Assembly (NCBI GenBank): GCA_963718895.1
Contig: CAVRAG010000007.1
Location: forward strand, 672,001 to 736,000
DNA length: 64,000 nt
Direction of reading: 5' to 3'
Source of the DNA: an uncultured Nitrososphaerota archaeon
GTDB taxonomy: Archaea > Thermoproteota > Nitrososphaeria > Nitrososphaerales > Gagatemarchaeaceae
Positions 1 through 64,000 of this stretch are shown one piece after another (position 1 is the first letter of the stretch; the number at the start of each line of letters is the position of its first letter). Position numbers and translations under genes: made by a program. The notes beneath the pieces were generated by a model. The model worked only from the letters and a program-made list of their open reading frames with translations. It did no database searches and was not told the DNA's origin.

Positions 1-781
1 ATGAGTCGAAGTGCCCAATCAGGAAGTCGAGGTAGGGAAGGAGGGTCATGAAGACTGTCCTCGCGCGCTTCACGTCTCCCGCAATCGCAGCGCCGTAGAC
101 GGTCGCCAGGAGGTCGGCCATCTCGGCCCCCGGTATGGAGCCTCTCGTCCCGAGGGCGAGCTCTTCGAGCAGGTATCGTCCGGCCATCCCCCCGAAGACG
201 GTCATCCGGGTCCCCATCAAGTCGGTTATCGCCTTGACTCTCTTCAGGTGTTCACCCCCCTCGACCTTCACATAGCGGACGTTCGCGGATGTCTTCGCCA
301 TACCCTCGAGGTCGGTGGCAGAGAGGTGGACACCCCCGGCCGTCTCGAAGTCCTGGATCATTACGGGCGCGTCGAGCCTGTCTGCCACCTCCTCGTAGTG
401 CCTGCGAATAGACAGCGAAGCTTCCCTCACGAAGTTCGCGTGGTAGGGGGGCGTGACTATGACCCCGTCCGCACCCGCATCAAGGGCTTGGAGGCCCAGC
501 TGGATGCTCGGGAGCGTGCCACTGTGCGAAATGCCGACCAGCACTGGGACCTCGCCGTTCGCCTCGTCCACGACAATCCTGGCTACCCTCGACCGCTCAG
601 CGTCGGAGAACTTGTAGAACTCCCCGGCGAAGAGGAGGCAGGCAAGCCCGTCGGCCCCGCTCTCTACGCAGAACCTGACGACGGACCTCTGCCCAGCCTC
701 GTCGATCTCGCCGCTCTTGGCGCAGATCGTCGGAAGCGACGGGAAGATTCCTTGAAAGTCTCCGCGGCGGCTCGTCACCAT
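1..781 (-). CDS. Dihydrodipicolinate synthase (DapA)-family aldolase, 3' end outside the window
   Basis: Manual translation (absent from the ORF track): MVTSRRGDFQGIFPSLPT...LLFAGEFYKFSDAER...VRYVKVEG (Schiff-base Lys)...VFGGMAG. Confidence 0.85.
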   Translation of the reverse strand, partial: MVTSRRGDFQGIFPSLPTICAKSGEIDEAGQRSVVRFCVESGADGLACLLFAGEFYKFSDAERSRVARIVVDEANGEVPVLVGISHSGTLPSIQLGLQALDAGADGVIVTPPYHANFVREASLSIRRHYEEVADRLDAPVMIQDFETAGGVHLSATDLEGMAKTSANVRYVKVEGGEHLKRVKAITDLMGTRMTVFGGMAGRYLLEELALGTRGSIPGAEMADLLATVYGAAIAGDVKRARTVFMTLLPYLDFLIGHFDS

Positions 782-834
782 CGATCACGCGCAGAGAGGG
801 GCGTTGGTCTGCCCCGATGTTTCATCGGCGCGCA

Positions 835-1851
835 TCAGACCCTCGACCGGAGGATTACCTTCGAGTATGGCGCCGTGCCGAGCGACTGCTCGGTGAACGA
901 GGCCTGTCCCGCATCGAGGCCCCTGACGTCGAGCCACCCGCTCGAAGTCTCGAGGAAGCCGCCATCGGCCAACACCACCGCTCTCCTGAAGTCCTCGTCA
1001 GAGTAGGAGAACGATCCGACCAGCTGCTTCTCGAACCTGACGATCTCGTTGCCGGGGAAGCTCGTCGCGTTCTCGTGCAGCCCCACCAAGACGACCCTGC
1101 CCCCCCTGCGCACCGCAGCCAGACCTTGGGCCCTAGTCTGTGAGGACCCCACCGCGTCGATGACGCTGTCGACCCCCTCTCCAGACGTCGCGCCCTTGAC
1201 CAGGGCGAGTACGTCGTCGGTCTTCGGGTTCATCACCGTGGTTGCGCCCCAGTTGGAGGCCCAGCGGAGCCGGGCGGAGTTTGTGTCGACGACCGTGCAG
1301 CTGCTCGCCCCCCTCGACTTGGCGAGCCTCGCCGCCATGAGCCCGATGGTTCCGGCACCTATGACCATCACGGAGTCCCCGGCTTCTATCTGGGCCAGGC
1401 TCGTCGCTCTTACGCCGCAGGCGAGCGGCTCGACGAGGGACCCCACCAACGGGTCCCCGACCTTGAAGCAGGCCCCGACCGGGACCGCTACGTACTCGGC
1501 GTACGACCCAGGGTAGTCCACCCCGATGATCTTCCTGAAGGCGCAGAGCTGGCGCAACCCTCTCCGGCACGTCCTGCACTGGCCGCACGAAAGGATAGGA
1601 TTCACCGCCACGAGCTCCCCCTCCCACTCCTTCGGTACCTCCGAGCCTTCCTCGACCACCACCCCCGAGAACTCGTGACCCATGATCAGCGGGGGTCTCC
1701 TCAGCTCGTTGTGGCCCAGAAACGCACCTATCTCAGACCCGCAGATGCCGGAGTCCTCAACGGCAAGGAGAACCTGGCCCGGACCCGGGCGCGGCCTCGG
1801 GCTCTCCTCGATCTCCATCAGCGAAGGGCCCTTCCAGACGAGAGCTTTCAT
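835..1851 (-). CDS. Zn-dependent alcohol/sugar-alcohol dehydrogenase (MDR family)
   Basis: GICGSE, GHEFSG, CGQCRTC..C and GAGTIG motifs; start taken at MKALVW (1851). Confidence 0.92.
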   Translation of the reverse strand: MKALVWKGPSLMEIEESPRPRPGPGQVLLAVEDSGICGSEIGAFLGHNELRRPPLIMGHEFSGVVVEEGSEVPKEWEGELVAVNPILSCGQCRTCRRGLRQLCAFRKIIGVDYPGSYAEYVAVPVGACFKVGDPLVGSLVEPLACGVRATSLAQIEAGDSVMVIGAGTIGLMAARLAKSRGASSCTVVDTNSARLRWASNWGATTVMNPKTDDVLALVKGATSGEGVDSVIDAVGSSQTRAQGLAAVRRGGRVVLVGLHENATSFPGNEIVRFEKQLVGSFSYSDEDFRRAVVLADGGFLETSSGWLDVRGLDAGQASFTEQSLGTAPYSKVILRSRV

Positions 1852-1876
1852 GACCTTCCTGAGGTCGGGGATGGGC

Positions 1877-1883
1877 ATTTAAG
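1877..1883. promoter_or_regulatory. Shared bidirectional TATA box
   Basis: ATTTAAG is the only AT-rich patch between divergent ATGs at 1851 and 1907, about 25 nt from each. Confidence 0.55.
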
Positions 1884-1906
1884 CTGCATCGGCATGCGGT
1901 CCGACC

Positions 1907-3043
1907 ATGAAGATCACTGACGTCCGAGCGATTCCGCTTCATTCCACGGAAAGGTCGCTCTCAGCCGGCCCCGGAGCGTGTCTGGTGGAGATAGAGACGG
2001 ACAAGGGCATCGTCGGCGTCGGGGAGGCCTGCACCCAGAGCGAGCACGACGAGGCCAGCCTCGCGGCCCAGGTGTTGATCGAGCGGGGGATGAAACCGCT
2101 CCTTGTGGGAAGGGACCCCCTCAACGTCAGGCGAATCTGGGAGGACATCTACCTCCGGACAGAGTGGTTCGGCCGGGCCGGCATCTCCCAGTACGCGCTG
2201 AGCGGCGTCGACACCGCTCTTTGGGACCTCGCCGGGAAGAGCATGGGCGTCTCGGTATCTAGGCTTCTCGGGGGACGGTTCAGAGAGGACGTCAAGGTCT
2301 ACGCCAGCATAATCTTCGACATGGAGGACTTCGGGGCAATGGCGGCCGAGGCGAAGAAGTGGACGAAGGAGGGCTACACGGCAGTCAAGTTCGGCTGGGG
2401 GCAGACAAGAGAGGCTTCCTACGGGCTGGACGCCGAGAGGGATGAGTCGGCCGTGAAGTACCTGCGGGAGGCCCTGGGGCCCAAGGTGGACATCATGGTA
2501 GACGTCGGGAGGTACGTCAACTGGAGCGTCTCCCACGCCATCCGGATGGCCAGGAGGCTGGCCAAGTACGACATCTACTGGCTGGAGGAGGCGCTGCCCC
2601 AGGACGACGTCGAGGGCTACATACGCTTGACCAAGAACAGCCCGGTCAGGATAGCCGGCGGGGAGGGAGAGTACAACCGGTTCGCGTTCGAGAGATGGAT
2701 AAGGGGACACGCCGTCGACATCATCCAGCCCGACATCTGCAGGTCGGGAGGCTTCACCGAAGGGATGCGCATCGCCGACCTCGTCCAGTTCCACAACATC
2801 ACTCTCGTACCCCACGGGTTCAGCACGGCCGTCAGCGTGGCCGCGAACCTTCAGTTCATCTCGTCGATCCCGGGTGGCGAGCTCCTGGAGTTCAGGCGGA
2901 CCAGGTCCCCGCTGATGGCTAAGCTGGTGAAGAAGCCTTTCGAGGCCAAGAACGGGCGCCTCGCAATCCCTGACAGGCCGGGCCTCGGCATAGAGCTGGA
3001 TGACGAGACCGTAGAAGAGTGCAGGGTCAGGGCGAGCCGCTAG
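1907..3043 (+). CDS. Mandelate racemase/muconate lactonizing enzyme family protein (probable sugar-acid dehydratase)
   Basis: ALSGVDTALWDLAGK, IMVD, WLEE, AGGE, IIQPD and PHG motifs. Confidence 0.92.
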   Translation: MKITDVRAIPLHSTERSLSAGPGACLVEIETDKGIVGVGEACTQSEHDEASLAAQVLIERGMKPLLVGRDPLNVRRIWEDIYLRTEWFGRAGISQYALSGVDTALWDLAGKSMGVSVSRLLGGRFREDVKVYASIIFDMEDFGAMAAEAKKWTKEGYTAVKFGWGQTREASYGLDAERDESAVKYLREALGPKVDIMVDVGRYVNWSVSHAIRMARRLAKYDIYWLEEALPQDDVEGYIRLTKNSPVRIAGGEGEYNRFAFERWIRGHAVDIIQPDICRSGGFTEGMRIADLVQFHNITLVPHGFSTAVSVAANLQFISSIPGGELLEFRRTRSPLMAKLVKKPFEAKNGRLAIPDRPGLGIELDDETVEECRVRASR

Positions 3044-3696
3044 TCCCCCGGTCCGTCTCTGGGCAGAGGACCCGCAGCAATCCCACGGGTCGGCGAGACC
3101 TCTCTCTCGGGCTCCCTCCGCTGAGAAATCAGGAAGACTCCAAGGTCGGCCCTCAGGTTCGGGAGGACGCCCACCCGCTTGTCCTTCCTCACGAAGGCCG
3201 AATCCTCGATTGTAAAGTCACGCCTCCTGCAGTAATCGATGAAGTCCGAGATGCTCAGAAAGTGAAGGTTGGGTGTGTCATACCATTCGTGAGGTAGAGA
3301 AGACGTCACAGGCACCTTGCCTCCGAGGAGTATCTGGAACCGGACGGTGTAAGAGGCGAAGTTCGGAAAGTCCACGATGATTCGTCTTCCCACCCTCATC
3401 GCCTCGCTGAGGATAACGTCAGGCTTCCTCACCTGCTGCAGGCTCTGGTCGAATATCAGATAATCGAAAGAAGCGTCCGGATATCCAGAGAGCCCCCCCT
3501 CGAAGTCCTCCTGGAAGACACTGAGGCCCTTCTCCACGCACTCGTGGACCGCCTTGGCGTCGATCTCTATGCCCTGAGCGCGAACCCGCTTCTCGGCGAC
3601 GAGCAGCGCCAGGAGGGTCCCGCCCCCACAACCGAGCTCCAGGACGGTCGAGTCGGGATCGACCCAGTCAAGGATGATTCTGTGCTCTAATCTCAT
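3040..3696 (-). CDS. metW: Methionine biosynthesis protein MetW (SAM-methyltransferase fold)
   Basis: LELGCGGG and WYDTPNLHF motifs; directly downstream of metX. Confidence 0.9.
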
Positions 3697-4837
3697 GGGA
3701 CGATCGCCCTGCCTCAGGCCCTGCGTGGCCGTTCTCCGAGACCGTCCTTAGGAAATGCTGGATCAGGTGGGTCTCCTCCTCCACCTCGAGAAGGAACGCG
3801 TCGTGGCCGTAGGTCGAGTTGATCTCACAGTAGCTCGCGTCGACGCCGGCCAGTTTGCAGGCCTTCACGGTCTCCTTGGACTGGTAGGCGGGGTACAGCC
3901 AGTCGGACCGGAAGGCTATGACGAGCACCCTCGCTTTCAGGCCCATGAAGACCTCCTGGAGCCTCTTCTCGGCCAGCAGGTCAAAGTTGTCCATCGCCTT
4001 GGTTATGTAGAGATAGGAGTTCGCGTCGAACCTCTTCACGAAGCTGTCCCCCCTGTATCGCAGATACCCCTCCACCTCGAAGTCGGCCCCGAACTTGCCC
4101 TGCTCTCCCTCGGTCTTGAGGCGCCGGCCGAACTTCTCGGCCATCGACGCGTCGCTCATGTAGGTGATGTGTCCGACCATCCGGGCCACCGACAGACCCT
4201 TCGACGGCAGGGGTCCTCCGTAGTAGTCGCCCTCCTTCCAGTTGTTGTCGGCCATGATGGCTTGCCTCCCGACCTCGTCGAAGGCGATCTGCTGGGGCGC
4301 GTGCTTCATCGTCGTCGCGATGGGGATCGCGGCGCGAATCCTCGCTGGGTACGAGACCATCCACTGGAGGACCTGCATCCCTCCCATCGAGCCCCCGATC
4401 ACGGCGAGGAGCCTTCTGATGCCGAGGGTCTCGACCAGTCGGCTCTGCGCGTCGACCATGTCCTTGATCGTCAGGACCGGAAACTCCAGGCCATAGGGTC
4501 TGCCCGTCTTGGGATTAGTCGACGCGGGCCCCGTCGACCCCTTGCACCCGCCGAGCACGTTCGAGCAGATCACGAAGTACTTCTCCGTGTCCAGTCCCTT
4601 GCCCGGACCTATCATCTCGTCCCACCATCCCGGGCTCTTCTCGCCCTCGTGGAATCCGGCAGCGTGCGCGTCGCCGGAGAGGGCATGGAGCACCAGGACC
4701 GCGTTCGACTTGTCGGCGTTGAGGCTCCCGTAGGTCTCATAGGCGAGCGTGACCGGTGCGAGACTCCTCCCGCAGTCCAGCGGCAGCCCCGTGGGTGGGT
4801 CTGCGAAGGTGAAGAACCTCGTCTCTACGAGGCCCAC
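3668..4837 (-). CDS. metX: Homoserine O-acetyltransferase
   Basis: HALSGD, GWW, GGSMGG, RFDANSY and GHDAFL motifs. Confidence 0.96.
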
Positions 4838-4918
4838 GCTGCCGCCGCCGGATGTTAACTCACATCGTCTCCACGCGTATGTGCACCGAATCTCTGAGTC
4901 GCTGTCTTGCCCCCCGGC

Positions 4919-6226
<1,308 letters not shown>

Positions 6227-6240
6227 TCAGCATCCCGTCC

Positions 6241-6297
6241 ATTTAACGAGTCGTGTCAAGAATATGAATATCAGAATATCATTCTTAAATGAATATC
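6241..6297. promoter_or_regulatory. metY promoter: TATA box with an upstream array of GAATAT repeats
   Basis: TTAAAT on the minus strand at 6246-6241; GAATAT at 6260, 6266, 6274 and 6291. Confidence 0.6.
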
Positions 6298-6390
6298 TGG
6301 CAGGCGCCTGAAGTGTAGGACTCTTTCAGAGGATTACCTTCGGAGTTTGTTACCGGTTCCCTAAGGCTGCCCCGGAGGAGGTACTCCGCC

Positions 6391-6894
6391 ATGAGAGAGA
6401 GGATTTCTCGGACGCAGTCGGTCATGCAGAGCCGAGCCTTCAGGAAGGTCATGGTAGCTGTGGATGGTCCGGAGAACTCAGCCAAGGAGCTGGAGGTCGC
6501 CACCACCATCGCGGCGCAGAACCGCGCAGAGCTCGTCATACTTCACGTCGTGACACCGCCTCCGACTCTTTTCGTAGCCCCGGACTTCGGCGTGCAGCCG
6601 GCCTTGTTCTCCAGGTACTACGAGAGCTTCTATGAGGAGCCGAGGAAGAGAGACTGGAGGTGGCTGTCTGGACTCGCGCGGGCCGCCGAGGAGAACGGCG
6701 TGAGGGCGACGGCCAAGGTGGCAATGCCAACGGCCTCGGTCGCCGAGGAGGTCGTCAGGGTCGCCGAGGGCGAGGAGGTCGACCTGATCGTCACAGGTAC
6801 AACGAGTGGAGGGATCTTCGAGAGACTCCTCCGCGGGAGCGTCTCGAAAGGGGTCGTGGACCGCGCCAAATGCCCTGTCCTGACCGTCCGCTAA
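6391..6894 (+). CDS. Universal stress protein (UspA family)
   Basis: KVMVAVDG, DLIVTG and LLRGSVS...CPVLTVR motifs; the true start may be 6424. Confidence 0.9.
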   Translation: MRERISRTQSVMQSRAFRKVMVAVDGPENSAKELEVATTIAAQNRAELVILHVVTPPPTLFVAPDFGVQPALFSRYYESFYEEPRKRDWRWLSGLARAAEENGVRATAKVAMPTASVAEEVVRVAEGEEVDLIVTGTTSGGIFERLLRGSVSKGVVDRAKCPVLTVR

Positions 6895-6956
6895 CGTCCG
6901 AGGACGACTGACCCCTGACCCAGGAGCGCGAGCGGCGCCCGGATAGAAGCATTCGG

Positions 6957-7526
6957 CTACTTGGTTCTAGTACGGCGCGTCTTTTCCCCGGCGCGGGTCC
7001 CCGGCGGGTTTCCACCCCCTCCGAACCGGTAGCTCGCCACGACCCTGGATCCTAGCTCGGGCCTCACACCGTTCGTCCCATCCCCGAAGAGGATCTCGGA
7101 GAGGTCCCCGTCTTCCCGGATGACATAGACCCTGTCCTGGGACCCGCTCTCCGAGAGCGACCCGACCCGCTTCCAGAGAACCCCATCTACGCTGACCTCG
7201 AGTTCCGGGAGAGCGAAGGACGCCTTCGAGTGATCGTTCGGGCTCCCAAGCCCCACGTGGAGCGTGGTGGAGACCTCACCGCCCTCGGTCACCTCTCGGA
7301 CCATCCGCAGGCCCGGGCTGCCTTGGGCCGGCGGTGTCAGCGGCGGAGCCGGCCCGGCCACCTGGAGGTTCCTCTCCCATACGTCCAGGTAGACCAGTCC
7401 GGGCTGGAGCTGGAACTCGGACTTTTCGTTCCAGTCCGTGTCAAGTTGCACCCGTCCCTGCTGCATCGTGACGCTGCCATAGCGCATCCTCGCGCTGAAC
7501 GTCGACCTGCTGAACTCGCCCCTCAT
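6957..7526 (-). CDS. Small protein fusing DUF6519-like N-terminal motifs with a phage/eCIS baseplate-like segment
   Basis: MRGEFSR...MQQGRVQLDTDWNE and LVYLDVWER, then VDGVLW...FGDGTNGVRP..G..VVASYRFGGG. Confidence 0.7.
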   Translation of the reverse strand: MRGEFSRSTFSARMRYGSVTMQQGRVQLDTDWNEKSEFQLQPGLVYLDVWERNLQVAGPAPPLTPPAQGSPGLRMVREVTEGGEVSTTLHVGLGSPNDHSKASFALPELEVSVDGVLWKRVGSLSESGSQDRVYVIREDGDLSEILFGDGTNGVRPELGSRVVASYRFGGGGNPPGTRAGEKTRRTRTK

Positions 7527-7628
7527 GGCTCCGCGCCCTCCACGGGGGCTTAAATTATCTGCTGGAGGCCGCCTCCGAGCTGGCGTCGACCAACCGTTAA
7601 ATCGAGAGAGGGCGCTCGCGAAGAGGCG

Positions 7629-8807
7629 ATGAAAATCGCCGTCATAGGCGCGGGGATGATGGGTTCGGCCGTCGCATGGGACCTGGCACGGTCCAAGGAC
7701 GTCGACGAGATGATAGTGGCAGACATCAGCCAGGCCAAGCTCTCGGCCGTGAAGGAGAGGCTCGGCGAAAGGGCTTCGATCAGGAGGATGGACGTAACCG
7801 ACGCGGCTGGGCTAGGACGGTTCCTGAAGTCGTGTGACGTCGCCGTGAGCGCCCTCCCCCACGGAGCAGTCCATCCGGTCGACCTTGCCGCCGTCGAGTG
7901 CGGTGCAAGGATGGTCAACACCGCATTCGAGGATCAGCAGATGGACCTTGACCGGAGGGCGAAGGAGAAGGGGTCGGTCCTCATCCCGGGATGCGGCCTC
8001 GCCCCAGGGCTCTCCAATATCCTGGTCGCGGAGGGCGCCAGATCGATGGACCTGGCGGAGGAAGGTCACGTCTACGTCGGCGGGCTGCCCCAGAACCCCG
8101 AGCCCCCGCTCTCCTACAGGCTTGTCTTCTCGGTCAGAGGGCTAATCCGGGAGTACCTGAGCGCCAGGATCATCAGGGAACGAGAGGTGAAATCTGTCGA
8201 TCCATTCGGGGAAGTGACGAGGGTGAGATTCGGCAAGCCGATCGGAGCGCTGGAAGCGTTCTTTACGGACGGGCTCGGCTCCTCTATCTTCACGCTCAAG
8301 AACCTCAGGCAGCTGGACGAGAGGACACTCAGGTATCCCGGCCACGCCGAGAGGATAAAGTTCCTGATCGAGGCCGGCTTCTTCAGCAGCGACAAGGTCT
8401 TGGTCGGGGGCACGGCGGTCGCTCCGGTGGCCGTCTCGGAGGCCATCCTCCAGAAGGTCCTGACGCGGGGGGACCCGGCGGACGTCACAGTCATGAGAGT
8501 CAGGGTAGTCGGGAAGAGGGACGGGAAGAGGCTCAAGACAACGTTCGAGCTGATAGACTACTACGACAAGGCTAGTGGGGTGACGTCGATGGGACGCACC
8601 ACAGGTTTCACCGCCGCCATCGTCGCGAGGATGCTGGGCAGGGGCGAGATAGAGGGTCCCGGTGTGCTCCCTCCCGAGACCGCGCTGGGAGGGCGCGAAG
8701 TGAAACGGCTGCTCGCAGAGCTCGCGTCAAAGGGCGTCTTTGTGAAGAGGAGAACCCGGCGAGGCCCGACGCAGGAGTCCGAGCGCCGAACGACCGGACA
8801 TCCTTGA
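7629..8807 (+). CDS. Saccharopine dehydrogenase / lysine 6-dehydrogenase family protein
   Basis: GAGMMG, GCGLAPG, VGGLP, TLRYPGH and MGRTTG motifs. Confidence 0.9.
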   Translation: MKIAVIGAGMMGSAVAWDLARSKDVDEMIVADISQAKLSAVKERLGERASIRRMDVTDAAGLGRFLKSCDVAVSALPHGAVHPVDLAAVECGARMVNTAFEDQQMDLDRRAKEKGSVLIPGCGLAPGLSNILVAEGARSMDLAEEGHVYVGGLPQNPEPPLSYRLVFSVRGLIREYLSARIIREREVKSVDPFGEVTRVRFGKPIGALEAFFTDGLGSSIFTLKNLRQLDERTLRYPGHAERIKFLIEAGFFSSDKVLVGGTAVAPVAVSEAILQKVLTRGDPADVTVMRVRVVGKRDGKRLKTTFELIDYYDKASGVTSMGRTTGFTAAIVARMLGRGEIEGPGVLPPETALGGREVKRLLAELASKGVFVKRRTRRGPTQESERRTTGHP

Positions 8808-8859
8808 GCAAGGCTTACGAAGGTGCTCCGCACCACCACCGGAGCCAAGGCACCATCCA

Positions 8860-10188
8860 TTGAGATCAGTCTTCGTCCCGTGGTCGGTCGCGCTCGGTGA
8901 GTCGGAGAGGCTGCTCGACGACCTCTCCAGATACACCAAGGTCGACGGCATCGAGCTGCTCGATTTCTCCTCACAGATAGAGAAGGCCTCCTACGGCTCC
9001 GCCCAGAGGCCAGCCTGCAGGGTCCTACCATCGAGCAAGAGGCTCGGCCTCGAGCTCCCAGTGGTGAAGCGGGAGGAGCTCAAGGCGGCCCTGAAGTTCA
9101 TGAGCGACGCAAAGTCGAGGGGGTTCAAGATAACGTGTAACTTCGTGCCCCTCTGGCTGGGGACCGACAAGCTCAGGGAATCTTCGCTGGTCGACGTGAC
9201 TGGGAGGCACCTGGGAGGGCCCGGTGACTTCCCGGTCTATGGTTGCCCGAATGACCCTGACATGATCAGGTACGGGGAGTTCATGATGCGCGAGTTTGTC
9301 CAGGCTTGGCCGGACATGGAGATAATGGCCCTCAACCATCTGGAGTATCCCCACATCCTCCTCTGGGCCTACCCCAGGGTTGACCTCGAGAGCATATTCG
9401 CGTGCTTCTGCAAGTCCTGCGAGGACTCGGCGCTCGAGCACGGCCTCGACCTCGAGAGGATGAAGAACGAGGCGAAGGTGCTCCTCGCCACCCTCGGGCG
9501 CGGTCCCCCGTCCGGGAACGGAGGCACCCCGCCCGTCGTCAACGCCGACGATGTCGTGAACTTCTTCCTGAGGAGACCCCACCTCGCCGAATGGCTCAAC
9601 TTCAGGATGCGTTCGATGACCGACTACGCCCGCTCGCTCATCGCAGCCGGGAGGGAGGCCGCGAAGGAGCACAACCCTGACCTTCGGTTCGGGATGGAGT
9701 TCCAGCTCCCTTCGCTCAGCCCGTTGCTGGGGACAGACTTCCTGAGTCTCTCGTTCGACCTCGACCTGATGATACCGAAGTTCCCCGACTACCTGCCTGG
9801 GTCCGTACTGCCCCTGTTCGCCCAGGAGGTCGGCGCGAGGAGCGGTATCGACAAGGATGCCCTGCTGAGCATGATCCGCGAAGCGTTCGACCTCGGTCCG
9901 GGTCCGAAGCGGTACTCGCCGTACCAGCCCTACGGGGAGCTTAGGCATATCCTCCTCTACTCGAACGCGTTCGACCACTCCATCGTGGCCCGCCAAATGA
10001 AGTACCTGAGGACCCTAGTCGGCAAGGTACCAATCCAGCCCTACATCTGGGAGAGCAACAACGACGAGGAGAGCTTAAGGAAGAAGATCGAGGCCCTCTC
10101 GAGCGCCGGTTTCGATGACTTCTTCCTTTGGTCCTGGGAGGAAGGGATCAAGACGGAGCACCTCAGGGCCCTGAAGGACATACTCTGA
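8860..10188 (+). CDS. Hypothetical protein, putative glycoside-hydrolase-like TIM barrel (paralog A)
   Basis: Long ORF with GCPND, NHLEYP and CFCKSC motifs; near-collinear paralog at 40464. Confidence 0.75.
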   Translation: MRSVFVPWSVALGESERLLDDLSRYTKVDGIELLDFSSQIEKASYGSAQRPACRVLPSSKRLGLELPVVKREELKAALKFMSDAKSRGFKITCNFVPLWLGTDKLRESSLVDVTGRHLGGPGDFPVYGCPNDPDMIRYGEFMMREFVQAWPDMEIMALNHLEYPHILLWAYPRVDLESIFACFCKSCEDSALEHGLDLERMKNEAKVLLATLGRGPPSGNGGTPPVVNADDVVNFFLRRPHLAEWLNFRMRSMTDYARSLIAAGREAAKEHNPDLRFGMEFQLPSLSPLLGTDFLSLSFDLDLMIPKFPDYLPGSVLPLFAQEVGARSGIDKDALLSMIREAFDLGPGPKRYSPYQPYGELRHILLYSNAFDHSIVARQMKYLRTLVGKVPIQPYIWESNNDEESLRKKIEALSSAGFDDFFLWSWEEGIKTEHLRALKDIL

Positions 10189-10189
10189 G

Positions 10190-10311
10190 CGTCCAGGGCA
10201 CGAGCCAGAGTCGACTTCCGCCAATCGGTAGAGCTCCTCGAACCGACCCGTCGGGTCGCCTCGATCAATCGAGGTCAGGGCCAGCTTCCTCGCGACGGAC
10301 GTCTCCTCCAC
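10190..10311 (-). pseudogene. Truncated N-terminus of a class I SAM methyltransferase
   Basis: MEETSVARKLALTSIDRGDPTGRFEELYRLAE, then VPW after a frameshift; TATA (TTATAT) near 10340. Confidence 0.5.
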
Positions 10312-10438
10312 CCCTTCGGTCGGCGCGACTCCGAAGATATAAGCCGAACCGTACCCCTACACGTCGACGCGATGGAGCCGGTGCAACCCTGAGGTCCGGG
10401 CGGGGCGTAGGGCGAGGAAAGGAGGCCGAATAGGTCCG

Positions 10439-11272
10439 ATGGGCTCGGTGGTCGACCCGGCCAACCGCGAGCGCAGCCTTCACTCTTCAGCGGGAGATGT
10501 GCTCCAGCTTACGCTCGTCGGTCTGCCCGTCGCCGCGTTCGTTCTGGTCATGGTGTGGCTCTCCGAGGACCGCATCGCCCCCTCTGCCGCCGTCGAGGGC
10601 TCGTCGTCGAATCCCCTGGGCATCCTCACCTCGAACTTCGTCTACGACGGTTCGGTCAACGTCCTGAACATCGTGGCGTCTTCGGTCTTCCTTCTGCTGG
10701 TCCTGTTGTACTACCCGAAGGCCCTGCGCACCTTCTTGGCATACCTCCTGCCCTTTGTGGCGGTCGCCTGCGGCGGCTTCGCGGAGCTCACCGCCATCTC
10801 GACGGTCTACGCCACGCCGGCTATCTGCGGGACCTCCTGCTCCTTCTACGGGATGTCAGGGGTCTCCAACGGTGTCGTCGGATTCACCATCGCGAGTTTC
10901 CTCGTCTGCTTCGGGATCATGATACTGCAGAAGAGGGGACGCCTTGCGACTATGGAGCGCACTCCGTTGCGCTCAAGCCGGCCGAGGAACCAGATAGGTC
11001 TGGTCCTGGCGTTCTGTGGGTACCTAGTGCTTCTGCTGATCTTCGCAGGGCTGATAGTCTTTCCCACCACCGGCCAGGGTGCGCCGGGGACGGGTACGGC
11101 AGGTCCCCCTCCTCCCCCCGCCATCTTCGCCCAGACACCTCCCGTCGCCTTCGTGCACTCCGCGAGCCTCGCCTACGGCTTTCTGCTCTCGATTGGGGTC
11201 TTCTTGCTCGTGAACCGGCGCTACCGGATCTTCGTCCCATCGGCTAGTCAGGACCCGGCGCCAAATGCGTAA
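10439..11272 (+). CDS. Rhomboid-like intramembrane serine protease
   Basis: Multiple TM segments, ILTSNFVY, YGMSG (GxSG) and a C-terminal TM His (AFVHS). Confidence 0.6.
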   Translation: MGSVVDPANRERSLHSSAGDVLQLTLVGLPVAAFVLVMVWLSEDRIAPSAAVEGSSSNPLGILTSNFVYDGSVNVLNIVASSVFLLLVLLYYPKALRTFLAYLLPFVAVACGGFAELTAISTVYATPAICGTSCSFYGMSGVSNGVVGFTIASFLVCFGIMILQKRGRLATMERTPLRSSRPRNQIGLVLAFCGYLVLLLIFAGLIVFPTTGQGAPGTGTAGPPPPPAIFAQTPPVAFVHSASLAYGFLLSIGVFLLVNRRYRIFVPSASQDPAPNA

Positions 11273-11298
11273 ATACCCGTGGCCCCGGTTTTTTGCAC

Positions 11299-11547
11299 AT
11301 GTCTGAAACTCAAGAACGAGCCGGAGGCTTGGATAGGGGGATGCTAGCGGGGCTGCTAGAGGCTCTTGCCAACAAACACTCGGAGCTGGACCTCAATTTC
11401 CAGAGGGTGAGCGTAACGCTCCCGAACGTGCGGATGAGCGTCGAACTGAACGGCATGATCACAGTCTCGGTACACATGCGGGACATGACCGAGGAAGAGA
11501 GGAAGGCGTTGTCTGCCAAGAGAGTCGAGATGCTCTCTACGGCCTGA
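11299..11547 (+). CDS. Small hypothetical protein
   Basis: Clean ORF; TAAATA upstream near 11270. Confidence 0.7.
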   Translation: MSETQERAGGLDRGMLAGLLEALANKHSELDLNFQRVSVTLPNVRMSVELNGMITVSVHMRDMTEEERKALSAKRVEMLSTA

Positions 11548-11569
11548 TGCCCAGCCCGTCGCCCCCTGG

Positions 11570-11953
11570 CTATTTCAGGGCGTCGAGCAGGCCCTTCAGC
11601 TTCAACGGGTTGACGCTCATGTGCCCCGTCAGCCTCGAGACCCCGCTTCCAATCACCGCCGCTCGGCTCCCCTCGTTGTAGAGCGTGAGCCTCCATCCGA
11701 GGCGCGATAGCTCTCTGGCGATCGACTCGGCGCCCCTGAGGGGGTGGGATTCCCGCCCCTCCTGCTTCTCCATGAGGTCCGAGAGCTTGAGTCCCGCCTC
11801 CTTCGCTCCCTGGATTTCCACGTCCAGCGTCCGCTGCTGGGAGTCTATGGAGAGCAGGGGGAATCCACCCACGGTTACGGTGATCGCTCCAGAGGAAAGA
11901 AGGGAGAGGAGGTTGAGCGGGCCCGAGCCCGCGCCGTCCTTGTCTGAAGGCAT
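11570..11953 (-). CDS. Hypothetical protein
   Basis: Clean 127-aa ORF with typical codon usage, convergent with the previous gene. Confidence 0.75.
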   Translation of the reverse strand: MPSDKDGAGSGPLNLLSLLSSGAITVTVGGFPLLSIDSQQRTLDVEIQGAKEAGLKLSDLMEKQEGRESHPLRGAESIARELSRLGWRLTLYNEGSRAAVIGSGVSRLTGHMSVNPLKLKGLLDALK

Positions 11954-12096
11954 GTCTGTTCTTCTCTGCCTCTGTCACTGATAAAGGTGCGCGACGGGGT
12001 GTTGTGAGCCTCCGACGCGCGCCCGCGGGTGACACAGTCACATCATACGGTGACTTTATTCTGGGGCCACTTGTTGGCCGTCGAGGCTTCTAGAGT

Positions 12097-13023
12097 ATGA
12101 AAGGGAAGAAACGGATCATATTCGACTGCGACCCTGGAGTAGACGACGCTCTCGCTCTTGTCCTGGCTCTGAACTCAGGACAGGTGGAGCTTGCAGGGAT
12201 AACCACGGTCTCTGGGAACGTGTCGGTGAACCAGACCACGCTGAACGCGTGCAGGCTCCTGGACTACCTGGGACAGGACATCCCAGTCTCCAGGGGGGCG
12301 AGCCGGCCCCTGAAGACACGGCCCTCGCACGCCGCAAGAGTGCACGGGAGCGATGGTCTGGGGGACAGCTCACTGCTCCCTCGGGGCTCGACTAGGAGGC
12401 CCGAACGCGAGGGGGCGGCGGGATTCATCGCACGGTCGGTCGAGTCCGGAACGAAGACAATCGTAGCCACCGGTCCGCTGACCAACATCGCGCTGGCGTT
12501 CCGGGGAAGTCCGAAGGCCATGAGGGGTGTGGAAGAGCTGATAATCATGGGCGGCGCGATCCGAGTTCCCGGCAACGTGGACAGCGTGTCCGAGTTCAAC
12601 TTCTACGCCGACCCCGATGCTGCGGATTACGTGGTGCAGAAGACCACGGTCCCCAAAGTTCTCGTACCGCTCGACGCCACTCACAGGGTCATCCTCGCCC
12701 CCGCGGATCTCGACCAGATTCGCGATTCCCAGTCCGGGAAGCTCGTCAAATCGGTGGTTGCCAAGTACCAGGGTGAGTACATCAGTTCTGGTCTCCCGGG
12801 GAGTCCGTTGCACGACCCTCTGGCGATGGGCTACTGCATTGACAGGTCCTTCCTCGAGCTCCAACCGATGCAACTCCGTGTCGAGACCTCAGGAATCTAC
12901 ACCAGGGGAATGTGCGTCCCCGAGGAGAGGACCAAGATTCATAGGAGGCCCAACATCAAAGTCGCTCTCGGGGTTGACTCGGAGAGGTTCCTGGACTACT
13001 TCAAGGGGACCGTCTCGAGGTAG
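12097..13023 (+). CDS. Inosine/uridine-preferring nucleoside hydrolase
   Basis: DCDPGVDD, VHGSDGLG, TGPLTN, EFNFYADP and LHDP motifs. Confidence 0.95.
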   Translation: MKGKKRIIFDCDPGVDDALALVLALNSGQVELAGITTVSGNVSVNQTTLNACRLLDYLGQDIPVSRGASRPLKTRPSHAARVHGSDGLGDSSLLPRGSTRRPEREGAAGFIARSVESGTKTIVATGPLTNIALAFRGSPKAMRGVEELIIMGGAIRVPGNVDSVSEFNFYADPDAADYVVQKTTVPKVLVPLDATHRVILAPADLDQIRDSQSGKLVKSVVAKYQGEYISSGLPGSPLHDPLAMGYCIDRSFLELQPMQLRVETSGIYTRGMCVPEERTKIHRRPNIKVALGVDSERFLDYFKGTVSR

Positions 13024-13073
13024 CCGTCGAGCACCTCGCCGGGGCCCCGGTGTGGAGACTCAAGGCATAAAAC

Positions 13074-13493
13074 ATGGGAAGGATTCGTTCGCCCATGCGA
13101 TTCACCGAGAGGCGCGAGTTCAGCGGCGACCCGGCGGTAGTCTGGGCGAGGGTCTCGAACCTTCGGGCCATTCCAACGTACTGGCACGGAACCAGGGTTT
13201 TCAGCGTAACCCAGGTCGGCGGCAAGACCGAGGCAGAAGTGGTCTTCGCATTCGGTGGAAAGGGCAGAGCCGAGGTGTCCGTCGACGAGAAGCATAGGAC
13301 ACTCGCCATAGAGTACCTGGAGGGACCCTTCAGGGGCACCCAGACCGTGGCCGTCACCGACCGCGCCGTTCAGGCTGACTGGGACGTGGCCTTCAAGGGG
13401 ACATTCAAGGTGCTCGGTCCCTGGAACGCGTCACACTTCAGGTCCGGGACGCGTCACACGCTCGAGAGGATCTGCGCGACCCCGACGGTCTGA
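13074..13493 (+). CDS. SRPBCC/polyketide cyclase family protein
   Basis: Size and VWARVSNLRAIPTYWHG pattern. Confidence 0.75.
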   Translation: MGRIRSPMRFTERREFSGDPAVVWARVSNLRAIPTYWHGTRVFSVTQVGGKTEAEVVFAFGGKGRAEVSVDEKHRTLAIEYLEGPFRGTQTVAVTDRAVQADWDVAFKGTFKVLGPWNASHFRSGTRHTLERICATPTV

Positions 13494-13545
13494 GCATCCA
13501 TCAGGACGAATCTGGGGAAGAGCGTGGGATCTGTATCCTTCCACT

Positions 13546-14436
13546 TCAGACGGTTATCCCCGTCTCGGCCCTGATCACATATCCGAAGACGTAGAGGGCC
13601 ACGGTCACGCCTAGAAGTATTCCGAGCAGTTCGAGATAGTCGCGCGTGAACGGCTTGGTCGATATGATCGCACTGTAGTAGGAGGCGAACGTGACTATCA
13701 CAACGGCAAGCACCATGGAGACGCCGATGGCGTAAATCTGGCTCCCTGTGAGGAAGTAGGGTGTCGCTAGGACGAGCGCCGTGACGAAGTACGAGATACC
13801 GGTGTATGCAGCGGAGAGCTTCGCGGACCCTTTGAAGCCCTGCTTAGCCTGGGCGTAGGCCGCGGAGGCCATCGCAAGTGAAGCGGCGCCCCCCGCGATT
13901 ATGCCTGCGAGCCCCGCTATCTCGGTCTTGTTGTAGATTCCGAGCGACCCCGCGTGGATCCCGGTTATCTCGACGAGCGCATCGGCCAGACCCAGAACCA
14001 CGAAGGAGATGTACCGGATGGTGGAACTCTCGATTCCGCCGCTCAGATCGTTCTCGTGCTGCTCCTCGTCGGCGAGGACCTCTTCGAACGCCGCCTTGTC
14101 CTCGGGAGGCACGAGGTGGGCGACCGCCCTGTACCTCTTGAGGGAGTCCGCCTCATGCCTCTCGAGGTAGCGTATGGAGAAGGTGAGTCCGAATATCCTC
14201 TTGAAGATGAGCGCTCTGCGGATAAGTCCGGTGTTCAGTCGCGGTTGGACATCGGGCACGAACTTTTGCCAGAACTCGAGGTGCCGGTGCTCCATAAGGG
14301 CCAGCTTCCTGAAGACCTCCACGAACGCCCCGTTGTGATGGGTCGCGGAGAGCCTGGTGTAGAGCGTATAGTCGGTGAGCTCGTCGTCGATGCCCTCTCT
14401 CGCGACCTCGACTAGAGCAGGGTCTACCGCAACCAT
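13546..14436 (-). CDS. Rubrerythrin/ferritin-like domain fused to a VIT1/CCC1 iron transporter
   Basis: EHRH..FW, DEEQHE, VLGLADALVE and SLAMASAAY motifs; start at MVAVDP. Confidence 0.9.
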   Translation of the reverse strand: MVAVDPALVEVAREGIDDELTDYTLYTRLSATHHNGAFVEVFRKLALMEHRHLEFWQKFVPDVQPRLNTGLIRRALIFKRIFGLTFSIRYLERHEADSLKRYRAVAHLVPPEDKAAFEEVLADEEQHENDLSGGIESSTIRYISFVVLGLADALVEITGIHAGSLGIYNKTEIAGLAGIIAGGAASLAMASAAYAQAKQGFKGSAKLSAAYTGISYFVTALVLATPYFLTGSQIYAIGVSMVLAVVIVTFASYYSAIISTKPFTRDYLELLGILLGVTVALYVFGYVIRAETGITV

Positions 14437-14598
14437 GCGAAGGCGCGATTTGGCCCCTCCTTTGAATCTTTTCAAGGCTGCATGATGAAAGGACGACCCG
14501 CTCCAAGCTACGGCCCGCCTGAGCCTGGGATCGCGGCCCCGACGACGCGGCGAACCCGTCGAATGATTATAAGCGACCGGGAAGCTAGAAGGGCTGGC

Positions 14599-14847
14599 AT
14601 GAAAGCTTACGTGTTCTTGGTTACGAAGGCTGGTACATCTGAGGAAGTGCTTCGGTATCTGAACAAGGTCGCGAAGGTCAAGGGTGTGACGCAGGTCGAT
14701 TCGGTCTACGGCAGGTTTGACGCCATAGTAACCGTCGAGGCCCCCGACATGGAGAGCCTGGGCGACCTGATCTACAGGGTCATCGAGAAGGTCCCGAACG
14801 TGATCCACACCGAGACCGCGCTCGCCCTGTCCCACGCCAAGGCGTGA
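14599..14847 (+). CDS. Stand-alone Lrp/AsnC ligand-binding (RAM) domain protein
   Basis: MKAYVFL...VYGRFD...VIHTET; no HTH. Confidence 0.88.
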   Translation: MKAYVFLVTKAGTSEEVLRYLNKVAKVKGVTQVDSVYGRFDAIVTVEAPDMESLGDLIYRVIEKVPNVIHTETALALSHAKA

Positions 14848-14854
14848 TCTGGCG

Positions 14855-15250
14855 TTGGCCGTCATAGCCTACGTGCTGCTGAGGACGAAGCCGGGCACCT
14901 CCCACCAGATAATAGCGTCCAGGAAGATTCCGGGCGTGCAGATGGCGAGCAGCGTCTTCGGGAGGTACGACGCGGTCCTGGTGATATCTGCGAAGGACAT
15001 GGACGAGCTCTCCAGCACGCTCTACGACGTGATCGAGAAGCACCCCAACGTCGAGCACACCGAGTGCCTCATCTCGATCCCCTATCCTCCGGAAGAGAAG
15101 CCCAAGGCTCCGCCGGAGACGTACTCGGTGATATCGTTCCCGTGCCCGAGCTGCAACGGGCTGAACAGGCAGGGCTCAGCCTACTGTCACCTCTGCGGGT
15201 ACGCCTTCGAGACGGCCGAGGACTTCCTAGAGGGCAAGCACGAGCGTTAG
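14855..15250 (+). CDS. Lrp/AsnC ligand-binding domain fused to a C-terminal zinc ribbon
   Basis: AYVLL...VFGRYD...HTEC, then CPSC...CHLCG. Confidence 0.85.
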   Translation: MAVIAYVLLRTKPGTSHQIIASRKIPGVQMASSVFGRYDAVLVISAKDMDELSSTLYDVIEKHPNVEHTECLISIPYPPEEKPKAPPETYSVISFPCPSCNGLNRQGSAYCHLCGYAFETAEDFLEGKHER

Positions 15251-15409
15251 GAACGTCTGCACAATCCAAGACGGCGCAGAGAGGAACGAGAGTGTGACGA
15301 GGAGACACGGGACCGAGGTCTGGGCTACTCCCGGCCGCTGGAGTTGGGCTCCCCGCGTGGGCCTTAAAGCCGCCGTCCACGTGGTCGTTGCAGCTAGGTT
15401 GGACACCTC

Positions 15410-16111
15410 TTGACCGTCTACTACACCTCGAACGAGATGAGGAGCCGGGTCCCCGGCCTCCTCGGCGTGAACGGCGTGCCGAACGAGCGCAGGGAGCTCA
15501 AGGTCGGCGATTACTTCTGTGGGGAGATATCGGTCGAGGGCACGTACGTCGGGACCCCCGTCGAGAGGAAAGAAATCGGAGACTATCTCCGCTCTATGAA
15601 CGACGGAAGGCGCGACGAACAGCTCTACAACATGTCCTACGGCTTTCCACTGTCGTACATAGTGACGATCGGCACGGCCTCGAGGGCGCTGCGGGGGACG
15701 AACGTGACGCTGAACGCCTACATCTCCTCCCTGGTGGGGTCGTCGCTGAAGCGCGCGCCAGACGGGGTGGGCGGTCAGGTGGTGACGGTCAACCTCGAGA
15801 GCGACGGCGAGTTCGTCCTCTTCCTGAAGTACCTCGACGAGAAGGTGAAGGAGGGGAGCTTCGCTCGGGTTCCGGTGATGCAGAAGCGCGCCTGGAAGCC
15901 AGAGGAACTCCTAGTCTACGTGGTCTCGAGCCTACCCGGGATAGGGGCCAAGACCGCGGACAACCTCCTGGCGCACTTCGGCTCGGTCCGCGGGGTGATG
16001 AACGCCTCGAGGGAGGAGCTGATGGAGGTCGACGGTGTCGGGCCGAAAAGGGCAGAGGAGATCCACAGCGTGCTCACTACGTCCTACGCGATCAAGGAAC
16101 TGACCCCGTAG
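15410..16111 (+). CDS. xpf: Short-form XPF/ERCC4 structure-specific nuclease with HhH domains
   Basis: GDY...VERKEIGD nuclease motif, DGR..EQL, and HhH motifs LPGIGAKTA / VDGVGPKRA. Confidence 0.88.
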   Translation: MTVYYTSNEMRSRVPGLLGVNGVPNERRELKVGDYFCGEISVEGTYVGTPVERKEIGDYLRSMNDGRRDEQLYNMSYGFPLSYIVTIGTASRALRGTNVTLNAYISSLVGSSLKRAPDGVGGQVVTVNLESDGEFVLFLKYLDEKVKEGSFARVPVMQKRAWKPEELLVYVVSSLPGIGAKTADNLLAHFGSVRGVMNASREELMEVDGVGPKRAEEIHSVLTTSYAIKELTP

Positions 16112-16224
16112 GCGGCTCAGAGCTACTCTGTATCGGTCCTTGAGTCCGCCGGAAAGGCCCAGCAACCGCCGCAGGACCGACCAACCGTTATTACCGTAGG
16201 CGAACTCGGCAGCGGGAGAGCCGT

Positions 16225-17397
16225 TTGTTCAGGGACATGGAGAACCGGAACGCTGTCGCGACTCTCATCACCGTCCAGTTCGTGTGCGCGATAAATTGGT
16301 ACAGTGTCTCTTCCGTCTTCTCACTCATCGCCTCGGACTTTCACCAGAATGTCTCCGGCCTCGGCTTGGTCACGGCCACGTTCGTGCTGGGGGTGGCGGT
16401 CTTCCAGCTCCCGGCAGGGTTGGTCGCAGCGAAGTACGGCCCCAGGAGGGCCCTGCTGCTCGGCACACTCCTCATTGCCTCCTCGTCCATCCTCATCGGC
16501 CTGGCGGACGCGGTCGTCTTCCTGACCGTACTGAGGTTCGTCGAGGGCGTCGGAGAGGCGTTCATCTTCGGACCCGGGGTCATCCTGATCATGAGGTACT
16601 TCAAGAAGGGGTCGGAGGGGCTCGGAATAGGCCTCTTCGGCGGAGCATTCGACGTCGGGGGAATCCTAGGTATCTCGGGATGGGCCGTGCTTGGTGACGT
16701 GGCAGGATGGAGGCTGAGCGTGGTCGCGGGAGGAGTCCTGGCACTCGGGGCATTCTCGCTCCTCGTCGTGATGGTTCCCAAAGACCCCGTCGTCGGCAGC
16801 CTCTCGATACGGTTCTCCGAGTTGAAGGGGATCATCCTGAACAGATGGCTGCTCATCGTGAGCGCCGGCCTCGTCGTCTCTCAGGTCGCGTTCGGCATCA
16901 ACAGCTACTTCATGGTGTACTATCTCGAAGAGAGCCTGAGGACGGGCGTGTACATCGCTGGAGCGATCGGAGGGCTCACCCTGGTTGCCTCGGTCATCGT
17001 CGCGCCGATCGTGGGGAGGGCCTTCGACAGGAGCCCGAGCCCGAAGACGATGCTGATCCTTCTCTGTCTTGCGGCGGCGGGCGGACTTGCGATAGCCGCC
17101 GTGAACTCGGTCTATGCCGCCCTGATCTCGGGCCTGGTCGTGGGAGTCGCGACCGCCGGGGCGTACGTCTTCGGGGTGGGCATCGGGAGGGCGATCGGCG
17201 GTTCGAGGAAGGAGTATGAGGCGCTCGGCATCTCCTGGATCAACGGGATAGCCCTCTTCGGCGGCGTCGTGATGCCGCTGGTCTTCTCGGTGACCGCGGC
17301 GGGGTTCGGATACCCTCTCGCCTGGGCGCTCTCGGGGGTCTTCCTGGTTCTGGTCACGGTGCCCCTGTTCGCGCTCAGAGGCGAAGCGGGGACCTAG
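16225..17397 (+). CDS. MFS transporter
   Basis: About 12 TM segments, G..AAKYGPRR motif A and LRFVEG. Confidence 0.92.
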   Translation: MFRDMENRNAVATLITVQFVCAINWYSVSSVFSLIASDFHQNVSGLGLVTATFVLGVAVFQLPAGLVAAKYGPRRALLLGTLLIASSSILIGLADAVVFLTVLRFVEGVGEAFIFGPGVILIMRYFKKGSEGLGIGLFGGAFDVGGILGISGWAVLGDVAGWRLSVVAGGVLALGAFSLLVVMVPKDPVVGSLSIRFSELKGIILNRWLLIVSAGLVVSQVAFGINSYFMVYYLEESLRTGVYIAGAIGGLTLVASVIVAPIVGRAFDRSPSPKTMLILLCLAAAGGLAIAAVNSVYAALISGLVVGVATAGAYVFGVGIGRAIGGSRKEYEALGISWINGIALFGGVVMPLVFSVTAAGFGYPLAWALSGVFLVLVTVPLFALRGEAGT

Positions 17398-17530
17398 CGG
17401 CAGGCCGGATTGACAAGTCTGGGATGGTCCTCCGAATCATCGTGCGGCGATTCGCATAGTCTTTGGGACACGTCGCACGACCCAGGTCTGGCGCAATGCG
17501 AACGCCGGCCGAAGTCTGGGCGGAGAGAAG

Positions 17531-17962
17531 TCACTTCTTCGGCGTCTTGGCTTTCTCAGAAGGCCTCGCCGCAAGCTCCAGTCTCTCAGCGATTTCCGCT
17601 TCGCTCAAATCACTTATCGGAATGCTCTGGAGGTACCTGTATCGTTCCTCGGCTTTGTCAGGGGTGAGACTCTCCACCTTCTTGGTCGCTTCAACCTTCA
17701 GCTCCCTCGGGCTCGCTTTCTCCTGCTTCGCGTCTTGCCTGGAGTACTGGAGCTTCAGCGATTCGACCACCTCGAGATTCCTTCCGCTCGTCCACTTCTC
17801 AACGGTGCTCCTGAGGCTCGACCACTGCGACGGATTCATGTTGTCCGGAAACTGTAGAGTCCGATGCGCCTTGTCGTAGTTCGCGACCGTGAACCTCTTG
17901 TCCTGTAGGTGCTCTCGTAGTTCCTCGGCCAGCGCCTCTGACGGTAGCTCGATTTTCCTCAA
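17531..17962 (-). CDS. Hypothetical protein
   Basis: 143-aa charged ORF; the best frame in the gap. Confidence 0.6.
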   Translation of the reverse strand: MRKIELPSEALAEELREHLQDKRFTVANYDKAHRTLQFPDNMNPSQWSSLRSTVEKWTSGRNLEVVESLKLQYSRQDAKQEKASPRELKVEATKKVESLTPDKAEERYRYLQSIPISDLSEAEIAERLELAARPSEKAKTPKK

Positions 17963-18069
17963 TGCCTGCCCCGACTGACAATCTTGATGGTCCGTCCTGA
18001 TATGCTTTCCTTTCTCCTAGGCTGGCGGGAGATTCGTCTGGGTGAAACATCCTTTCATAACTTTCATCT

Positions 18070-18804
18070 ATGGGAAGGCCGGCTGTGAATCCATGGTCCC
18101 TGGCGTCGCTGAGTTCCAAGACCCTGCCCGGAGCGCTTAGAGGATGGTCGATCACAGTGGATGTCAGCTCTCTGTACCTTAGGGTCTTCCTGGGAGCCAA
18201 GTCCTTCGAGTCTCCCGAGCTCGACCAGCTCGCCGGACGGATGGACGCGCTGCGCCTGCTGGACGGAGACAACCAGGAGAGGTACTTTAGGACGAAGGCG
18301 AGCGTGGCGGCTATGAGCCTCGGCAACAAGATGCTCTTCGGGGCAAGGTATTACGATCGACTTGACGAGAGTCAGAGGCTCGCCGTCGGCGCGCACGAGT
18401 TTGCCCACATGCTGACGGGAGACCACTATCACGTAGGAAGGCGGGTGTCCATCCCGTCGCTGGCGGCAACGCTCCTGCTCACCCTGGGTGCCCTGCTGGC
18501 CACGGGTTCGATGCTGCTCGCGGAATTCGTGCTCGTCGCTGGCTTTCTATCCATATTTTACATCCTATCGAGGCGCGATGCGCAACTATCACAAGAGGAA
18601 GAGCGGAGATGCGACCGGATGGCCCTCTCATTCGTCGACGGACTGGACCTGATAGCAGCCATCGAGATGGGTGGCCGCCTGGGCGGCCGGAGGTCCGAGA
18701 GAAGTCCCCCTCAAGCCGCCGGCGTCAGGAGCAGTCCCAACCTGGAAGAGAGGATCGAAATGATCGGGAAGGCGCTCGCCGGGCGCGCATCTCAGCCTCC
18801 CTAG
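18070..18804 (+). CDS. M48-like (HtpX-type) membrane zinc metallopeptidase
   Basis: AHEFAH, two TM segments, EERRCD and SPNLEERI motifs. Confidence 0.8.
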   Translation: MGRPAVNPWSLASLSSKTLPGALRGWSITVDVSSLYLRVFLGAKSFESPELDQLAGRMDALRLLDGDNQERYFRTKASVAAMSLGNKMLFGARYYDRLDESQRLAVGAHEFAHMLTGDHYHVGRRVSIPSLAATLLLTLGALLATGSMLLAEFVLVAGFLSIFYILSRRDAQLSQEEERRCDRMALSFVDGLDLIAAIEMGGRLGGRRSERSPPQAAGVRSSPNLEERIEMIGKALAGRASQPP

Positions 18805-18817
18805 GCCTCGACAGATC

Positions 18818-18991
18818 CTAGAGGGCTATCACCGTCCCGAATAGGAGAGCCAAGAGGAACAGCGCAAGGAAGACGACGAGGATGACCTTGGCTATCTCTA
18901 GTGTGAAGCCAGCTATCCCTCTGGCCCCGAGAGCGTACGCGATCAGAGCTATCACCAGGAAGACCACCGCCAGACCGAGCAGTGTTACCAA
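18818..18991 (-). CDS. DUF1328 (UPF0391) small membrane protein
   Basis: Manual translation, 57 aa: MVTLLGLAVVFLVIALIAYALGARGIAGFTLEIAKVILVVFLALFLLALLFGTVIAL. Confidence 0.85.
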   Translation of the reverse strand: MVTLLGLAVVFLVIALIAYALGARGIAGFTLEIAKVILVVFLALFLLALLFGTVIAL

Positions 18992-19240
18992 TTCGACTCT
19001 CTCCGAAGAGAGCTGTGTCCCATCTGGCTTAGTCGGTTTCTCTAGACCGCTCGCGAAAATTGTTCGGGGAGACCCCGATCGCCGTCATCTCATGAAGAAG
19101 TTGCTGACGTATTCTGAAGTCAGCGTGGCGGCCGATTGAAAGCTCGCGACACTTAGCGTTGGTGGCCGTTTCCGGTCAAGGGCAGGAGCACAAGAACTGG
19201 TTTAAGAGAGGTGAGAAACGTGACCTCTCGGGTCGACCCG

Positions 19241-20167
19241 ATGATTGCGCTCGAAGCCACGGACTTGACCAAGAAGTACAGAGGGTCGCAGAAGCCCGCC
19301 CTCGACAGGCTGAGCCTGAAGATCGAGGGAGGCCAGATATTCACGATCCTAGGTCGAAACGGGGCGGGAAAGACCACATTCCTGAGGATCGCCGGCACTC
19401 TGCTGATGCCCACGTCGGGCACGATCTCGGTGCTCGGTTTGGACGCGGTCAAGCAGGCGAAGGAGCTCAGGGAGCGCATAGCGGTCACTCCGCAAGAGGC
19501 GGATACGATATACCCGCTGACCGCCAGCGACCACGTGATGCTCGCCCTCCGCATGCGGGGGATGGACAAGTCCGTCGCCGTGGAGAAGACGCGGGCGGTC
19601 TTCGAAGAACTCGAGCTGACTGCGGTCGCCGACCAGAACTCCAGCTGGCTCTCGGGGGGCTTGAAGCAGCGGGTGATAGTGGCGATGGCGATCGCGACCG
19701 ACGCGGAGCTGATCTTTCTCGACGAACCTTCGGTCGGCCTGGATCCCGTGAACCGGAGAAGGGTCTGGGACCAGCTGACCCGCATGAAGCAGGAAGGAAA
19801 GACCATCATCCTGACGACGCACTACATGGACGAGGCGGACGCGCTATCTGACAACCTCGTGATAATCAACAAGGGCAGGCTCGTCGTCCAGGGGACCCCG
19901 CAGGGCGTCAAAGCGTCCTTCACGAACCGGAGCTCCCGCGTGGACGTCTACGACAAGTTCACGGAGCAGGACCTCAAGGCCTTCGGGCGGGTCGTCAAGG
20001 TCGCGAGCAGCTACCGGGTCATGACCGACGCCGCTGGCGCGAGGAGCCTCAGCGAAGAGGCCGTGGCGAGGGGTGCGAGCATAGCGATGAGCCCGGTGTC
20101 GCTCGACGACGTGTTCGTCGACATAGTCGGCGAGGCGGAGAAAGGGGAAAATGGATACGACGGCTAG
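19241..20167 (+). CDS. ABC-2 type transporter ATP-binding protein
   Basis: GRNGAGKT, LSGG, LDEP and THYMDEA motifs. Confidence 0.95.
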   Translation: MIALEATDLTKKYRGSQKPALDRLSLKIEGGQIFTILGRNGAGKTTFLRIAGTLLMPTSGTISVLGLDAVKQAKELRERIAVTPQEADTIYPLTASDHVMLALRMRGMDKSVAVEKTRAVFEELELTAVADQNSSWLSGGLKQRVIVAMAIATDAELIFLDEPSVGLDPVNRRRVWDQLTRMKQEGKTIILTTHYMDEADALSDNLVIINKGRLVVQGTPQGVKASFTNRSSRVDVYDKFTEQDLKAFGRVVKVASSYRVMTDAAGARSLSEEAVARGASIAMSPVSLDDVFVDIVGEAEKGENGYDG

Positions 20168-20894
20168 GAGGAGGCTGAAGTCGCTCTGGGCGATAATGTA
20201 CTACCTCGGGTTCACTCCGATCATGAGGAACCCTCTCTTCATCCCGTTCGTCTTCTCGTCCCCGTTCACGCTGCTCTTCATACTCTTCGTGGCGAGCAAC
20301 GGGGCCGCGCTCCCCTACGGGCTGGCCGGGGCGCTGACCATGGTCACCACCCAGCTCGGGCTCTTCGTCGGGACGGACCTGGCTTCTTACAAGATCCAGA
20401 ACAAATTTCAGGATGTCGTCGTGGCTTCTCCGGTCTCTCCCCTCACCTACCTGTTCGGGGTGGCCATCTCGGAGCTGATCTTCGGTTCCCCCGCCCTCGT
20501 CGTGCTATTCGGCCTGATGGCGTGGCACGGAGCTTCGGCGGCCGCGCTGGCCACTTCGCTGGGGGTCGTCGCCCTCCTCTGGGTGACCGTGACAACCCTG
20601 GGTTTCTTTTTCTCGGCATATGCTCCGAACACCCAGAACGCGTTCATCATAAACGGGTTCATAGCGACGATACTCTCCGTGCTGCCGCCCGTCTACTACT
20701 CGATCTCGGTCCTTCCGCACTTCCTCGTCCCGATTGCTGAGATCATCCCAACTACGGAGGCAGCCTCGCTCTTCCAGGGCGCGATAGGGCTCGGCTACTC
20801 GATCAACCCCGTCTACAGCTTCATCATCCTCCTCGCTGCAACGGTGCTGCTCGTGCTTCTGGTCTCGTTCAAGATGAAGTGGCGCGAGACATAA
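20151..20894 (+). CDS. ABC-2 type permease
   Basis: Six TM segments; overlaps the end of the ATPase. Confidence 0.88.
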   Translation: MDTTARRRLKSLWAIMYYLGFTPIMRNPLFIPFVFSSPFTLLFILFVASNGAALPYGLAGALTMVTTQLGLFVGTDLASYKIQNKFQDVVVASPVSPLTYLFGVAISELIFGSPALVVLFGLMAWHGASAAALATSLGVVALLWVTVTTLGFFFSAYAPNTQNAFIINGFIATILSVLPPVYYSISVLPHFLVPIAEIIPTTEAASLFQGAIGLGYSINPVYSFIILLAATVLLVLLVSFKMKWRET

Positions 20895-20926
20895 GGTAGG
20901 TCACCGGCCTCGGCAACAAAAGTGTG

Positions 20927-21589
20927 CTAGCGATGAGGATCACAGAACCTTCGGACGTATTCCTGTGTCAAGCCTGCGGCAGCCTCCAGAGCTGGGTCGT
21001 CTATGCCGGGGACCCCGCACATCATGAAGAGGACTTTGGTCGTGTTCTCAGTCACCTTGCTGGCGTCCGAGTCCCTGTACGGGTACACCGCGATGAGATT
21101 GTGCAGACTCTGGTCTTCGACGACGACCTCGACTCCCGATAGTGAGTCAGGCGACGCCATCCCTATTCCGTGGAAAGGCTCGCCCTTCACCGCCTTTCTC
21201 ATTATCAAGGCGTCCTCCCTCACCCTAGACAGGTCGAAGGCAGCTATCGCTATGGAGGTCTCCACCGAGACGAGATTGTAGGCGTCGACGAGGGTGTTGA
21301 TTCGAGGAAGGTCCCTTCCCCCCAGGACCCTCCTCGTCAGAGCCTCTCCGGCTGGCCGAAGCTTCGTCGGATCGATGCCCACCCTCCAGAAGAAATCCCG
21401 ATAGGCCCTGAAGACGGGCTGGTTCTTGACCTCCTCGAGGGAGGCCGTCCGACGACGGACTCGATCCTGCACCTCGAGCTTGAACGACTCCAGGTTCGGG
21501 TCGGAGCTCCTCACGGTCAGATCCTGCATCTTCAGCTCGACCACCCTCAGCCCGGGGAAAGCCGACCGAAGCTCTGGGGAAAGTTCCAT
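20927..21589 (-). CDS. B3/B4 domain protein (PheT-like tRNA editing domain)
   Basis: AYRDFF..GIDPTKLRPAGEAL and INTLVDAYN motifs. Confidence 0.9.
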   Translation of the reverse strand: MELSPELRSAFPGLRVVELKMQDLTVRSSDPNLESFKLEVQDRVRRRTASLEEVKNQPVFRAYRDFFWRVGIDPTKLRPAGEALTRRVLGGRDLPRINTLVDAYNLVSVETSIAIAAFDLSRVREDALIMRKAVKGEPFHGIGMASPDSLSGVEVVVEDQSLHNLIAVYPYRDSDASKVTENTTKVLFMMCGVPGIDDPALEAAAGLTQEYVRRFCDPHR

Positions 21590-21651
21590 CCTTCATTGGA
21601 TGACACTCCGCTCATAAATAGAATCGCGCGTCGTAAATATCAATATTGTTA

Positions 21652-21669
21652 TATAGCGTATCTGTTATA
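21652..21669. promoter_or_regulatory. Putative ArsR operator
   Basis: Imperfect inverted repeat TATAGC-N6-GTTATA overlapping the TATA region just before the VOC-ArsR-SRPBCC operon. Confidence 0.5.
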
Positions 21670-21678
21670 CTATGACCC

Positions 21679-22089
21679 ATGGATGGGAAAGTGGCTCAGA
21701 TAACGGTCGTTGTGAGGAATCAAGAGGCGGCACTAGACTTCTACACAGAGAAGGTCGGTTTCGAGAAGAAGACCGACTTCACCCCGCCTGGAAGCTACAG
21801 ATGGGTCACCGTTGGCCCCAAAGGGCAGGACCTCGAGCTGGCGCTCTTCCAGGCCGGGATCGCAGACGCCAACAGCTGGTCGAGCCATTGGCGGCCAGGC
21901 AGCGCTCCCCCGATCGTCCTCCGCGTCGACGACTGCAGCAAGGTCTTTGTGGAGCTGAGGTCCCGCGGAGTGGAGTTCAAGCAAGCCCAGCCTGAGGAGT
22001 ATGCCTGGGGTATCTCCGCGACGTTCGCCGACCCCGATGGGAACCTCTTCTCAATCAACCAACGACGGTCATCCGCTTCCCGGTCCTAG
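21679..22089 (+). CDS. VOC/glyoxalase family protein
   Basis: ALDFYTEKVGF and FADPDGN motifs. Confidence 0.92.
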   Translation: MDGKVAQITVVVRNQEAALDFYTEKVGFEKKTDFTPPGSYRWVTVGPKGQDLELALFQAGIADANSWSSHWRPGSAPPIVLRVDDCSKVFVELRSRGVEFKQAQPEEYAWGISATFADPDGNLFSINQRRSSASRS

Positions 22090-22094
22090 AGACC

Positions 22095-22460
22095 ATGTCA
22101 CAAGAGGCTGAGGTCGAAAGTAACGCGGTCTTCGCGGCCGTGTCGAACCCGAGCCGCCGGAGAATCCTGGACCTCCTCAAGGCCGGTGGACGACCTGCAG
22201 GAGACCTGGTCGCGGCCTTTCCTGACCTCCCGCAGCCGGCCATCTCCAGGCACCTAAGGATCCTCCGCGAGGCCGGCCTCGTAACCGTGCTACCGAAGGC
22301 CCAGCAGCGCATCTACTCGCTTCGGCCCATGAAGCTCCGCGGCGTGGATGCCTGGGTTTCGCTCTACCGCGAGTTCTGGTCGAGCCGCCTCGATTCGCTA
22401 GCAACGCACCTGGATGGATCTGACGATGGAGATGCCAGTAGACGAAGGGAGGAGAAGTGA
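22095..22460 (+). CDS. ArsR/SmtB family transcription regulator
   Basis: VFAAVSNPSRRRIL and QPAISRHLRILREAGLV motifs. Confidence 0.93.
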   Translation: MSQEAEVESNAVFAAVSNPSRRRILDLLKAGGRPAGDLVAAFPDLPQPAISRHLRILREAGLVTVLPKAQQRIYSLRPMKLRGVDAWVSLYREFWSSRLDSLATHLDGSDDGDASRRREEK

Positions 22461-23134
22461 TGCCGCGAGATGAATTCGGTCCGATGGGAGCGGTCGTCGG
22501 AGAGGGGGCGTGGGCTACTCTCGTGTTCCGACGCCGACTCACGCACCCTCCCGAGAGGGTCTGGAGGGCCCTCACAGACCCGGCCGAACTGTCGGGCTGG
22601 TACATGACCAAGGCGACCATCGACGGACGCGAAGGAGGCAGCGTTGACCTCCTTGCAGGACCCTCGCGGTTGCACGTCACCGGCCGGATTCTGACCTGGG
22701 ACCCGCCTTGGACTTTCGAGCACGAATGGAAGGTCTCACCTCGGCCCGAGCTCCCGTCGGGCGAAGACGGTGTCATCAGGTGGGAGCTGAGCAGGGACGG
22801 AGGCGGGACCATACTGCACCTGGAACACAGGAAGCTCAACCGTCAGACCGCGCTCGGCTTCGCCCCGGGGACGCACGCGTTTCTGGACCGGCTCTCGGCC
22901 CACCTGGGTCAAGAGTCATTGCCGAACTGGCAGGAACGGTACCAGCAGGTGGCCCCCCAGTATCCCCCTTCGTGGCTGACGCGCTCAGGACCGGGACCCG
23001 GGCGCATCGCCCCTGTGAGACAGGTTGAAGACCCGGCGGCGTCTGCCCTGACTCCGAGACACAACCAGGGGCGGAGGGCCGTGCCCCTCAGTTCCCGTAG
23101 ACATCCTGGTTCTGTTGGATGTGAAGGGCCGTGA
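22457..23134 (+). CDS. SRPBCC/AHSA1 family protein
   Basis: HPPERVWRALTDP..L..W motif; the C-terminal tail may be spurious. Confidence 0.88.
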   Translation: MMPRDEFGPMGAVVGEGAWATLVFRRRLTHPPERVWRALTDPAELSGWYMTKATIDGREGGSVDLLAGPSRLHVTGRILTWDPPWTFEHEWKVSPRPELPSGEDGVIRWELSRDGGGTILHLEHRKLNRQTALGFAPGTHAFLDRLSAHLGQESLPNWQERYQQVAPQYPPSWLTRSGPGPGRIAPVRQVEDPAASALTPRHNQGRRAVPLSSRRHPGSVGCEGP

Positions 23135-23477
23135 AGGTGGGAATAGCCGCGGTGATGAATGCCGCATCCAGGATTCCTTCGTAGATGGGAAGCTGGAGCG
23201 CCTGGGTCACGTCCCACGAGAGATCGAAGACCGTGAGGGCGAGGATGAAGGCGTAGAGGGTCAGCCTGAACCCCTTGTTCCGCACGAACAGAGCGACTAC
23301 GACTATCGCGGCGCTAATCGCCAGGAACGACCCGAGGCAGTATGGAAGGGATATCTGAGACAGAGGGTTGAGCTCCCTTCCTCCGTTCGAGAGTACGAAG
23401 AGGGTGACCCCGGCGACCGAGACCTTCAGGACAAGCGCGGCGAGGACCATCTCCCCTGCCAGCCTCTCGACGTGCAT
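23088..23477 (-). CDS. Hypothetical membrane protein
   Basis: Four hydrophobic segments; ELNP motif. Confidence 0.65.
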   Translation of the reverse strand: MHVERLAGEMVLAALVLKVSVAGVTLFVLSNGGRELNPLSQISLPYCLGSFLAISAAIVVVALFVRNKGFRLTLYAFILALTVFDLSWDVTQALQLPIYEGILDAAFITAAIPTFTALHIQQNQDVYGN

Positions 23478-23992
23478 GGCGCGGCGCGGATGCAATCTGC
23501 TCCGATCCGCAACTGCGCCATCGATCAACCGCATCCACGAAAAAATGCCGAAGAAACAGCGCTTTTAACCACGTCATACGATTGCCACAACTGAGAACCA
23601 CACCCCGAGCGTGGGCGTGGTTCTTGACTCGTTCAGCCGAGGCGTCTCGTGAGTCTAGGCGAAACTGCCCCTGGCGCATCCTCTTCTCGCTGACGCCAGC
23701 CCTCCCAGCGTGGGCAGAAGCGCCGCGGCGATGGCTCCAGGCCCGAGGTATGTCCAAGAGATCGAGGAAGAGGAACTGGTGGAGGTAGTCGTGGTGTTTG
23801 GCGAAGAGGAGGCGAGGAGGTCGTCATGTGAGAGGATGTGGTCGAAGCGGGGAACACCACTTTGGACGCACCCCGAACTTGAGATGTTGGTCGTCGGAAT
23901 ATCCTCCGAGGCGGAGCACCTCAGGGGTGGAGGCGCGGGCCTGCCTCGTTGCGGTAGCCCGCGATTCCCCCGGCCCTGCTAGCGGTCCGCGC

Positions 23993-25087
23993 TCAGGTGG
24001 CGGCCAGGCCCGTCGCCGAACCTGGCAGTCCCGTCGCCGAAGATGTCTGTGCGATGCTTCCATCCTGGTAGACCTGGAAGGTCGTTATCGACCCACCGTT
24101 CAGGACATACAGGAGGGGGATGTGGTTGTTGCCGCCGAAGGCAAGGTCGAGGGTTGGGATGGACGTCTTGGCTGCGACGGAGCTGAAGAGACCCATCATT
24201 CCGTTCTCGGAGACCGCGTAGCCGGAGATCGTCCCTCCGTGGGCGTTGCTCGCATACACGTAATCCCCGTTAGGTGAGACGGCGACCCAGCACGGGGCAA
24301 GCCCGAAGTCAGGTATCGAGCCGCTCAGCGTCCGCAGGCTGCCACCGTCGGAGACAGCGTAGGAAGAGAGCGTCCCTGCCGCAGCCTCGCTCACGATCAG
24401 GTAGCCCTGCGGAGTGAAGGCGAAGCCGTAAGGGCCTGCCGAGTTCGAGGGCGTGATGGTCGGAGCGGACGGAACCGCCGACTTCCCGACAGAGTAGGTG
24501 TCGATCACTCCTGCTGCCTTCTCGGTGACGACGAGGACGTTCCCGTTGTTGCTGAACCCTATCTGCTCGGGAGAGGTGTTCGCAGCACCGCTCAGGGGTT
24601 GAACCGAGCCCGGGATGAAGGTCAGCGCTCCGCTGCCACTGAGGGCGAAGCCCGCGATGTTCCCGGGGACCGTCGACGTGCCGTTGTCCAGGACATAGAC
24701 CAGGTTCCCGTGCGTTGTGACACTTATCGGAACGTTGCCTTGGGAGCCGGTCACGCTCGCGAAGGTGAGGCTGCCGTCGGTGTTCACCCTGAAGACCGTT
24801 ATCTGGTTGCTCCCTGCGTCGACGACGAGGAGCCACTGTCCGTTCTCAGTCAGCGTGACCGCACCCTGGCTTGCGAGCTTCGATCCGGTGCCGCTGCCGT
24901 GGGTGGAGTATGTCCCTGCCAGACTCAGGACACCGTTGGGCCCCGCTTGGAACTGCAGGACGGAATTTGCCGCGGAGTTGTCTATTGTATAGACAGCCCC
25001 TACCTTTGCTGCGTTGGCCGTCGCCAGCAGCGGAGAAGCCGCCAGGATGGCCAGAACTAGAGTCAGACCCGCTAGAATCAGTTTCAT
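23993..25087 (-). CDS. Secreted lactonase-family beta-propeller protein (6-phosphogluconolactonase-like)
   Basis: Signal peptide, repeated blade motifs, SQGAV, PYGFAF and APCWV. Confidence 0.88.
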   Translation of the reverse strand: MKLILAGLTLVLAILAASPLLATANAAKVGAVYTIDNSAANSVLQFQAGPNGVLSLAGTYSTHGSGTGSKLASQGAVTLTENGQWLLVVDAGSNQITVFRVNTDGSLTFASVTGSQGNVPISVTTHGNLVYVLDNGTSTVPGNIAGFALSGSGALTFIPGSVQPLSGAANTSPEQIGFSNNGNVLVVTEKAAGVIDTYSVGKSAVPSAPTITPSNSAGPYGFAFTPQGYLIVSEAAAGTLSSYAVSDGGSLRTLSGSIPDFGLAPCWVAVSPNGDYVYASNAHGGTISGYAVSENGMMGLFSSVAAKTSIPTLDLAFGGNNHIPLLYVLNGGSITTFQVYQDGSIAQTSSATGLPGSATGLAAT

Positions 25088-25124
25088 GGTCCCTCGAAAG
25101 GTGAGCCAAATCTATTATAGCGTT

Positions 25125-25153
25125 TTTCAAGATTGGTTACAAATTAGTTCCAA
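25125..25153. promoter_or_regulatory. Upstream motif, copy 1 (TTTCAAGATTGG)
   Basis: Exact 12-bp match to 25564-25575; adjacent to the minus-strand TATA box of the beta-propeller gene. Confidence 0.6.
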
Positions 25154-25227
25154 AAGTATCCGTGGACGCATCCCTATTCCAGCGAGGGCGGGGTTCGAAC
25201 GGCGCGTCCTTCCCGGGCGATGACGAG

Positions 25228-25509
25228 CTACAAGGTTATCTTCAGGAGCGCCGCCAGGCCGAAGAACTCGAGGACGGAAATCACCGAGAGGTATGGAAGG
25301 GCCTCGCTCCCGAAGAAAGGGGCCATCGCGGAGTACGAATACACGGTCAGGAGGCTGTTCGAGAGCAGGAGAAGAGCGAAGAACATCATGCCCACCGAAT
25401 GAGCAGCCCTGCTCTTGACTGCGATCCGCGTGTAGAAGTACAGCAGGGCGACGAGTACGCCGGCATTGAGGCCTGAGAAGAGGATTGCCACCTCCATTAG
25501 AGTTTCCAA
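25228..25509 (-). CDS. Small 3-TM membrane protein, divergent partner of a wHTH regulator
   Basis: Three hydrophobic helices. Confidence 0.8.
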   Translation of the reverse strand: METLMEVAILFSGLNAGVLVALLYFYTRIAVKSRAAHSVGMMFFALLLLSNSLLTVYSYSAMAPFFGSEALPYLSVISVLEFFGLAALLKITL

Positions 25510-25563
25510 AATCGTTGTCCTTGAGTCTGTGAGCCCGCTTTTGGCTTCGAACGTATAAGTCTA

Positions 25564-25594
25564 TTTCAAGATTGGGGAGGAAGATTTGCTCCAA
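25564..25594. promoter_or_regulatory. Upstream motif, copy 2 (TTTCAAGATTGG)
   Basis: In the divergent promoter between the membrane protein and the wHTH gene. Confidence 0.6.
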
Positions 25595-25626
25595 CGATTA
25601 AATATAATGAATCGTTCGCGGACCTC

Positions 25627-25941
25627 GTGCAGGACAACCCGGACCTGCGTCGCCTCCTGTGGTACTTTCTTGGCGCGACCAGGGGTGGAGAGACCAGGGC
25701 GCGGCTCATCCACCAGCTCAGGACCAAGCCCGGGAACATGAACCAGCTCTCGAAGCGGATAGGAGTGGAGTACAGGACGGTACAGCACCACATGGAGATC
25801 CTGAAGAAGAACGCCCTCGTGGATTCGACCGGGGAGTCCTACGGGGTGACCTACTTCCTCACTCCGTGGCTTGAATCCCACATCGAGATCTTCGACGACC
25901 TCTGCGTCAAGCTCAACTTCAAGCTTGACGAGCAGAGATGA
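25627..25941 (+). CDS. Winged-helix (ArsR-like) transcription regulator
   Basis: LLWYFLGATRGGETR...NMNQLS...YRTVQHHMEIL...YGVTYF. Confidence 0.9.
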   Translation: MQDNPDLRRLLWYFLGATRGGETRARLIHQLRTKPGNMNQLSKRIGVEYRTVQHHMEILKKNALVDSTGESYGVTYFLTPWLESHIEIFDDLCVKLNFKLDEQR

Positions 25942-26029
25942 AGGGGCCTTCACGAACCCGACCCAGGTGCGGGTCGTTCTTGGTCTTAAACGGTTAAATC
26001 ACATATGTTGTCTAGCCTCTTGCGTGGAG

Positions 26030-26481
26030 ATGGCCGCTGGGATCGGAGAGGTAAGGAAGCACCTCGCCTGGTCCAACACCACCGTAGCCATATTCTCGTT
26101 CTCCGCCGCGGTCATTGTTCTAGTTGGGTCCTATGCTGCCTACGGCTCGGGGGGCTAGGTAGCGCCATCTTCTCAGAAGCACAGACTGTGGTGGAGATAC
26201 TCTTCTTCCTCATGGTCTTCCAAGGTGCGTACTATCTCCTCGTCACCAGGGGCATGTTCCAGCTCTCGGCCGAGGTGAGTGTTTACTCGGTCATCGATGC
26301 TGAGAGCACGTATTTCATCGCGTTTTCTGCCGCAGCGTCATCCTGCGTGTACATTGTTTCCGTGGTCGGGCACTTCTCCAACAGCGTATCTGCTCTGACC
26401 GCAGCCACAATTCTGGGATTGTTGTTCGTCATTCAGCTGGCCTACGTGACCATAAGTGGGAGACGTGAAGGTCGGAAGTAG
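26030..26481 (+). CDS. Hypothetical membrane protein, split by a frameshift in a G-run at 26149-26154
   Basis: MAAGIGE...YGSG joins LGSAIFSEAQ if one G is added. Confidence 0.6.
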
Positions 26482-26962
26482 AAGGTCAGCCGGCATCGCG
26501 GCGGTGCCCGTATTAGCCGTTCTCGTGATAGTGACCGCTACGCTGGGGGTCGGCATATCGACCACTATCTATGCCAACGGACCGACAACCACCAGCTACG
26601 TCACCCTCACCACGACGGCCAGCCCGATCACGTCCACTGTGACGACTCCACAAATCCTGACCGTAACGAGCACGCAGATCAACAATGAAACCCAGACCCT
26701 GACTTCGACGACGATCTCCACTACAACCACCACTACGACCACGACCTCGGTCGCGACCACGACGGCCATCCCGAGCACAACCACGGTGACGACCATACAA
26801 TCCACGACCCTCACGAGCACCCAGACCCAGACCCAGACCTCGACCCAAACCGTTACTCAGACAGTCACTCAGACCGTTACCCAGACCAACACTGTCACCG
26901 AGACGGTAACGGTCACAGAGACCGTGACGACGACGAGTTCAGGGAGCGGCGCAATCGGCTAG
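26456..26962 (+). CDS. Thr-rich membrane-anchored/secreted protein
   Basis: N-terminal TM followed by an almost pure Thr/Ser/Val/Gln stalk. Confidence 0.75.
   Translation: MGDVKVGSRRSAGIAAVPVLAVLVIVTATLGVGISTTIYANGPTTTSYVTLTTTASPITSTVTTPQILTVTSTQINNETQTLTSTTISTTTTTTTTTSVATTTAIPSTTTVTTIQSTTLTSTQTQTQTSTQTVTQTVTQTVTQTNTVTETVTVTETVTTTSSGSGAIG
26818..26930 (+). repeat. Coding tandem repeats (ACCCAG)n and TQTV/TVTE units
   Basis: acccagacccagacccagacc followed by 12-bp TQTV-coding units. Confidence 0.7.
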
Positions 26963-27052
26963 GAGCGGCCAGTCTCCTCTCTTGGGAGGTCCCTGGCCGC
27001 GGCGCACGGGTGGGCAAAACGTCTTATTACCGGCCCAAGGGTCTTATCCGTC

Positions 27053-27622
27053 ATGTCCGCTCCGATCGCATATGTCTTTTGGCACTGGCCCCGTCCCGGG
27101 ATACCGGCAGAGGAGTACGAGTCGAAGTTGGGTTCGTTTCTGCGCGTCCTGAGTGAGGAGAAACCCGTTGGCCTCATCGAGGCGCTGAGCTTCCGGGTGG
27201 ACGCCCTGCCTTGGAGTCCCCAGCGCGGCAGCCTGTACGAGGACTGGTATGTCGTCGAGGGCTTCTCATCGCTCGGCGCTCTAAACGAGGCCGCTGTCGG
27301 CGGAGAGACCAGGGGGCCGCACGACTCGATCGCGAAGGACTATCTGAAAGGGGCCGGGGGGATACTCAAGGCGATAGGGGGAGAGCTTAGCCTGCGAGAA
27401 GCGCGCTACGCCACCTGGATCGAGAAGCCAATCGGGCCATCCTATCAGTCGTACTATCAGGAGGTTGCAGGGGTCGTGGGGAACAGGAGGTCGGACCTGT
27501 GGCGACGACAGATGGTCCTCGGCCCGTCCCCCCAGTTCTGCGTGCACAGCGAAGAAGCTCTGCAGATTCCGGAGAATCTTCGTCCCATCAGATCGAAGCT
27601 CGACCTGGTCAAGTCTGAGTGA
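27053..27622 (+). CDS. Hypothetical protein
   Basis: Clean ORF with YVFWHW, YEDWY and LWRRQMVLGP; TTATTA upstream. Confidence 0.8.
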   Translation: MSAPIAYVFWHWPRPGIPAEEYESKLGSFLRVLSEEKPVGLIEALSFRVDALPWSPQRGSLYEDWYVVEGFSSLGALNEAAVGGETRGPHDSIAKDYLKGAGGILKAIGGELSLREARYATWIEKPIGPSYQSYYQEVAGVVGNRRSDLWRRQMVLGPSPQFCVHSEEALQIPENLRPIRSKLDLVKSE

Positions 27623-27694
27623 GTGGAAGGCAGGAACGAAGAAGAGGGGAGAGCCTCCTTGGATAGGGGAGCGTCTCCCGACCTGCGCGGGTAT

Positions 27695-29935
27695 CTACGG
27701 GCCTACGAAGTTGACCGAGCTTCCCCAGTTCGCGAACGGGGTCCTGGTTCCGCCACACGTCGGGTCGCTGAGGAAGACCTTGTCGCTGCAGTTCGGGTAC
27801 TGGATGTACTCCGTGGCGAAGTAGGTCAGGCCCGGCCCCTTGGTCTGTGGGACGAAGATTGCTTGGCCATAGTCTCCCCATCGCGGTCTGGTCCCGAGGG
27901 TTCCGGGCGCATAGCCCAGGTACTCGCTGAAGCCGTCCTGAGGCGCCTTGCCGAGGTCGGCTACGTATATCTTGTTGCCCTGGACCGCGGAATCTCCTCC
28001 CAGGCGGGCGTACGCCGTGCTCGGGTAGAACCCGCCGCTGTTGGCTGCAGTGGGGCCGCCATTGCCGGACAGCGTGAACGCTATCACGGCGCCGTCGCTG
28101 CCGCCCGCCGCTATGGCCGGGAACTCGATGTCCTCGTGGATCGCAGAGACGTAGCCCTGGTTCGCTATTGAGAACGAACTCGAGAAGAAGTTGGAGCTTG
28201 TGGCGGCGTCTGGATTCCCGAAGCCGCCGGTGTTGATCATCCAGAAGGCGGCGCCCAAGTGGAGCTCGCTCGAGACTGCTTGACCTGGGCCGTGCTGGCT
28301 GAAGGTCTGGTCCACAACCGTGCTGATTGCCGTCCAGAGCTGGCCGTCCGCATAGGAGACCTGGGTGACTCCATCACCGTTGGTCGCTATCCCAGACTCG
28401 GGGCATGGGGAAGCGGTCTGCCCAGGGATGAGGTTGCAGTTGTCTCCCAGGGGAATCGGGCCTGCCTTTTGTGGACCGAGGCCGCAGAAACTGGATATGC
28501 CCGAGTTGACGAGACAGGGTGCTCCCTCATCCATGTAGGTCGTCTGGCTGGTCAGGAGCTGACCGCCGAACGTTATGATCTTGCATGAGGCGCAGGAGTA
28601 CGTGTTCAGGCTCGACAGGCCCGACCAATCGAAGACCGCGATGCGGTTGTCGCCCGCGCCCAAAAAGTCGAGGGAGGCGAGCATGTACCCATTGCCTCCA
28701 TCGCTGAAGATGGAGGATGATGACGCGCCGAGGGATGCGGACGTTGACGCGACCGGAGATTGCGCTGGGATGACCTGATACCAGCATACGGATCCGGCAT
28801 AGGTTCCGCTGAAGCAGCTGGCCGCATCCGGCTGGAACTGACCGTTGGCTGGGATTGGGTAGAGGTTCGGGGAGTCGCCCATGTTTTCGTAGGCGGCGTT
28901 GAACTTCGGGTTGGAGGGTGAGAGGCCCTGCTCAAAGGCCGCCTTGCTGAAGGCCAACTCCTGCGCCCCGTTGAAGGTGTTGCAGCCGAAGGCTGGGCAC
29001 GCCGGATATGTCGAAGGGTTCTGGTTGAACTCATCGTAGAAGAGCAGGAACGCGTCGTTCGTGGTTCCTATCTTAGCGAAGTCGTTGAGGAGATACCCCT
29101 TGCCTGGGTCGTTGTTGACAGCGTTCGGGTTGAAGAAGTAGACGTTGTACGAGCCCATGGGATTGCTGGTCGCGCTCACGGCGATTCCCTCAAGGCAGGA
29201 GTTCAGGACGCCTGCGAAGCACCCGGTGAACGGCCCTCCTGAGGCTTCCGTGTTGGTGGAGACGAACTCTGTAATGAACCAGTGGCCACCGCTACCCGAG
29301 TCGTATAGGCAGGATATGTCGCCGCCGCTGCTCCAGCCCGCCGCGGTGAGGCCCATCAGGGTGTCGAGTGACACGACCCCCGAGACGGGAGAGAGGCCGG
29401 AGTTGTAGACCTGCAGCTCACCCTGGTTTAGTATCTCCATGACGTAACCATTACCGCCGCACAGCCCCTGGTCTGGGGGCTCTATGACGCCGCCAAACTG
29501 GGAAGCGTCGCTGACCGCGCTCAGTGCGTAGGGGTTGGACGTCGCGCCGCCCGACCCGAGGCTTATGCTATCGCAGCCATCGGAGAGAGGCTGGCAGCTG
29601 ACCGTGGGAGGGACGGTCTGGGGGTGTGATGGGGGATCGCTGACAGCAATGTCCTTGGCGACGATGGGTTTGGGGTTCTGCGCGGGGATTACATTCGATC
29701 CCGCGGCTCCGGCAGCCAGAACCAGCGAGTGCGGTGTTGGAGTGCTGAAGGGAGACGTCTGGGTCGGGCCGGTGAGGAACGCTCCTGCGGAGCCGACGTA
29801 GCTCGGCGCACCCGGCTTGAACGAGGTGACCGCCGTCGTGCTCGGCTGCGCGGTCGCAAGCGGCAGAGCGGCGCTGCTCGACAAGAGGAGCGCCAGGAGG
29901 AAGAAGCTAGCAAGAGATGAGATGGAGAGCCTCAT
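27695..29935 (-). CDS. Large secreted hypothetical protein (746 aa)
   Basis: Signal peptide, EPPDQGLC, paired Cys residues and RWGDY near the C-terminus. Confidence 0.85.
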   Translation of the reverse strand: MRLSISSLASFFLLALLLSSSAALPLATAQPSTTAVTSFKPGAPSYVGSAGAFLTGPTQTSPFSTPTPHSLVLAAGAAGSNVIPAQNPKPIVAKDIAVSDPPSHPQTVPPTVSCQPLSDGCDSISLGSGGATSNPYALSAVSDASQFGGVIEPPDQGLCGGNGYVMEILNQGELQVYNSGLSPVSGVVSLDTLMGLTAAGWSSGGDISCLYDSGSGGHWFITEFVSTNTEASGGPFTGCFAGVLNSCLEGIAVSATSNPMGSYNVYFFNPNAVNNDPGKGYLLNDFAKIGTTNDAFLLFYDEFNQNPSTYPACPAFGCNTFNGAQELAFSKAAFEQGLSPSNPKFNAAYENMGDSPNLYPIPANGQFQPDAASCFSGTYAGSVCWYQVIPAQSPVASTSASLGASSSSIFSDGGNGYMLASLDFLGAGDNRIAVFDWSGLSSLNTYSCASCKIITFGGQLLTSQTTYMDEGAPCLVNSGISSFCGLGPQKAGPIPLGDNCNLIPGQTASPCPESGIATNGDGVTQVSYADGQLWTAISTVVDQTFSQHGPGQAVSSELHLGAAFWMINTGGFGNPDAATSSNFFSSSFSIANQGYVSAIHEDIEFPAIAAGGSDGAVIAFTLSGNGGPTAANSGGFYPSTAYARLGGDSAVQGNKIYVADLGKAPQDGFSEYLGYAPGTLGTRPRWGDYGQAIFVPQTKGPGLTYFATEYIQYPNCSDKVFLSDPTCGGTRTPFANWGSSVNFVGP

Positions 29936-29986
29936 GCTTTCGTACTGACCCGAGTCTAGGAAATTATTTAAGCGCCCAAGAAAATC

Positions 29987-30007
29987 TTCTAGTACTTTTC
30001 TCTAGAA
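29987..30007. promoter_or_regulatory. Inverted repeat TTCTAG-N9-CTAGAA
   Basis: Upstream of the minus-strand TATA box (TTAAATA near 29968) of the 746-aa gene. Confidence 0.45.
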
Positions 30008-30087
30008 CAATAACTCACCGTCTCCTCGGATCCTTCGCGCTCTCCACCTTGTCGCCTTTAAGGCGGTTCTGCGGGACTCCGGAGTCA

Positions 30088-30396
30088 ATGGCAAAGAGGA
30101 AGATGAGGCGGGACGATTCGACTGAAGGCTGTGATCCTCCCGGCTCTGGTCCCAAGGTGGACGCCGAGAAAGAGGTGAATCGCCCGTGCACCCTCTGCGG
30201 CAGCAAGATGTATTTCGCGGCGGACTTCCAGGTGCACGTCTGCCTGAACAAGGAGCACGGAGCGCTGGCGTATTACGGCCTCGATGACTGTTACTTCACC
30301 TCTCAAGACGCTGTGGCCTCGAGGTTCGAGAAGGAGGGTAAGAAGTTCCACATGATCGAGCCTGAGGTTCTGCAAATGATAGGGGTCGAATCCTGA
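30088..30396 (+). CDS. Small zinc-finger-like protein
   Basis: CTLC...HVC..EH; TTTAAG about 28 nt upstream. Confidence 0.65.
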   Translation: MAKRKMRRDDSTEGCDPPGSGPKVDAEKEVNRPCTLCGSKMYFAADFQVHVCLNKEHGALAYYGLDDCYFTSQDAVASRFEKEGKKFHMIEPEVLQMIGVES

Positions 30397-30477
30397 TCCC
30401 GGAATCCTCCGCTTGACAAAAGTTGGAGAGAGGGCACGGCATCACCCGCGCCCTCCGTCTGTTCTTGTCTTCGTCTT

Positions 30478-32781
30478 CTACTCGTTGAGGAGGTAGGCCT
30501 GGTAGGAGGCTGTGCCGGTCTGGCTACGGTCTCCTGTGTAGTCGCTTCCGCCCTCGCCTGTGGCCCCTGCAACCAGGTTCGTCTTGTAGTTCTCTGGGGT
30601 TCCTGCTAGGTCACCGGTCGAGTGGGCGCTGATCCCGCTTGGACTGGTCGGTTCGACGCCGAGACCGTTGTAGAGGGCACTTGCACTGGATAGGCTCAGG
30701 GTGCCGAAGCTGCTGTAGAAAGCAGCGCCCCACTGCCAGTCGAGCTTGAATGAGTTCGTCGTTCCACTGAAGGCGCCGAGCCAGGTCACTTTGGCTCCCT
30801 GGAGCGAGACGCCGCTGGGTACCTGGTAGGCGAGGCCTGAGAGGAAGACGCTCCCCGCGTAGCTCGTGGGGACCGTGGTCACCCACTGTCCGCCGGTGAA
30901 CGTGGTCGTAGGTGTCGTTGCTGTTGGGCTGTAGACCACTTCGGCGTTCGGCGCCGGCAGCTGGAGCGTAGTGCCGCTCTTGAGCTGGACGTCTATCCAC
31001 TGCCCGCTGAAGTGGGCCGTAAGGCCTGTCGAAGGGACGCTTGAGGTCAGGGCCATCGAGGTGCTGAACCAGACGTAGCTTCCCGCGGTCACTGGCGTGT
31101 TGTTGAAGATCGATTGGATGGCGCAGACGCCGGGGTCGGTGTCCTGGTCGGTGCAGGTGTGCAGGGAGGAGAGAGAGGATGGGTCCGATTGGAGGCCGAA
31201 CAGTCCTTCACTGGTCCGGACCGGCTCACCGGTCTGGGGGTTGAGGAAGAGCCTGTCCGCGGATGGGCGCTGGTTGAAGTTGAACATGTTGTCCAGTGTG
31301 CCGGCGAGGTTGTCGAAGGACGTCGGGCCGACGCTGCCGAGATGCCAGTTGTCCTCGATGAACTTGAGTATCGAGGTCTGGTCGGTGAGGGTGTTGTCGA
31401 CGAAGTTCTGCTTGGCGTAGGGCGAGATTACGAGGAGCGGGATGCGAGGTCCGTATCCGCACCTGTCCTCGACGCCGAGCGGTGAGGCCCCGGCCCCGCA
31501 GGCGTTCCCGTTGAGCACGTCATTGGTCGGGTCGCTCGATGGGTTGACGATCGGACCCATGACCTGGTCGTACCAGCCGTCTGAGTCGTCCCAGTTGATG
31601 ATGACCGCTGTGCTGGACCAGGTCGGGAGGCTCTCGAGCTGGTTGATGGTGTTGGCCAGGAAGGTCTGCTCGTCCAGAGGGTCAGAGTTCCCAGGGTGGC
31701 CGTCCTGATACCTGTCCGGCTTGAGGAAGCTGACGGCAGGAAGGTTGCCCGAGTCCGCCGCGATCCAGAACGAGGAGAGGTCGTACTGGTGGTTAGCCTG
31801 GTCGGTGTATCCGATCATGGAGGGGGAGCTCGGAGGGAGGTGGTGGGGGTTGGCGGTAGAGAGGAAGTACTGGAACGGCTCGTGGTGGGCGCTGTAGTCC
31901 GCCTCGGTCGTCCCTCCGACCTGCACGTTGGATGCGCCGCAGACCGCCGGCGAGCCCGTCACTGGGTTGTATGGCACGGTCGGCGTGAAGCCGCCCTGGA
32001 ACCATCCCCAGGTGATGTCGGCCGCGTTGAGCAGGTCTCCGATGTTCTGGGGTGAGCTGGGTCCGCTCGTGGGGACCATTGCGAGGGTGGTGCTCGCCGA
32101 GCAGTCGTCGTATGTCGGGTCTGCGTCTCCTATCACCTGGCCGTTGGCCAGAAGACCTGCGACGTTTGTGATGCCGCCGACGCCTGCGACAGTGGCGACC
32201 ATCGGACCGCCGATGCCTGAGATCAGGTTGAGAGCTCCGGGCGTGGATGGGCCGAAGGTCGTCCCGAAGGAGTTGTCATTTAGGGCGAAGTTCTGGGCGT
32301 AGTTCCAGAGGGCGGTCACGGTGTTCCCGTCGTAGTAGTTCATGACGAGGCCGTCGCTGCAGCTCGTCTGCTCCGGGAACATGTTCATCAGCCCTCCGTT
32401 GAACGCGGCCTGCTCGGCGGTGTAGTCGTGGTCGTTGTCGCAGGTCACCGGCTGGGTGCGGTCGAGCCTCGAGGGGTTGTCTAACGGGTTGCCCGTCACG
32501 AGCTCGTTGGGGTTGCTCGTCAGCAGAGAACCCGTGAGGCCAACGACCGTGGGTGTCCCCGGAGCCGCCGTGAACTGGGGCTCGTTGGGGAGGTTGGCCG
32601 CGACCGGATACGTCCCGAAGTAGTGATCGAACGAGACGTTCTCGTTGAAGATGACGACCACGTGCTGGATAGGGGTTGCCGTGCTCGAGTTGTCGCGCGG
32701 GATTGCGGCCACGTTGGCCGTCAGCATGATTGCGAACAGTACTACCGGAATTGCGAGAGTAGACTTTGCGTAGGTTTTCAT
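30478..32781 (-). CDS. Secreted phospholipase C / acid phosphatase (phosphoesterase family) with an extra C-terminal domain
   Basis: PIQHVVVIFNENVSFDHYFG, FGPSTPGA, DGHPG, WDDSDGWYD and GYGPRIP motifs. Confidence 0.93.
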   Translation of the reverse strand: MKTYAKSTLAIPVVLFAIMLTANVAAIPRDNSSTATPIQHVVVIFNENVSFDHYFGTYPVAANLPNEPQFTAAPGTPTVVGLTGSLLTSNPNELVTGNPLDNPSRLDRTQPVTCDNDHDYTAEQAAFNGGLMNMFPEQTSCSDGLVMNYYDGNTVTALWNYAQNFALNDNSFGTTFGPSTPGALNLISGIGGPMVATVAGVGGITNVAGLLANGQVIGDADPTYDDCSASTTLAMVPTSGPSSPQNIGDLLNAADITWGWFQGGFTPTVPYNPVTGSPAVCGASNVQVGGTTEADYSAHHEPFQYFLSTANPHHLPPSSPSMIGYTDQANHQYDLSSFWIAADSGNLPAVSFLKPDRYQDGHPGNSDPLDEQTFLANTINQLESLPTWSSTAVIINWDDSDGWYDQVMGPIVNPSSDPTNDVLNGNACGAGASPLGVEDRCGYGPRIPLLVISPYAKQNFVDNTLTDQTSILKFIEDNWHLGSVGPTSFDNLAGTLDNMFNFNQRPSADRLFLNPQTGEPVRTSEGLFGLQSDPSSLSSLHTCTDQDTDPGVCAIQSIFNNTPVTAGSYVWFSTSMALTSSVPSTGLTAHFSGQWIDVQLKSGTTLQLPAPNAEVVYSPTATTPTTTFTGGQWVTTVPTSYAGSVFLSGLAYQVPSGVSLQGAKVTWLGAFSGTTNSFKLDWQWGAAFYSSFGTLSLSSASALYNGLGVEPTSPSGISAHSTGDLAGTPENYKTNLVAGATGEGGSDYTGDRSQTGTASYQAYLLNE

Positions 32782-32813
32782 CGGCTCAGAATGTCTGCCG
32801 GAACGATTTCTGC

Positions 32814-32827
32814 ATTACATATGTAAT
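32814..32827. promoter_or_regulatory. Perfect 14-bp palindrome ATTACATATGTAAT
   Basis: In the AT-rich promoter region upstream of the phosphoesterase. Confidence 0.55.
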
Positions 32828-33059
32828 CTAGTTATTTTCCGATAAAACATATATCAGCAATATTGAATATGGTGTAATGACTAACCATAACAAACTTGAC
32901 GAGGCTTCTACGAGGGCCGAGCATCGGCAGGACGGACAATTGGGGGCGAGGGCTTCGTCGCGCCCGACGAATCTCGCGGTACAGGTCAATCTCGTTGACG
33001 ATGGCGTGGACGGAGGACCGGCCAAGGCATAAATATCATTCGAGGTCCGAACCGGACGA

Positions 33060-33728
33060 ATGCGGGAGAATCCATCGGAAAAGGTCATGTTTGACCGAAT
33101 GGAGAGAAAGCTCTACTCCGCCGTGGTCTCGGACATCCTCGACGACCTGGGAATCCGAGACCACACCCTGAACAATCTGATTCGCCCGATACGCGGTGAC
33201 ATGGTCCTAGCGGGACGGTCGAAGCCAATGCTCGCCTCCAGGGTCTTCGAGGTCCCGGACGAGCCCTACAAGGTCACGATCGAGGCGCTGGACAGCCTGA
33301 AGCCGGACGAGGTCCCCGTCATAGTCACCAACAACGACTCGACCTCTGCGACGTGGGGGGAACTGCTCTCGACGGCCAGCAAGGCCAGGGGCGCGCGAGG
33401 GACGATAATCGAGGGGCTCGCCAGGGACACCCGCCAGATCATGGCGATGGGCTATCCGCTCTTCTGCACGGGAACCACGCCGACCGATTCGAAGGGCAGA
33501 TCCGAGGTCACCGAGTACGGCCGCCAGGTGAGGTGCGGGGACGCCACCGTCAGGCCCGGAGACATCGTCTTCGCCGACCTGGACGGGATAGTTGCGATCC
33601 CGAGGGAGGTCGAGGCCGAGGTTCTCGACCGAGCCTACAAGAAGGCGGGCAGAGAGAATGTGGTACGCAGAGACCTCCTCAGGGGCGAACTCCTTGGCGA
33701 CACGTGGCGGAAACACGGAGTGCTCTAG
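33060..33728 (+). CDS. RraA/HMG aldolase family protein
   Basis: SAVVSDILD, WGELL, G.ARD and PGDIVFADLDG motifs. Confidence 0.9.
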   Translation: MRENPSEKVMFDRMERKLYSAVVSDILDDLGIRDHTLNNLIRPIRGDMVLAGRSKPMLASRVFEVPDEPYKVTIEALDSLKPDEVPVIVTNNDSTSATWGELLSTASKARGARGTIIEGLARDTRQIMAMGYPLFCTGTTPTDSKGRSEVTEYGRQVRCGDATVRPGDIVFADLDGIVAIPREVEAEVLDRAYKKAGRENVVRRDLLRGELLGDTWRKHGVL

Positions 33729-33764
33729 CGACAGGTGAGGGCCAGGACGTGCCGGCTCGCTGTG

Positions 33765-34037
33765 CTACAGGACGGCGAAGATCGTCAGGAGAGCGAATGC
33801 CACACCACTCACGAGCAGCGCCGCGATGACCAGCCAGAAGACCGACCTCACGCATGCGCGCACGGATTCGTCAGAGGTCACGTCGAGGCCGAGCACCCGG
33901 AACCCCTCAGACTCTGCGGTCTCCGGCTTTCGGGACGTGCCGAAGACCCGGAACCCGTTCTTTGATAACAGGGAGGCGATGGCTCTCCCGAAACCAGAGG
34001 ATGCGCCGGTGACCAGGGCGACGCGTGACGATTCCAT
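33765..34037 (-). pseudogene. Truncated SDR oxidoreductase N-terminus fused to a hydrophobic tail
   Basis: VALVTGASSGFG...LDVTSDESV, but no NAG or YxxxK catalytic region. Confidence 0.75.
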
Positions 34038-34193
34038 GCGCGCTTCCTTGCGGAGGGACTGATATCTCTTCCCGGGCACCGGTCAGGGAGGAGGAGGTCT
34101 CACGTGGTCAACGTCTAGCTCAAATCGAACCCCTGACCCGGCAGTGTGTTGGCCCGCTTTTTGCCGCAGGATAGAGGAGGACAGAGTCCGGGA

Positions 34194-35003
34194 GTGCACA
34201 AGGTGAACCTTACCGGTGAGAAGGAGACGCTCCTCATCACCCTCTACGCCAAGGCGCTGGACAGCCGCTCGAAGCACCCCATACTCGGCGACAAGAAGGC
34301 GGACGAGATGGTGAGCATGATCGACTACGACTTCCAGAGGCTCACGGGCTTTGGAAACGGGAACGTCATGGTCGTCAGGGCAAAGCAGTTGGATGAATGG
34401 GTCAGGGAGTTCCTCCGGTCGAACCCCGACGCGGTGGTGCTGAACCTCGGCTGTGGCCTGGACACGAGGATCTCTAGGATAGACCCATCTTCCCGCGTGA
34501 GCTGGTTTGACGTCGACTACCCCGAGGTCATCGAGGAGCGCCGCAAGTTCTACTCGGACCGGGAGGGATACCAGATGCTGGAGTCGTCCGTTACGGGGGA
34601 GGGATGGCTCGAGAGTGTGCCGGGTGGCCGGCCGGCGATGGCGATCGCAGAAGGACTAGTGGAGTACCTCACGGAAGAAGAGGTGAAGACGCTTCTCAAG
34701 AGGGTGGCGGACCACTTCCCTCGTGGCCAGGTCGTCTTCGACGTGATGAACTCGTTCGCCATCCAGTCAGGAAGGTCGAGGCTCAAGGAGAGGACCGGAG
34801 CCGAGCACAAGTGGGCGGTCGACGACGTCAGCGAAGTCGACAGACTTGATCCAAGGCTGAGGAGGATCTCCAACACGTCGCTCTTCGGGTCCAAGTATCT
34901 CCCGTCGGTGTATCGCGTCGCCTTCGGGACGGCGTCCATCGCCCCGCGTTTCAGGAACATGATACGCCTGCTCCGCTACGAGTTCGGATCAACACGGCGC
35001 TAG
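34194..35003 (+). CDS. Class I SAM-dependent methyltransferase (leucine carboxyl methyltransferase-like)
   Basis: ETLLITLYAKA, LGCGLDTR and DVDYPEV motifs. Confidence 0.9.
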   Translation: MHKVNLTGEKETLLITLYAKALDSRSKHPILGDKKADEMVSMIDYDFQRLTGFGNGNVMVVRAKQLDEWVREFLRSNPDAVVLNLGCGLDTRISRIDPSSRVSWFDVDYPEVIEERRKFYSDREGYQMLESSVTGEGWLESVPGGRPAMAIAEGLVEYLTEEEVKTLLKRVADHFPRGQVVFDVMNSFAIQSGRSRLKERTGAEHKWAVDDVSEVDRLDPRLRRISNTSLFGSKYLPSVYRVAFGTASIAPRFRNMIRLLRYEFGSTRR

Positions 35004-35009
35004 TCCGAG

Positions 35010-36211
35010 CTACCTCGTCATCTGTCGCCTGAACACCGGGACGGCTATCGCCGTCAGCACGGCCCCGAAGACTATCAGGATGGCCAAGTCGGTTGTGATG
35101 TCGGGTATCCCCGCGCCGAGGACCATGACCTTCCTCAGAGCGTCCGACGCGTAGGTGAGCGGGAGCACCTTCGAGATGTCCTGCATAAACCATGGCATCT
35201 GCTGTATCGGGAAGAAGACACCGCTCAGGAACATCATGGGGAACATCAGAGTGGTCATCAGCATCGTTGCCGTTTGCTGGTCCTTGGCGAACGAGGTCAA
35301 CACTATGCCGAGGCCGACGAAGCTGAACACCCCGAGCAGCAGCAGGCCGAAGACGAGCAGGATGCTCCCATGTATGGTCACGCCGAACAGCAGGACGGCC
35401 AGGACCAGGATTATTGACCCCCTGGAGGATGCCTCTGACAGTTTGGCTCAGGGTCTTGCCGAGGATGACCGAGAGCCTGTTGATGGGAGCCACCATCATC
35501 CCGTCCATCGTGCCGATTTCTTTCTCCTGTGAGATCGCGCCGGGGAGGCCGGTCATGACGCTCATCATGACGACCATGGCCATTATTCCCGGGGCGAGGA
35601 AGTCGAAGTAGTTGGAGGTGCCGGCGACCACGCCCTGCATCTGGACCCTGTATGGCTGCACTATCGCAAGGGAATCGGACGCGTTGACCGCCGGACTGAG
35701 ATCCTGGACGTTCTGCTGGGCCAGCGAGGTGCCCATCTTGCTGAAGACGCCGGAGAGGAGAGTCTGAATTGTGGCCGAGACCTGAGGGTTAGACTGGTCG
35801 GTCATGATCATGAGCATCCCCTGCTTCCCGCTGAGGAGGCTTGCCGAGAAGTTGCTCGGGATGATTATCGCGCCCTCGAGGTTGCCGCCCTGAATCGAGC
35901 TCCTGACAGCGGAGACGCTCGGCTCCGCAGAGAGCTTCATCATGCTCGTCTTGCTGTTGATCTGGTCCAGGACGGAGATGAACGTCTGGCTCCCGATGGT
36001 CGAGTTGTTGTATCCCGAGTCCATGTTGACTATCGCGACGGGCAGCGTTGCTGACCGAGTTGCCGCTCGTTGGGTAGATGAAGCCAACCATTCCCAGCAT
36101 GAAGAGGGGCATCACGATGAGCAGGACCAGGCCGAACTTGTTCCTTTCGAGCTCAAGCAGGTCCTTCCAGGCGATTCTGAAGCTGTGCGAAAGCAGAGTC
36201 TTGGCTCCCAT
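35010..36211 (-). CDS. ABC-2 permease, split by two frameshifts (near 36047 and 35415)
   Basis: Pieces in three frames join: MGAKTLL..AWKD / LPVAIVNMD..EKEIGT / FPMMFLSGVFFP. Confidence 0.85.
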
Positions 36212-36216
36212 CAGCT

Positions 36217-37273
36217 TCACCTTATCCTCCCGGGCCCGCCACCAAATCCGTGCCGCGACTCGAGCGGGATCTTCCGGTCCGCGCTGTCTCTTACCTCGTG
36301 GCCCGTCAGGTGCAGGAAGACGTCCTCGAGCGTCGGCTGGACGCTCTCTATCGATGTTATCTTCCCGCCCTTCCGCCTCACCGCGTCGATCACACCGTCG
36401 AAGGCGTCGTCTGCCGCGCGCAATCAGGCGGATCTGCGTGGGGCCCTCCTGGGAGGCGGACTTCACGCAGTCGAGGGTCCGGAGAGACTCGAGGAGATCG
36501 GTCGTGAGATTCGCTATGCCCAGCTTCAGGACCGTGGAGTCTTCACCGGAGATCAGCTTCTTGAGGCCGCTCGAGGTGTCCAGGGCGACCACCTTCCCGT
36601 GATCGATGATCGCGATGCGGTTGCAGAGCATGTCGGCGTCGACCATCGTGTGGGTCGTCACGATTATCGTCGTCCCGTTCTCCCTGTTGAGCTTCTTGAC
36701 GAACTCCCGGATCTCGACCGAGGACTGGGGGTCTAGCCCCAGTGTGGGCTCGTCCAAGAACAGCACGCGGGGCATGTTTAGCAGTGACCGCACCACGTTC
36801 ATCCTCTGGCGCATCCCAGTCGAGAACGTGCCCACCTGGGCGTCCTTCCACTTGGTCAGCTGGACCAGGTCCAGCAGCTCGTCGATCCTCTTCGTAAGCA
36901 CATCCCTTGGAATGTCGAAGAGGCTGCCGAAGAACCAGAGGTTTTCCCTCGCCGTCAGGCGGTCGTACATAATCATCTTCTCAGAGACGATGCCGATCAG
37001 CTTGCGGACCTCTGTGTCATCGTTCACGATGTCGTAGCCCCCGATCGTCGCTGTCCCCTTGGTCGGCCTCGCAAGTGTGGAGAGTATCCTCAGGGTCGTG
37101 CTCTTCCCAGCCCCGTTGGGGCCGAGAAGGCCGAATATCTCGCCCTTCTTGACGTCGAACGAGACGTCATCGACGGCCACGAAGTCTCCGAACTTCTTGG
37201 TCAGTCCTTCGACCCTGATCATCGAGTCGCCCTCGGCGACGCGGCCCTCTGAGACCAGCGCGGTCGTACTCAA
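36217..37273 (-). CDS. ABC transporter ATP-binding protein (DrrA-like), frameshift near 36420
   Basis: GPNGAGKS and LDEPT motifs; PTLEDVFLHLTG lies in the alternate frame. Confidence 0.9.
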
Positions 37274-37914
37274 GCCTCTTTCCCCTCCGATGCCGATCCC
37301 TCGGGGACGGAGCTCCCGGAGCGGGAGCGGCCGTCCAGCTTCTTGATCATGGAGTTGGTTCGGGTCAGCTCCCTCTCCAGATTGAGCCTGTGCTGGCGGA
37401 GGATGAACAGTCTGTCCTGGTCGCCCAGGCCGCTTCTGTCCGATTCGACGATCATGTGGACGAGCTCGATCTGCAGTTCAGAGGAGTTGAGGGCGAACCT
37501 CACCAAGTCATCGGGTTCCATCAGCTCGATGAAGAGCCGGCCCATGAGGTTAAGGCGTTCCGTGGACGACTTCATCATCTTCTTGGCGTTGGCGATGTTC
37601 TCCAGTCCTGCGGGAGTTATCTGGTAGAGGACCTGGGCGGACCCACCGCGCTCCTTCTTCTGGGCCTTGATGTAGCCCTGTTTCGCGAGCTTCTGGAGCA
37701 CCGGATAGACAGCTCCGGGTCCGGGCCGCCAGGCGCCCTCGGTCCTGGCCTCAATCTCCTTCATGATGTCGTAGCCTCTCATCGGCCTGCGGCCTATGCT
37801 CAGAATAGAGTAGAAGTGAAGGAGACCCCTCGGGGCGCCCTGCGGATGCGGACTCCCGTCCTCAAAGAGCCCCGGGCCCTCCCGGTGAGGTGGGGACCTT
37901 CTCGCCTTTTCCAT
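37270..37914 (-). CDS. PadR family transcription regulator
   Basis: GYDIMKEI...WRPGPGAVYPVL...YQITPAG. Confidence 0.92.
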   Translation of the reverse strand: MEKARRSPPHREGPGLFEDGSPHPQGAPRGLLHFYSILSIGRRPMRGYDIMKEIEARTEGAWRPGPGAVYPVLQKLAKQGYIKAQKKERGGSAQVLYQITPAGLENIANAKKMMKSSTERLNLMGRLFIELMEPDDLVRFALNSSELQIELVHMIVESDRSGLGDQDRLFILRQHRLNLERELTRTNSMIKKLDGRSRSGSSVPEGSASEGKEA

Positions 37915-37959
37915 GAGCAGCCGCCCTGAGAATAGATTATATAACTATATCTTAAAGAG

Positions 37960-37973
37960 TATCGATTTCGATA
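37960..37973. promoter_or_regulatory. Putative PadR operator TATCGA-TT-TCGATA
   Basis: Perfect inverted repeat beside the TATA-rich padR promoter. Confidence 0.6.
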
Positions 37974-38027
37974 GTGACGCGACCACTGGCGTTATCTAGG
38001 CGTCGAACTGCGATTACTGACCGAGCG

Positions 38028-38378
38028 CTATTTGGCGAGTTCGAGAAGCCTCTGCCTGAGCTTCGCTGCCTCAAGGACATCGACGGTATCGCCGCCAAGC
38101 TTGTAGCTCTCCAGCGCCTTCTCGCTCAACGGCAGGGCCTGTCTCGCCTTCAGCTTCACGTCAATCTGCTGCGAGAAGACCCTCTTGATGGCGTCGAGGT
38201 AGGAATCGCCGCAGGACTTGTAGTCTTCGAGCTTGCGGTGGCACTCGGCCAGCCATTCATAGAGCTCTGCCCTTTCTGACGGGGACTTGCTCTCGCTGGA
38301 TGCTTCATCCTCAAGGATGGATATGGCTCTCCCGTACTCGCGACCGTTCATCAGGACCACGACTTCCTTTAGGCTCAT
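38028..38378 (-). CDS. Small TPR-like helical protein
   Basis: Helical repeat pattern LYEWLAECHRKLEDY; start at MSLKEVV. Confidence 0.7.
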   Translation of the reverse strand: MSLKEVVVLMNGREYGRAISILEDEASSESKSPSERAELYEWLAECHRKLEDYKSCGDSYLDAIKRVFSQQIDVKLKARQALPLSEKALESYKLGGDTVDVLEAAKLRQRLLELAK

Positions 38379-38469
38379 TTCGTTGACCAGAGCACTGTGG
38401 GACTCCTTTTTGATAAATGGCGTAGTGTGAGAATTCCTCCACCCCGGACTCAAAACCCACCGGATCGCC

Positions 38470-38730
38470 ACGGGCGAGAGTGGAACCTGTTCCACCTTGC
38501 TGCTCTCTCGTAGGCCAGGGCGGCAGAGAGTACTTCCCCCCTCGAGATGGTTGGCGACGAGCTGGAGCCCCACGGGGAGGCCGTTCGAGAGACCGCAGTT
38601 GACCGAGAGAGCTGTGTGCCGGGTGAAGTTGAATGGGATGAGGAACCCCTTATCGAGGAGGGCTTTCGCGTCGGGCTGATAGTCCCCAGCCCTCGTGCGG
38701 AACGCCTCTTCATGGTAGGCCGACGACTGG
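38470..38730 (-). pseudogene. Amidase (AS family) C-terminal relic with an internal deletion
   Basis: SSAYHEEAFRTRAGDY...PFNFTRHTALSVNCGLSNGLPVGLQLV, then AALAYERA after a frameshift. Confidence 0.75.
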
Positions 38731-39372
38731 TCATCCGGGCTGGCTCATAGACCGGAGGAAGAAGGCGATGAAAGCGGCGCCCGGGTCCGCGCGCCCTCTG
38801 CTCCTCTCTCCCAGATAGCTGCCCCTCCCCACCCGGGCCACCATGTCGACGGTCGAGTCGGAACCGGCCTCTGCTGCCGACGCCGCCCTGGCCAGCGCAG
38901 GCCCGAGACCTGCACCCTCACTGGTCGCTGCCTCCGCCGCGAGCGCCGCAGGCTCGAGGGCGTCCAGGAGCGTCTTGTCGCCCGGCGCCGCGCCGCCCGT
39001 GGCCATGACAGCGACGAACATCGCCCTGAGGATCGTCGAGAGCCCCGCCGTGTCCAGGGTCTTCCTGCCTTCCATCGCCTTCCCGGCCTCGGTCAGCGCG
39101 CAGCCGAACAAGACGCCGATGGTGGAGCCTACTTCCATCGAGAAGGTGTCTCCGGCGACGGTAAGAATCCTGCAGACGTCGGGGTCGTCTTCCTGGGACA
39201 GCCTCGTGAGAATCAATCCGAAGCCCTTCGAGACGCTGACTCCGAAATCGGCGTCTCCGAGCATGTCGAGCTCCGAGAAGTAGCTCGCCTGCTGGATCAC
39301 GGCCTCGGCCGCCCGGGCGAACATCCTTCGGAAATCGGCCGAGGAGACCGTGGGCTCGTCCTGGATGGACAT
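38731..39372 (-). CDS. dhaL: Dihydroxyacetone kinase subunit L (Dak2)
   Basis: LDMLGDADFG, GDKTLLDAL, GRGSYLGER and DPGA motifs. Confidence 0.93.
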   Translation of the reverse strand: MSIQDEPTVSSADFRRMFARAAEAVIQQASYFSELDMLGDADFGVSVSKGFGLILTRLSQEDDPDVCRILTVAGDTFSMEVGSTIGVLFGCALTEAGKAMEGRKTLDTAGLSTILRAMFVAVMATGGAAPGDKTLLDALEPAALAAEAATSEGAGLGPALARAASAAEAGSDSTVDMVARVGRGSYLGERSRGRADPGAAFIAFFLRSMSQPG

Positions 39373-40377
39373 TCAGCTCCACGTGTGCCACGCGGGCGCC
39401 TCCGTCGGCTCTTCTAGGAGGCTCTTCAGCTCGTCGCTCAGCCTGAGCAGGGTGAGGTGGACGCCGGCCATCTCCATGGATGCCGTGTACTCACCCACGA
39501 ACGAGGCGGCTGGGGCGATCCCTCTGGACGCGAGGTGCCTGCAGACATCCCTGTAGAAGATGAACTTCTCCATGTTCGAGGTACCGCCCATGCCCTGGGC
39601 CATGACGGCCACCCTGTCCCCGCTCGAGAGGTGCAGGTCCTCGGCGATGTGGCTCACGAGGTACTCTGAGATCGCGTCTGCGGTCATCATCCTCACTCGC
39701 TCGACGCCGGGCTCGCCGTGGATGCCTATGCCCAGCTCGAGCTCGTCGTCTGCTATCGTGAAGGTGGGCCGCCCGACCGCAGGTATGGTGCAGGGAGCGA
39801 GGGCGACCCCCATCGACCCGGAGTTCGAGACGACCGTCTCCGCCGCCCTCTTGACATCGGCGAGCGTTGTCGCGCCTCCCCGTCCTCCCTCGGCCATGGC
39901 TCCGGCGATCTTCTCGACGAAGATGGCGGCCCCGACTCCTCGCCGCTTGTTCTTGTCCTTGATGGCGACGTCGTCGTTAACCAGGACGTGCTCCGTGGGG
40001 ATCCCGGCTTCCCTCGCCTTCCGCTCGGCAAGGCCGAAGTTCAGGACGTCTCCCCCGTAATTCGGGAGGACGATGAGCACTCCGAGGCCTCCGTTGGCGC
40101 CCTGGATCGCGGTCAGGATGTCCCCGGTCCCGGGGGCCGAGAAGACGTCACCCATGGCGACCGCGTCGAGCATCCCCCGACCCACATAGCCCACGTGGCC
40201 AGGCTCGTGCCCAGATCCGGCTCCGGAGACCAGGGCCACCTTGCCCTTGACGGGAGCGTCCTTTCTGAAGACGATCCTCTTGCCGGGTATCCTGCGCAGC
40301 ACGTCAGGCATGGAGAGGACCATCCCCTCCAGGGCATCGTCAGCGACCGATGTAGGATCGTCCAGGATCTTCTTCAA
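39373..40377 (-). CDS. dhaK: Dihydroxyacetone kinase subunit K (Dak1)
   Basis: GSGHEP, NYGGD, RRGVG and GIHGEPG motifs. Confidence 0.95.
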   Translation of the reverse strand: MKKILDDPTSVADDALEGMVLSMPDVLRRIPGKRIVFRKDAPVKGKVALVSGAGSGHEPGHVGYVGRGMLDAVAMGDVFSAPGTGDILTAIQGANGGLGVLIVLPNYGGDVLNFGLAERKAREAGIPTEHVLVNDDVAIKDKNKRRGVGAAIFVEKIAGAMAEGGRGGATTLADVKRAAETVVSNSGSMGVALAPCTIPAVGRPTFTIADDELELGIGIHGEPGVERVRMMTADAISEYLVSHIAEDLHLSSGDRVAVMAQGMGGTSNMEKFIFYRDVCRHLASRGIAPAASFVGEYTASMEMAGVHLTLLRLSDELKSLLEEPTEAPAWHTWS

Positions 40378-40463
40378 TGTGGCCGGGTCGTGCTAAGCTG
40401 CTCGGCTGATATATACGCGACGACTGATCCCTGCCGGAGAATAGGAGCCAGCCGAGATCAACC

Positions 40464-41782
40464 TTGAGATCCGTCTTCGTCCCGTGGGGAGTTGCACTCG
40501 GCGAGTCCGAGAGGCTGTTAGGCGACCTGTCTCGCTACACCAGGGTCGACGGCATAGAGCTGCTCGATTTCCAATCGCAGATCGAGAAGGCGAATTATGG
40601 GGCTGGGATTAGCCCAGCCCTGCGGGTCCTTTCCTCGAGCCAAGGACTGGGTCTAGAGCTTCCCGTGGTGGGGAGAGAGGAGTTCAAGTCGGCGCAGAGG
40701 TTCATGGGCGAAGCAAGGTCGAGGGGATTCAGGGTAACTTGCAACTTTGTGCCGATGTGGTCCGCTTCCGACAGCTTCGCGGGCGCTGCCCTGCTGGACG
40801 TCGCGGACAGGCGCCTGACCGGACCGGGCGACTTCCCCGTACACGGGTGTCCGAACAACCCGCACATACAAAGGTTCGGCGAGCATATGATGCGAGAGTT
40901 CGTTCGCGCGTGGCCCGACATGGAGATAATGGCCCTCAATCACCTCGAATATCCCTGGAGAATCAGGTGGACCAACCCGAAGATCGACGTTGGGAGCCTC
41001 TTCTCCTGCTTCTGCGAGGCGTGCGAACGGTCCGCCGAGGAGCAGGGCCTCGACTTCTCTCGGATGAAAGGCGAAGCGAAGTCTCTTCTCGCTACCCTGA
41101 CGAGGCGGTGGTCAGGGGGTGGAGGGGGCGCGCCGCTCACGGCAAACGCTGACGACGTTACCCACTTCTTCCTCGGGAGGCCTTACCTGGCCGAATGGCT
41201 GCGTTTCAGGATGGATTCCATGACCAGGTACAGCCGCGCGCTGATAGCGGCGGGCCGGGAGGCTGCCGGCGAGCACAATCCGAAGTTGAGGTTCGGGATG
41301 GAGTTCCAGCTCCCGTCACTCAGCCCCATCCTGGGGACAGATTACCTCGCCCTCTCCTCCGACCTGGACCTGATAATCCCGAAGTTCCCCGATTACCTTC
41401 CCGGATCCGTCATCCCTTTGTTTGCGAAGGAGGTCGCCGCCCGGGTCGGTCTTGATGAGGGCGCGCTTCTCAGGTTCATCAGAGAAGCGTTCGACCTCGG
41501 GCCGGGCCCCAGAAGATACACGGCCTACGGCGAGCCGAAGCACATCCTTCTCTACTCGAACGCCTACGACTACTCGATATTCGCCCGCCAGATGAAGTAC
41601 CTGCAGCCCCTAATCGGCAAAGTACCGATCCAGCCCTACATCTGGGAGAACAACAACGACTCGAAGGGCCTCAGGAGGAAGATAGAGGCACTCGCTAGCT
41701 CGGGCTTCGACGACTTCTTCCTCTGGAGCTGGGGGACGGCATCTCCAGCGAACACCTCAGGGCGCTGCAAGGCATACTTTGA
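40464..41782 (+). CDS. Hypothetical glycoside-hydrolase-like protein (paralog B), frameshift near 41733
   Basis: Collinear with 8860-10188; adding one base restores ...DGISSEHLRALQGIL*, matching EGIKTEHLRALKDIL* of paralog A. Confidence 0.78.
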
Positions 41783-41910
41783 CCGCCCAGAGAGCCCCCT
41801 TCCTCCACGAGCCGAAATTCCCTGCCCCGCCGTCAAAACTTCCATGGACGAGGGCCAAGACCTTTAAGCCGAATAGGCCCTCGGTGAGATCGAATATCGG
41901 GGAAGGTGAC

Positions 41911-42354
41911 TTGGCAGGAGACAGTGAGAGCAAGGGTGGCAGGGAGCTCAAGGGGAACACTCTGCGAGTCTACCTACACCTGCTCAGGCATGGGCCGTCC
42001 GAGCTCCGCGACGTCCAGAGGACCTTGGGCTTCTCGACTCCGTCCCTCGCCTCGTACCACCTAAACAGGCTCATTGAAGCCGGCTACGCGGCCCAGAACC
42101 CGGCAGGGCAGTACTACTCGGTCAAGGACCTTTCTGGACAGATCCTTGAGGGATACACGAAGATAGGTCCAACCCTCGTGCCCCAGCTTACCTTCTTCGC
42201 GGTCCTCTTCACCGTGTTGATCTCGTACTTCGGCTTCAAATCCCTCGGCGATTCCAGATATGTCGCACCCCTGGTCCTGACATCACTTGGCCTCGTGGCG
42301 GTGGTCTGGTACGAGACTGCGAGAGTGTGGCGAAGGCTGACCGCTTGGAGGTAG
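41911..42354 (+). CDS. Membrane-anchored winged-helix transcription regulator
   Basis: LKGNTLRVYLHLL..RDVQRTLGFSTPSLASYHLNRL, followed by two TM segments. Confidence 0.85.
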   Translation: MAGDSESKGGRELKGNTLRVYLHLLRHGPSELRDVQRTLGFSTPSLASYHLNRLIEAGYAAQNPAGQYYSVKDLSGQILEGYTKIGPTLVPQLTFFAVLFTVLISYFGFKSLGDSRYVAPLVLTSLGLVAVVWYETARVWRRLTAWR

Positions 42355-42403
42355 AGGACGGGTCCGCACAACTTCCACTGGGCTAAGGTCAGAGGCGTCC
42401 TGC

Positions 42404-42420
42404 TTTCAAGACTCTTGAAA
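42404..42420. promoter_or_regulatory. Perfect palindrome TTTCAAGA-C-TCTTGAAA
   Basis: Between the wHTH-TM gene and the DUF4382 gene; a further TTCAAGA follows at 42426. Confidence 0.7.
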
Positions 42421-42478
42421 GGATCTTCAAGAATGAAGGATTATCTCCCCTGCCTCCCGAATGGGAAACCGAGGAACA

Positions 42479-43788
42479 ATGTCCGCAGGAAGAAAGACCC
42501 TAGGCTACTCGGTCCTGGCCGTCGTAGTAGCAGCGGTCATCATCGTCGGAACGATGACGTACTTTACAAGCCCCCACACCAACAGCTCTTCCCAGAACGC
42601 GGGCCAGTCGGTCCTAGCGATCCAGCTGACCGACCCTCCTCAGTTCCCCCAGGCACGAGTTCGCTCAACCTGACGTACACGTCGGTGAACGTCCTCGTCG
42701 GTGAACCGGCCTCGGGCGGCCAGCTGACGACCACCTCGGTATCCTTGAGCCCCTCCGGAGGCTCCGCCACGGTCGACCTGCTGAAGCTCCAGAATGTGTC
42801 ACAGACCATTGCGTCGACGAGCGTGCCGACCGGCTCGACCGTCTACTCGGTCGGTTTCACGGTCCAGAGCGTCTCCATCAGTATCAACGGCACGGTCTAT
42901 CCCGTGACGCTCGCCGTTGGCGGAGCCGACCTGGGCGTGACCCTGGCGAACCCGACGGCGCTGGTCGCAAACAGCTCAGTCCTCCTGGAGCTCAACCCCG
43001 TGGTCGCAGATACTCCGACCGGCTATCAGATGATACCCTCGATGGTCGGGATCCTCAGGCTGCCCTCAGAATACCAGCAGGGGGACAATGGCGTGGGCAC
43101 ACAACAGCAGGTGGGCCAGGGTGACAACCAGGAGCTTGACCTCGCAGCGGCCCAGATATCCGCGCGACTCGTATCGCTATCCGTCTCCGGAAACACGACG
43201 AACTTGATGGTCCAAGTCAACAACACCGGAGACCTTCCGGTCACCCTGGTCGCGATAGGGGTTCACGGCAATTTCACGTCTCAGGGTGGGTGTCCCGGCA
43301 AGATGGGGCAGGACGGGAATGGCAACGGCAACGGTAATGATAACGGCAAAGGGAGCCGGGGCAAAGGCAATGGCGACTCGGCGCACTCGTGCGGCGCCAG
43401 CCATAACGAGGTTGTGTTTAGCCCGATAGTTCCTGCGGCAGCGAAGTCAAGCACGTCGTCGACCACGACCGCCGCCGGATCGGCCGTGTCCAGCAGCTCC
43501 GGAGCAACGACCTGCTCCTCCGGGAACCTGGCGCTCGCGAGCGGCAACGGAGACGATGAGGAAAGTCAGGGTAGCCTCGTCCTTTCTCCTGGGAAGTGCA
43601 TCGACCTGACCTTCTCAGGTCAGATAACGTTCGGGCAGTCGGCCCCAATCGTCCCCTCAACGCAGGCAGGACAGAGCTACACGGTCCACGTCATCGCCTC
43701 CAATGACGGCGAGATCATGCTGGGCTGCACCCTTCCACTCACGGCGGCCGCGTGTACGGTCGTAACGGGGCAAGGTCACTCCAAGTAG
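42479..43788 (+). CDS. DUF4382-like surface protein, frameshift near 42643
   Basis: N-terminal TM and LAIQLTDPP motif joining VPPGTSSLNLTY; VDLLKL; Gly/Asn-rich insert. Confidence 0.75.
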
Positions 43789-43958
43789 ACTTTCTAGCGC
43801 AGCCCTGTGATGCACGGTTGATGGAAGCATCCTCTGTCTTCCGTCGGTAGGCCGACCCTGTCAACCATGCTCCTTGATCGAGGACGATCTGCTCGGCTGC
43901 CCCATTGGAGCGCCGCGGTTGCCTGAGCGCGCTATCTCTTCAAGGTGTGGGAGACAGT

Positions 43959-44870
43959 CTAGCTGTACTTGTTCTGCCGGAGCCAAGAGTGTATTGCGAG
44001 AGATGCTATCGCTTCCATCGTCGTGCTCCTCTCCTCTGCCGCCCTCTTCAGGCCATCGGCGACGCGGGGATCCAGCACAAGCTCGAGCTTGGTCGCGCGA
44101 AGCGTCTCGGCCTCTTTCTTGATCTCCTCCATCGGCTTCTGCGGGGCCGTGACGAAGCGTTCAACGACCCTCTGGGCCTCGGGCCGAGGGAGCTCTGCGA
44201 TCGCATCAGCCAGGGCTGAAAGCCTCTTTGCGCGCTTCTCTTCAGGGAGCCGCTGGACCATGGGCGCCTCCTCGGCTTTGTGCAGGAACGCGGCATGCTT
44301 GATCGGCAGGACGCCTTCCTTCCTCTCCTCCTTTGTGGGCGATTGCTTGACGGCGATGGACGACCCCTTCGTCGCCCTCCGAATCATCTTGACCGTCTGA
44401 ACCCCGGCGATCCGGTCCTCGACGTACTGCCGCGACTTGCCGAGCACTCTGGCGAGCTGGTCGGTCGTGGAATAGAGGGCGGGATTGAGCCTCTTGAGCT
44501 TCATCAGGGCTTCGTACTCCTCCTCGGGCTCCACATCCCTGCGCTGGATGTTCTCCACCAGCGAGATGATCAGGGCGTCCTCGTCCGCCAACGGCTTCAC
44601 GACTGCGGGGACCTTGTCCATGCCCAGCCGCTTGGCCGCCTCGAACCTCCTGGACCCCACGATCAGCTCGTAGCGACCGTCGACGGGCCTGACCAACAGG
44701 GGCTCGAGTATGCCCTGCTCACCGATCGACTGCATGAGCTCTCCCACCTCACCGGGGCTCCTTCTCACGTTCACCCCGCTGACGAACACCTTCGACGTCT
44801 GTATCTGCAGGAGGACCGGCACCCGCCCCGGGTCCCTGTTCCCGCCGCCTGGAAGGGGCTTTTCGCTCAA
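43959..44870 (-). CDS. parB: ParB/Spo0J family protein with a C-terminal ribbon-helix-helix-like domain
   Basis: SIGEQGILEPLLVR, GSRRFEA, ENIQR and an HTH (LARVLGKSRQYV). Confidence 0.88.
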   Translation of the reverse strand: MSEKPLPGGGNRDPGRVPVLLQIQTSKVFVSGVNVRRSPGEVGELMQSIGEQGILEPLLVRPVDGRYELIVGSRRFEAAKRLGMDKVPAVVKPLADEDALIISLVENIQRRDVEPEEEYEALMKLKRLNPALYSTTDQLARVLGKSRQYVEDRIAGVQTVKMIRRATKGSSIAVKQSPTKEERKEGVLPIKHAAFLHKAEEAPMVQRLPEEKRAKRLSALADAIAELPRPEAQRVVERFVTAPQKPMEEIKKEAETLRATKLELVLDPRVADGLKRAAEERSTTMEAIASLAIHSWLRQNKYS

Positions 44871-44961
44871 GGTTTCATCGACCGTTCGATTCTCGGGGGG
44901 TTAAAAATCATCCTCAGGAGCGAGAGCGGCGTTCAAACAGGGTATCATCGGTGTTACCCAC

Positions 44962-45221
44962 ATGGCGAAGGGGAAGGGCAGGATGGTGAGGACAACGATA
45001 ACCCTCCCCTCTCACTGAAGCAGAGGATGTCAAGCGTCGACGCCAACTGGAGCGAGGCGCTCAGGGAGATGATCACTCAGAGGCTCGAGGAGCAGGAGGG
45101 GCGCCAGCCTGACATGGCGGAGGCGGTGATACTCAACGAGAAGGTCGAGCGCCAGGGTCCGAAGGGATGGAACAGTATCGAGGAGATCAAACTGTGGAGA
45201 GGACAGAGGAAGGGCTTGTAG
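44962..45221 (+). CDS. VapB-like (RHH) antitoxin, frameshift in a C-run near 45008
   Basis: MAKGKGRMVRTTITLP / SLKQRMSSVDANWSEALREMI...NSIEEIKLWR; overlaps a PIN-domain start. Confidence 0.7.
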
Positions 45222-45430
45222 TCGACTCCTCGGTCGTCACGAAGTGGGTCATGACCGAGGACGGCTCGAAAGAGCGGTCGACGCGAGGAATGGCTTCACA
45301 ACACGGCTGATAGAACTGGCTGTCCGATGCTGCTCTCCTACGAAGTGCTTGACGGATTCGAGAGGCGACCGCATGATTCAATTGATGCGATTCTCGCCCA
45401 ATCAAACATGTGGGGGACGCGTCCACGGTC
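45194..45430 (+). pseudogene. Decayed VapC/PIN toxin
   Basis: LVVDSSVVTKWVMTEDGS, then shifted fragments LIELAV / LLSYEVL; the C-terminal half is missing. Confidence 0.7.
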
Positions 45431-45498
45431 AACGAATCATGAGAACAGGGCCGGGGCCTAGGTGCTCCTAGAGGATTATATTCCCGAGACGAGGTGAC

Positions 45499-46197
45499 GT
45501 GGGTATGCCGAAGAAGAAGACCTTCGTCCTAGTGCCGGGCGCCTGGCTAGGGTCGTGGGCTTGGCGGCGGGTCGCTCCGCTGCTCGAGCGCGGCGGGAGC
45601 GCGGTCTATCCCCTGACGCTCACTGGGATGGGTGACAGGGTCCATCTAGCGACGCCCCAGGTCGGGCTCGAGACGGCGGTACAGGACGTCATCAACGCCA
45701 TCGTCTACGAGGATCTCGAGGATGTGGTGCTGGCCGGACACAGCTTCGCGGGTAAGGTCGTCGCCGCCGTGGCGGACAGGATGCCGGAGCGCATAGGAAC
45801 CCTGCTCTTCGTGGACGCCTACAGGCCTGCCAACGTGCGGACGCCACAGGGAGACTTCAGCGCAGAGGGTTGGCCGACGCTCGGGGAGCCCTGGAGAATC
45901 CCGCTCACCGAGGAAATCCTTGGAAGCATCGGAAAGGATCTTCAGGGCGCAGACCGGGAATGGATGATGTCCAAGGTCACCCCCTGGCTCATGCGATACG
46001 CGGCCGACCCGGTTACGTTGTCGGGGAAATGTGATTCGGTGAAGAAGGCGTACATCCTTTGCACAGGCGGCGGTGACAACGTGGAGGCAATCCTGAAGGA
46101 GGGGCTGGATGGAGAGCACCGGGTCCTCGAGTCGGGCCACTGGCCGATGATCACGAAGCCAGCTGAGCTGGCGCGGGCGATGCTGGAGCTAGTCTGA
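45499..46197 (+). CDS. Alpha/beta hydrolase (esterase)
   Basis: VLVPGAW, GHSFAG nucleophile elbow and SGHWPM. Confidence 0.92.
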   Translation: MGMPKKKTFVLVPGAWLGSWAWRRVAPLLERGGSAVYPLTLTGMGDRVHLATPQVGLETAVQDVINAIVYEDLEDVVLAGHSFAGKVVAAVADRMPERIGTLLFVDAYRPANVRTPQGDFSAEGWPTLGEPWRIPLTEEILGSIGKDLQGADREWMMSKVTPWLMRYAADPVTLSGKCDSVKKAYILCTGGGDNVEAILKEGLDGEHRVLESGHWPMITKPAELARAMLELV

Positions 46198-46295
46198 GCT
46201 GGGGCGCGGATCGTCGGCACCTCGCTGGCGTCGCAAGGAAATCCTGCCCGAGTAGCATCGATCCATTCCTGAATACTGGAGACTCCGGAGCATCG

Positions 46296-47216
46296 ATGAC
46301 GACCAAGACCGCAAAGGACGCCACCGCCACACGCTCGAGGCTAGTGGCGTACGGCCTGCTCGTTTCACTGAGTCTCATCTGGGGGTTTGGATTCGTCGCA
46401 ATCCGGGTGGCGGACTTCGGACTCTCGCCCATTTCCCTCGCCCTGCTCAGGTGGCTCATCGCGAGCGCCGGGTTCCTAGTGGTGCTACCATTCACAAAGC
46501 CCAAGGCAAGGTTCGAGAAGCGGGACCTGCCGAGTTTGCTTGTGGTAGCCCTCGCAAACATCGCGGGCTACAACATCTCCCTGAACTACGCCGAGAAATC
46601 TATCTCGTCCGGGCTCGCCGGGATCCTCGTCTCACTTGGTCCGGTGTTCATGGTCCTGCTGTCATCGTTCACGCTGAGGGAGAAGATAGGAAAGAGGCTC
46701 ATCCTAGCTTTGGTCCTGGCGCTGGTCGGCTCCGTCCTTCTTTCCCTGAGCGACATCGGCGTGAACGGCTCGGTAATCTCTGGTTCGGCTGAAGCCGTTC
46801 TCGCCGCGCTCTTCTACGCCGTGTTCACGGTCGCCTCCAAACCGCTCGTGGAAAAATACGGGGCGCTTCGGGTGGTCATCTGGGGGTCGGTTCTCGGGAC
46901 GGCGTTCCTCGTTCCATTCGCGTCGGGCGACTTCGTCGGCCAAGTCTCCAGGCTCTCCTCCGAAGGTTGGTTCGCGCTCCTGTACCTCTCGATCATGAGC
47001 TCCGTCGTCGGGTACTCGGTGTACTACACGATGGTGGGCAGGGGCACCGTCTCATCGCTCTCTGTGCAGCTCTACCTGATTCCAGTAGTCAGCGTAGTCG
47101 GCGGCGTTCTCATACTTCAGGAGCAAGTGACAGCCCTCATCGTGCTGGGCGCCGCCGTGACCCTCCTCGCCATCGCCCTCTCCAGGAAGAATGACCGCGA
47201 CATGCGGAGGTACTGA
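46296..47216 (+). CDS. DMT/EamA family transporter
   Basis: Ten TM segments; LIWG and LREKI motifs. Confidence 0.92.
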   Translation: MTTKTAKDATATRSRLVAYGLLVSLSLIWGFGFVAIRVADFGLSPISLALLRWLIASAGFLVVLPFTKPKARFEKRDLPSLLVVALANIAGYNISLNYAEKSISSGLAGILVSLGPVFMVLLSSFTLREKIGKRLILALVLALVGSVLLSLSDIGVNGSVISGSAEAVLAALFYAVFTVASKPLVEKYGALRVVIWGSVLGTAFLVPFASGDFVGQVSRLSSEGWFALLYLSIMSSVVGYSVYYTMVGRGTVSSLSVQLYLIPVVSVVGGVLILQEQVTALIVLGAAVTLLAIALSRKNDRDMRRY

Positions 47217-47462
47217 AGCTTCCGCTCGACCAGAACTGATCATTTTGGCCGGCTCATCGATTGCAGAAGGAAGGCGATGAAGGCGGCATCGGCTCTCCGC
47301 GCCCCCCTGCTCCTCCCAGGGAAGCCAGGAGCTATTATGACCACGTGCCGGTTGGTGAATACATGGCTGAAATTCTGGAATTGCCGAGACCTTCTGGTCG
47401 AGGGTGACGATTCGCGTCGAATGCCGGATTGGCGTCACCGGCTAGCACGGTCCAAGGAAGGT

Positions 47463-48020
47463 TCAGTAGATCATGAGCTTCTTTTCCTCGAGCATCACGT
47501 GTAGGTTGTTGACGGCCCTGTAGACCTCGCTCTCCCTCTTTGCACCGGTGCAGACTAGCTTCCCGGATGCGAAGAGGAGTATCACGGTCTTTGGGTCAGG
47601 CATCCTGTGGATCAGCCCGGGGAACTGCTCAGGCTCGTACATCGATTTTGGCAGCTGCCTTGCCGCTTCTTCAAGGTGAATCTTCCCTCCGAGGTTTGCC
47701 GATGCCACGATGTTCTGTATCACTATCTCCGCCTCATTCTTGATGGGGATGCCGCCCTTCTTCAACCTCCTGACGACCTCCTGCACGGCCTTTCTCGACT
47801 GTTCCTCCGATTTTGCACCCGTACAGACCATCTTCCCTGAACTGAAGATCAGCGTTGCCGTTTTTGGAGTCTTCAGCCTGAAGACGAGTCCAGGGAACTG
47901 GTCGGGATGGTACTCTACATCGACAAAGTTCTTGGTTATCAGGTTCAAATCCACCCTCTGGTTTATCGAGGCCGAAGCTACGACATTTTCGATGCTTACA
48001 ATCGCTTTTGTTTGGGGCAT
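47463..48020 (-). CDS. tbp: TATA-box binding protein
   Basis: Two TBP repeats: ENVVAS..YHPDQFPGL..SGKMVCTG and QNIVAS..YEPEQFPGL..SGKLVCTG. Confidence 0.98.
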   Translation of the reverse strand: MPQTKAIVSIENVVASASINQRVDLNLITKNFVDVEYHPDQFPGLVFRLKTPKTATLIFSSGKMVCTGAKSEEQSRKAVQEVVRRLKKGGIPIKNEAEIVIQNIVASANLGGKIHLEEAARQLPKSMYEPEQFPGLIHRMPDPKTVILLFASGKLVCTGAKRESEVYRAVNNLHVMLEEKKLMIY

Positions 48021-48040
48021 TGAGAAGGATGAAGGTTCCG

Positions 48041-48059
48041 CTTTATATAGTATATAAAG
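48041..48059. promoter_or_regulatory. Palindromic double TATA box of the tbp promoter
   Basis: CTTTATATA-G-TATATAAAG, 21-39 nt upstream of the tbp ATG. Confidence 0.75.
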
Positions 48060-48089
48060 GAACCCGGCAAGCGCCAGGCCTGCGGCAAA

Positions 48090-48380
48090 TCACCGAATCT
48101 GGCTCTTCTGTGATCCGGAGAGTCTGCTTGGCCTGCCTTCCTGTCTCAGTAGAGCCTCATGCTTCTCACACGGTGAAACACTCTCTGAGGCTGTGAGCCC
48201 GACGCTGAGAGCATAAGACCTGATACAGCCACAGTCGAAATGGTACAGGTGTGACCTTCCCCTGATCTCATCACTGAGTACGCTCTGACCAGCGAGAAGA
48301 AGCTGGGCGTGGATGTAATTGGTGTCTCCTTTCCTGGCTCTCCTCGCCAGCGATAGCTTCCTATCCTGTTGCCATGTCAT
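48090..48380 (-). CDS. Small hypothetical protein with Cys/His motifs
   Basis: YHFDCGC...PCEKH. Confidence 0.5.
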   Translation of the reverse strand: MTWQQDRKLSLARRARKGDTNYIHAQLLLAGQSVLSDEIRGRSHLYHFDCGCIRSYALSVGLTASESVSPCEKHEALLRQEGRPSRLSGSQKSQIR

Positions 48381-48623
48381 CTTTCGTCTCCCTCCCCAAC
48401 CAGCCTAATTCCTCGTGAGCTCCACAACGTTCGCATGCTTTGTGCGTCGCGTCTCGCTCTCTTAAATAGGAGGGGGTCCGTGGAACAGCAAGAGTTCCGG
48501 GTCTTGTCATCTTCATCGCCAGAGCCATAACGGGAAGACACTTGAAAATCAACTTCACCGAGGATGGAGACAGAACCCTAAACGACGAGTTGGTCTCAAC
48601 CCGAGAAGGGAGCCCGAATTAGC

Positions 48624-48953
48624 TTGCGGGATCCTGAGGCTGTTAGGATTCATCGCACAGGCGCGATAAGGCAACATCTTGGTTCAAGAGGGTACCTGGA
48701 ATTTCTCGATGAAAGATTGGGATTCTCGAATGGAACCCTCTTCAATCTCTGTCTGGCGGCGGCAAAGTCGAAGGGGAGGACCGGGACCAAGAACGGGGTC
48801 AAGGTGACATACCGGGGAGAGAGCGAACGTGAGATGCGAACGACTTCTCATCACACCGCTCCGGTGCACAAGACGATATTCCTGATCGAGTACAGGATCA
48901 TGAAGTCAGGGGAGCCGATGGACCGCGTGATTCAGGTCCATCTGGAAAAGTAG
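48624..48953 (+). CDS. Hypothetical protein
   Basis: Best ORF in the gap; no recognised motif. Confidence 0.45.
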   Translation: MRDPEAVRIHRTGAIRQHLGSRGYLEFLDERLGFSNGTLFNLCLAAAKSKGRTGTKNGVKVTYRGESEREMRTTSHHTAPVHKTIFLIEYRIMKSGEPMDRVIQVHLEK

Positions 48954-49023
48954 CGGACTCCGCTGACTCTGACCGTGCCCTGTCCTCCTCTTCGGCCGCA
49001 CTAGGGAGTAAGCCCCGGGAGCC

Positions 49024-49185
49024 CTAGCTCTTCGATCTGTTGTTCTCTCGCTGTTCGGACTTGTGAAGCCGGTTCAGCTCGGCAATCTTCTCTTTGTACT
49101 CTTTTTTCTTCTTCTTATTTCCCTGCGCTCGCGCTTGGTCGTAGAGCTTCCTCAGGCGCTCTTCTTCTGACGCATGATCGGACAA
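49024..49185 (-). CDS. Small charged helical protein (53 aa)
   Basis: Manual translation from TTG: MSDHASEEERLRKLYDQARAQGNKKKKKEYKEKIAELNRLHKSEQRENNRSKS. Confidence 0.5.
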   Translation of the reverse strand: MSDHASEEERLRKLYDQARAQGNKKKKKEYKEKIAELNRLHKSEQRENNRSKS

Positions 49186-49450
49186 CTACGCCTGCGAGGG
49201 CATAGCGCCCTAATTATTGCTTTCAACAACGGTTCGCGAGGCCACCCTCTTCCGGAAGTCGACCCCGCCTGTCGCCTTGCATCGTCGTCCTCACATTCCT
49301 CGACGGGTGGGGGACAGACAGGCATCCTAAGCTTGGCCGCGACCTCCTCCGTCTGGTGCTCGTCCCAAGTATGGTCCTCTTGCGATGCGCCCAAGGTTCC
49401 CGATACGCAGTTCGGGGGCCAAACCGCAGCCGGAATGACGCCTCGAAAGG

Positions 49451-50662
49451 CTATCTTCGCGAACGCGAACCTTTCTCTTTCAGTCTGTTGTATGCCTGGT
49501 TGACACGGCGAAGCGTTGAGGCGTCTGTCGTCCCGTTCGCGACTTCCACATAGACCTTCGCGACCTTGTCAGGATTCTGAGGGTCTCTCCGGAGGACCCT
49601 GCCGAGGCGCTGTTCCGTCCTCGTCAGGCTTCCCGTGTTCGCCATGATGATCTCCCTGCTCGCGTTGGGGACGTTGAACCCGACCTCGAGAGTCCCGACC
49701 GACAGGAGGACGTTGTAGTCCCTGCCAAACCCGTCGACGATCTTCTGCCTCTTCGCCCTGTCGTTTAGCTCGTGGGTGATCATCCTGGCGTGTATCCCCT
49801 TCTCCTCCAGCCTGGCCCTGAGAGTCTCGATGCTCTGGATGGAGAGCGAGAAGACGAGGGTCGGGGCGGAGGGGTCGTTCTCGATTATCTCCAGGGTCCT
49901 CTCCAACTTGGGCGCGGTGTTCGACAGCAGCTGGTTGATCTTCTGCTTCACTATGTGCGCGGCGGTCTGGCCGTAGCGGCCCCTCGCCCTGAACGCCATC
50001 CTGCGGGCGTTGTTGTAGGCCGCCATCATCCTGAGATACTCGAGCATCTCGTCCCGGGGCAGGTCGACGTAGACGGGGATTATCTCCGCCTGAGCCAGCA
50101 TGTGTTTGTCCCTCGCCTGGGCTATGGTCGATTCGAAGACCACGGGGAGTGCCTGCGCCAGCTCGGGGTTCTTCCTCGCCGCCTCGGCGAGCGTCCCGGT
50201 CATCCCGAGCACGTAGCGCGTGGCCGCAGTCTTGCCGAGCAGGTCCGCATACCCCTGCACCAGGAATTGCTCTTCGTCGAACACGACCAGGTCGAAGTCC
50301 CTGATGAGCTGCGGATTGGCGCCGAGCGACTGGTACAAGGTGAGGGTTATCGGGTGCTTGGGTGTCTTCAGCTCCGAGTAGTACTGCCCGACGGTCTCAG
50401 AGGGGATTCCTATCTTCTCCATCTCCTTGAGCCAGGGGTTCTGTATCAGGACTATGCGCGGGACCACGATGAGGGTGTTCGGTCTTCCGAGGCGTTCCCA
50501 GATGGCAAGGGCCAGCAGGGTCTTGCCGATGCCCACGGGTGCCACGATGCTCGCGTGCCGGGTCGGAGAAGCGAGAAAATTCTCGATGGCCGTGTTCTGG
50601 ATCTCGTTCATGACCGGGAAGTTCAAGACGCGCTCGGAAGGAGAGGTCAATTCGCCCGACAC
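49451..50662 (-). CDS. SF2 helicase (XPB/Rad25-like)
   Basis: APVGIGKT, VVFDEEQ, LGMTGT, GFNVPNA and EQRLGRVLR; GTG start about 25 nt after TTAAAG. Confidence 0.88.
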   Translation of the reverse strand: MSGELTSPSERVLNFPVMNEIQNTAIENFLASPTRHASIVAPVGIGKTLLALAIWERLGRPNTLIVVPRIVLIQNPWLKEMEKIGIPSETVGQYYSELKTPKHPITLTLYQSLGANPQLIRDFDLVVFDEEQFLVQGYADLLGKTAATRYVLGMTGTLAEAARKNPELAQALPVVFESTIAQARDKHMLAQAEIIPVYVDLPRDEMLEYLRMMAAYNNARRMAFRARGRYGQTAAHIVKQKINQLLSNTAPKLERTLEIIENDPSAPTLVFSLSIQSIETLRARLEEKGIHARMITHELNDRAKRQKIVDGFGRDYNVLLSVGTLEVGFNVPNASREIIMANTGSLTRTEQRLGRVLRRDPQNPDKVAKVYVEVANGTTDASTLRRVNQAYNRLKEKGSRSRR

Positions 50663-50801
50663 TTCCCAGCCCAGGAACTCGTTCCCTTTAACTCGTCGAA
50701 CCGGCTCACGCCGGCCCTCTTCATTGGTTACCGTGGTCAGGGAGGGGGGCAAGCAAGGAGCTGCAGCACTCGTTAAATAGACATGACGCAACTTCAATCC
50801 C

Positions 50802-51098
50802 ATGAGCACGGCGGACAAGGTAAACAAGAGCGTGAGAGACACGATCAAGAGCGCGGAGGAGTTCATCGAAAGCACTAAGAAGTCTTTGCAGGTGGAACTC
50901 TCCAAGACGACGCCCAAGATAGAGCATTCGTTGGATCAATCGCTGGACCAAGCAGGGCAGGCGCTTACGAAGGCTCTAAAGTCCGTCGAGAAGAAGACGA
51001 GTCGCGAGCAGCTTCAGGTGCTGAACGGATACAGAACATTCCTGCAGGGACAGATCGCGTTCGTCGACGACAGAATCAAGGCGATAAAGAAGAGCTGA
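50802..51098 (+). CDS. Small coiled-coil hypothetical protein
   Basis: Amphipathic helical ORF; TTAAATA about 25 nt upstream. Confidence 0.8.
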   Translation: MSTADKVNKSVRDTIKSAEEFIESTKKSLQVELSKTTPKIEHSLDQSLDQAGQALTKALKSVEKKTSREQLQVLNGYRTFLQGQIAFVDDRIKAIKKS

Positions 51099-51139
51099 CG
51101 CGGTCCGAGCTCTCGCCCACATCCCGGCACTCTAGGCTG

Positions 51140-51480
51140 CATAGCCTCGATGAGGCCGGTCGGGAGGACCTGGACGAGTTGAAAGCTGCTCCCGCCAGCA
51201 AGTTCCTCCATTCGCCCTCGGTTAGCTCCCGGCCACCTAGTACGACCAAACATGTGAAGGTCGAGGAGCTTCAGCGGGCTAGCCTCTTGGCTCTCGGCGA
51301 CGACGCCTTCGACTGGGAGCGGCAGTTCGATTTCAACCACGGATGCGCTGTTGGCCCTATTGCTGTCGCGCGGGTCATTCTAGTGGCAGATGCCTCGTCC
51401 GGGTGGTTCCGATATCGCTCTGCCAGATGCCGGAGAGGTCCTTCGCGTCCACCGCGCGCAGGCCGGGTCTGACCAATCAG
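51140..51480 (-). pseudogene. O-methyltransferase C-terminal relic
   Basis: Frameshift-corrected: KLLDLHM/LVVLGGRELTEGEWRNLLAG/SFQLVQVLPTGLIEA. Confidence 0.7.
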
Positions 51481-51527
51481 CTCGATGCGACCGAGATGAT
51501 GCACACTGGCACCCCACTGTATTCGAC

Positions 51528-51812
51528 CTAGTCCTCTGAAATAGCAACCAGCCAAACTACGGCAACTGCAAGAAACGCGATTCCCGCGAAGAAAAAACTT
51601 CCCGTGAGGAACCAGACGAGAGCCGCGACAACAATCGCAGGTAACAGAACGACCGCAGCGGCGATGAGTACCGCGATGACCAGGATACCTATCACTAGAA
51701 ATACTATGCCGCCAAAGATGTCGGGCAGACCGCTCAGGATTCCCAAAGAGAGGGATGCATTTGAAAACGAATGAGCCAAACTGAGCGGCAAGACATCCAA
51801 AGGGATCAGCAT
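51528..51812 (-). CDS. Small hydrophobic membrane protein
   Basis: Long hydrophobic stretch; TTTAAT upstream. Confidence 0.7.
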   Translation of the reverse strand: MLIPLDVLPLSLAHSFSNASLSLGILSGLPDIFGGIVFLVIGILVIAVLIAAAVVLLPAIVVAALVWFLTGSFFFAGIAFLAVAVVWLVAISED

Positions 51813-52061
51813 GGAACGTCGACCTCGTGACGAGCCCCGATTAAAGAGCGAGACTCTCAACTGTTACCTAGAATTGCAATAGGACATTTCCATCAGATCG
51901 GCGGACCCACTCCCAAATGTCGCCGGGCGGCTTTGGATAACTTCTGCCTCTTCTGTCTCGACATCGAGAAATTCCTTCTCGAACCCTTCTGATATGTTAA
52001 CAGCTCGAGGAGCCCCGAATGCGTTGGCTCATGCGTCTTAGTTGCAGTTTCCTCTTTCGCA

Positions 52062-52220
52062 TCAGTTGCCCTTTTTCTTCTTATGGACAGCGCCAGCGAC
52101 GGTCCTGCCACCCCACGGTCCCTCCTTTCTTGTCACGGCAATATGGATGTATTTTCCACCAGGCATTTTCTTCGTTCTGTAACGAATCACGCCCCTCGCC
52201 TTCTCTTTGCTTGTAGGCAT
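52062..52220 (-). CDS. Small basic protein (52 aa)
   Basis: Manual translation MPTSKEKARGVIRYRTKKMPGGKYIHIAVTRKEGPWGGRTVAGAVHKKKKGN; CTTAAG and GGAGGGG upstream. Confidence 0.7.
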   Translation of the reverse strand: MPTSKEKARGVIRYRTKKMPGGKYIHIAVTRKEGPWGGRTVAGAVHKKKKGN

Positions 52221-52307
52221 ACCCCCTCCGAAGCCCGCTACGCTTCTTAAGGACGATAGAACTTTCTTACGAATGATGGGAAGAGCTTGAGGCTTGTTGG
52301 AGATTCG

Positions 52308-53049
52308 CTACTTGGCCTGAGCAGGTTCGGGCACGGGACTCGTATAGAGGAAGATCTTCCCCACCACGCTCTCTCCTTCCCTGGCGGCGAGCCTGGACGA
52401 GGCCACGTTGGATTCGGCTATCTCGTTGATCAGGGTGTGGACCTTCCTCGACTTGAGGTAGATGAGCCGGGCCTGGAAGTTGTCCCTCATTATCCCCATT
52501 CTCCTGAACCTACGGCTCGACGTAGAGGCCGTGCGACCTCGCCACTCCGCCGACGATGCTCATCCAAGCGATGGCTACGATCCTGTTCTCTAGCTTGACG
52601 ACGAAGCACTTGTCGCCGTTCCTGAGGGCGACCCCGACCCACCCCAGGTTGGTCTCGGGCTGCGTGGCGGCCATGAAGTGCTCTATCTCCCCGGCGTTGT
52701 CGTCTATGCTCACCTGATACCTGAACCTGTGCTCCACCTTGGCCTTGTCGACGTCGAGCTTCCAGATGTTCCAGACTTCTTTGGGGAGCTCTGGCATCTC
52801 GAGCTCTGAGAAGATGTAGCTGGAGGGCTTGAGCCGGTAGAAGTGGTCGAAGACCTCCCTCGATTTCGTGAAGATTGTTCCGGTGGCCTCGTACTCGTCG
52901 TAGATGAATAGGCCGTTCACACCTCCAGTGGCGTCTCTGGAGACGAAGACCTCCCCGCCCACTTCCAGCTCCTCCTTGGCCTCATGATGGAGGATCGGGT
53001 CGAAGAAGGAGAGGCCCTTTGGCAGGTCCAGCTCGCCGACCGTTTTCAC
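52308..53049 (-). CDS. GNAT family N-acetyltransferase, frameshift near 52512
   Basis: HGLYVEP joins RFRRMGIM (acetyl-CoA motif A) across a one-base insertion; NVASSRL..REG motif B. Confidence 0.8.
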
Positions 53050-53126
53050 GCTGGATGCGTCGGGCGTTGTCGCTCATCGGCCCCGGTACCTCTCTATCTG
53101 TTCGCTTGCGCACGACATTCCCATGG

Positions 53127-54359
53127 TCACCAATCGAGAATCGTGAACTCCTTGGTCAGTCTCTCCTCTCCGAGTATGTTGCCTATGACCAGCTCGAGGC
53201 TCTCGGGCCGACGCCGGAGACCGACGACCTGGTCGTCCCTGAGGGCGTCCCTCAGGAGGTACTCGAACTGCGTCTTGCGGTCGGTCGGACGTCCGAACCT
53301 CTTGACCCGCTCCCTCTCTATCTGTTCGTAGGCGTACATGAACTCGTAGAGCGACCGGTAGATCTGGTGCTCCATGTTCTCCTCGAGGTTGAACTCCAGC
53401 TCCGAGCGGTCCCTCCCGCCGATGGTTATCTCCTGGAGCCCCTCCAAGTCAGCCCAGAATATGGTGCCGTCCGGGGCGAGACACTGCGTCCTTGTCGAGC
53501 CAGACGTCGTAAAAGTCGAGCCCGCTGTAGGTGCCGTTGCCGTTGTCTCTCATCGACCTGACGAAGAGAGTGAGGATGGCGATTCCGCTCTTGACGAAGT
53601 TCCGAAGGAAGGACATCGCCTTCTCGTCGCTGTCCAGGCGGAAGAAGTCGAAGAGCTCCCCGGTGTCGTCCCCGATGGTCCAGTCCGAGTGGAAGTATAT
53701 CCTGACGTTGGACGGGATCAGCCTCGCCTCCTGGACCATCTCCTGCTTGAACTTCCTGTACCAGTAGACCTGGACCACCTCGTCCTGTAGCGTCTTGGGC
53801 AGCTTGACTATCTTCACCAGGGGAGCGATCCTGAAGCCGTGGATGGAGGTGGTGCTCGCGTCAGACATCTCGGCCGCCTTCATTGCGATGGTCGCGAACT
53901 CGAGCCCCTGGGATCCGTAGGGGCAGCCCCTCGACCACAGCTCGCCGGTGAGGTACCGTGGGAACCTGCATCTCCTTCTCCCTAGAGTTGAGTATCCTGT
54001 CCCTGACTTCGCCGTTCTTGAGGAGGCCGCAGACCTCCTCCCTCTTGAAGAGCTGGCGGCTGAACGGGCTGGTAGTCGAGCCTATCCCCTTCACAGAGAA
54101 GTAGAAGTCGGTCCCGTCTATGGTCACGCTACGGACGCCTGTCGACCGCGCTCCTGTTGTCGTCGATGAGGAGCTCCCTGCTGCCCACCGGGCCTGCATT
54201 TGGTGAAGGGCTTGACACTCTCGGGGAGGTAGACCTTGTCGAACCCAGGCATCTCGAGAGATCGAAGTGTCTGTTCGTGATCGTGCCGGCGCCTTCGTAT
54301 ACATCGAGAGTGATGGGCACCCCCCTCAGCTCGATGTCTGCGGCCTTGGTCATTCGCAC
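53127..54359 (-). CDS. SelO-like protein-kinase-fold protein, split by about five frameshifts
   Basis: Reconstruction gives SVKGIGSTTSPFSR, EARLIPSNVRI and DVWLDKDAV(L)APDGTIFWADLE. Confidence 0.6.
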
Positions 54360-54387
54360 TGTCAGGTCTTTCCACTCTACCCAGCTG

Positions 54388-55470
54388 CTACTGCCTCGGA
54401 GCCCCGCAGTAGGGGCATCTGTCTGCGGTCGTTGGAATCAGGGTGCCGCAGTACCTGCAATTCGTCTTCGCGACTTCCCTTATCACGACCTGCTCAGGTG
54501 GGTTCGAGCCGAGGTTTACTCCCGATTGCCATGATTGTGGTGGGGGGACCGAGGGAGGCGGAACGGATGGAGGGGCTGGAGGGATCGAGGATGGAGTGGG
54601 GGAGTGCTCTGGAAGCCTCTCCTTCCTGCGCCTGGACCGTGCACCCGCGTAGGCCAGCGCGAGGACCACCACGACCGCAGCCAGCGCGATATACCCAAGG
54701 TCGGTGTAAGAGAGGCCGAGCGGCAGGCCAGTGCCCGAGGTCGTGGGTGGCGGCGTGCTGGCGGTCGCCAGCGGGTAGCTCGCGGTGGTCACGTAGAGGT
54801 CGTCGGTGTAGGTGAAGCTCCCCGACCTGACCCTGGTACTGCCCGTTGTCCTGCTCCACGTAGTTGTAGCCTACGATGAACCCGGTCGCCGGGTCGAAGT
54901 ATTCGTCCCAGGTGTAGGACGCAGAGAAGACACCATAGGAGTCGTTCCGCTGGTACAGGCCCGTGCCCCTCACGTGGATGGTCTGGACGTACTGGTTCTC
55001 CGTAGGGAGCTGGAAGCTGTAGTTCTTCGAGAGCACGGTCATCTGCGTGTTCAGGGAGAAGAAGGGATTCCCGGCGGGAACGGCGGGGTCCATCGCGAAC
55101 CAGACGAAGATAGGTGCAGAGTACCCGACCTGGTTGTCGGTCCCGTTGACGTAGGTGAAGTTCTCGGACGACCACGTGAACGGGCCGGAGTACGAGTTTG
55201 ACGAGGACGCCCCCTGGTTGCTGCTGTAGGTGAAGGAGAGGCCGTACTGGGCGGAGACTACCCCGCCGCTCGCCCCGGTCTCCTGCTCGTTCCCGCTCAC
55301 CTGGGTCTCGTCGGTGTACCCTGAGTACGAGCCCTTGCCGTTGTTGACGGTGATGGTCTCTGAATAGCTGAAGGAGTAGCCGTTCTGCGGAACCAGCGTG
55401 AGCGCTCATGGCCATCGTGCCAAGCAGCAGGATCGCGAGCAGCGGCAGCGACCGCCGCCCTTTTGTTCAA
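54388..55470 (-). CDS. Secreted/membrane-anchored protein with a cytoplasmic Pro-rich linker and zinc ribbon, frameshifted
   Basis: Signal peptide, Tyr/Ser/Thr-rich beta domain, TM, PPPS repeats and CRYC..CPYC; TTG start overlaps the upstream TGA. Confidence 0.75.
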
Positions 55471-57038
55471 CCGGCGAACCCTCCGATTCCGTGGCTGTGA
55501 GCCGGATGGAAGCCGCCCATCCCGCTGAAGGTCGCGTTGTAGGACGAGTGAGCCACTATCACAGGGAAGTTCCACCAGAAGAAGCCAGGATAGGGGCCGT
55601 ATGTGAACTGTACGGGGGTGTCCGTCAGGCTCGCCGTCGAGTCTAACTCCTTCACGATCTCGTTTCTCACTCCGTGGATCATCCTGACCGCGAGGGCGAC
55701 GACCTGTGAACGTTCCAGCCCTCCCACGTAACTCGAGAGCAGCGTGACCGCCTTCTCCATCAGGTCGAGGACCTCGTGGGACTCGAAGACGGGTATCGAC
55801 GACAGCACGGCCGCAGCCACAAGAGGATACTCCAGGTATGTCCTCAGCTGTTCCAGCACGCTCTTCAGCTTCTCCTGGACCTCGTCGGCATCGAGCTCGC
55901 CTATAGCCAGGAAGGCCGACGATATCTCGGTGTCCTCGGACTTCATGAACCCCCAGGAGCTGAAGAGGGCCCTGAACGACTCGAACTTGATGACGAGGTC
56001 GTCGTAGGGGAGGTTCATCACGCCGAGTATCGCCGCCGCGTCGTACGACGAAGTGATCTGGGTGAACTTGATGAGGTTGTCCACCGGATAGGTCCCATCG
56101 TACCTCCTGCCCGCCATCACCGTCGCTGCGACGCCGGCTGACAGCTCCTTTGGGACCCCGTGCTTCCTTATCTCCTCGTCGAGGCTCTTCAGGACCTTCT
56201 CGAGGCTCGCGACCTCCGGGCTGGCGAGCGCCGTGAGTATCTCGGCAGCCATCAGGCTGTTCGTAGTCGTGGAGTGGAGGCCGTGGATGAGGTCGATCGC
56301 CTGGACGACCCTCTGTCCGATCTGCTGGGGGTCTCCCTGGAGCTTGCCCAGGCCCAGCGCCGTTCCCCAGAGCAACGGAGTGCCCCACTCCGGTTCGAGC
56401 TCCAGTGGGTGCTCCTTGTCCGCAATCTCCGGGAGCTTGGCCCTGATGAGGGGCACGTAGAAGCTGGCCCGGTTCGCTATCGAACGGAGCTCGGCGTACA
56501 TCGCCTTGTTCTCGTTCACAAAGTCCGGGAACTCTTCGTCGGCGACCCGGTAGTTCCTCACGTCGAGGTCGTTCAGAATCACGGTCCCGAGCGTCGTGAG
56601 CGAGATGTATCCGCCGCCGTACGCCGCCATGCGGTCGATCAGAGACTTCTCCTGGAGTAGCGCGTTCAGGTTGCCCTCCATCTGCGTCAGCTTGGCGCTC
56701 TCCTCGGCTGCGGTTGCGGTCTCTGCCTGGATCTTCTCCTGCATTGCCTCCTTCTCGTCCTTCGGCGCAAAGTGGAACTTGAACGAGTGCTGCCTGTCCT
56801 GGTCCTGGCCGACGGCACTCTCCGCAATCTCCGCCTGCGGCTTCTCGGCGGCGACATCCATGGCGAGTTGCGAGAGTCTCGATACCTCGGCGACCCCCTT
56901 GTCGTAGTCCTCCTTGCTCGTGCTCATGACATAGCCGTTGGCCGAGAGATACCCTAGGTCGGCGGGAGGGATTGGCGAGATTGGCTGCTTGAGGTAGTTG
57001 ACCTCGGAAAGGAACTCCCTGACTTCGCTACACTTCAA
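55467..57038 (-). CDS. Hypothetical 523-aa protein (coiled coil, helical domain, Gly/His/aromatic tail)
   Basis: Long intact ORF; CTTAAG about 30 nt upstream. Confidence 0.85.
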   Translation of the reverse strand: MKCSEVREFLSEVNYLKQPISPIPPADLGYLSANGYVMSTSKEDYDKGVAEVSRLSQLAMDVAAEKPQAEIAESAVGQDQDRQHSFKFHFAPKDEKEAMQEKIQAETATAAEESAKLTQMEGNLNALLQEKSLIDRMAAYGGGYISLTTLGTVILNDLDVRNYRVADEEFPDFVNENKAMYAELRSIANRASFYVPLIRAKLPEIADKEHPLELEPEWGTPLLWGTALGLGKLQGDPQQIGQRVVQAIDLIHGLHSTTTNSLMAAEILTALASPEVASLEKVLKSLDEEIRKHGVPKELSAGVAATVMAGRRYDGTYPVDNLIKFTQITSSYDAAAILGVMNLPYDDLVIKFESFRALFSSWGFMKSEDTEISSAFLAIGELDADEVQEKLKSVLEQLRTYLEYPLVAAAVLSSIPVFESHEVLDLMEKAVTLLSSYVGGLERSQVVALAVRMIHGVRNEIVKELDSTASLTDTPVQFTYGPYPGFFWWNFPVIVAHSSYNATFSGMGGFHPAHSHGIGGFAG

Positions 57039-57512
57039 TTCCTGACGTCGGTCGCGGGGTCGTTGCTCTTAAGGCGATAGCCGTACCAGTAGGGGGTGCC
57101 CTCGCTAGAGACCAGAAACCCTCGTTCCCCGAGGAGGGAGTCAGAGCCCAATACGAGAGGGTCGAATTTGTCATCTGAAGTGAGGGCTCGACACGTCATC
57201 CGCTGAGGGACCCTGAACCGAGGCGTTCAGTCCTCTTGTGGCTGGTTTCAGTCTGCATGATCCTGTCGGAAGCGCAAACCGAGTCCCGCATAGATAATGG
57301 TTACCTTCAGTCCAAGTTTGGTAAGAGTGAGGGCGTTCCCTGATTGCTCGGCGAGAGCGAACTTTCCATGGACCATTTGTCTCAGTTACTTGTTCGAGTA
57401 GCCATTCTGGGAGAATCGTCTCTTTGCCGCCTTCCCCTCCGGAATCACGACTTGTCGGAGCGAAGATGTTTCCTGAAACCTTTAAATAAAGAATATGGGT
57501 CAATAATCATCG

Positions 57513-59072
57513 TTGGCAACTGCTCGGAAGCCGAAGCAGAAACCTAAGGTCAAGAGCAAAATCTCAAGGTCCGACGTCCTTGCACCTGTTCCCACGAAGA
57601 TCAATAGGAGACAGGCCATTAGCACGGTTGGAAAGGTCGCCATAGCCGCCGGCGCGGTCATAGTGATTGGCGGAGTTGCGTATTATGTGAGCAGTAGCTC
57701 GAACAACACACCAACTTCCACCTCGACTCCTATGACCTCGAGCACAACGTCCGTTGCTTCTTCAACAAGCACTACATCCCAAGTCGCTTCAACAAGCGCT
57801 GCTTCTAGCTTTCCGTCGGTGATAACCATTGGTGCCCCATTTCCACTCTCTGGCGCCGAGGCAAGCATAGGAAATGACAGCAAGACCATGGTGAACCTGT
57901 ACGTTAACTACATCAACAACAATGGTGGGATAAAATCCATGAATGGCGCAAAGTTAAACGTCGTCTTTGTGGACAATCAAGGGGACCCCAACGTGGGGGT
58001 CACGGAAACGGAGGTCCTGATCAACCAGAACAAGGTTTCGGCGCTTCAGAACGGCTTCCTGAGCGGGGTTGTCCTCACCGAGAGCCAAGTGTCAGAGAAC
58101 GCCGGCGTGCCTATGGTCACTGGATCCTCATCGAATCCCTCGTTGACGCAGAGAGGCTACTCGCACTTCTTCAGGTGCTGGATGGCGGACAACGTACTCG
58201 CGGCGCAGCAGGTTGCCTTCTTGCAGACGATGATGGCTGCGAATCCGTCCGTAACGGTAAAGAACGTCGCCATCCTGAATGACAATACCCTGTTCGGAAC
58301 CGGAGTCGGGTCATATGTCGAGCAGGCCATTGGGGCGCTCGCGGGAAGCCCGTTCAACATCGTAGCTAACATCACTTATCCTGCTAATCCGGCCGATATG
58401 ACGAGCGAAGTAGAGCAACTTGCGAGCGCTAACGCCGACGTGCTCTTCACAGGCATAAGCTCAACAGGAGATGCCATCTTGTCCCAGGAGACCTTTAAGA
58501 AGTATAACGTGGACTTCAAGGCCACGTTCAGCGCTTCTGGGCACATCAACCCTCCCTATCTGGCGATAGGGACCGACGCATACTACCCCATCTGCAGAGT
58601 GCCGTGGTCGACCGACCTGCTCGTAACGAAGCCGTGGGAACAGCAGTGGGCTACCATGTTCCAGCAAGCTTCAGGCGGGACCCAATTCTACACCTATCCC
58701 GCCGACAGCTGGACCTGCCTCAACGTCATCCGAAACGCCCTGGAGACCGCAGCCAGTGCCGATCCCGAAAAGATAACGGCCGCGCTCAAAGCGACAAACC
58801 TCGGACCAGACGACTGCATGGAGGGTTACTCCGGCGTAAAGTTTGACGCCACCGGGCAGAACACTCTCGCCGTCCCGCTTCACGTGCAGCTAATGCCCGA
58901 CCAACTCTGGCACGTGGTGTCTCCGGCCAATATCGCAAGCTATCAGTACGTCTTCCCACAGCCGACTTGGAAACAGCGGGCAGCAGGACAATGGCCGCCG
59001 ATGGTCACCGTCAACGGGTACACCGAGACCAACACCGAAGTCCTCACAACCACGTCGAGTTCCCACTCCTAG
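57513..59072 (+). CDS. Branched-chain amino acid-type ABC transporter substrate-binding protein
   Basis: RR motif plus TM, S/T linker, IGAPFPLSG and INNNGGI motifs. Confidence 0.9.
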   Translation: MATARKPKQKPKVKSKISRSDVLAPVPTKINRRQAISTVGKVAIAAGAVIVIGGVAYYVSSSSNNTPTSTSTPMTSSTTSVASSTSTTSQVASTSAASSFPSVITIGAPFPLSGAEASIGNDSKTMVNLYVNYINNNGGIKSMNGAKLNVVFVDNQGDPNVGVTETEVLINQNKVSALQNGFLSGVVLTESQVSENAGVPMVTGSSSNPSLTQRGYSHFFRCWMADNVLAAQQVAFLQTMMAANPSVTVKNVAILNDNTLFGTGVGSYVEQAIGALAGSPFNIVANITYPANPADMTSEVEQLASANADVLFTGISSTGDAILSQETFKKYNVDFKATFSASGHINPPYLAIGTDAYYPICRVPWSTDLLVTKPWEQQWATMFQQASGGTQFYTYPADSWTCLNVIRNALETAASADPEKITAALKATNLGPDDCMEGYSGVKFDATGQNTLAVPLHVQLMPDQLWHVVSPANIASYQYVFPQPTWKQRAAGQWPPMVTVNGYTETNTEVLTTTSSSHS

Positions 59073-59099
59073 TCCCCGGCAAGGCAGGGCCTGGAGCAA

Positions 59100-59978
59100 A
59101 TGGTCGAACTAGTCGCTCTGCTGAACGTAACCCTGAGCGGCTTGTTCGTAGGTTCGGTTTATTCTCTGATCAGCATGGGCCTCACCCTCATCTGGGGGAC
59201 TTTGCGTGTTGTCAACTTCGCCCACGGCGCTCTGATGGCGTTCGCCATGTACGCGGCCTTTTGGTGTTGGTCGATTCTCGGTCTTGACCCCCTCGTGTCC
59301 ATCTTTCTCATCTTCCCTCTCATGTTCGCGATAGGCGTGGCAATAGAAGGGTCGTTGATCGCTCCAATCCTCAAAGCGGACGTAATGGCACAGCTCTTAC
59401 TCACCTTCGGTCTCATGCTGGTGATAACGAACGCCATGGCCTACTTCTGGTCCACGAACGAACGACTGATCATTCCCTGGTATGCATACAGGCTGTTCGA
59501 GTATTCAGGAGTCCTAATCGACGCACCCAGGGCGATAACGTTCGTCGCATCGGTCTCCTTCGCTGCCGGGCTCTACGTGTTCATGACGCGCACATCATGG
59601 GGATGGGCGATCAGGGCGACCGCGTTGGATAGGGAGGCGGCCGAGGCCTCCGGCATAAACGTCGCGACCATGTTCGCGATCGTCTTCGGACTCGGCACAG
59701 CGATGGCGGGTCTTGCGGGAGTCCTGGTCTCTACCTACTACCCTGTCACCCCGGACGCCGGGTCCAGCTTCCTGTACCTGGCCTTCGTTGCCGTCATCCT
59801 CGGCAGCCTCGGGAATTACATTGGAGCTTTGGTCGGCGGTTTGCTGTTGGGCGTTGTGGAAGCCCTGACCGCGTTTCTTTGGCTGGCCCAGCTCAGCCAA
59901 GCGGTGGCGTTTGCTCTGTTCATCATTATCCTGGTGTTCAGGCCTCAAGGACTCTTCGCAAAATCGCTGAGGTCCTAG
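59100..59978 (+). CDS. livH: BCAA ABC permease (LivH-like)
   Basis: GLTLIWG..VVNFAHG and GWAIRA motifs. Confidence 0.93.
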   Translation: MVELVALLNVTLSGLFVGSVYSLISMGLTLIWGTLRVVNFAHGALMAFAMYAAFWCWSILGLDPLVSIFLIFPLMFAIGVAIEGSLIAPILKADVMAQLLLTFGLMLVITNAMAYFWSTNERLIIPWYAYRLFEYSGVLIDAPRAITFVASVSFAAGLYVFMTRTSWGWAIRATALDREAAEASGINVATMFAIVFGLGTAMAGLAGVLVSTYYPVTPDAGSSFLYLAFVAVILGSLGNYIGALVGGLLLGVVEALTAFLWLAQLSQAVAFALFIIILVFRPQGLFAKSLRS

Positions 59979-59982
59979 ATTC

Positions 59983-60963
59983 GTGTACTCCGAGCGGACA
60001 CCCAGAAACCTGCTGAGATTGGTGGTGGCATTCGTGGTCGCAGCCGCCGTGCTGCCTGTGATCAACCCGCCTCTAGTCGTGATTGAGGTCCTCTTCGATG
60101 TCTTCCTTATAGCGATTCTGGCGACGTCTTGGAATCTGCTCGCAGGTTTTGCCGGACAGTTCAACTTTGGTCAGGCGGCGTACTTTGGAATCGGAGCGTA
60201 CTCGGCCGGTATTCTCTTCGAGTACTACGGGATTTCGCCGTGGGCCGCGATGGTAGTAGGGCCACTGCTGGCGGCGGGTCTATCCTGGGGAATTGGCTAT
60301 CCCCTGTTCAGGATGCGCGCGGACTACTACGCCCTGGCGACGCTCGCCCTCGCGGAGGTCCTCATGATAACCTTCTCCTCATGGAACTATGTGGGCGCGG
60401 CCTTCGGGCTCCAGTACCGGCCGGTACACTATTCGTGGATCTACTTCCAGTTCGACACGACCGTGATCCCCTACTACTACATCGGGCTCGCCCTTCTGGT
60501 AGGTGCACTCTTCCTCGCGAGAGCGGTCAGGACGTCCCATTTCGGGTTGAGACTCCTGGCTATACGAGACGACGAGGAGGCGGCCAAGTCTCTCGGAATA
60601 AACACTCTGCTGGAGAAGCAGAAGATTGCTGCGCTGAGCGCCGGTCTGGCCGCGGTTGGAGGCGTGCTGTACGCACAGTACACGCTCTATCTTAGTCCCA
60701 CCGCGACCATGTCCATAACTCAGACGGCCCAGATGATACTCCCGGCGGTGCTAGGTGGCATGGGGAGCATCTACGGCCCTCTCATCGGCGCGGCCGTCAC
60801 CGGGCCGATCTTCTGGTACTTCACGTTCTCCATAGGCAGCACCGTAGAGCTGTTGGCGAGGGGCGCGGCCCTCGTCGTAATCGTGCTGTTCATTCCGCGC
60901 GGGATTGTCCAAACGCTCATCGACAAGTTCGCTCGAGGGCCAAGGAAGGACGCGCGGAAATGA
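59983..60963 (+). CDS. livM: BCAA ABC permease (LivM-like)
   Basis: WNLLAGFAGQFNFGQAA, AIRDDEEAA and LGGMGS motifs. Confidence 0.93.
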   Translation: MYSERTPRNLLRLVVAFVVAAAVLPVINPPLVVIEVLFDVFLIAILATSWNLLAGFAGQFNFGQAAYFGIGAYSAGILFEYYGISPWAAMVVGPLLAAGLSWGIGYPLFRMRADYYALATLALAEVLMITFSSWNYVGAAFGLQYRPVHYSWIYFQFDTTVIPYYYIGLALLVGALFLARAVRTSHFGLRLLAIRDDEEAAKSLGINTLLEKQKIAALSAGLAAVGGVLYAQYTLYLSPTATMSITQTAQMILPAVLGGMGSIYGPLIGAAVTGPIFWYFTFSIGSTVELLARGAALVVIVLFIPRGIVQTLIDKFARGPRKDARK

Positions 60964-61676
60964 CACTCCTTCTCGTCAAGGGAATCTCGAAAGCATATGG
61001 GGGAGTCGTAGCCGTGGACGACGTGTCACTCCAGGTAGAGGAGGGGGAGATAGTTGCGTTGATTGGACCTAACGGATCAGGCAAGACCACCCTGGTCGAC
61101 ATGATTACGGGGTTCCTTTCAACGGACCGGGGGAGCGTGGTCTTCGACGGCAGGGAGATCGCAAAAATGCCGCCCGATAGGATTGCGAGGATTGGGCTCG
61201 TGAGAACCTTTCAGGTCTGCAGGCTTTTCGGTAGGATGACTGTCATCGAGAACCTGCAATCTGTGCCAGTGACGAAGGAGAGGTCGCCTGAGAGAGTGGA
61301 CCGCATCGAGGAGACGCTCGAGACGGTGCGCCTGAACCACCTTCGTGACGAGTACGCCGCCAACCTGTCAGGAGGACAGAAGAAGCTGCTCGAATTCGCC
61401 CGAATCCTCCAGCTCAATCCGAAACTGATTGTGATGGACGAGCCTTTCGCCGGGATGGACCCGTCCGTGATCGAAGACCTAGTGAAGCTCATCCAAGAGT
61501 TGCGAAACACGGGGATGTCCTTTCTCATAGTCGAGCACAACCTGGCAATAATCTCCAGACTCTGCAGACGAGCCATAGTGCTCGACGAAGGCGAGAAGAT
61601 CGCAGACGCGGACTACTCGACCGTGGTGAACGACCCACGAGTTGTGCAAGCCTACTTGGGAGCAAAGCGGAAATGA
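60960..61676 (+). CDS. livG: BCAA ABC ATPase (LivG-like)
   Basis: GPNGSGKT, RTFQ, DEP and VVQAYLG motifs. Confidence 0.93.
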   Translation: MTLLLVKGISKAYGGVVAVDDVSLQVEEGEIVALIGPNGSGKTTLVDMITGFLSTDRGSVVFDGREIAKMPPDRIARIGLVRTFQVCRLFGRMTVIENLQSVPVTKERSPERVDRIEETLETVRLNHLRDEYAANLSGGQKKLLEFARILQLNPKLIVMDEPFAGMDPSVIEDLVKLIQELRNTGMSFLIVEHNLAIISRLCRRAIVLDEGEKIADADYSTVVNDPRVVQAYLGAKRK

Positions 61677-62389
61677 GCCTGCAGGTCACCGACCTGGTGG
61701 CGGGATACGGCAAAGTCGAGATCGTCCACGGTGTGAATCTGACGGCGAAGGCCTCGAGCGTCACTGGAATAATAGGTCCCAATGGGTCGGGCAAATCGAC
61801 CATCTTGAAGACAATCGCCGGATACATCAAGCCCTGGAGAGGAGAAGTGCTATACGAGGGGCAGGACATCGGCGGCAGGAAGCCCCACACTCTGCTCAAG
61901 AGCGGTCTGGCGTACCTGATGCAACGAAGGAGCGCCTTTGCGGACCTGACGGTAGAACAGAACCTGAAGCTGGGAGAATGGATAATGCCACGGGAGAGGA
62001 CGAAGCTGAAATCAGCAATAGAGGACATGTACAACCTCTTCCCGAAGCTGCGGGAGCGCAGGAACACCCGTGCGGGCTCCCTGAGCGGAGGGGAGCAACG
62101 AATGGTCGAGCTCGCAAGGGCTCTCATCACCAGACCCAAGGTCCTTCTGATTGACGAGTTCTCGACCGGGCTGTCGCCGAAGGTCTACACAGAGCTCTAC
62201 GACAAGCTCCAAACCATCAGCAAAGATGAGCACATTACGATACTCGCCGTGGACCAGAACGTGGTGGAGATCGCGGAGGTGGCAGATTACATTTACGTCA
62301 TCAAGCTCGGCAACGTCGATACCGAGGGGCCTATTGACGACTTTCGGAGCAGGCTCGACGCCGTGGTGCAGAGCTGGCTCAAGGCCTAG
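61673..62389 (+). CDS. livF: BCAA ABC ATPase (LivF-like)
   Basis: GPNGSGKS, FPKLRER and LSGGEQ motifs. Confidence 0.93.
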   Translation: MSLQVTDLVAGYGKVEIVHGVNLTAKASSVTGIIGPNGSGKSTILKTIAGYIKPWRGEVLYEGQDIGGRKPHTLLKSGLAYLMQRRSAFADLTVEQNLKLGEWIMPRERTKLKSAIEDMYNLFPKLRERRNTRAGSLSGGEQRMVELARALITRPKVLLIDEFSTGLSPKVYTELYDKLQTISKDEHITILAVDQNVVEIAEVADYIYVIKLGNVDTEGPIDDFRSRLDAVVQSWLKA

Positions 62390-62563
62390 GTCGGATGCAT
62401 GCGAGCCTGGCTCCGGCTGCGAGGCGCCCTTCAGATTGCTCTCGGGCTTCAGTCCCATCGTTCGAGCGTCATCGGCGTTGGGATAGCCGCTTGGTCGGAA
62501 TTGGTGCGATAGGTTAGGAGTAGGAAGGCACTTTTTTAAACCGCCCCGCACACTCGCCACTTC

Positions 62564-63577
62564 ATGTCTCTCAAGTTCGGACTCGCGACTCCAAACGCCG
62601 CCGAAGGCATCATATTTGACGTGGGGTTCGTGGACCACAGGACCACGGTCGGCCTCTCGGTGGAGGCGGAGGCTCTCGGCTTCGATTCGGTGTGGACCAA
62701 CGACCACATCACGACGCAGAAGTACTTGAGGGAGTTCGTTAAGAGTCCGCCCAACCACTTCGACCCGCTTGTCACTCAGGCGTTCATCGCAGAGGCGACC
62801 AAGAAGATCAGGCTAGGCACAGCTGTGGTGGTGCTCCCCTATAGGAATCCGGTGATACTCGCGAAGCAGGTGGCCACTCTGGACAGGCTGTCCCGAGGGC
62901 GGCTGATTCTCGGGCTAGGCACCGGCGCATACAGGGAGGAGTTCGAGGCGATAAATCCGACGCTCAGGTACGAGGAGAGAGGGGATCTCATGGACGAGAG
63001 CGTCAGGGCCCTGAGGCTCCTTCTAACGAAAGCGAAGGCCAGTTTCAATGGGAAGTACGTCAAGTTTTCAGACGTGGAGATGTTCCCCAAGCCGAAGCAA
63101 CAGATCCTCCCGCTATGGATGGGAGGAAACTCCCCCCGCGTCATGAGGAGGGCCGGAGAGATGGGTGATGGCTGGCTGCCCGCCTGTCTGACGCCTAATG
63201 CGGTTCGGGAGGGTGCCTCCAAGATAAGAGGATACGCCCGGAAAGCGGGGAGGCTAGCCTCGCGCGTCGAGATCGCACCACAGTATCTCGTGCTTCTTGG
63301 CAAGACCCGAGAAGATGCTTCGAGGAAGTTCAGGAGAAGTCTTTCGTACAAGCACCTGGTCTCGCTTCAGAAGACCACCATGAAGGGGCAGTTGGCAGAA
63401 TCCTATGAAGCATCGAACCTCATCGGCACCCCCACCCAGGTCATCGAGCAAATAGATGCGCTGCAGAAGGCGGGTGTTTCCTACTTCTCGGCACTAGTCT
63501 TCATGTGCGAAGGCTACGGGGACTTCCTCCGACAGGCCAAGGTCTTCGCGAAAGAAGTCATACCGTCCTTCAGGTGA
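62564..63577 (+). CDS. LLM class (probably F420-dependent) oxidoreductase
   Basis: AEALGFDSVWTNDH, LAKQVATLDRLSRGR and GDGWLP motifs. Confidence 0.92.
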   Translation: MSLKFGLATPNAAEGIIFDVGFVDHRTTVGLSVEAEALGFDSVWTNDHITTQKYLREFVKSPPNHFDPLVTQAFIAEATKKIRLGTAVVVLPYRNPVILAKQVATLDRLSRGRLILGLGTGAYREEFEAINPTLRYEERGDLMDESVRALRLLLTKAKASFNGKYVKFSDVEMFPKPKQQILPLWMGGNSPRVMRRAGEMGDGWLPACLTPNAVREGASKIRGYARKAGRLASRVEIAPQYLVLLGKTREDASRKFRRSLSYKHLVSLQKTTMKGQLAESYEASNLIGTPTQVIEQIDALQKAGVSYFSALVFMCEGYGDFLRQAKVFAKEVIPSFR

Positions 63578-63594
63578 AGAGAACGGAGAGCCGT

Positions 63595-64000
63595 CTATCT
63601 CCGTCGAGGTAGGCTCCGCACGAGCAAATCGACCTCTGCGTCCGTGTTGTAGAAGTCTGGCGATGCCCTGATCCCTCTTCCTCCCGTTTGAAGCGCACCG
63701 GAGACGATTATCTTCTTGCTCTTCAGCGAAGCGATTGCTTCGACCGGATCTTGTATGGCGAAGGACACTATCGCGGCATGCTTGCTCTTTTCACGAGGCG
63801 TCAACAGCTTGAAGCCAACCTCCGTTAGTCTTCTCTGGAGGCGTTCGGAAAGCTCCATGTTTCGCTCCTCGATCTTCGAGAGGCCAACGTCGAGGAGGTA
63901 CTGGGTCGATGCGGCTAGGCCTATGATTCCCGGGAAATTGAGATGGCCCGTCGCGAACCGCCGGCCGTCCGTTGTGATCTCGTACTTCTCGGTGTAGGGT
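63595..64000 (-). CDS. Class V PLP aminotransferase/cysteine desulfurase-like protein, C-terminal part
   Basis: RRFATGHLN, IVSF and IRASPDFYNT motifs; the 5' end lies outside the window. Confidence 0.85.
   Translation of the reverse strand, partial: PYTEKYEITTDGRRFATGHLNFPGIIGLAASTQYLLDVGLSKIEERNMELSERLQRRLTEVGFKLLTPREKSKHAAIVSFAIQDPVEAIASLKSKKIIVSGALQTGGRGIRASPDFYNTDAEVDLLVRSLPRRR

Follow-up and report, generated by a model that had tools for sequence, protein, structure and literature searches.

The minus strand of the window, the whole 64,000-nucleotide stretch that was analysed from an uncultured Nitrososphaerota archaeon, carries a gene (here called kin) that is real, intact in nature and about 411 aa in product length. 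We are highly confident that this product has a kinase-like fold with SelO as its nearest relative; kin founds a family that has no Pfam model and that, among proteins of solved structure, lies closest to the AMP/UMP-transferring pseudokinases SelO/YdiU. Together with its neighbours, kin quite likely belongs to a functionally linked module, composed of the following genes.

52308..53049, minus strand: two-part acetyltransferase, GNAT (tblastn; Pfam Acetyltransf_1; extra base near 52510-52513, absent in run X1)
53127..54359, minus strand: kin, gene for a SelO-like enzyme of protein-kinase-like fold (ORFs, translation, tblastn, intact orthologues, model and fold matches)
54388..55465 (start approximate), minus strand: membrane protein (ORFs; Zn_Ribbon_1, E 2.9e-5; tblastn)
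55467..57038, minus strand: p523, an intact helical protein of 523 aa (ORF, alignment, model)

The first-pass annotation had joined five minus-strand ORF pieces (54129-54359, 54124-54375, 53861-54304, 53449-53883 and 53127-53447) into a single protein of about 410 aa, and this reconstruction is borne out by intact orthologues of 411-412 aa in genomes of the same genus. In the window the frame of kin is split by five single-base indels and yields a product of about 410 aa when read through; by tblastn, positions 54365 to 53130 match residues 1-411 of an intact same-genus orthologue in three frames. The four motifs that had been listed all appear, and in the order given, when the minus strand is translated in three frames, namely SVKGIGSTTSPFSR, GFRIAPLV, EARLIPSNVRI and GLDFYDVWLDKDAV / APDGTIFWADLE, the last of which is divided between two frames. 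Of the 22 other genomes in the genus, 9 carry orthologues, at 78-88% identity and with open frames of 321-467 aa, which is far beyond chance. When the DNA was aligned with two orthologous loci, the five single-base events inside kin fell as follows.

54260, minus strand: one base probably missing from the assembly (alignment to the DNA of L002 and L007; the X3 contig stops at 54261)
54197..54201, minus strand: A run with one spurious base too many (insertion at 54201 in the alignment; base absent at 54197 in run X3)
54129..54131, minus strand: spurious extra base (insertion at 54129 in the alignment; runs X2 and X3 lack it at 54131)
53968, minus strand: spurious extra base (insertion at 53968 in the alignment; base absent in run X2)
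53481, minus strand: probable extra base that splits DKDAV from APDG (DNA alignment; depth of independent contigs is zero at 53444-53547)

DNA alignment also reveals one single-base event in each neighbouring gene (52510 in the GNAT gene, 54823 in the zinc-ribbon gene) and, with the two orthologous loci, an intergenic insertion at 53060. Genome-wide, 28 of the 113 long orthologues tested are frame-split, 16 of 34 on the same contig, and short-read contigs obtained independently from soil and peat, at least 99% alike to the window, lack the extra base at six inferred sites, three of them in kin. From these widespread splits and these independent contigs we conclude that the breaks in kin stem from indel errors in an assembly of the long-read type, and the description of the enzyme as 'frameshift-hidden' has to be given up: the breaks are an artefact and not biology. 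The five frame changes fall within 1.2 kb, with the flanking 488-aa and 523-aa ORFs unbroken, as might be expected if this copy were a decaying pseudogene or subject to programmed frameshifting. However, both adjoining genes are broken as well, the host assembly comprises 11 contigs and is just 80.5% complete, and we know of no precedent for five separate programmed shifts within one gene. Given the genome-wide splits and the contigs without the extra bases, we rejected this explanation as extremely improbable.

The AlphaFold2 model of the enzyme reached a pLDDT of 92.9 and a pTM of 0.91. All top seven Foldseek matches of the model are YdiU (E 6e-5 to 2e-4), with TM-scores of just ~0.3, and in the structure comparison SelO and the NIS synthetases scored 3-6 Z units above every canonical kinase. 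The protein-kinase-like, SelO-like fold that had been proposed for the joined protein is thus supported, with SelO/YdiU as the best solved match. SelO structures align to the kin model over at most chain residues 6-346 of 460-478, so that the C-terminal third of SelO is without a counterpart in kin, and the model has an insert of its own between the Lys loop and E141 as well as a small C-terminal beta domain. In sequence-family searches, the SelO Pfam model (PF02696) matched neither of two intact kin orthologues at E values up to 1 nor any of 39 diverse family members at E values up to 0.1; among the same 39 members there was no match to Pfam kinase families at E 0.1 and none to IucA_IucC. The enzyme had no family match in Pfam, NCBIfam, PADLOC or PHROGs and no match to PDB sequences in single-sequence or profile searches, and the kin profile aligned to E. 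coli SelO alone gave just an irrelevant 59-column match (probability 3.7%). The idea of a divergent SelO-superfamily branch therefore holds in that SelO is the nearest structure, but not in the sense of membership in the SelO Pfam family. Judged by Pfam Pkinase, the HRD Asp and a Gly-rich loop before the beta-3 Lys, kin is not a canonical protein kinase either.

At the level of motifs, hhalign of the kin family profile with 10-11 SelO sequences (homologues from a plasmid collection) paired DDNRS with GDGRG, SVKGIG with HLKGAG and RLIPSNVR with RVAPSHLR, reproducing the lysine-loop and arginine-pair correspondence noticed in the first-pass annotation. The profile-profile score is weak (29.4; P 0.008, hhalign probability 4.9%), compared with a mean of 18.6 (sd 3.0, maximum 27.7) for 60 block-shuffled controls and 17.4 for a reversed control. 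In SelO, according to a review, the gamma-phosphate of the flipped ATP is bound by a Lys (K113 in P. syringae) and by a pair of Arg with a spacing of seven residues (R176/R183) (PMC8097203). In kin, the sequence contains the SelO-type KGxG lysine (K92) and the arginine pair (R214/R221). Among homologues that cover the core and range down to ~30% identity, 151/151 keep a set of 15 putative active-site and motif residues, namely R71, K92, G93, G95, E141, G150, R214, P217, S218, R221, D290, K291, D292, G299 and D305. The altered catalytic loop that had been suggested for the enzyme stands in part: going by motif order, the position of the canonical catalytic-loop Asp appears to be taken by a valine (V287, in 145/151 homologues) adjoining the invariant D286, but the catalytic-loop motifs of kin and SelO were left unpaired by hhalign. 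D292 would correspond to the metal-binding Asn and D305 to the DFG Asp, a mapping that draws on motif order, spacing and secondary structure rather than on residue-level superposition.

These residues bear on two further readings of the enzyme. An ordinary phosphotransferase, acting as a kinase on proteins or small molecules by means of an unusual catalytic loop, would make use of the conserved Lys and Asp...Asp, and the invariant D286/D290-K291-D292 cluster could supply its base, with D286 a possible base for phosphoryl transfer. We consider such a kinase unlikely, as the lead of SelO and NIS synthetases over every canonical kinase, the presence and invariance of the SelO-type arginine pair and the lack of Pfam kinase matches in the 39 members all argue against it. 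The loss of the canonical catalytic Asp at its inferred position, together with the frequent use of atypical kinase-fold proteins as scaffolds, would also suit a non-catalytic pseudokinase that scaffolds the sensor-GNAT. This we regard as very unlikely, because the invariance of all 15 residues, among them the Lys, the two Arg and the two putative metal-site Asp, is a pattern typical of catalysis.

The GNAT predicted directly downstream was confirmed as a two-domain protein, with an N-terminal domain of ~125 aa without a recognised fold followed by the C-terminal GNAT. Intact orthologues match Acetyltransf_1 with 32.2 and 32.6 bits (cut-off 20.7; E 1.5e-7 at 32.2), and the acetyl-CoA-type motif FRRxGIG, of the RRxGIG type, is conserved in the alignment. 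The membrane protein consists, in order, of a signal/anchor helix, a conserved ectodomain of ~200 aa, a TM helix, an Arg cluster, a Pro-rich linker and a C-terminal zinc ribbon; an additional base near 54823 (the one at 54824 is absent in run X4) interrupts its gene, which probably has a second frame change near 55395-55400. The model of p523 shows a coiled-coil hairpin and helical repeats, and gives the conserved tail, which ends in ...HPAHSHGIGGFAG, as disordered. Helical proteins measure 470-555 aa across loci and their tail is kept in distant systems as well: a His-rich motif and then a C-terminal Gly occur in 26/26 tail-bearing sequences inspected (13/15 and 13/13), and 2/15 orthologues are without any tail. 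The flanking ORFs of 488 aa and 523 aa are unbroken.

Several lines of evidence point to functional linkage of these genes. First, of the 76 loci whose sequence runs on for 900 nt or more downstream of the enzyme, 75 hold the GNAT, and 73 of 80 related loci encode a homologue of the helical protein. Second, among 41 genomes the enzyme, the GNAT and the helical protein occur in matching sets of 10, 10 and 9, and the sole genome that misses the helical protein does so at a contig end. Third, the four-gene module (His-rich-tail helical protein, ectodomain-TM-zinc-ribbon protein, SelO-like enzyme and GNAT) recurs in Nitrososphaeria, Bathyarchaeia and Thermoplasmata, and in 51 distant homologues, placed on a FastTree tree, the ORF immediately upstream of the enzyme, 540-600 aa long, combines ectodomain, TM and GNAT in one protein (Acetyltransf_1, E 2.1e-13). 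Two database proteins that look like read-through or frame artefacts, P0145 (membrane protein with the enzyme N-terminus) and P0177 (enzyme C-terminus with the helical-protein N-terminus), were left out of the fusion count. The linkage of enzyme and GNAT that had been proposed is thus sustained and proves wider than first described: the unit is not a two-gene pair but has three or four components. The genes beyond the module are unrelated housekeeping genes, and no further conserved partner was seen among the flanking genes of distant loci. A pattern scan located the enzyme family at 206 or more sites in species-representative genomes of archaea and at 109 metagenome loci.

Fold similarity to SelO does not establish function, and the following mechanism is offered as a proposal. 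The enzyme would bind NTP in the 'flipped', SelO-like orientation, with K92 (supported by E141) and R214/R221 holding the beta- and gamma-phosphates and D292 and D305 holding the metal, and would pass a nucleotidyl (AMP/UMP) group to a protein partner with release of pyrophosphate. We lean slightly towards such alpha-phosphate chemistry over phosphorylation. The likeliest acceptor would be the helical protein, through its hydroxyl-rich tail, or else the GNAT or the sensor itself, the tail being a candidate that we hold only tentatively. The GNAT may then add or control a second, acetyl-CoA-dependent modification governed by the outside domain. For the explanation as a whole, from a real SelO-like gene and module up to and including nucleotidyl-transfer chemistry, we see the chances as evenly balanced.

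Alternatively, the enzyme might be a ligase similar to MceIJ, SidJ or the NIS synthetases. It would then adenylate a carboxylate, which could be that of a small acid or of a Glu/Asp side chain or the invariant C-terminal Gly of the helical protein, and the GNAT-fold partner would pass the acyl group to an amine or hydroxyl to give an amide or ester. MceIJ is ATP-dependent. MceJ/MchC, the only SelO-family member described as working with an acyltransferase, joins a peptide C-terminus to a siderophore (PMC3281104, PMC6071977). SidJ is a kinase-fold glutamylase, and every tail-bearing helical protein inspected ends in Gly after the His-rich motif. We nevertheless judge a ligase unlikely: the partner of the enzyme carries an RRxGIG-like motif and belongs with the classical GNATs of the acetyl-CoA type, not with HlyC-type acyltransferases, there are no microcin precursor, siderophore or exporter genes near the module, where the neighbours are housekeeping genes, and some helical-protein orthologues lack the tail. 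More specifically, the SelO-like enzyme might adenylate the Gly-terminated His-rich tail, on its C-terminal carboxylate or on a tail residue, and the sensor-tethered GNAT might resolve the adenylate onto an amine or hydroxyl, the machine being gated by the extracellular domain. This version is a long shot; if true, C-terminal activation of the ubiquitin-like or microcin type would gain a non-E1 counterpart in such a tail-adenylation machine.

SelO-type enzymes demonstrate that a kinase fold is able to transfer AMP in place of phosphate. Literature searches, which covered main texts outside subscription journals, returned no description of the enzyme family or the module. Kin represents a separate enzyme family, without a Pfam model, with SelO as its nearest fold and with an invariant putative active site. 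If its proposed chemistry is confirmed, it would constitute a new branch of nucleotidyl-transferring kinase-fold enzymes and a signalling or modification pathway in abundant, uncultured archaea of soil and peat. Moreover, frame-broken ORFs in long-read MAGs can conceal well-conserved genes.

Among known systems, SelO/YdiU (PF02696; 6EAC, 6K20, 6LNA, 9JYM) shares with the enzyme the xKGxG-loop Lys with a preceding D/G-x-N/G-R motif, the R-x-x-P-S-x-x-R arginine pair and, by the presumed mapping, a conserved Asp at the DFG-like position and a non-Asp residue at the HRD position. In contrast to SelO, the enzyme is ~70 residues shorter, has no SelO C-terminal region and ends in ...FTILDW without a C-terminal Cys/Sec motif; the metal-site Asn appears to be replaced by Asp292, the SelO metal ligands Asn253 and DFG-Asp262 being the presumed equivalents of D292 and D305. 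A sample of 201 genomes from the phylum of the host yielded no canonical SelO, and none turned up in the host genome (80.5% complete) or near bacterially labelled loci (0/2 and 0/61 neighbours); it has been reported as rare in archaea, in 3 of 107 genomes and in Euryarchaeota only (PMC3281104).

A protein-language-model search returned 'MchC protein' clusters as the nearest named neighbours (0.92; SelO Pfam on 35% of members), which we take as a lead only. MchC/MceJ is likewise a divergent SelO-family protein encoded beside an acyltransferase, and this SelO-subfamily member acts in complex with MchD/MceI (PMC3281104, PMC6071977), which offers a precedent for the main reading. MchD/MceI is, however, described there as a HlyC-type acyltransferase from an enterobacterial microcin/exporter cluster (PMC3281104), whereas our enzyme is archaeal and has as its partner an Acetyltransf_1 GNAT that is coupled to a membrane sensor. 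NIS synthetases (IucA/IucC, AcsD, SbnC, DesD, DfoC), among which DfoC is an acetyltransferase-NIS fusion, are ~150 residues longer and have an extra N-terminal domain, their alignments begin at chain residue ~130-157, and the module is without siderophore context. Finally, the fused form resembles membrane-anchored sensors with an enzyme output in its order of signal/anchor, ectodomain, single TM and cytoplasmic enzyme, but here the output is a GNAT instead of a histidine kinase, cyclase or Ser/Thr kinase, and the kinase-fold enzyme stands apart from it as a soluble partner.

The enzyme gene is real, and the five ORF pieces that the first-pass annotation had joined were all recovered from the ORF list:

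54129-54359, minus strand, piece of the enzyme gene
54124-54375, minus strand, piece of the enzyme gene
53861-54304, minus strand, piece of the enzyme gene
53449-53883, minus strand, piece of the enzyme gene
53127-53447, minus strand, piece of the enzyme gene

Three-frame translation of the window shows the enzyme coding signal switching repeatedly among frames and contains every motif quoted in that annotation, in the order claimed. We searched 40 related genomes with the 144-aa enzyme piece: of the 22 from the same genus, 9 gave a match, at 78-88% identity and with open frames of 321-467 aa, and the 18 from other genera gave none. Two related loci hold intact orthologues:

L007:1021-2256, plus strand, intact enzyme orthologue, 411 aa
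L002:1156-2394, minus strand, intact enzyme orthologue, 412 aa

Both carry a zinc-ribbon membrane protein upstream of the enzyme and a 246-255-aa GNAT downstream, and in tblastn searches the intact proteins covered all three genes in the window, each in 2-3 frames. DNA alignment of the window with these two loci placed the underlying indels:

~54260, single-base deletion inside the enzyme gene
54201, 54129, 53968 and 53481, single-base insertions inside the enzyme gene
52510, single-base insertion in the GNAT gene
53060, single-base insertion, intergenic
54823, single-base insertion in the zinc-ribbon gene

As independent data we used Logan contigs from four public soil and peat runs, which cover parts of 52300-55400; 12 of the 19 placed contig pieces are at least 99% alike to the window. 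These contigs have one base fewer at 52513, 53060, 53968, 54131 (two runs), 54197 and 54824, coinciding with six of the eight inferred indel sites, all of them insertions, while 53481 and 54260 lie without contig cover. One of the matching runs may be the assembly's own sample, but even then an intact allele exists, a finding that counts against a remaining rival reading of these frame breaks, that the copy in the window is a pseudogene. A further frame change probably lies near 55395-55400, where the zinc-ribbon gene encodes its signal peptide: here the membrane protein's N-terminal signal/anchor segment reads in another frame than its ectodomain, and the loose ends of contigs from two of the runs (X1 and X4) fall at 55394, the margin of the compared stretch.

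Such breaks recur across the source assembly (3.13 Mb, 11 contigs, completeness 80.5%, contamination 5.4%). We compared 198 ORFs of at least 250 aa, taken from 400 kb of a single-contig genome of the same genus (G007), by tblastn with the whole assembly, counting matches as orthologue-like if the best piece was at least 55% identical. Of 113 such orthologues, 71 keep to a single frame along 90% or more of their length, 28 are frame-split (16 of 34 on contig C7, whose positions 672001-736000 make up the window) and 14 are otherwise incomplete. Examples of the split regions are:

C7:630367-637227, frame-split region of the source assembly
C7:786017-788205, frame-split region of the source assembly
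C8:68835-73144, frame-split region of the source assembly

Frame-splitting indels throughout the genome probably explain why an 11-contig assembly reaches only 80.5% completeness, and broken genes are to be expected in any ORF-based reading of the window. Of the "frameshift-hidden" gene first proposed, the single gene behind the breaks stands; the frameshifts are an artefact of assembly. The same four-gene module, likewise in frame pieces, occurs in a 20-contig, 54% complete genome of the genus (G022:C9:16075-20836), which suggests that its sequence suffers from errors of a similar type.

The enzyme belongs to a real and sizeable family, with 1300 proteins at E <=1e-3 in an index of 5.8 billion. 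Among the best 120 of these 1300, all are unnamed or "hypothetical", some labelled Nitrososphaerales archaeon; clustering at 50% condensed the output of an exhaustive search to 115 representatives, of which 86 have E <=1e-10. An intact orthologue had no significant match in Pfam (where the sole hit, P_C10 at E 0.05-0.1, falls short of its cut-off), NCBIfam, PADLOC or PHROGs, nor among PDB sequences, whether searched as a single sequence or as a profile, and none of 39 diverse family members matched kinase, SelO or IucA/IucC models at E 0.1.

Structure prediction was more informative. AlphaFold2, run with a 39-sequence alignment of the family, gave an enzyme model with pLDDT 92.9 and pTM 0.91, for which Foldseek returned seven PDB matches at E <=1e-3, all YdiU/SelO (E 6e-5 to 2.3e-4, probability 0.94-1.0, global TM-score only ~0.3), followed by NIS synthetases, the ROP5 pseudokinase, P. 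syringae SelO and kinases. SelO scored 3 Z units over the next family and ~6 over ordinary kinases, the latter margin counting against another remaining rival, that the enzyme is an ordinary kinase. On the strength of these two comparisons, the predicted fold is protein-kinase-like with SelO as its nearest solved relative, in agreement with the SelO-like fold first proposed; the claim that the enzyme is a SelO branch holds as to nearest fold, but the SelO family model is not matched. Neither the source assembly nor 201 sampled genomes of the phylum nor an additional 61 genomes yield a match to that canonical model, which does match in 4 of 14 control genomes. A protein-language-model search ranked unnamed archaeal clusters first and "MchC protein" clusters at rank 24 (score 0.92, 176 shared features), with the SelO Pfam family on 35% of their members; we treat this resemblance as a lead only.

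For residue-level comparison we aligned E. coli selO with ten homologues from a plasmid collection (Proteobacteria, Deinococcus, Bacteroidota, cyanobacteria and haloarchaea). Against this set, the family alignment scored 29.4 in hhalign (P 0.008, probability only 4.9%); 60 block-shuffled SelO alignments averaged 18.6 (sd 3.0, maximum 27.7) and the reversed alignment scored 17.4. The confident pairs, enzyme against SelO, are DDNRS/GDGRG, FSVKGIGSTTSPFSR/HLKGAGLTPYSR and RLIPSNVR/RVAPSHLR; at the sequence level the link to SelO is faint but coherent. As a review of SelO describes, K113 with E136, together with R176 and R183, holds the gamma-phosphate of the flipped ATP, Mg is held by N253 and D262, and the HRD Asp is absent (PMC8097203). 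Enzyme K92 and R214/R221 align with SelO's gamma-phosphate residues, the arginines likewise being seven residues apart. The SelO motif order first proposed is thus borne out by hhalign for the Lys loop and the Arg pair but not for the catalytic loop, for which its pairing was unreliable. Judged by motif order together with the secondary structure of the model, used in place of a superposition, DVWLDKD-strand-PDG-strand-DLEG would be the counterpart of SelO HGVMNTDN...DYG; V287 would then occupy the place of the HRD Asp, D292 that of the metal Asn and D305 that of the DFG Asp.

Across 151 core-covering homologues (from 77 of the 80 genome loci and 74 of the 80 metagenome loci), the SelO-like motif set is invariant: R71, K92, G93, G95, E141, G150, R214, P217, S218, R221, D290, K291, D292, G299 and D305 are kept in all 151, and position 287 carries V in 145 sequences and A in the other 6. 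Invariance of 15 residues down to ~30% overall identity argues for a catalytically active enzyme, as opposed to a scaffold, a further remaining rival, with which the putative loss of the HRD Asp might be reconciled.

When one genome per species was scanned with a sequence pattern, at least 206 sites proved to encode an enzyme relative, and the best 80 were analysed; their titles comprise Gagatemarchaeum/Nitrososphaerales, with some "Bathyarchaeota" labels (70-80% identity), Bathyarchaeia (54-65%) and Thermoplasmata (46-54%). The linkage of enzyme and GNAT across archaea was supported, with a GNAT homologue at 75 of 80 loci and, counting just the 76 that extend 900 nt or more downstream, at 75 of those; the five loci lacking it have at most 1462 nt of downstream sequence. 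The proposed two-gene pair proved too small a unit, as the system includes the zinc-ribbon membrane protein (71/80 loci) and a homologue of the intact 523-aa upstream ORF at 55467-57038, a helical protein (73/80). In one arrangement, that of the window, helical protein, membrane protein, enzyme and GNAT follow one another on one strand, with the GNAT at most 300 nt downstream in 33 of 76 loci; in another, enzyme, helical protein and membrane protein are separated by 5-nt gaps or 4-nt overlaps, with a convergent GNAT directly behind. Among 41 genomes, which are kin and so offer no statistical test, the enzyme occurs in 10, all of which also have the GNAT; 9 of them have the helical protein as well, the tenth locus being cut off by a contig end; the remaining 31 have none of the three. 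Two loci with bacterial record titles (Acidoferrum, Acidiferrales) have archaeal-type parts at 58-62% identity: L063 has enzyme, GNAT and helical protein with no zinc-ribbon match, whereas L060 is limited to enzyme and helical protein. The sampled genomes around one of these loci measure 0.8-2.3 Mb, and the titles may reflect mis-binning or mislabelling.

The membrane protein comprises a signal/anchor helix and a conserved ~200-aa ectodomain in which Tyr, Gly, Asp and Trp are abundant; a Ser/Thr linker leads to the TM helix, which is followed by an Arg cluster, a linker rich in Pro and a zinc ribbon with conserved CxxC...CxxC. The GNAT protein has the two-part build first described, a ~125-aa N-terminal domain of unknown fold preceding a GNAT with FRRxGIG. 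The helical protein is modelled as all-helical with a coiled-coil hairpin (pLDDT 77.3) and resembles no solved structures beyond generic coiled coils. Its last 67 residues fall below pLDDT 50, yet this tail is among the best-conserved parts: 13 of 15 orthologues end in PLIVAHSSYYSTFSGxGGxHPAHxHGxGGFxG, which is absent from two, and distant versions end in FHPVHxHYxYG or HHSSLHYHVIG, the His-rich motif and terminal Gly being kept in all 13 distant proteins inspected. At L062:2226-3644 and L078:2209-3627, 472-aa helical proteins end ahead of this tail, and the membrane protein there has a different, longer zinc-ribbon end.

The window also holds an intact 488-aa DEAD/DEAH-type helicase ORF (49451-50917, minus strand; ResIII and Helicase_C, E 3.5e-13 and 4.6e-12), which we leave out of the module because none of the 80 related loci has a homologue. 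On the plus strand at 57513-63577 lies a branched-chain-amino-acid-type ABC transporter operon (a Peripla_BP_6 binding protein, two BPD_transp_2 permeases and two ABC ATPases), followed by a luciferase-like monooxygenase gene, every gene in a single frame.

Distant members served as seeds for a metagenome scan, which yielded 109 relatives; 80 loci were retained. Profile HMMs of the four proteins detected the enzyme at all 80, a GNAT at 65, an ectodomain at 61 and a helical protein at 46, on contigs that are in many cases short. At most of these loci a single 540-600-aa ORF directly upstream of the enzyme combines the ectodomain part with the whole GNAT protein (Acetyltransf_1, E 2.1e-13), running from signal/anchor helix and ectodomain through a TM helix at ~240-280 to the GNAT N-domain and GNAT, without the zinc ribbon. 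Fusion, enzyme and helical protein are packed tightly in that order. In a FastTree phylogeny of 152 enzymes, 25 of them without known context, one split with support 1.0 parts 51/51 fusion-linked from 76/76 split-linked sequences. Flanking genes vary between loci; some are housekeeping genes of archaea, namely those for NAC, deoxyhypusine synthase, pyruvoyl arginine decarboxylase and F420 ligase. The module is thus conserved, with sensor and GNAT fused in distant versions; this fusion is strong evidence that membrane protein and GNAT form one functional unit, to which the constant neighbourhood ties the enzyme and helical protein. Two database proteins, P0145 (577 aa; membrane protein plus enzyme N-terminus) and P0177 (388 aa; enzyme C-terminus plus helical-protein N-terminus), are probably not true fusions but artefacts, from read-through or frame errors, of genes that lie close together.

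We propose that the enzyme would bind its nucleotide in a flipped orientation and perform alpha-phosphate chemistry, transferring AMP or UMP with release of pyrophosphate, because the features it retains are those SelO uses for such chemistry, both nearest structural families (SelO and NIS synthetases) attack the alpha-phosphate, and the canonical catalytic Asp is absent at its inferred position. The presence of an ectodomain in the membrane protein suggests extracellular control over the cytoplasmic enzymes. As candidate acceptors we rank protein hydroxyls first, the Ser/Tyr/Thr/His-rich tail of the helical protein being the first candidate, and second a carboxylate that might then undergo GNAT-assisted ligation, by analogy with MceJ-MceI and SidJ. 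MceJ, a SelO-subfamily protein, forms a complex with the acyltransferase MceI that attaches salmochelin to microcin E492 at its C-terminal serine (PMC3281104, PMC6071977); SidJ is a further precedent. For a three- or four-component module with a sensor-tethered GNAT, our literature search found no counterpart; an earlier mention is possible, since supplements and subscription journals lay outside its coverage. Compared with SelO, the enzyme is without the C-terminal third and the C-terminal Cys/Sec motif, and it constitutes a new family, unmatched by the SelO family model, in a known fold class whose nearest member is SelO.
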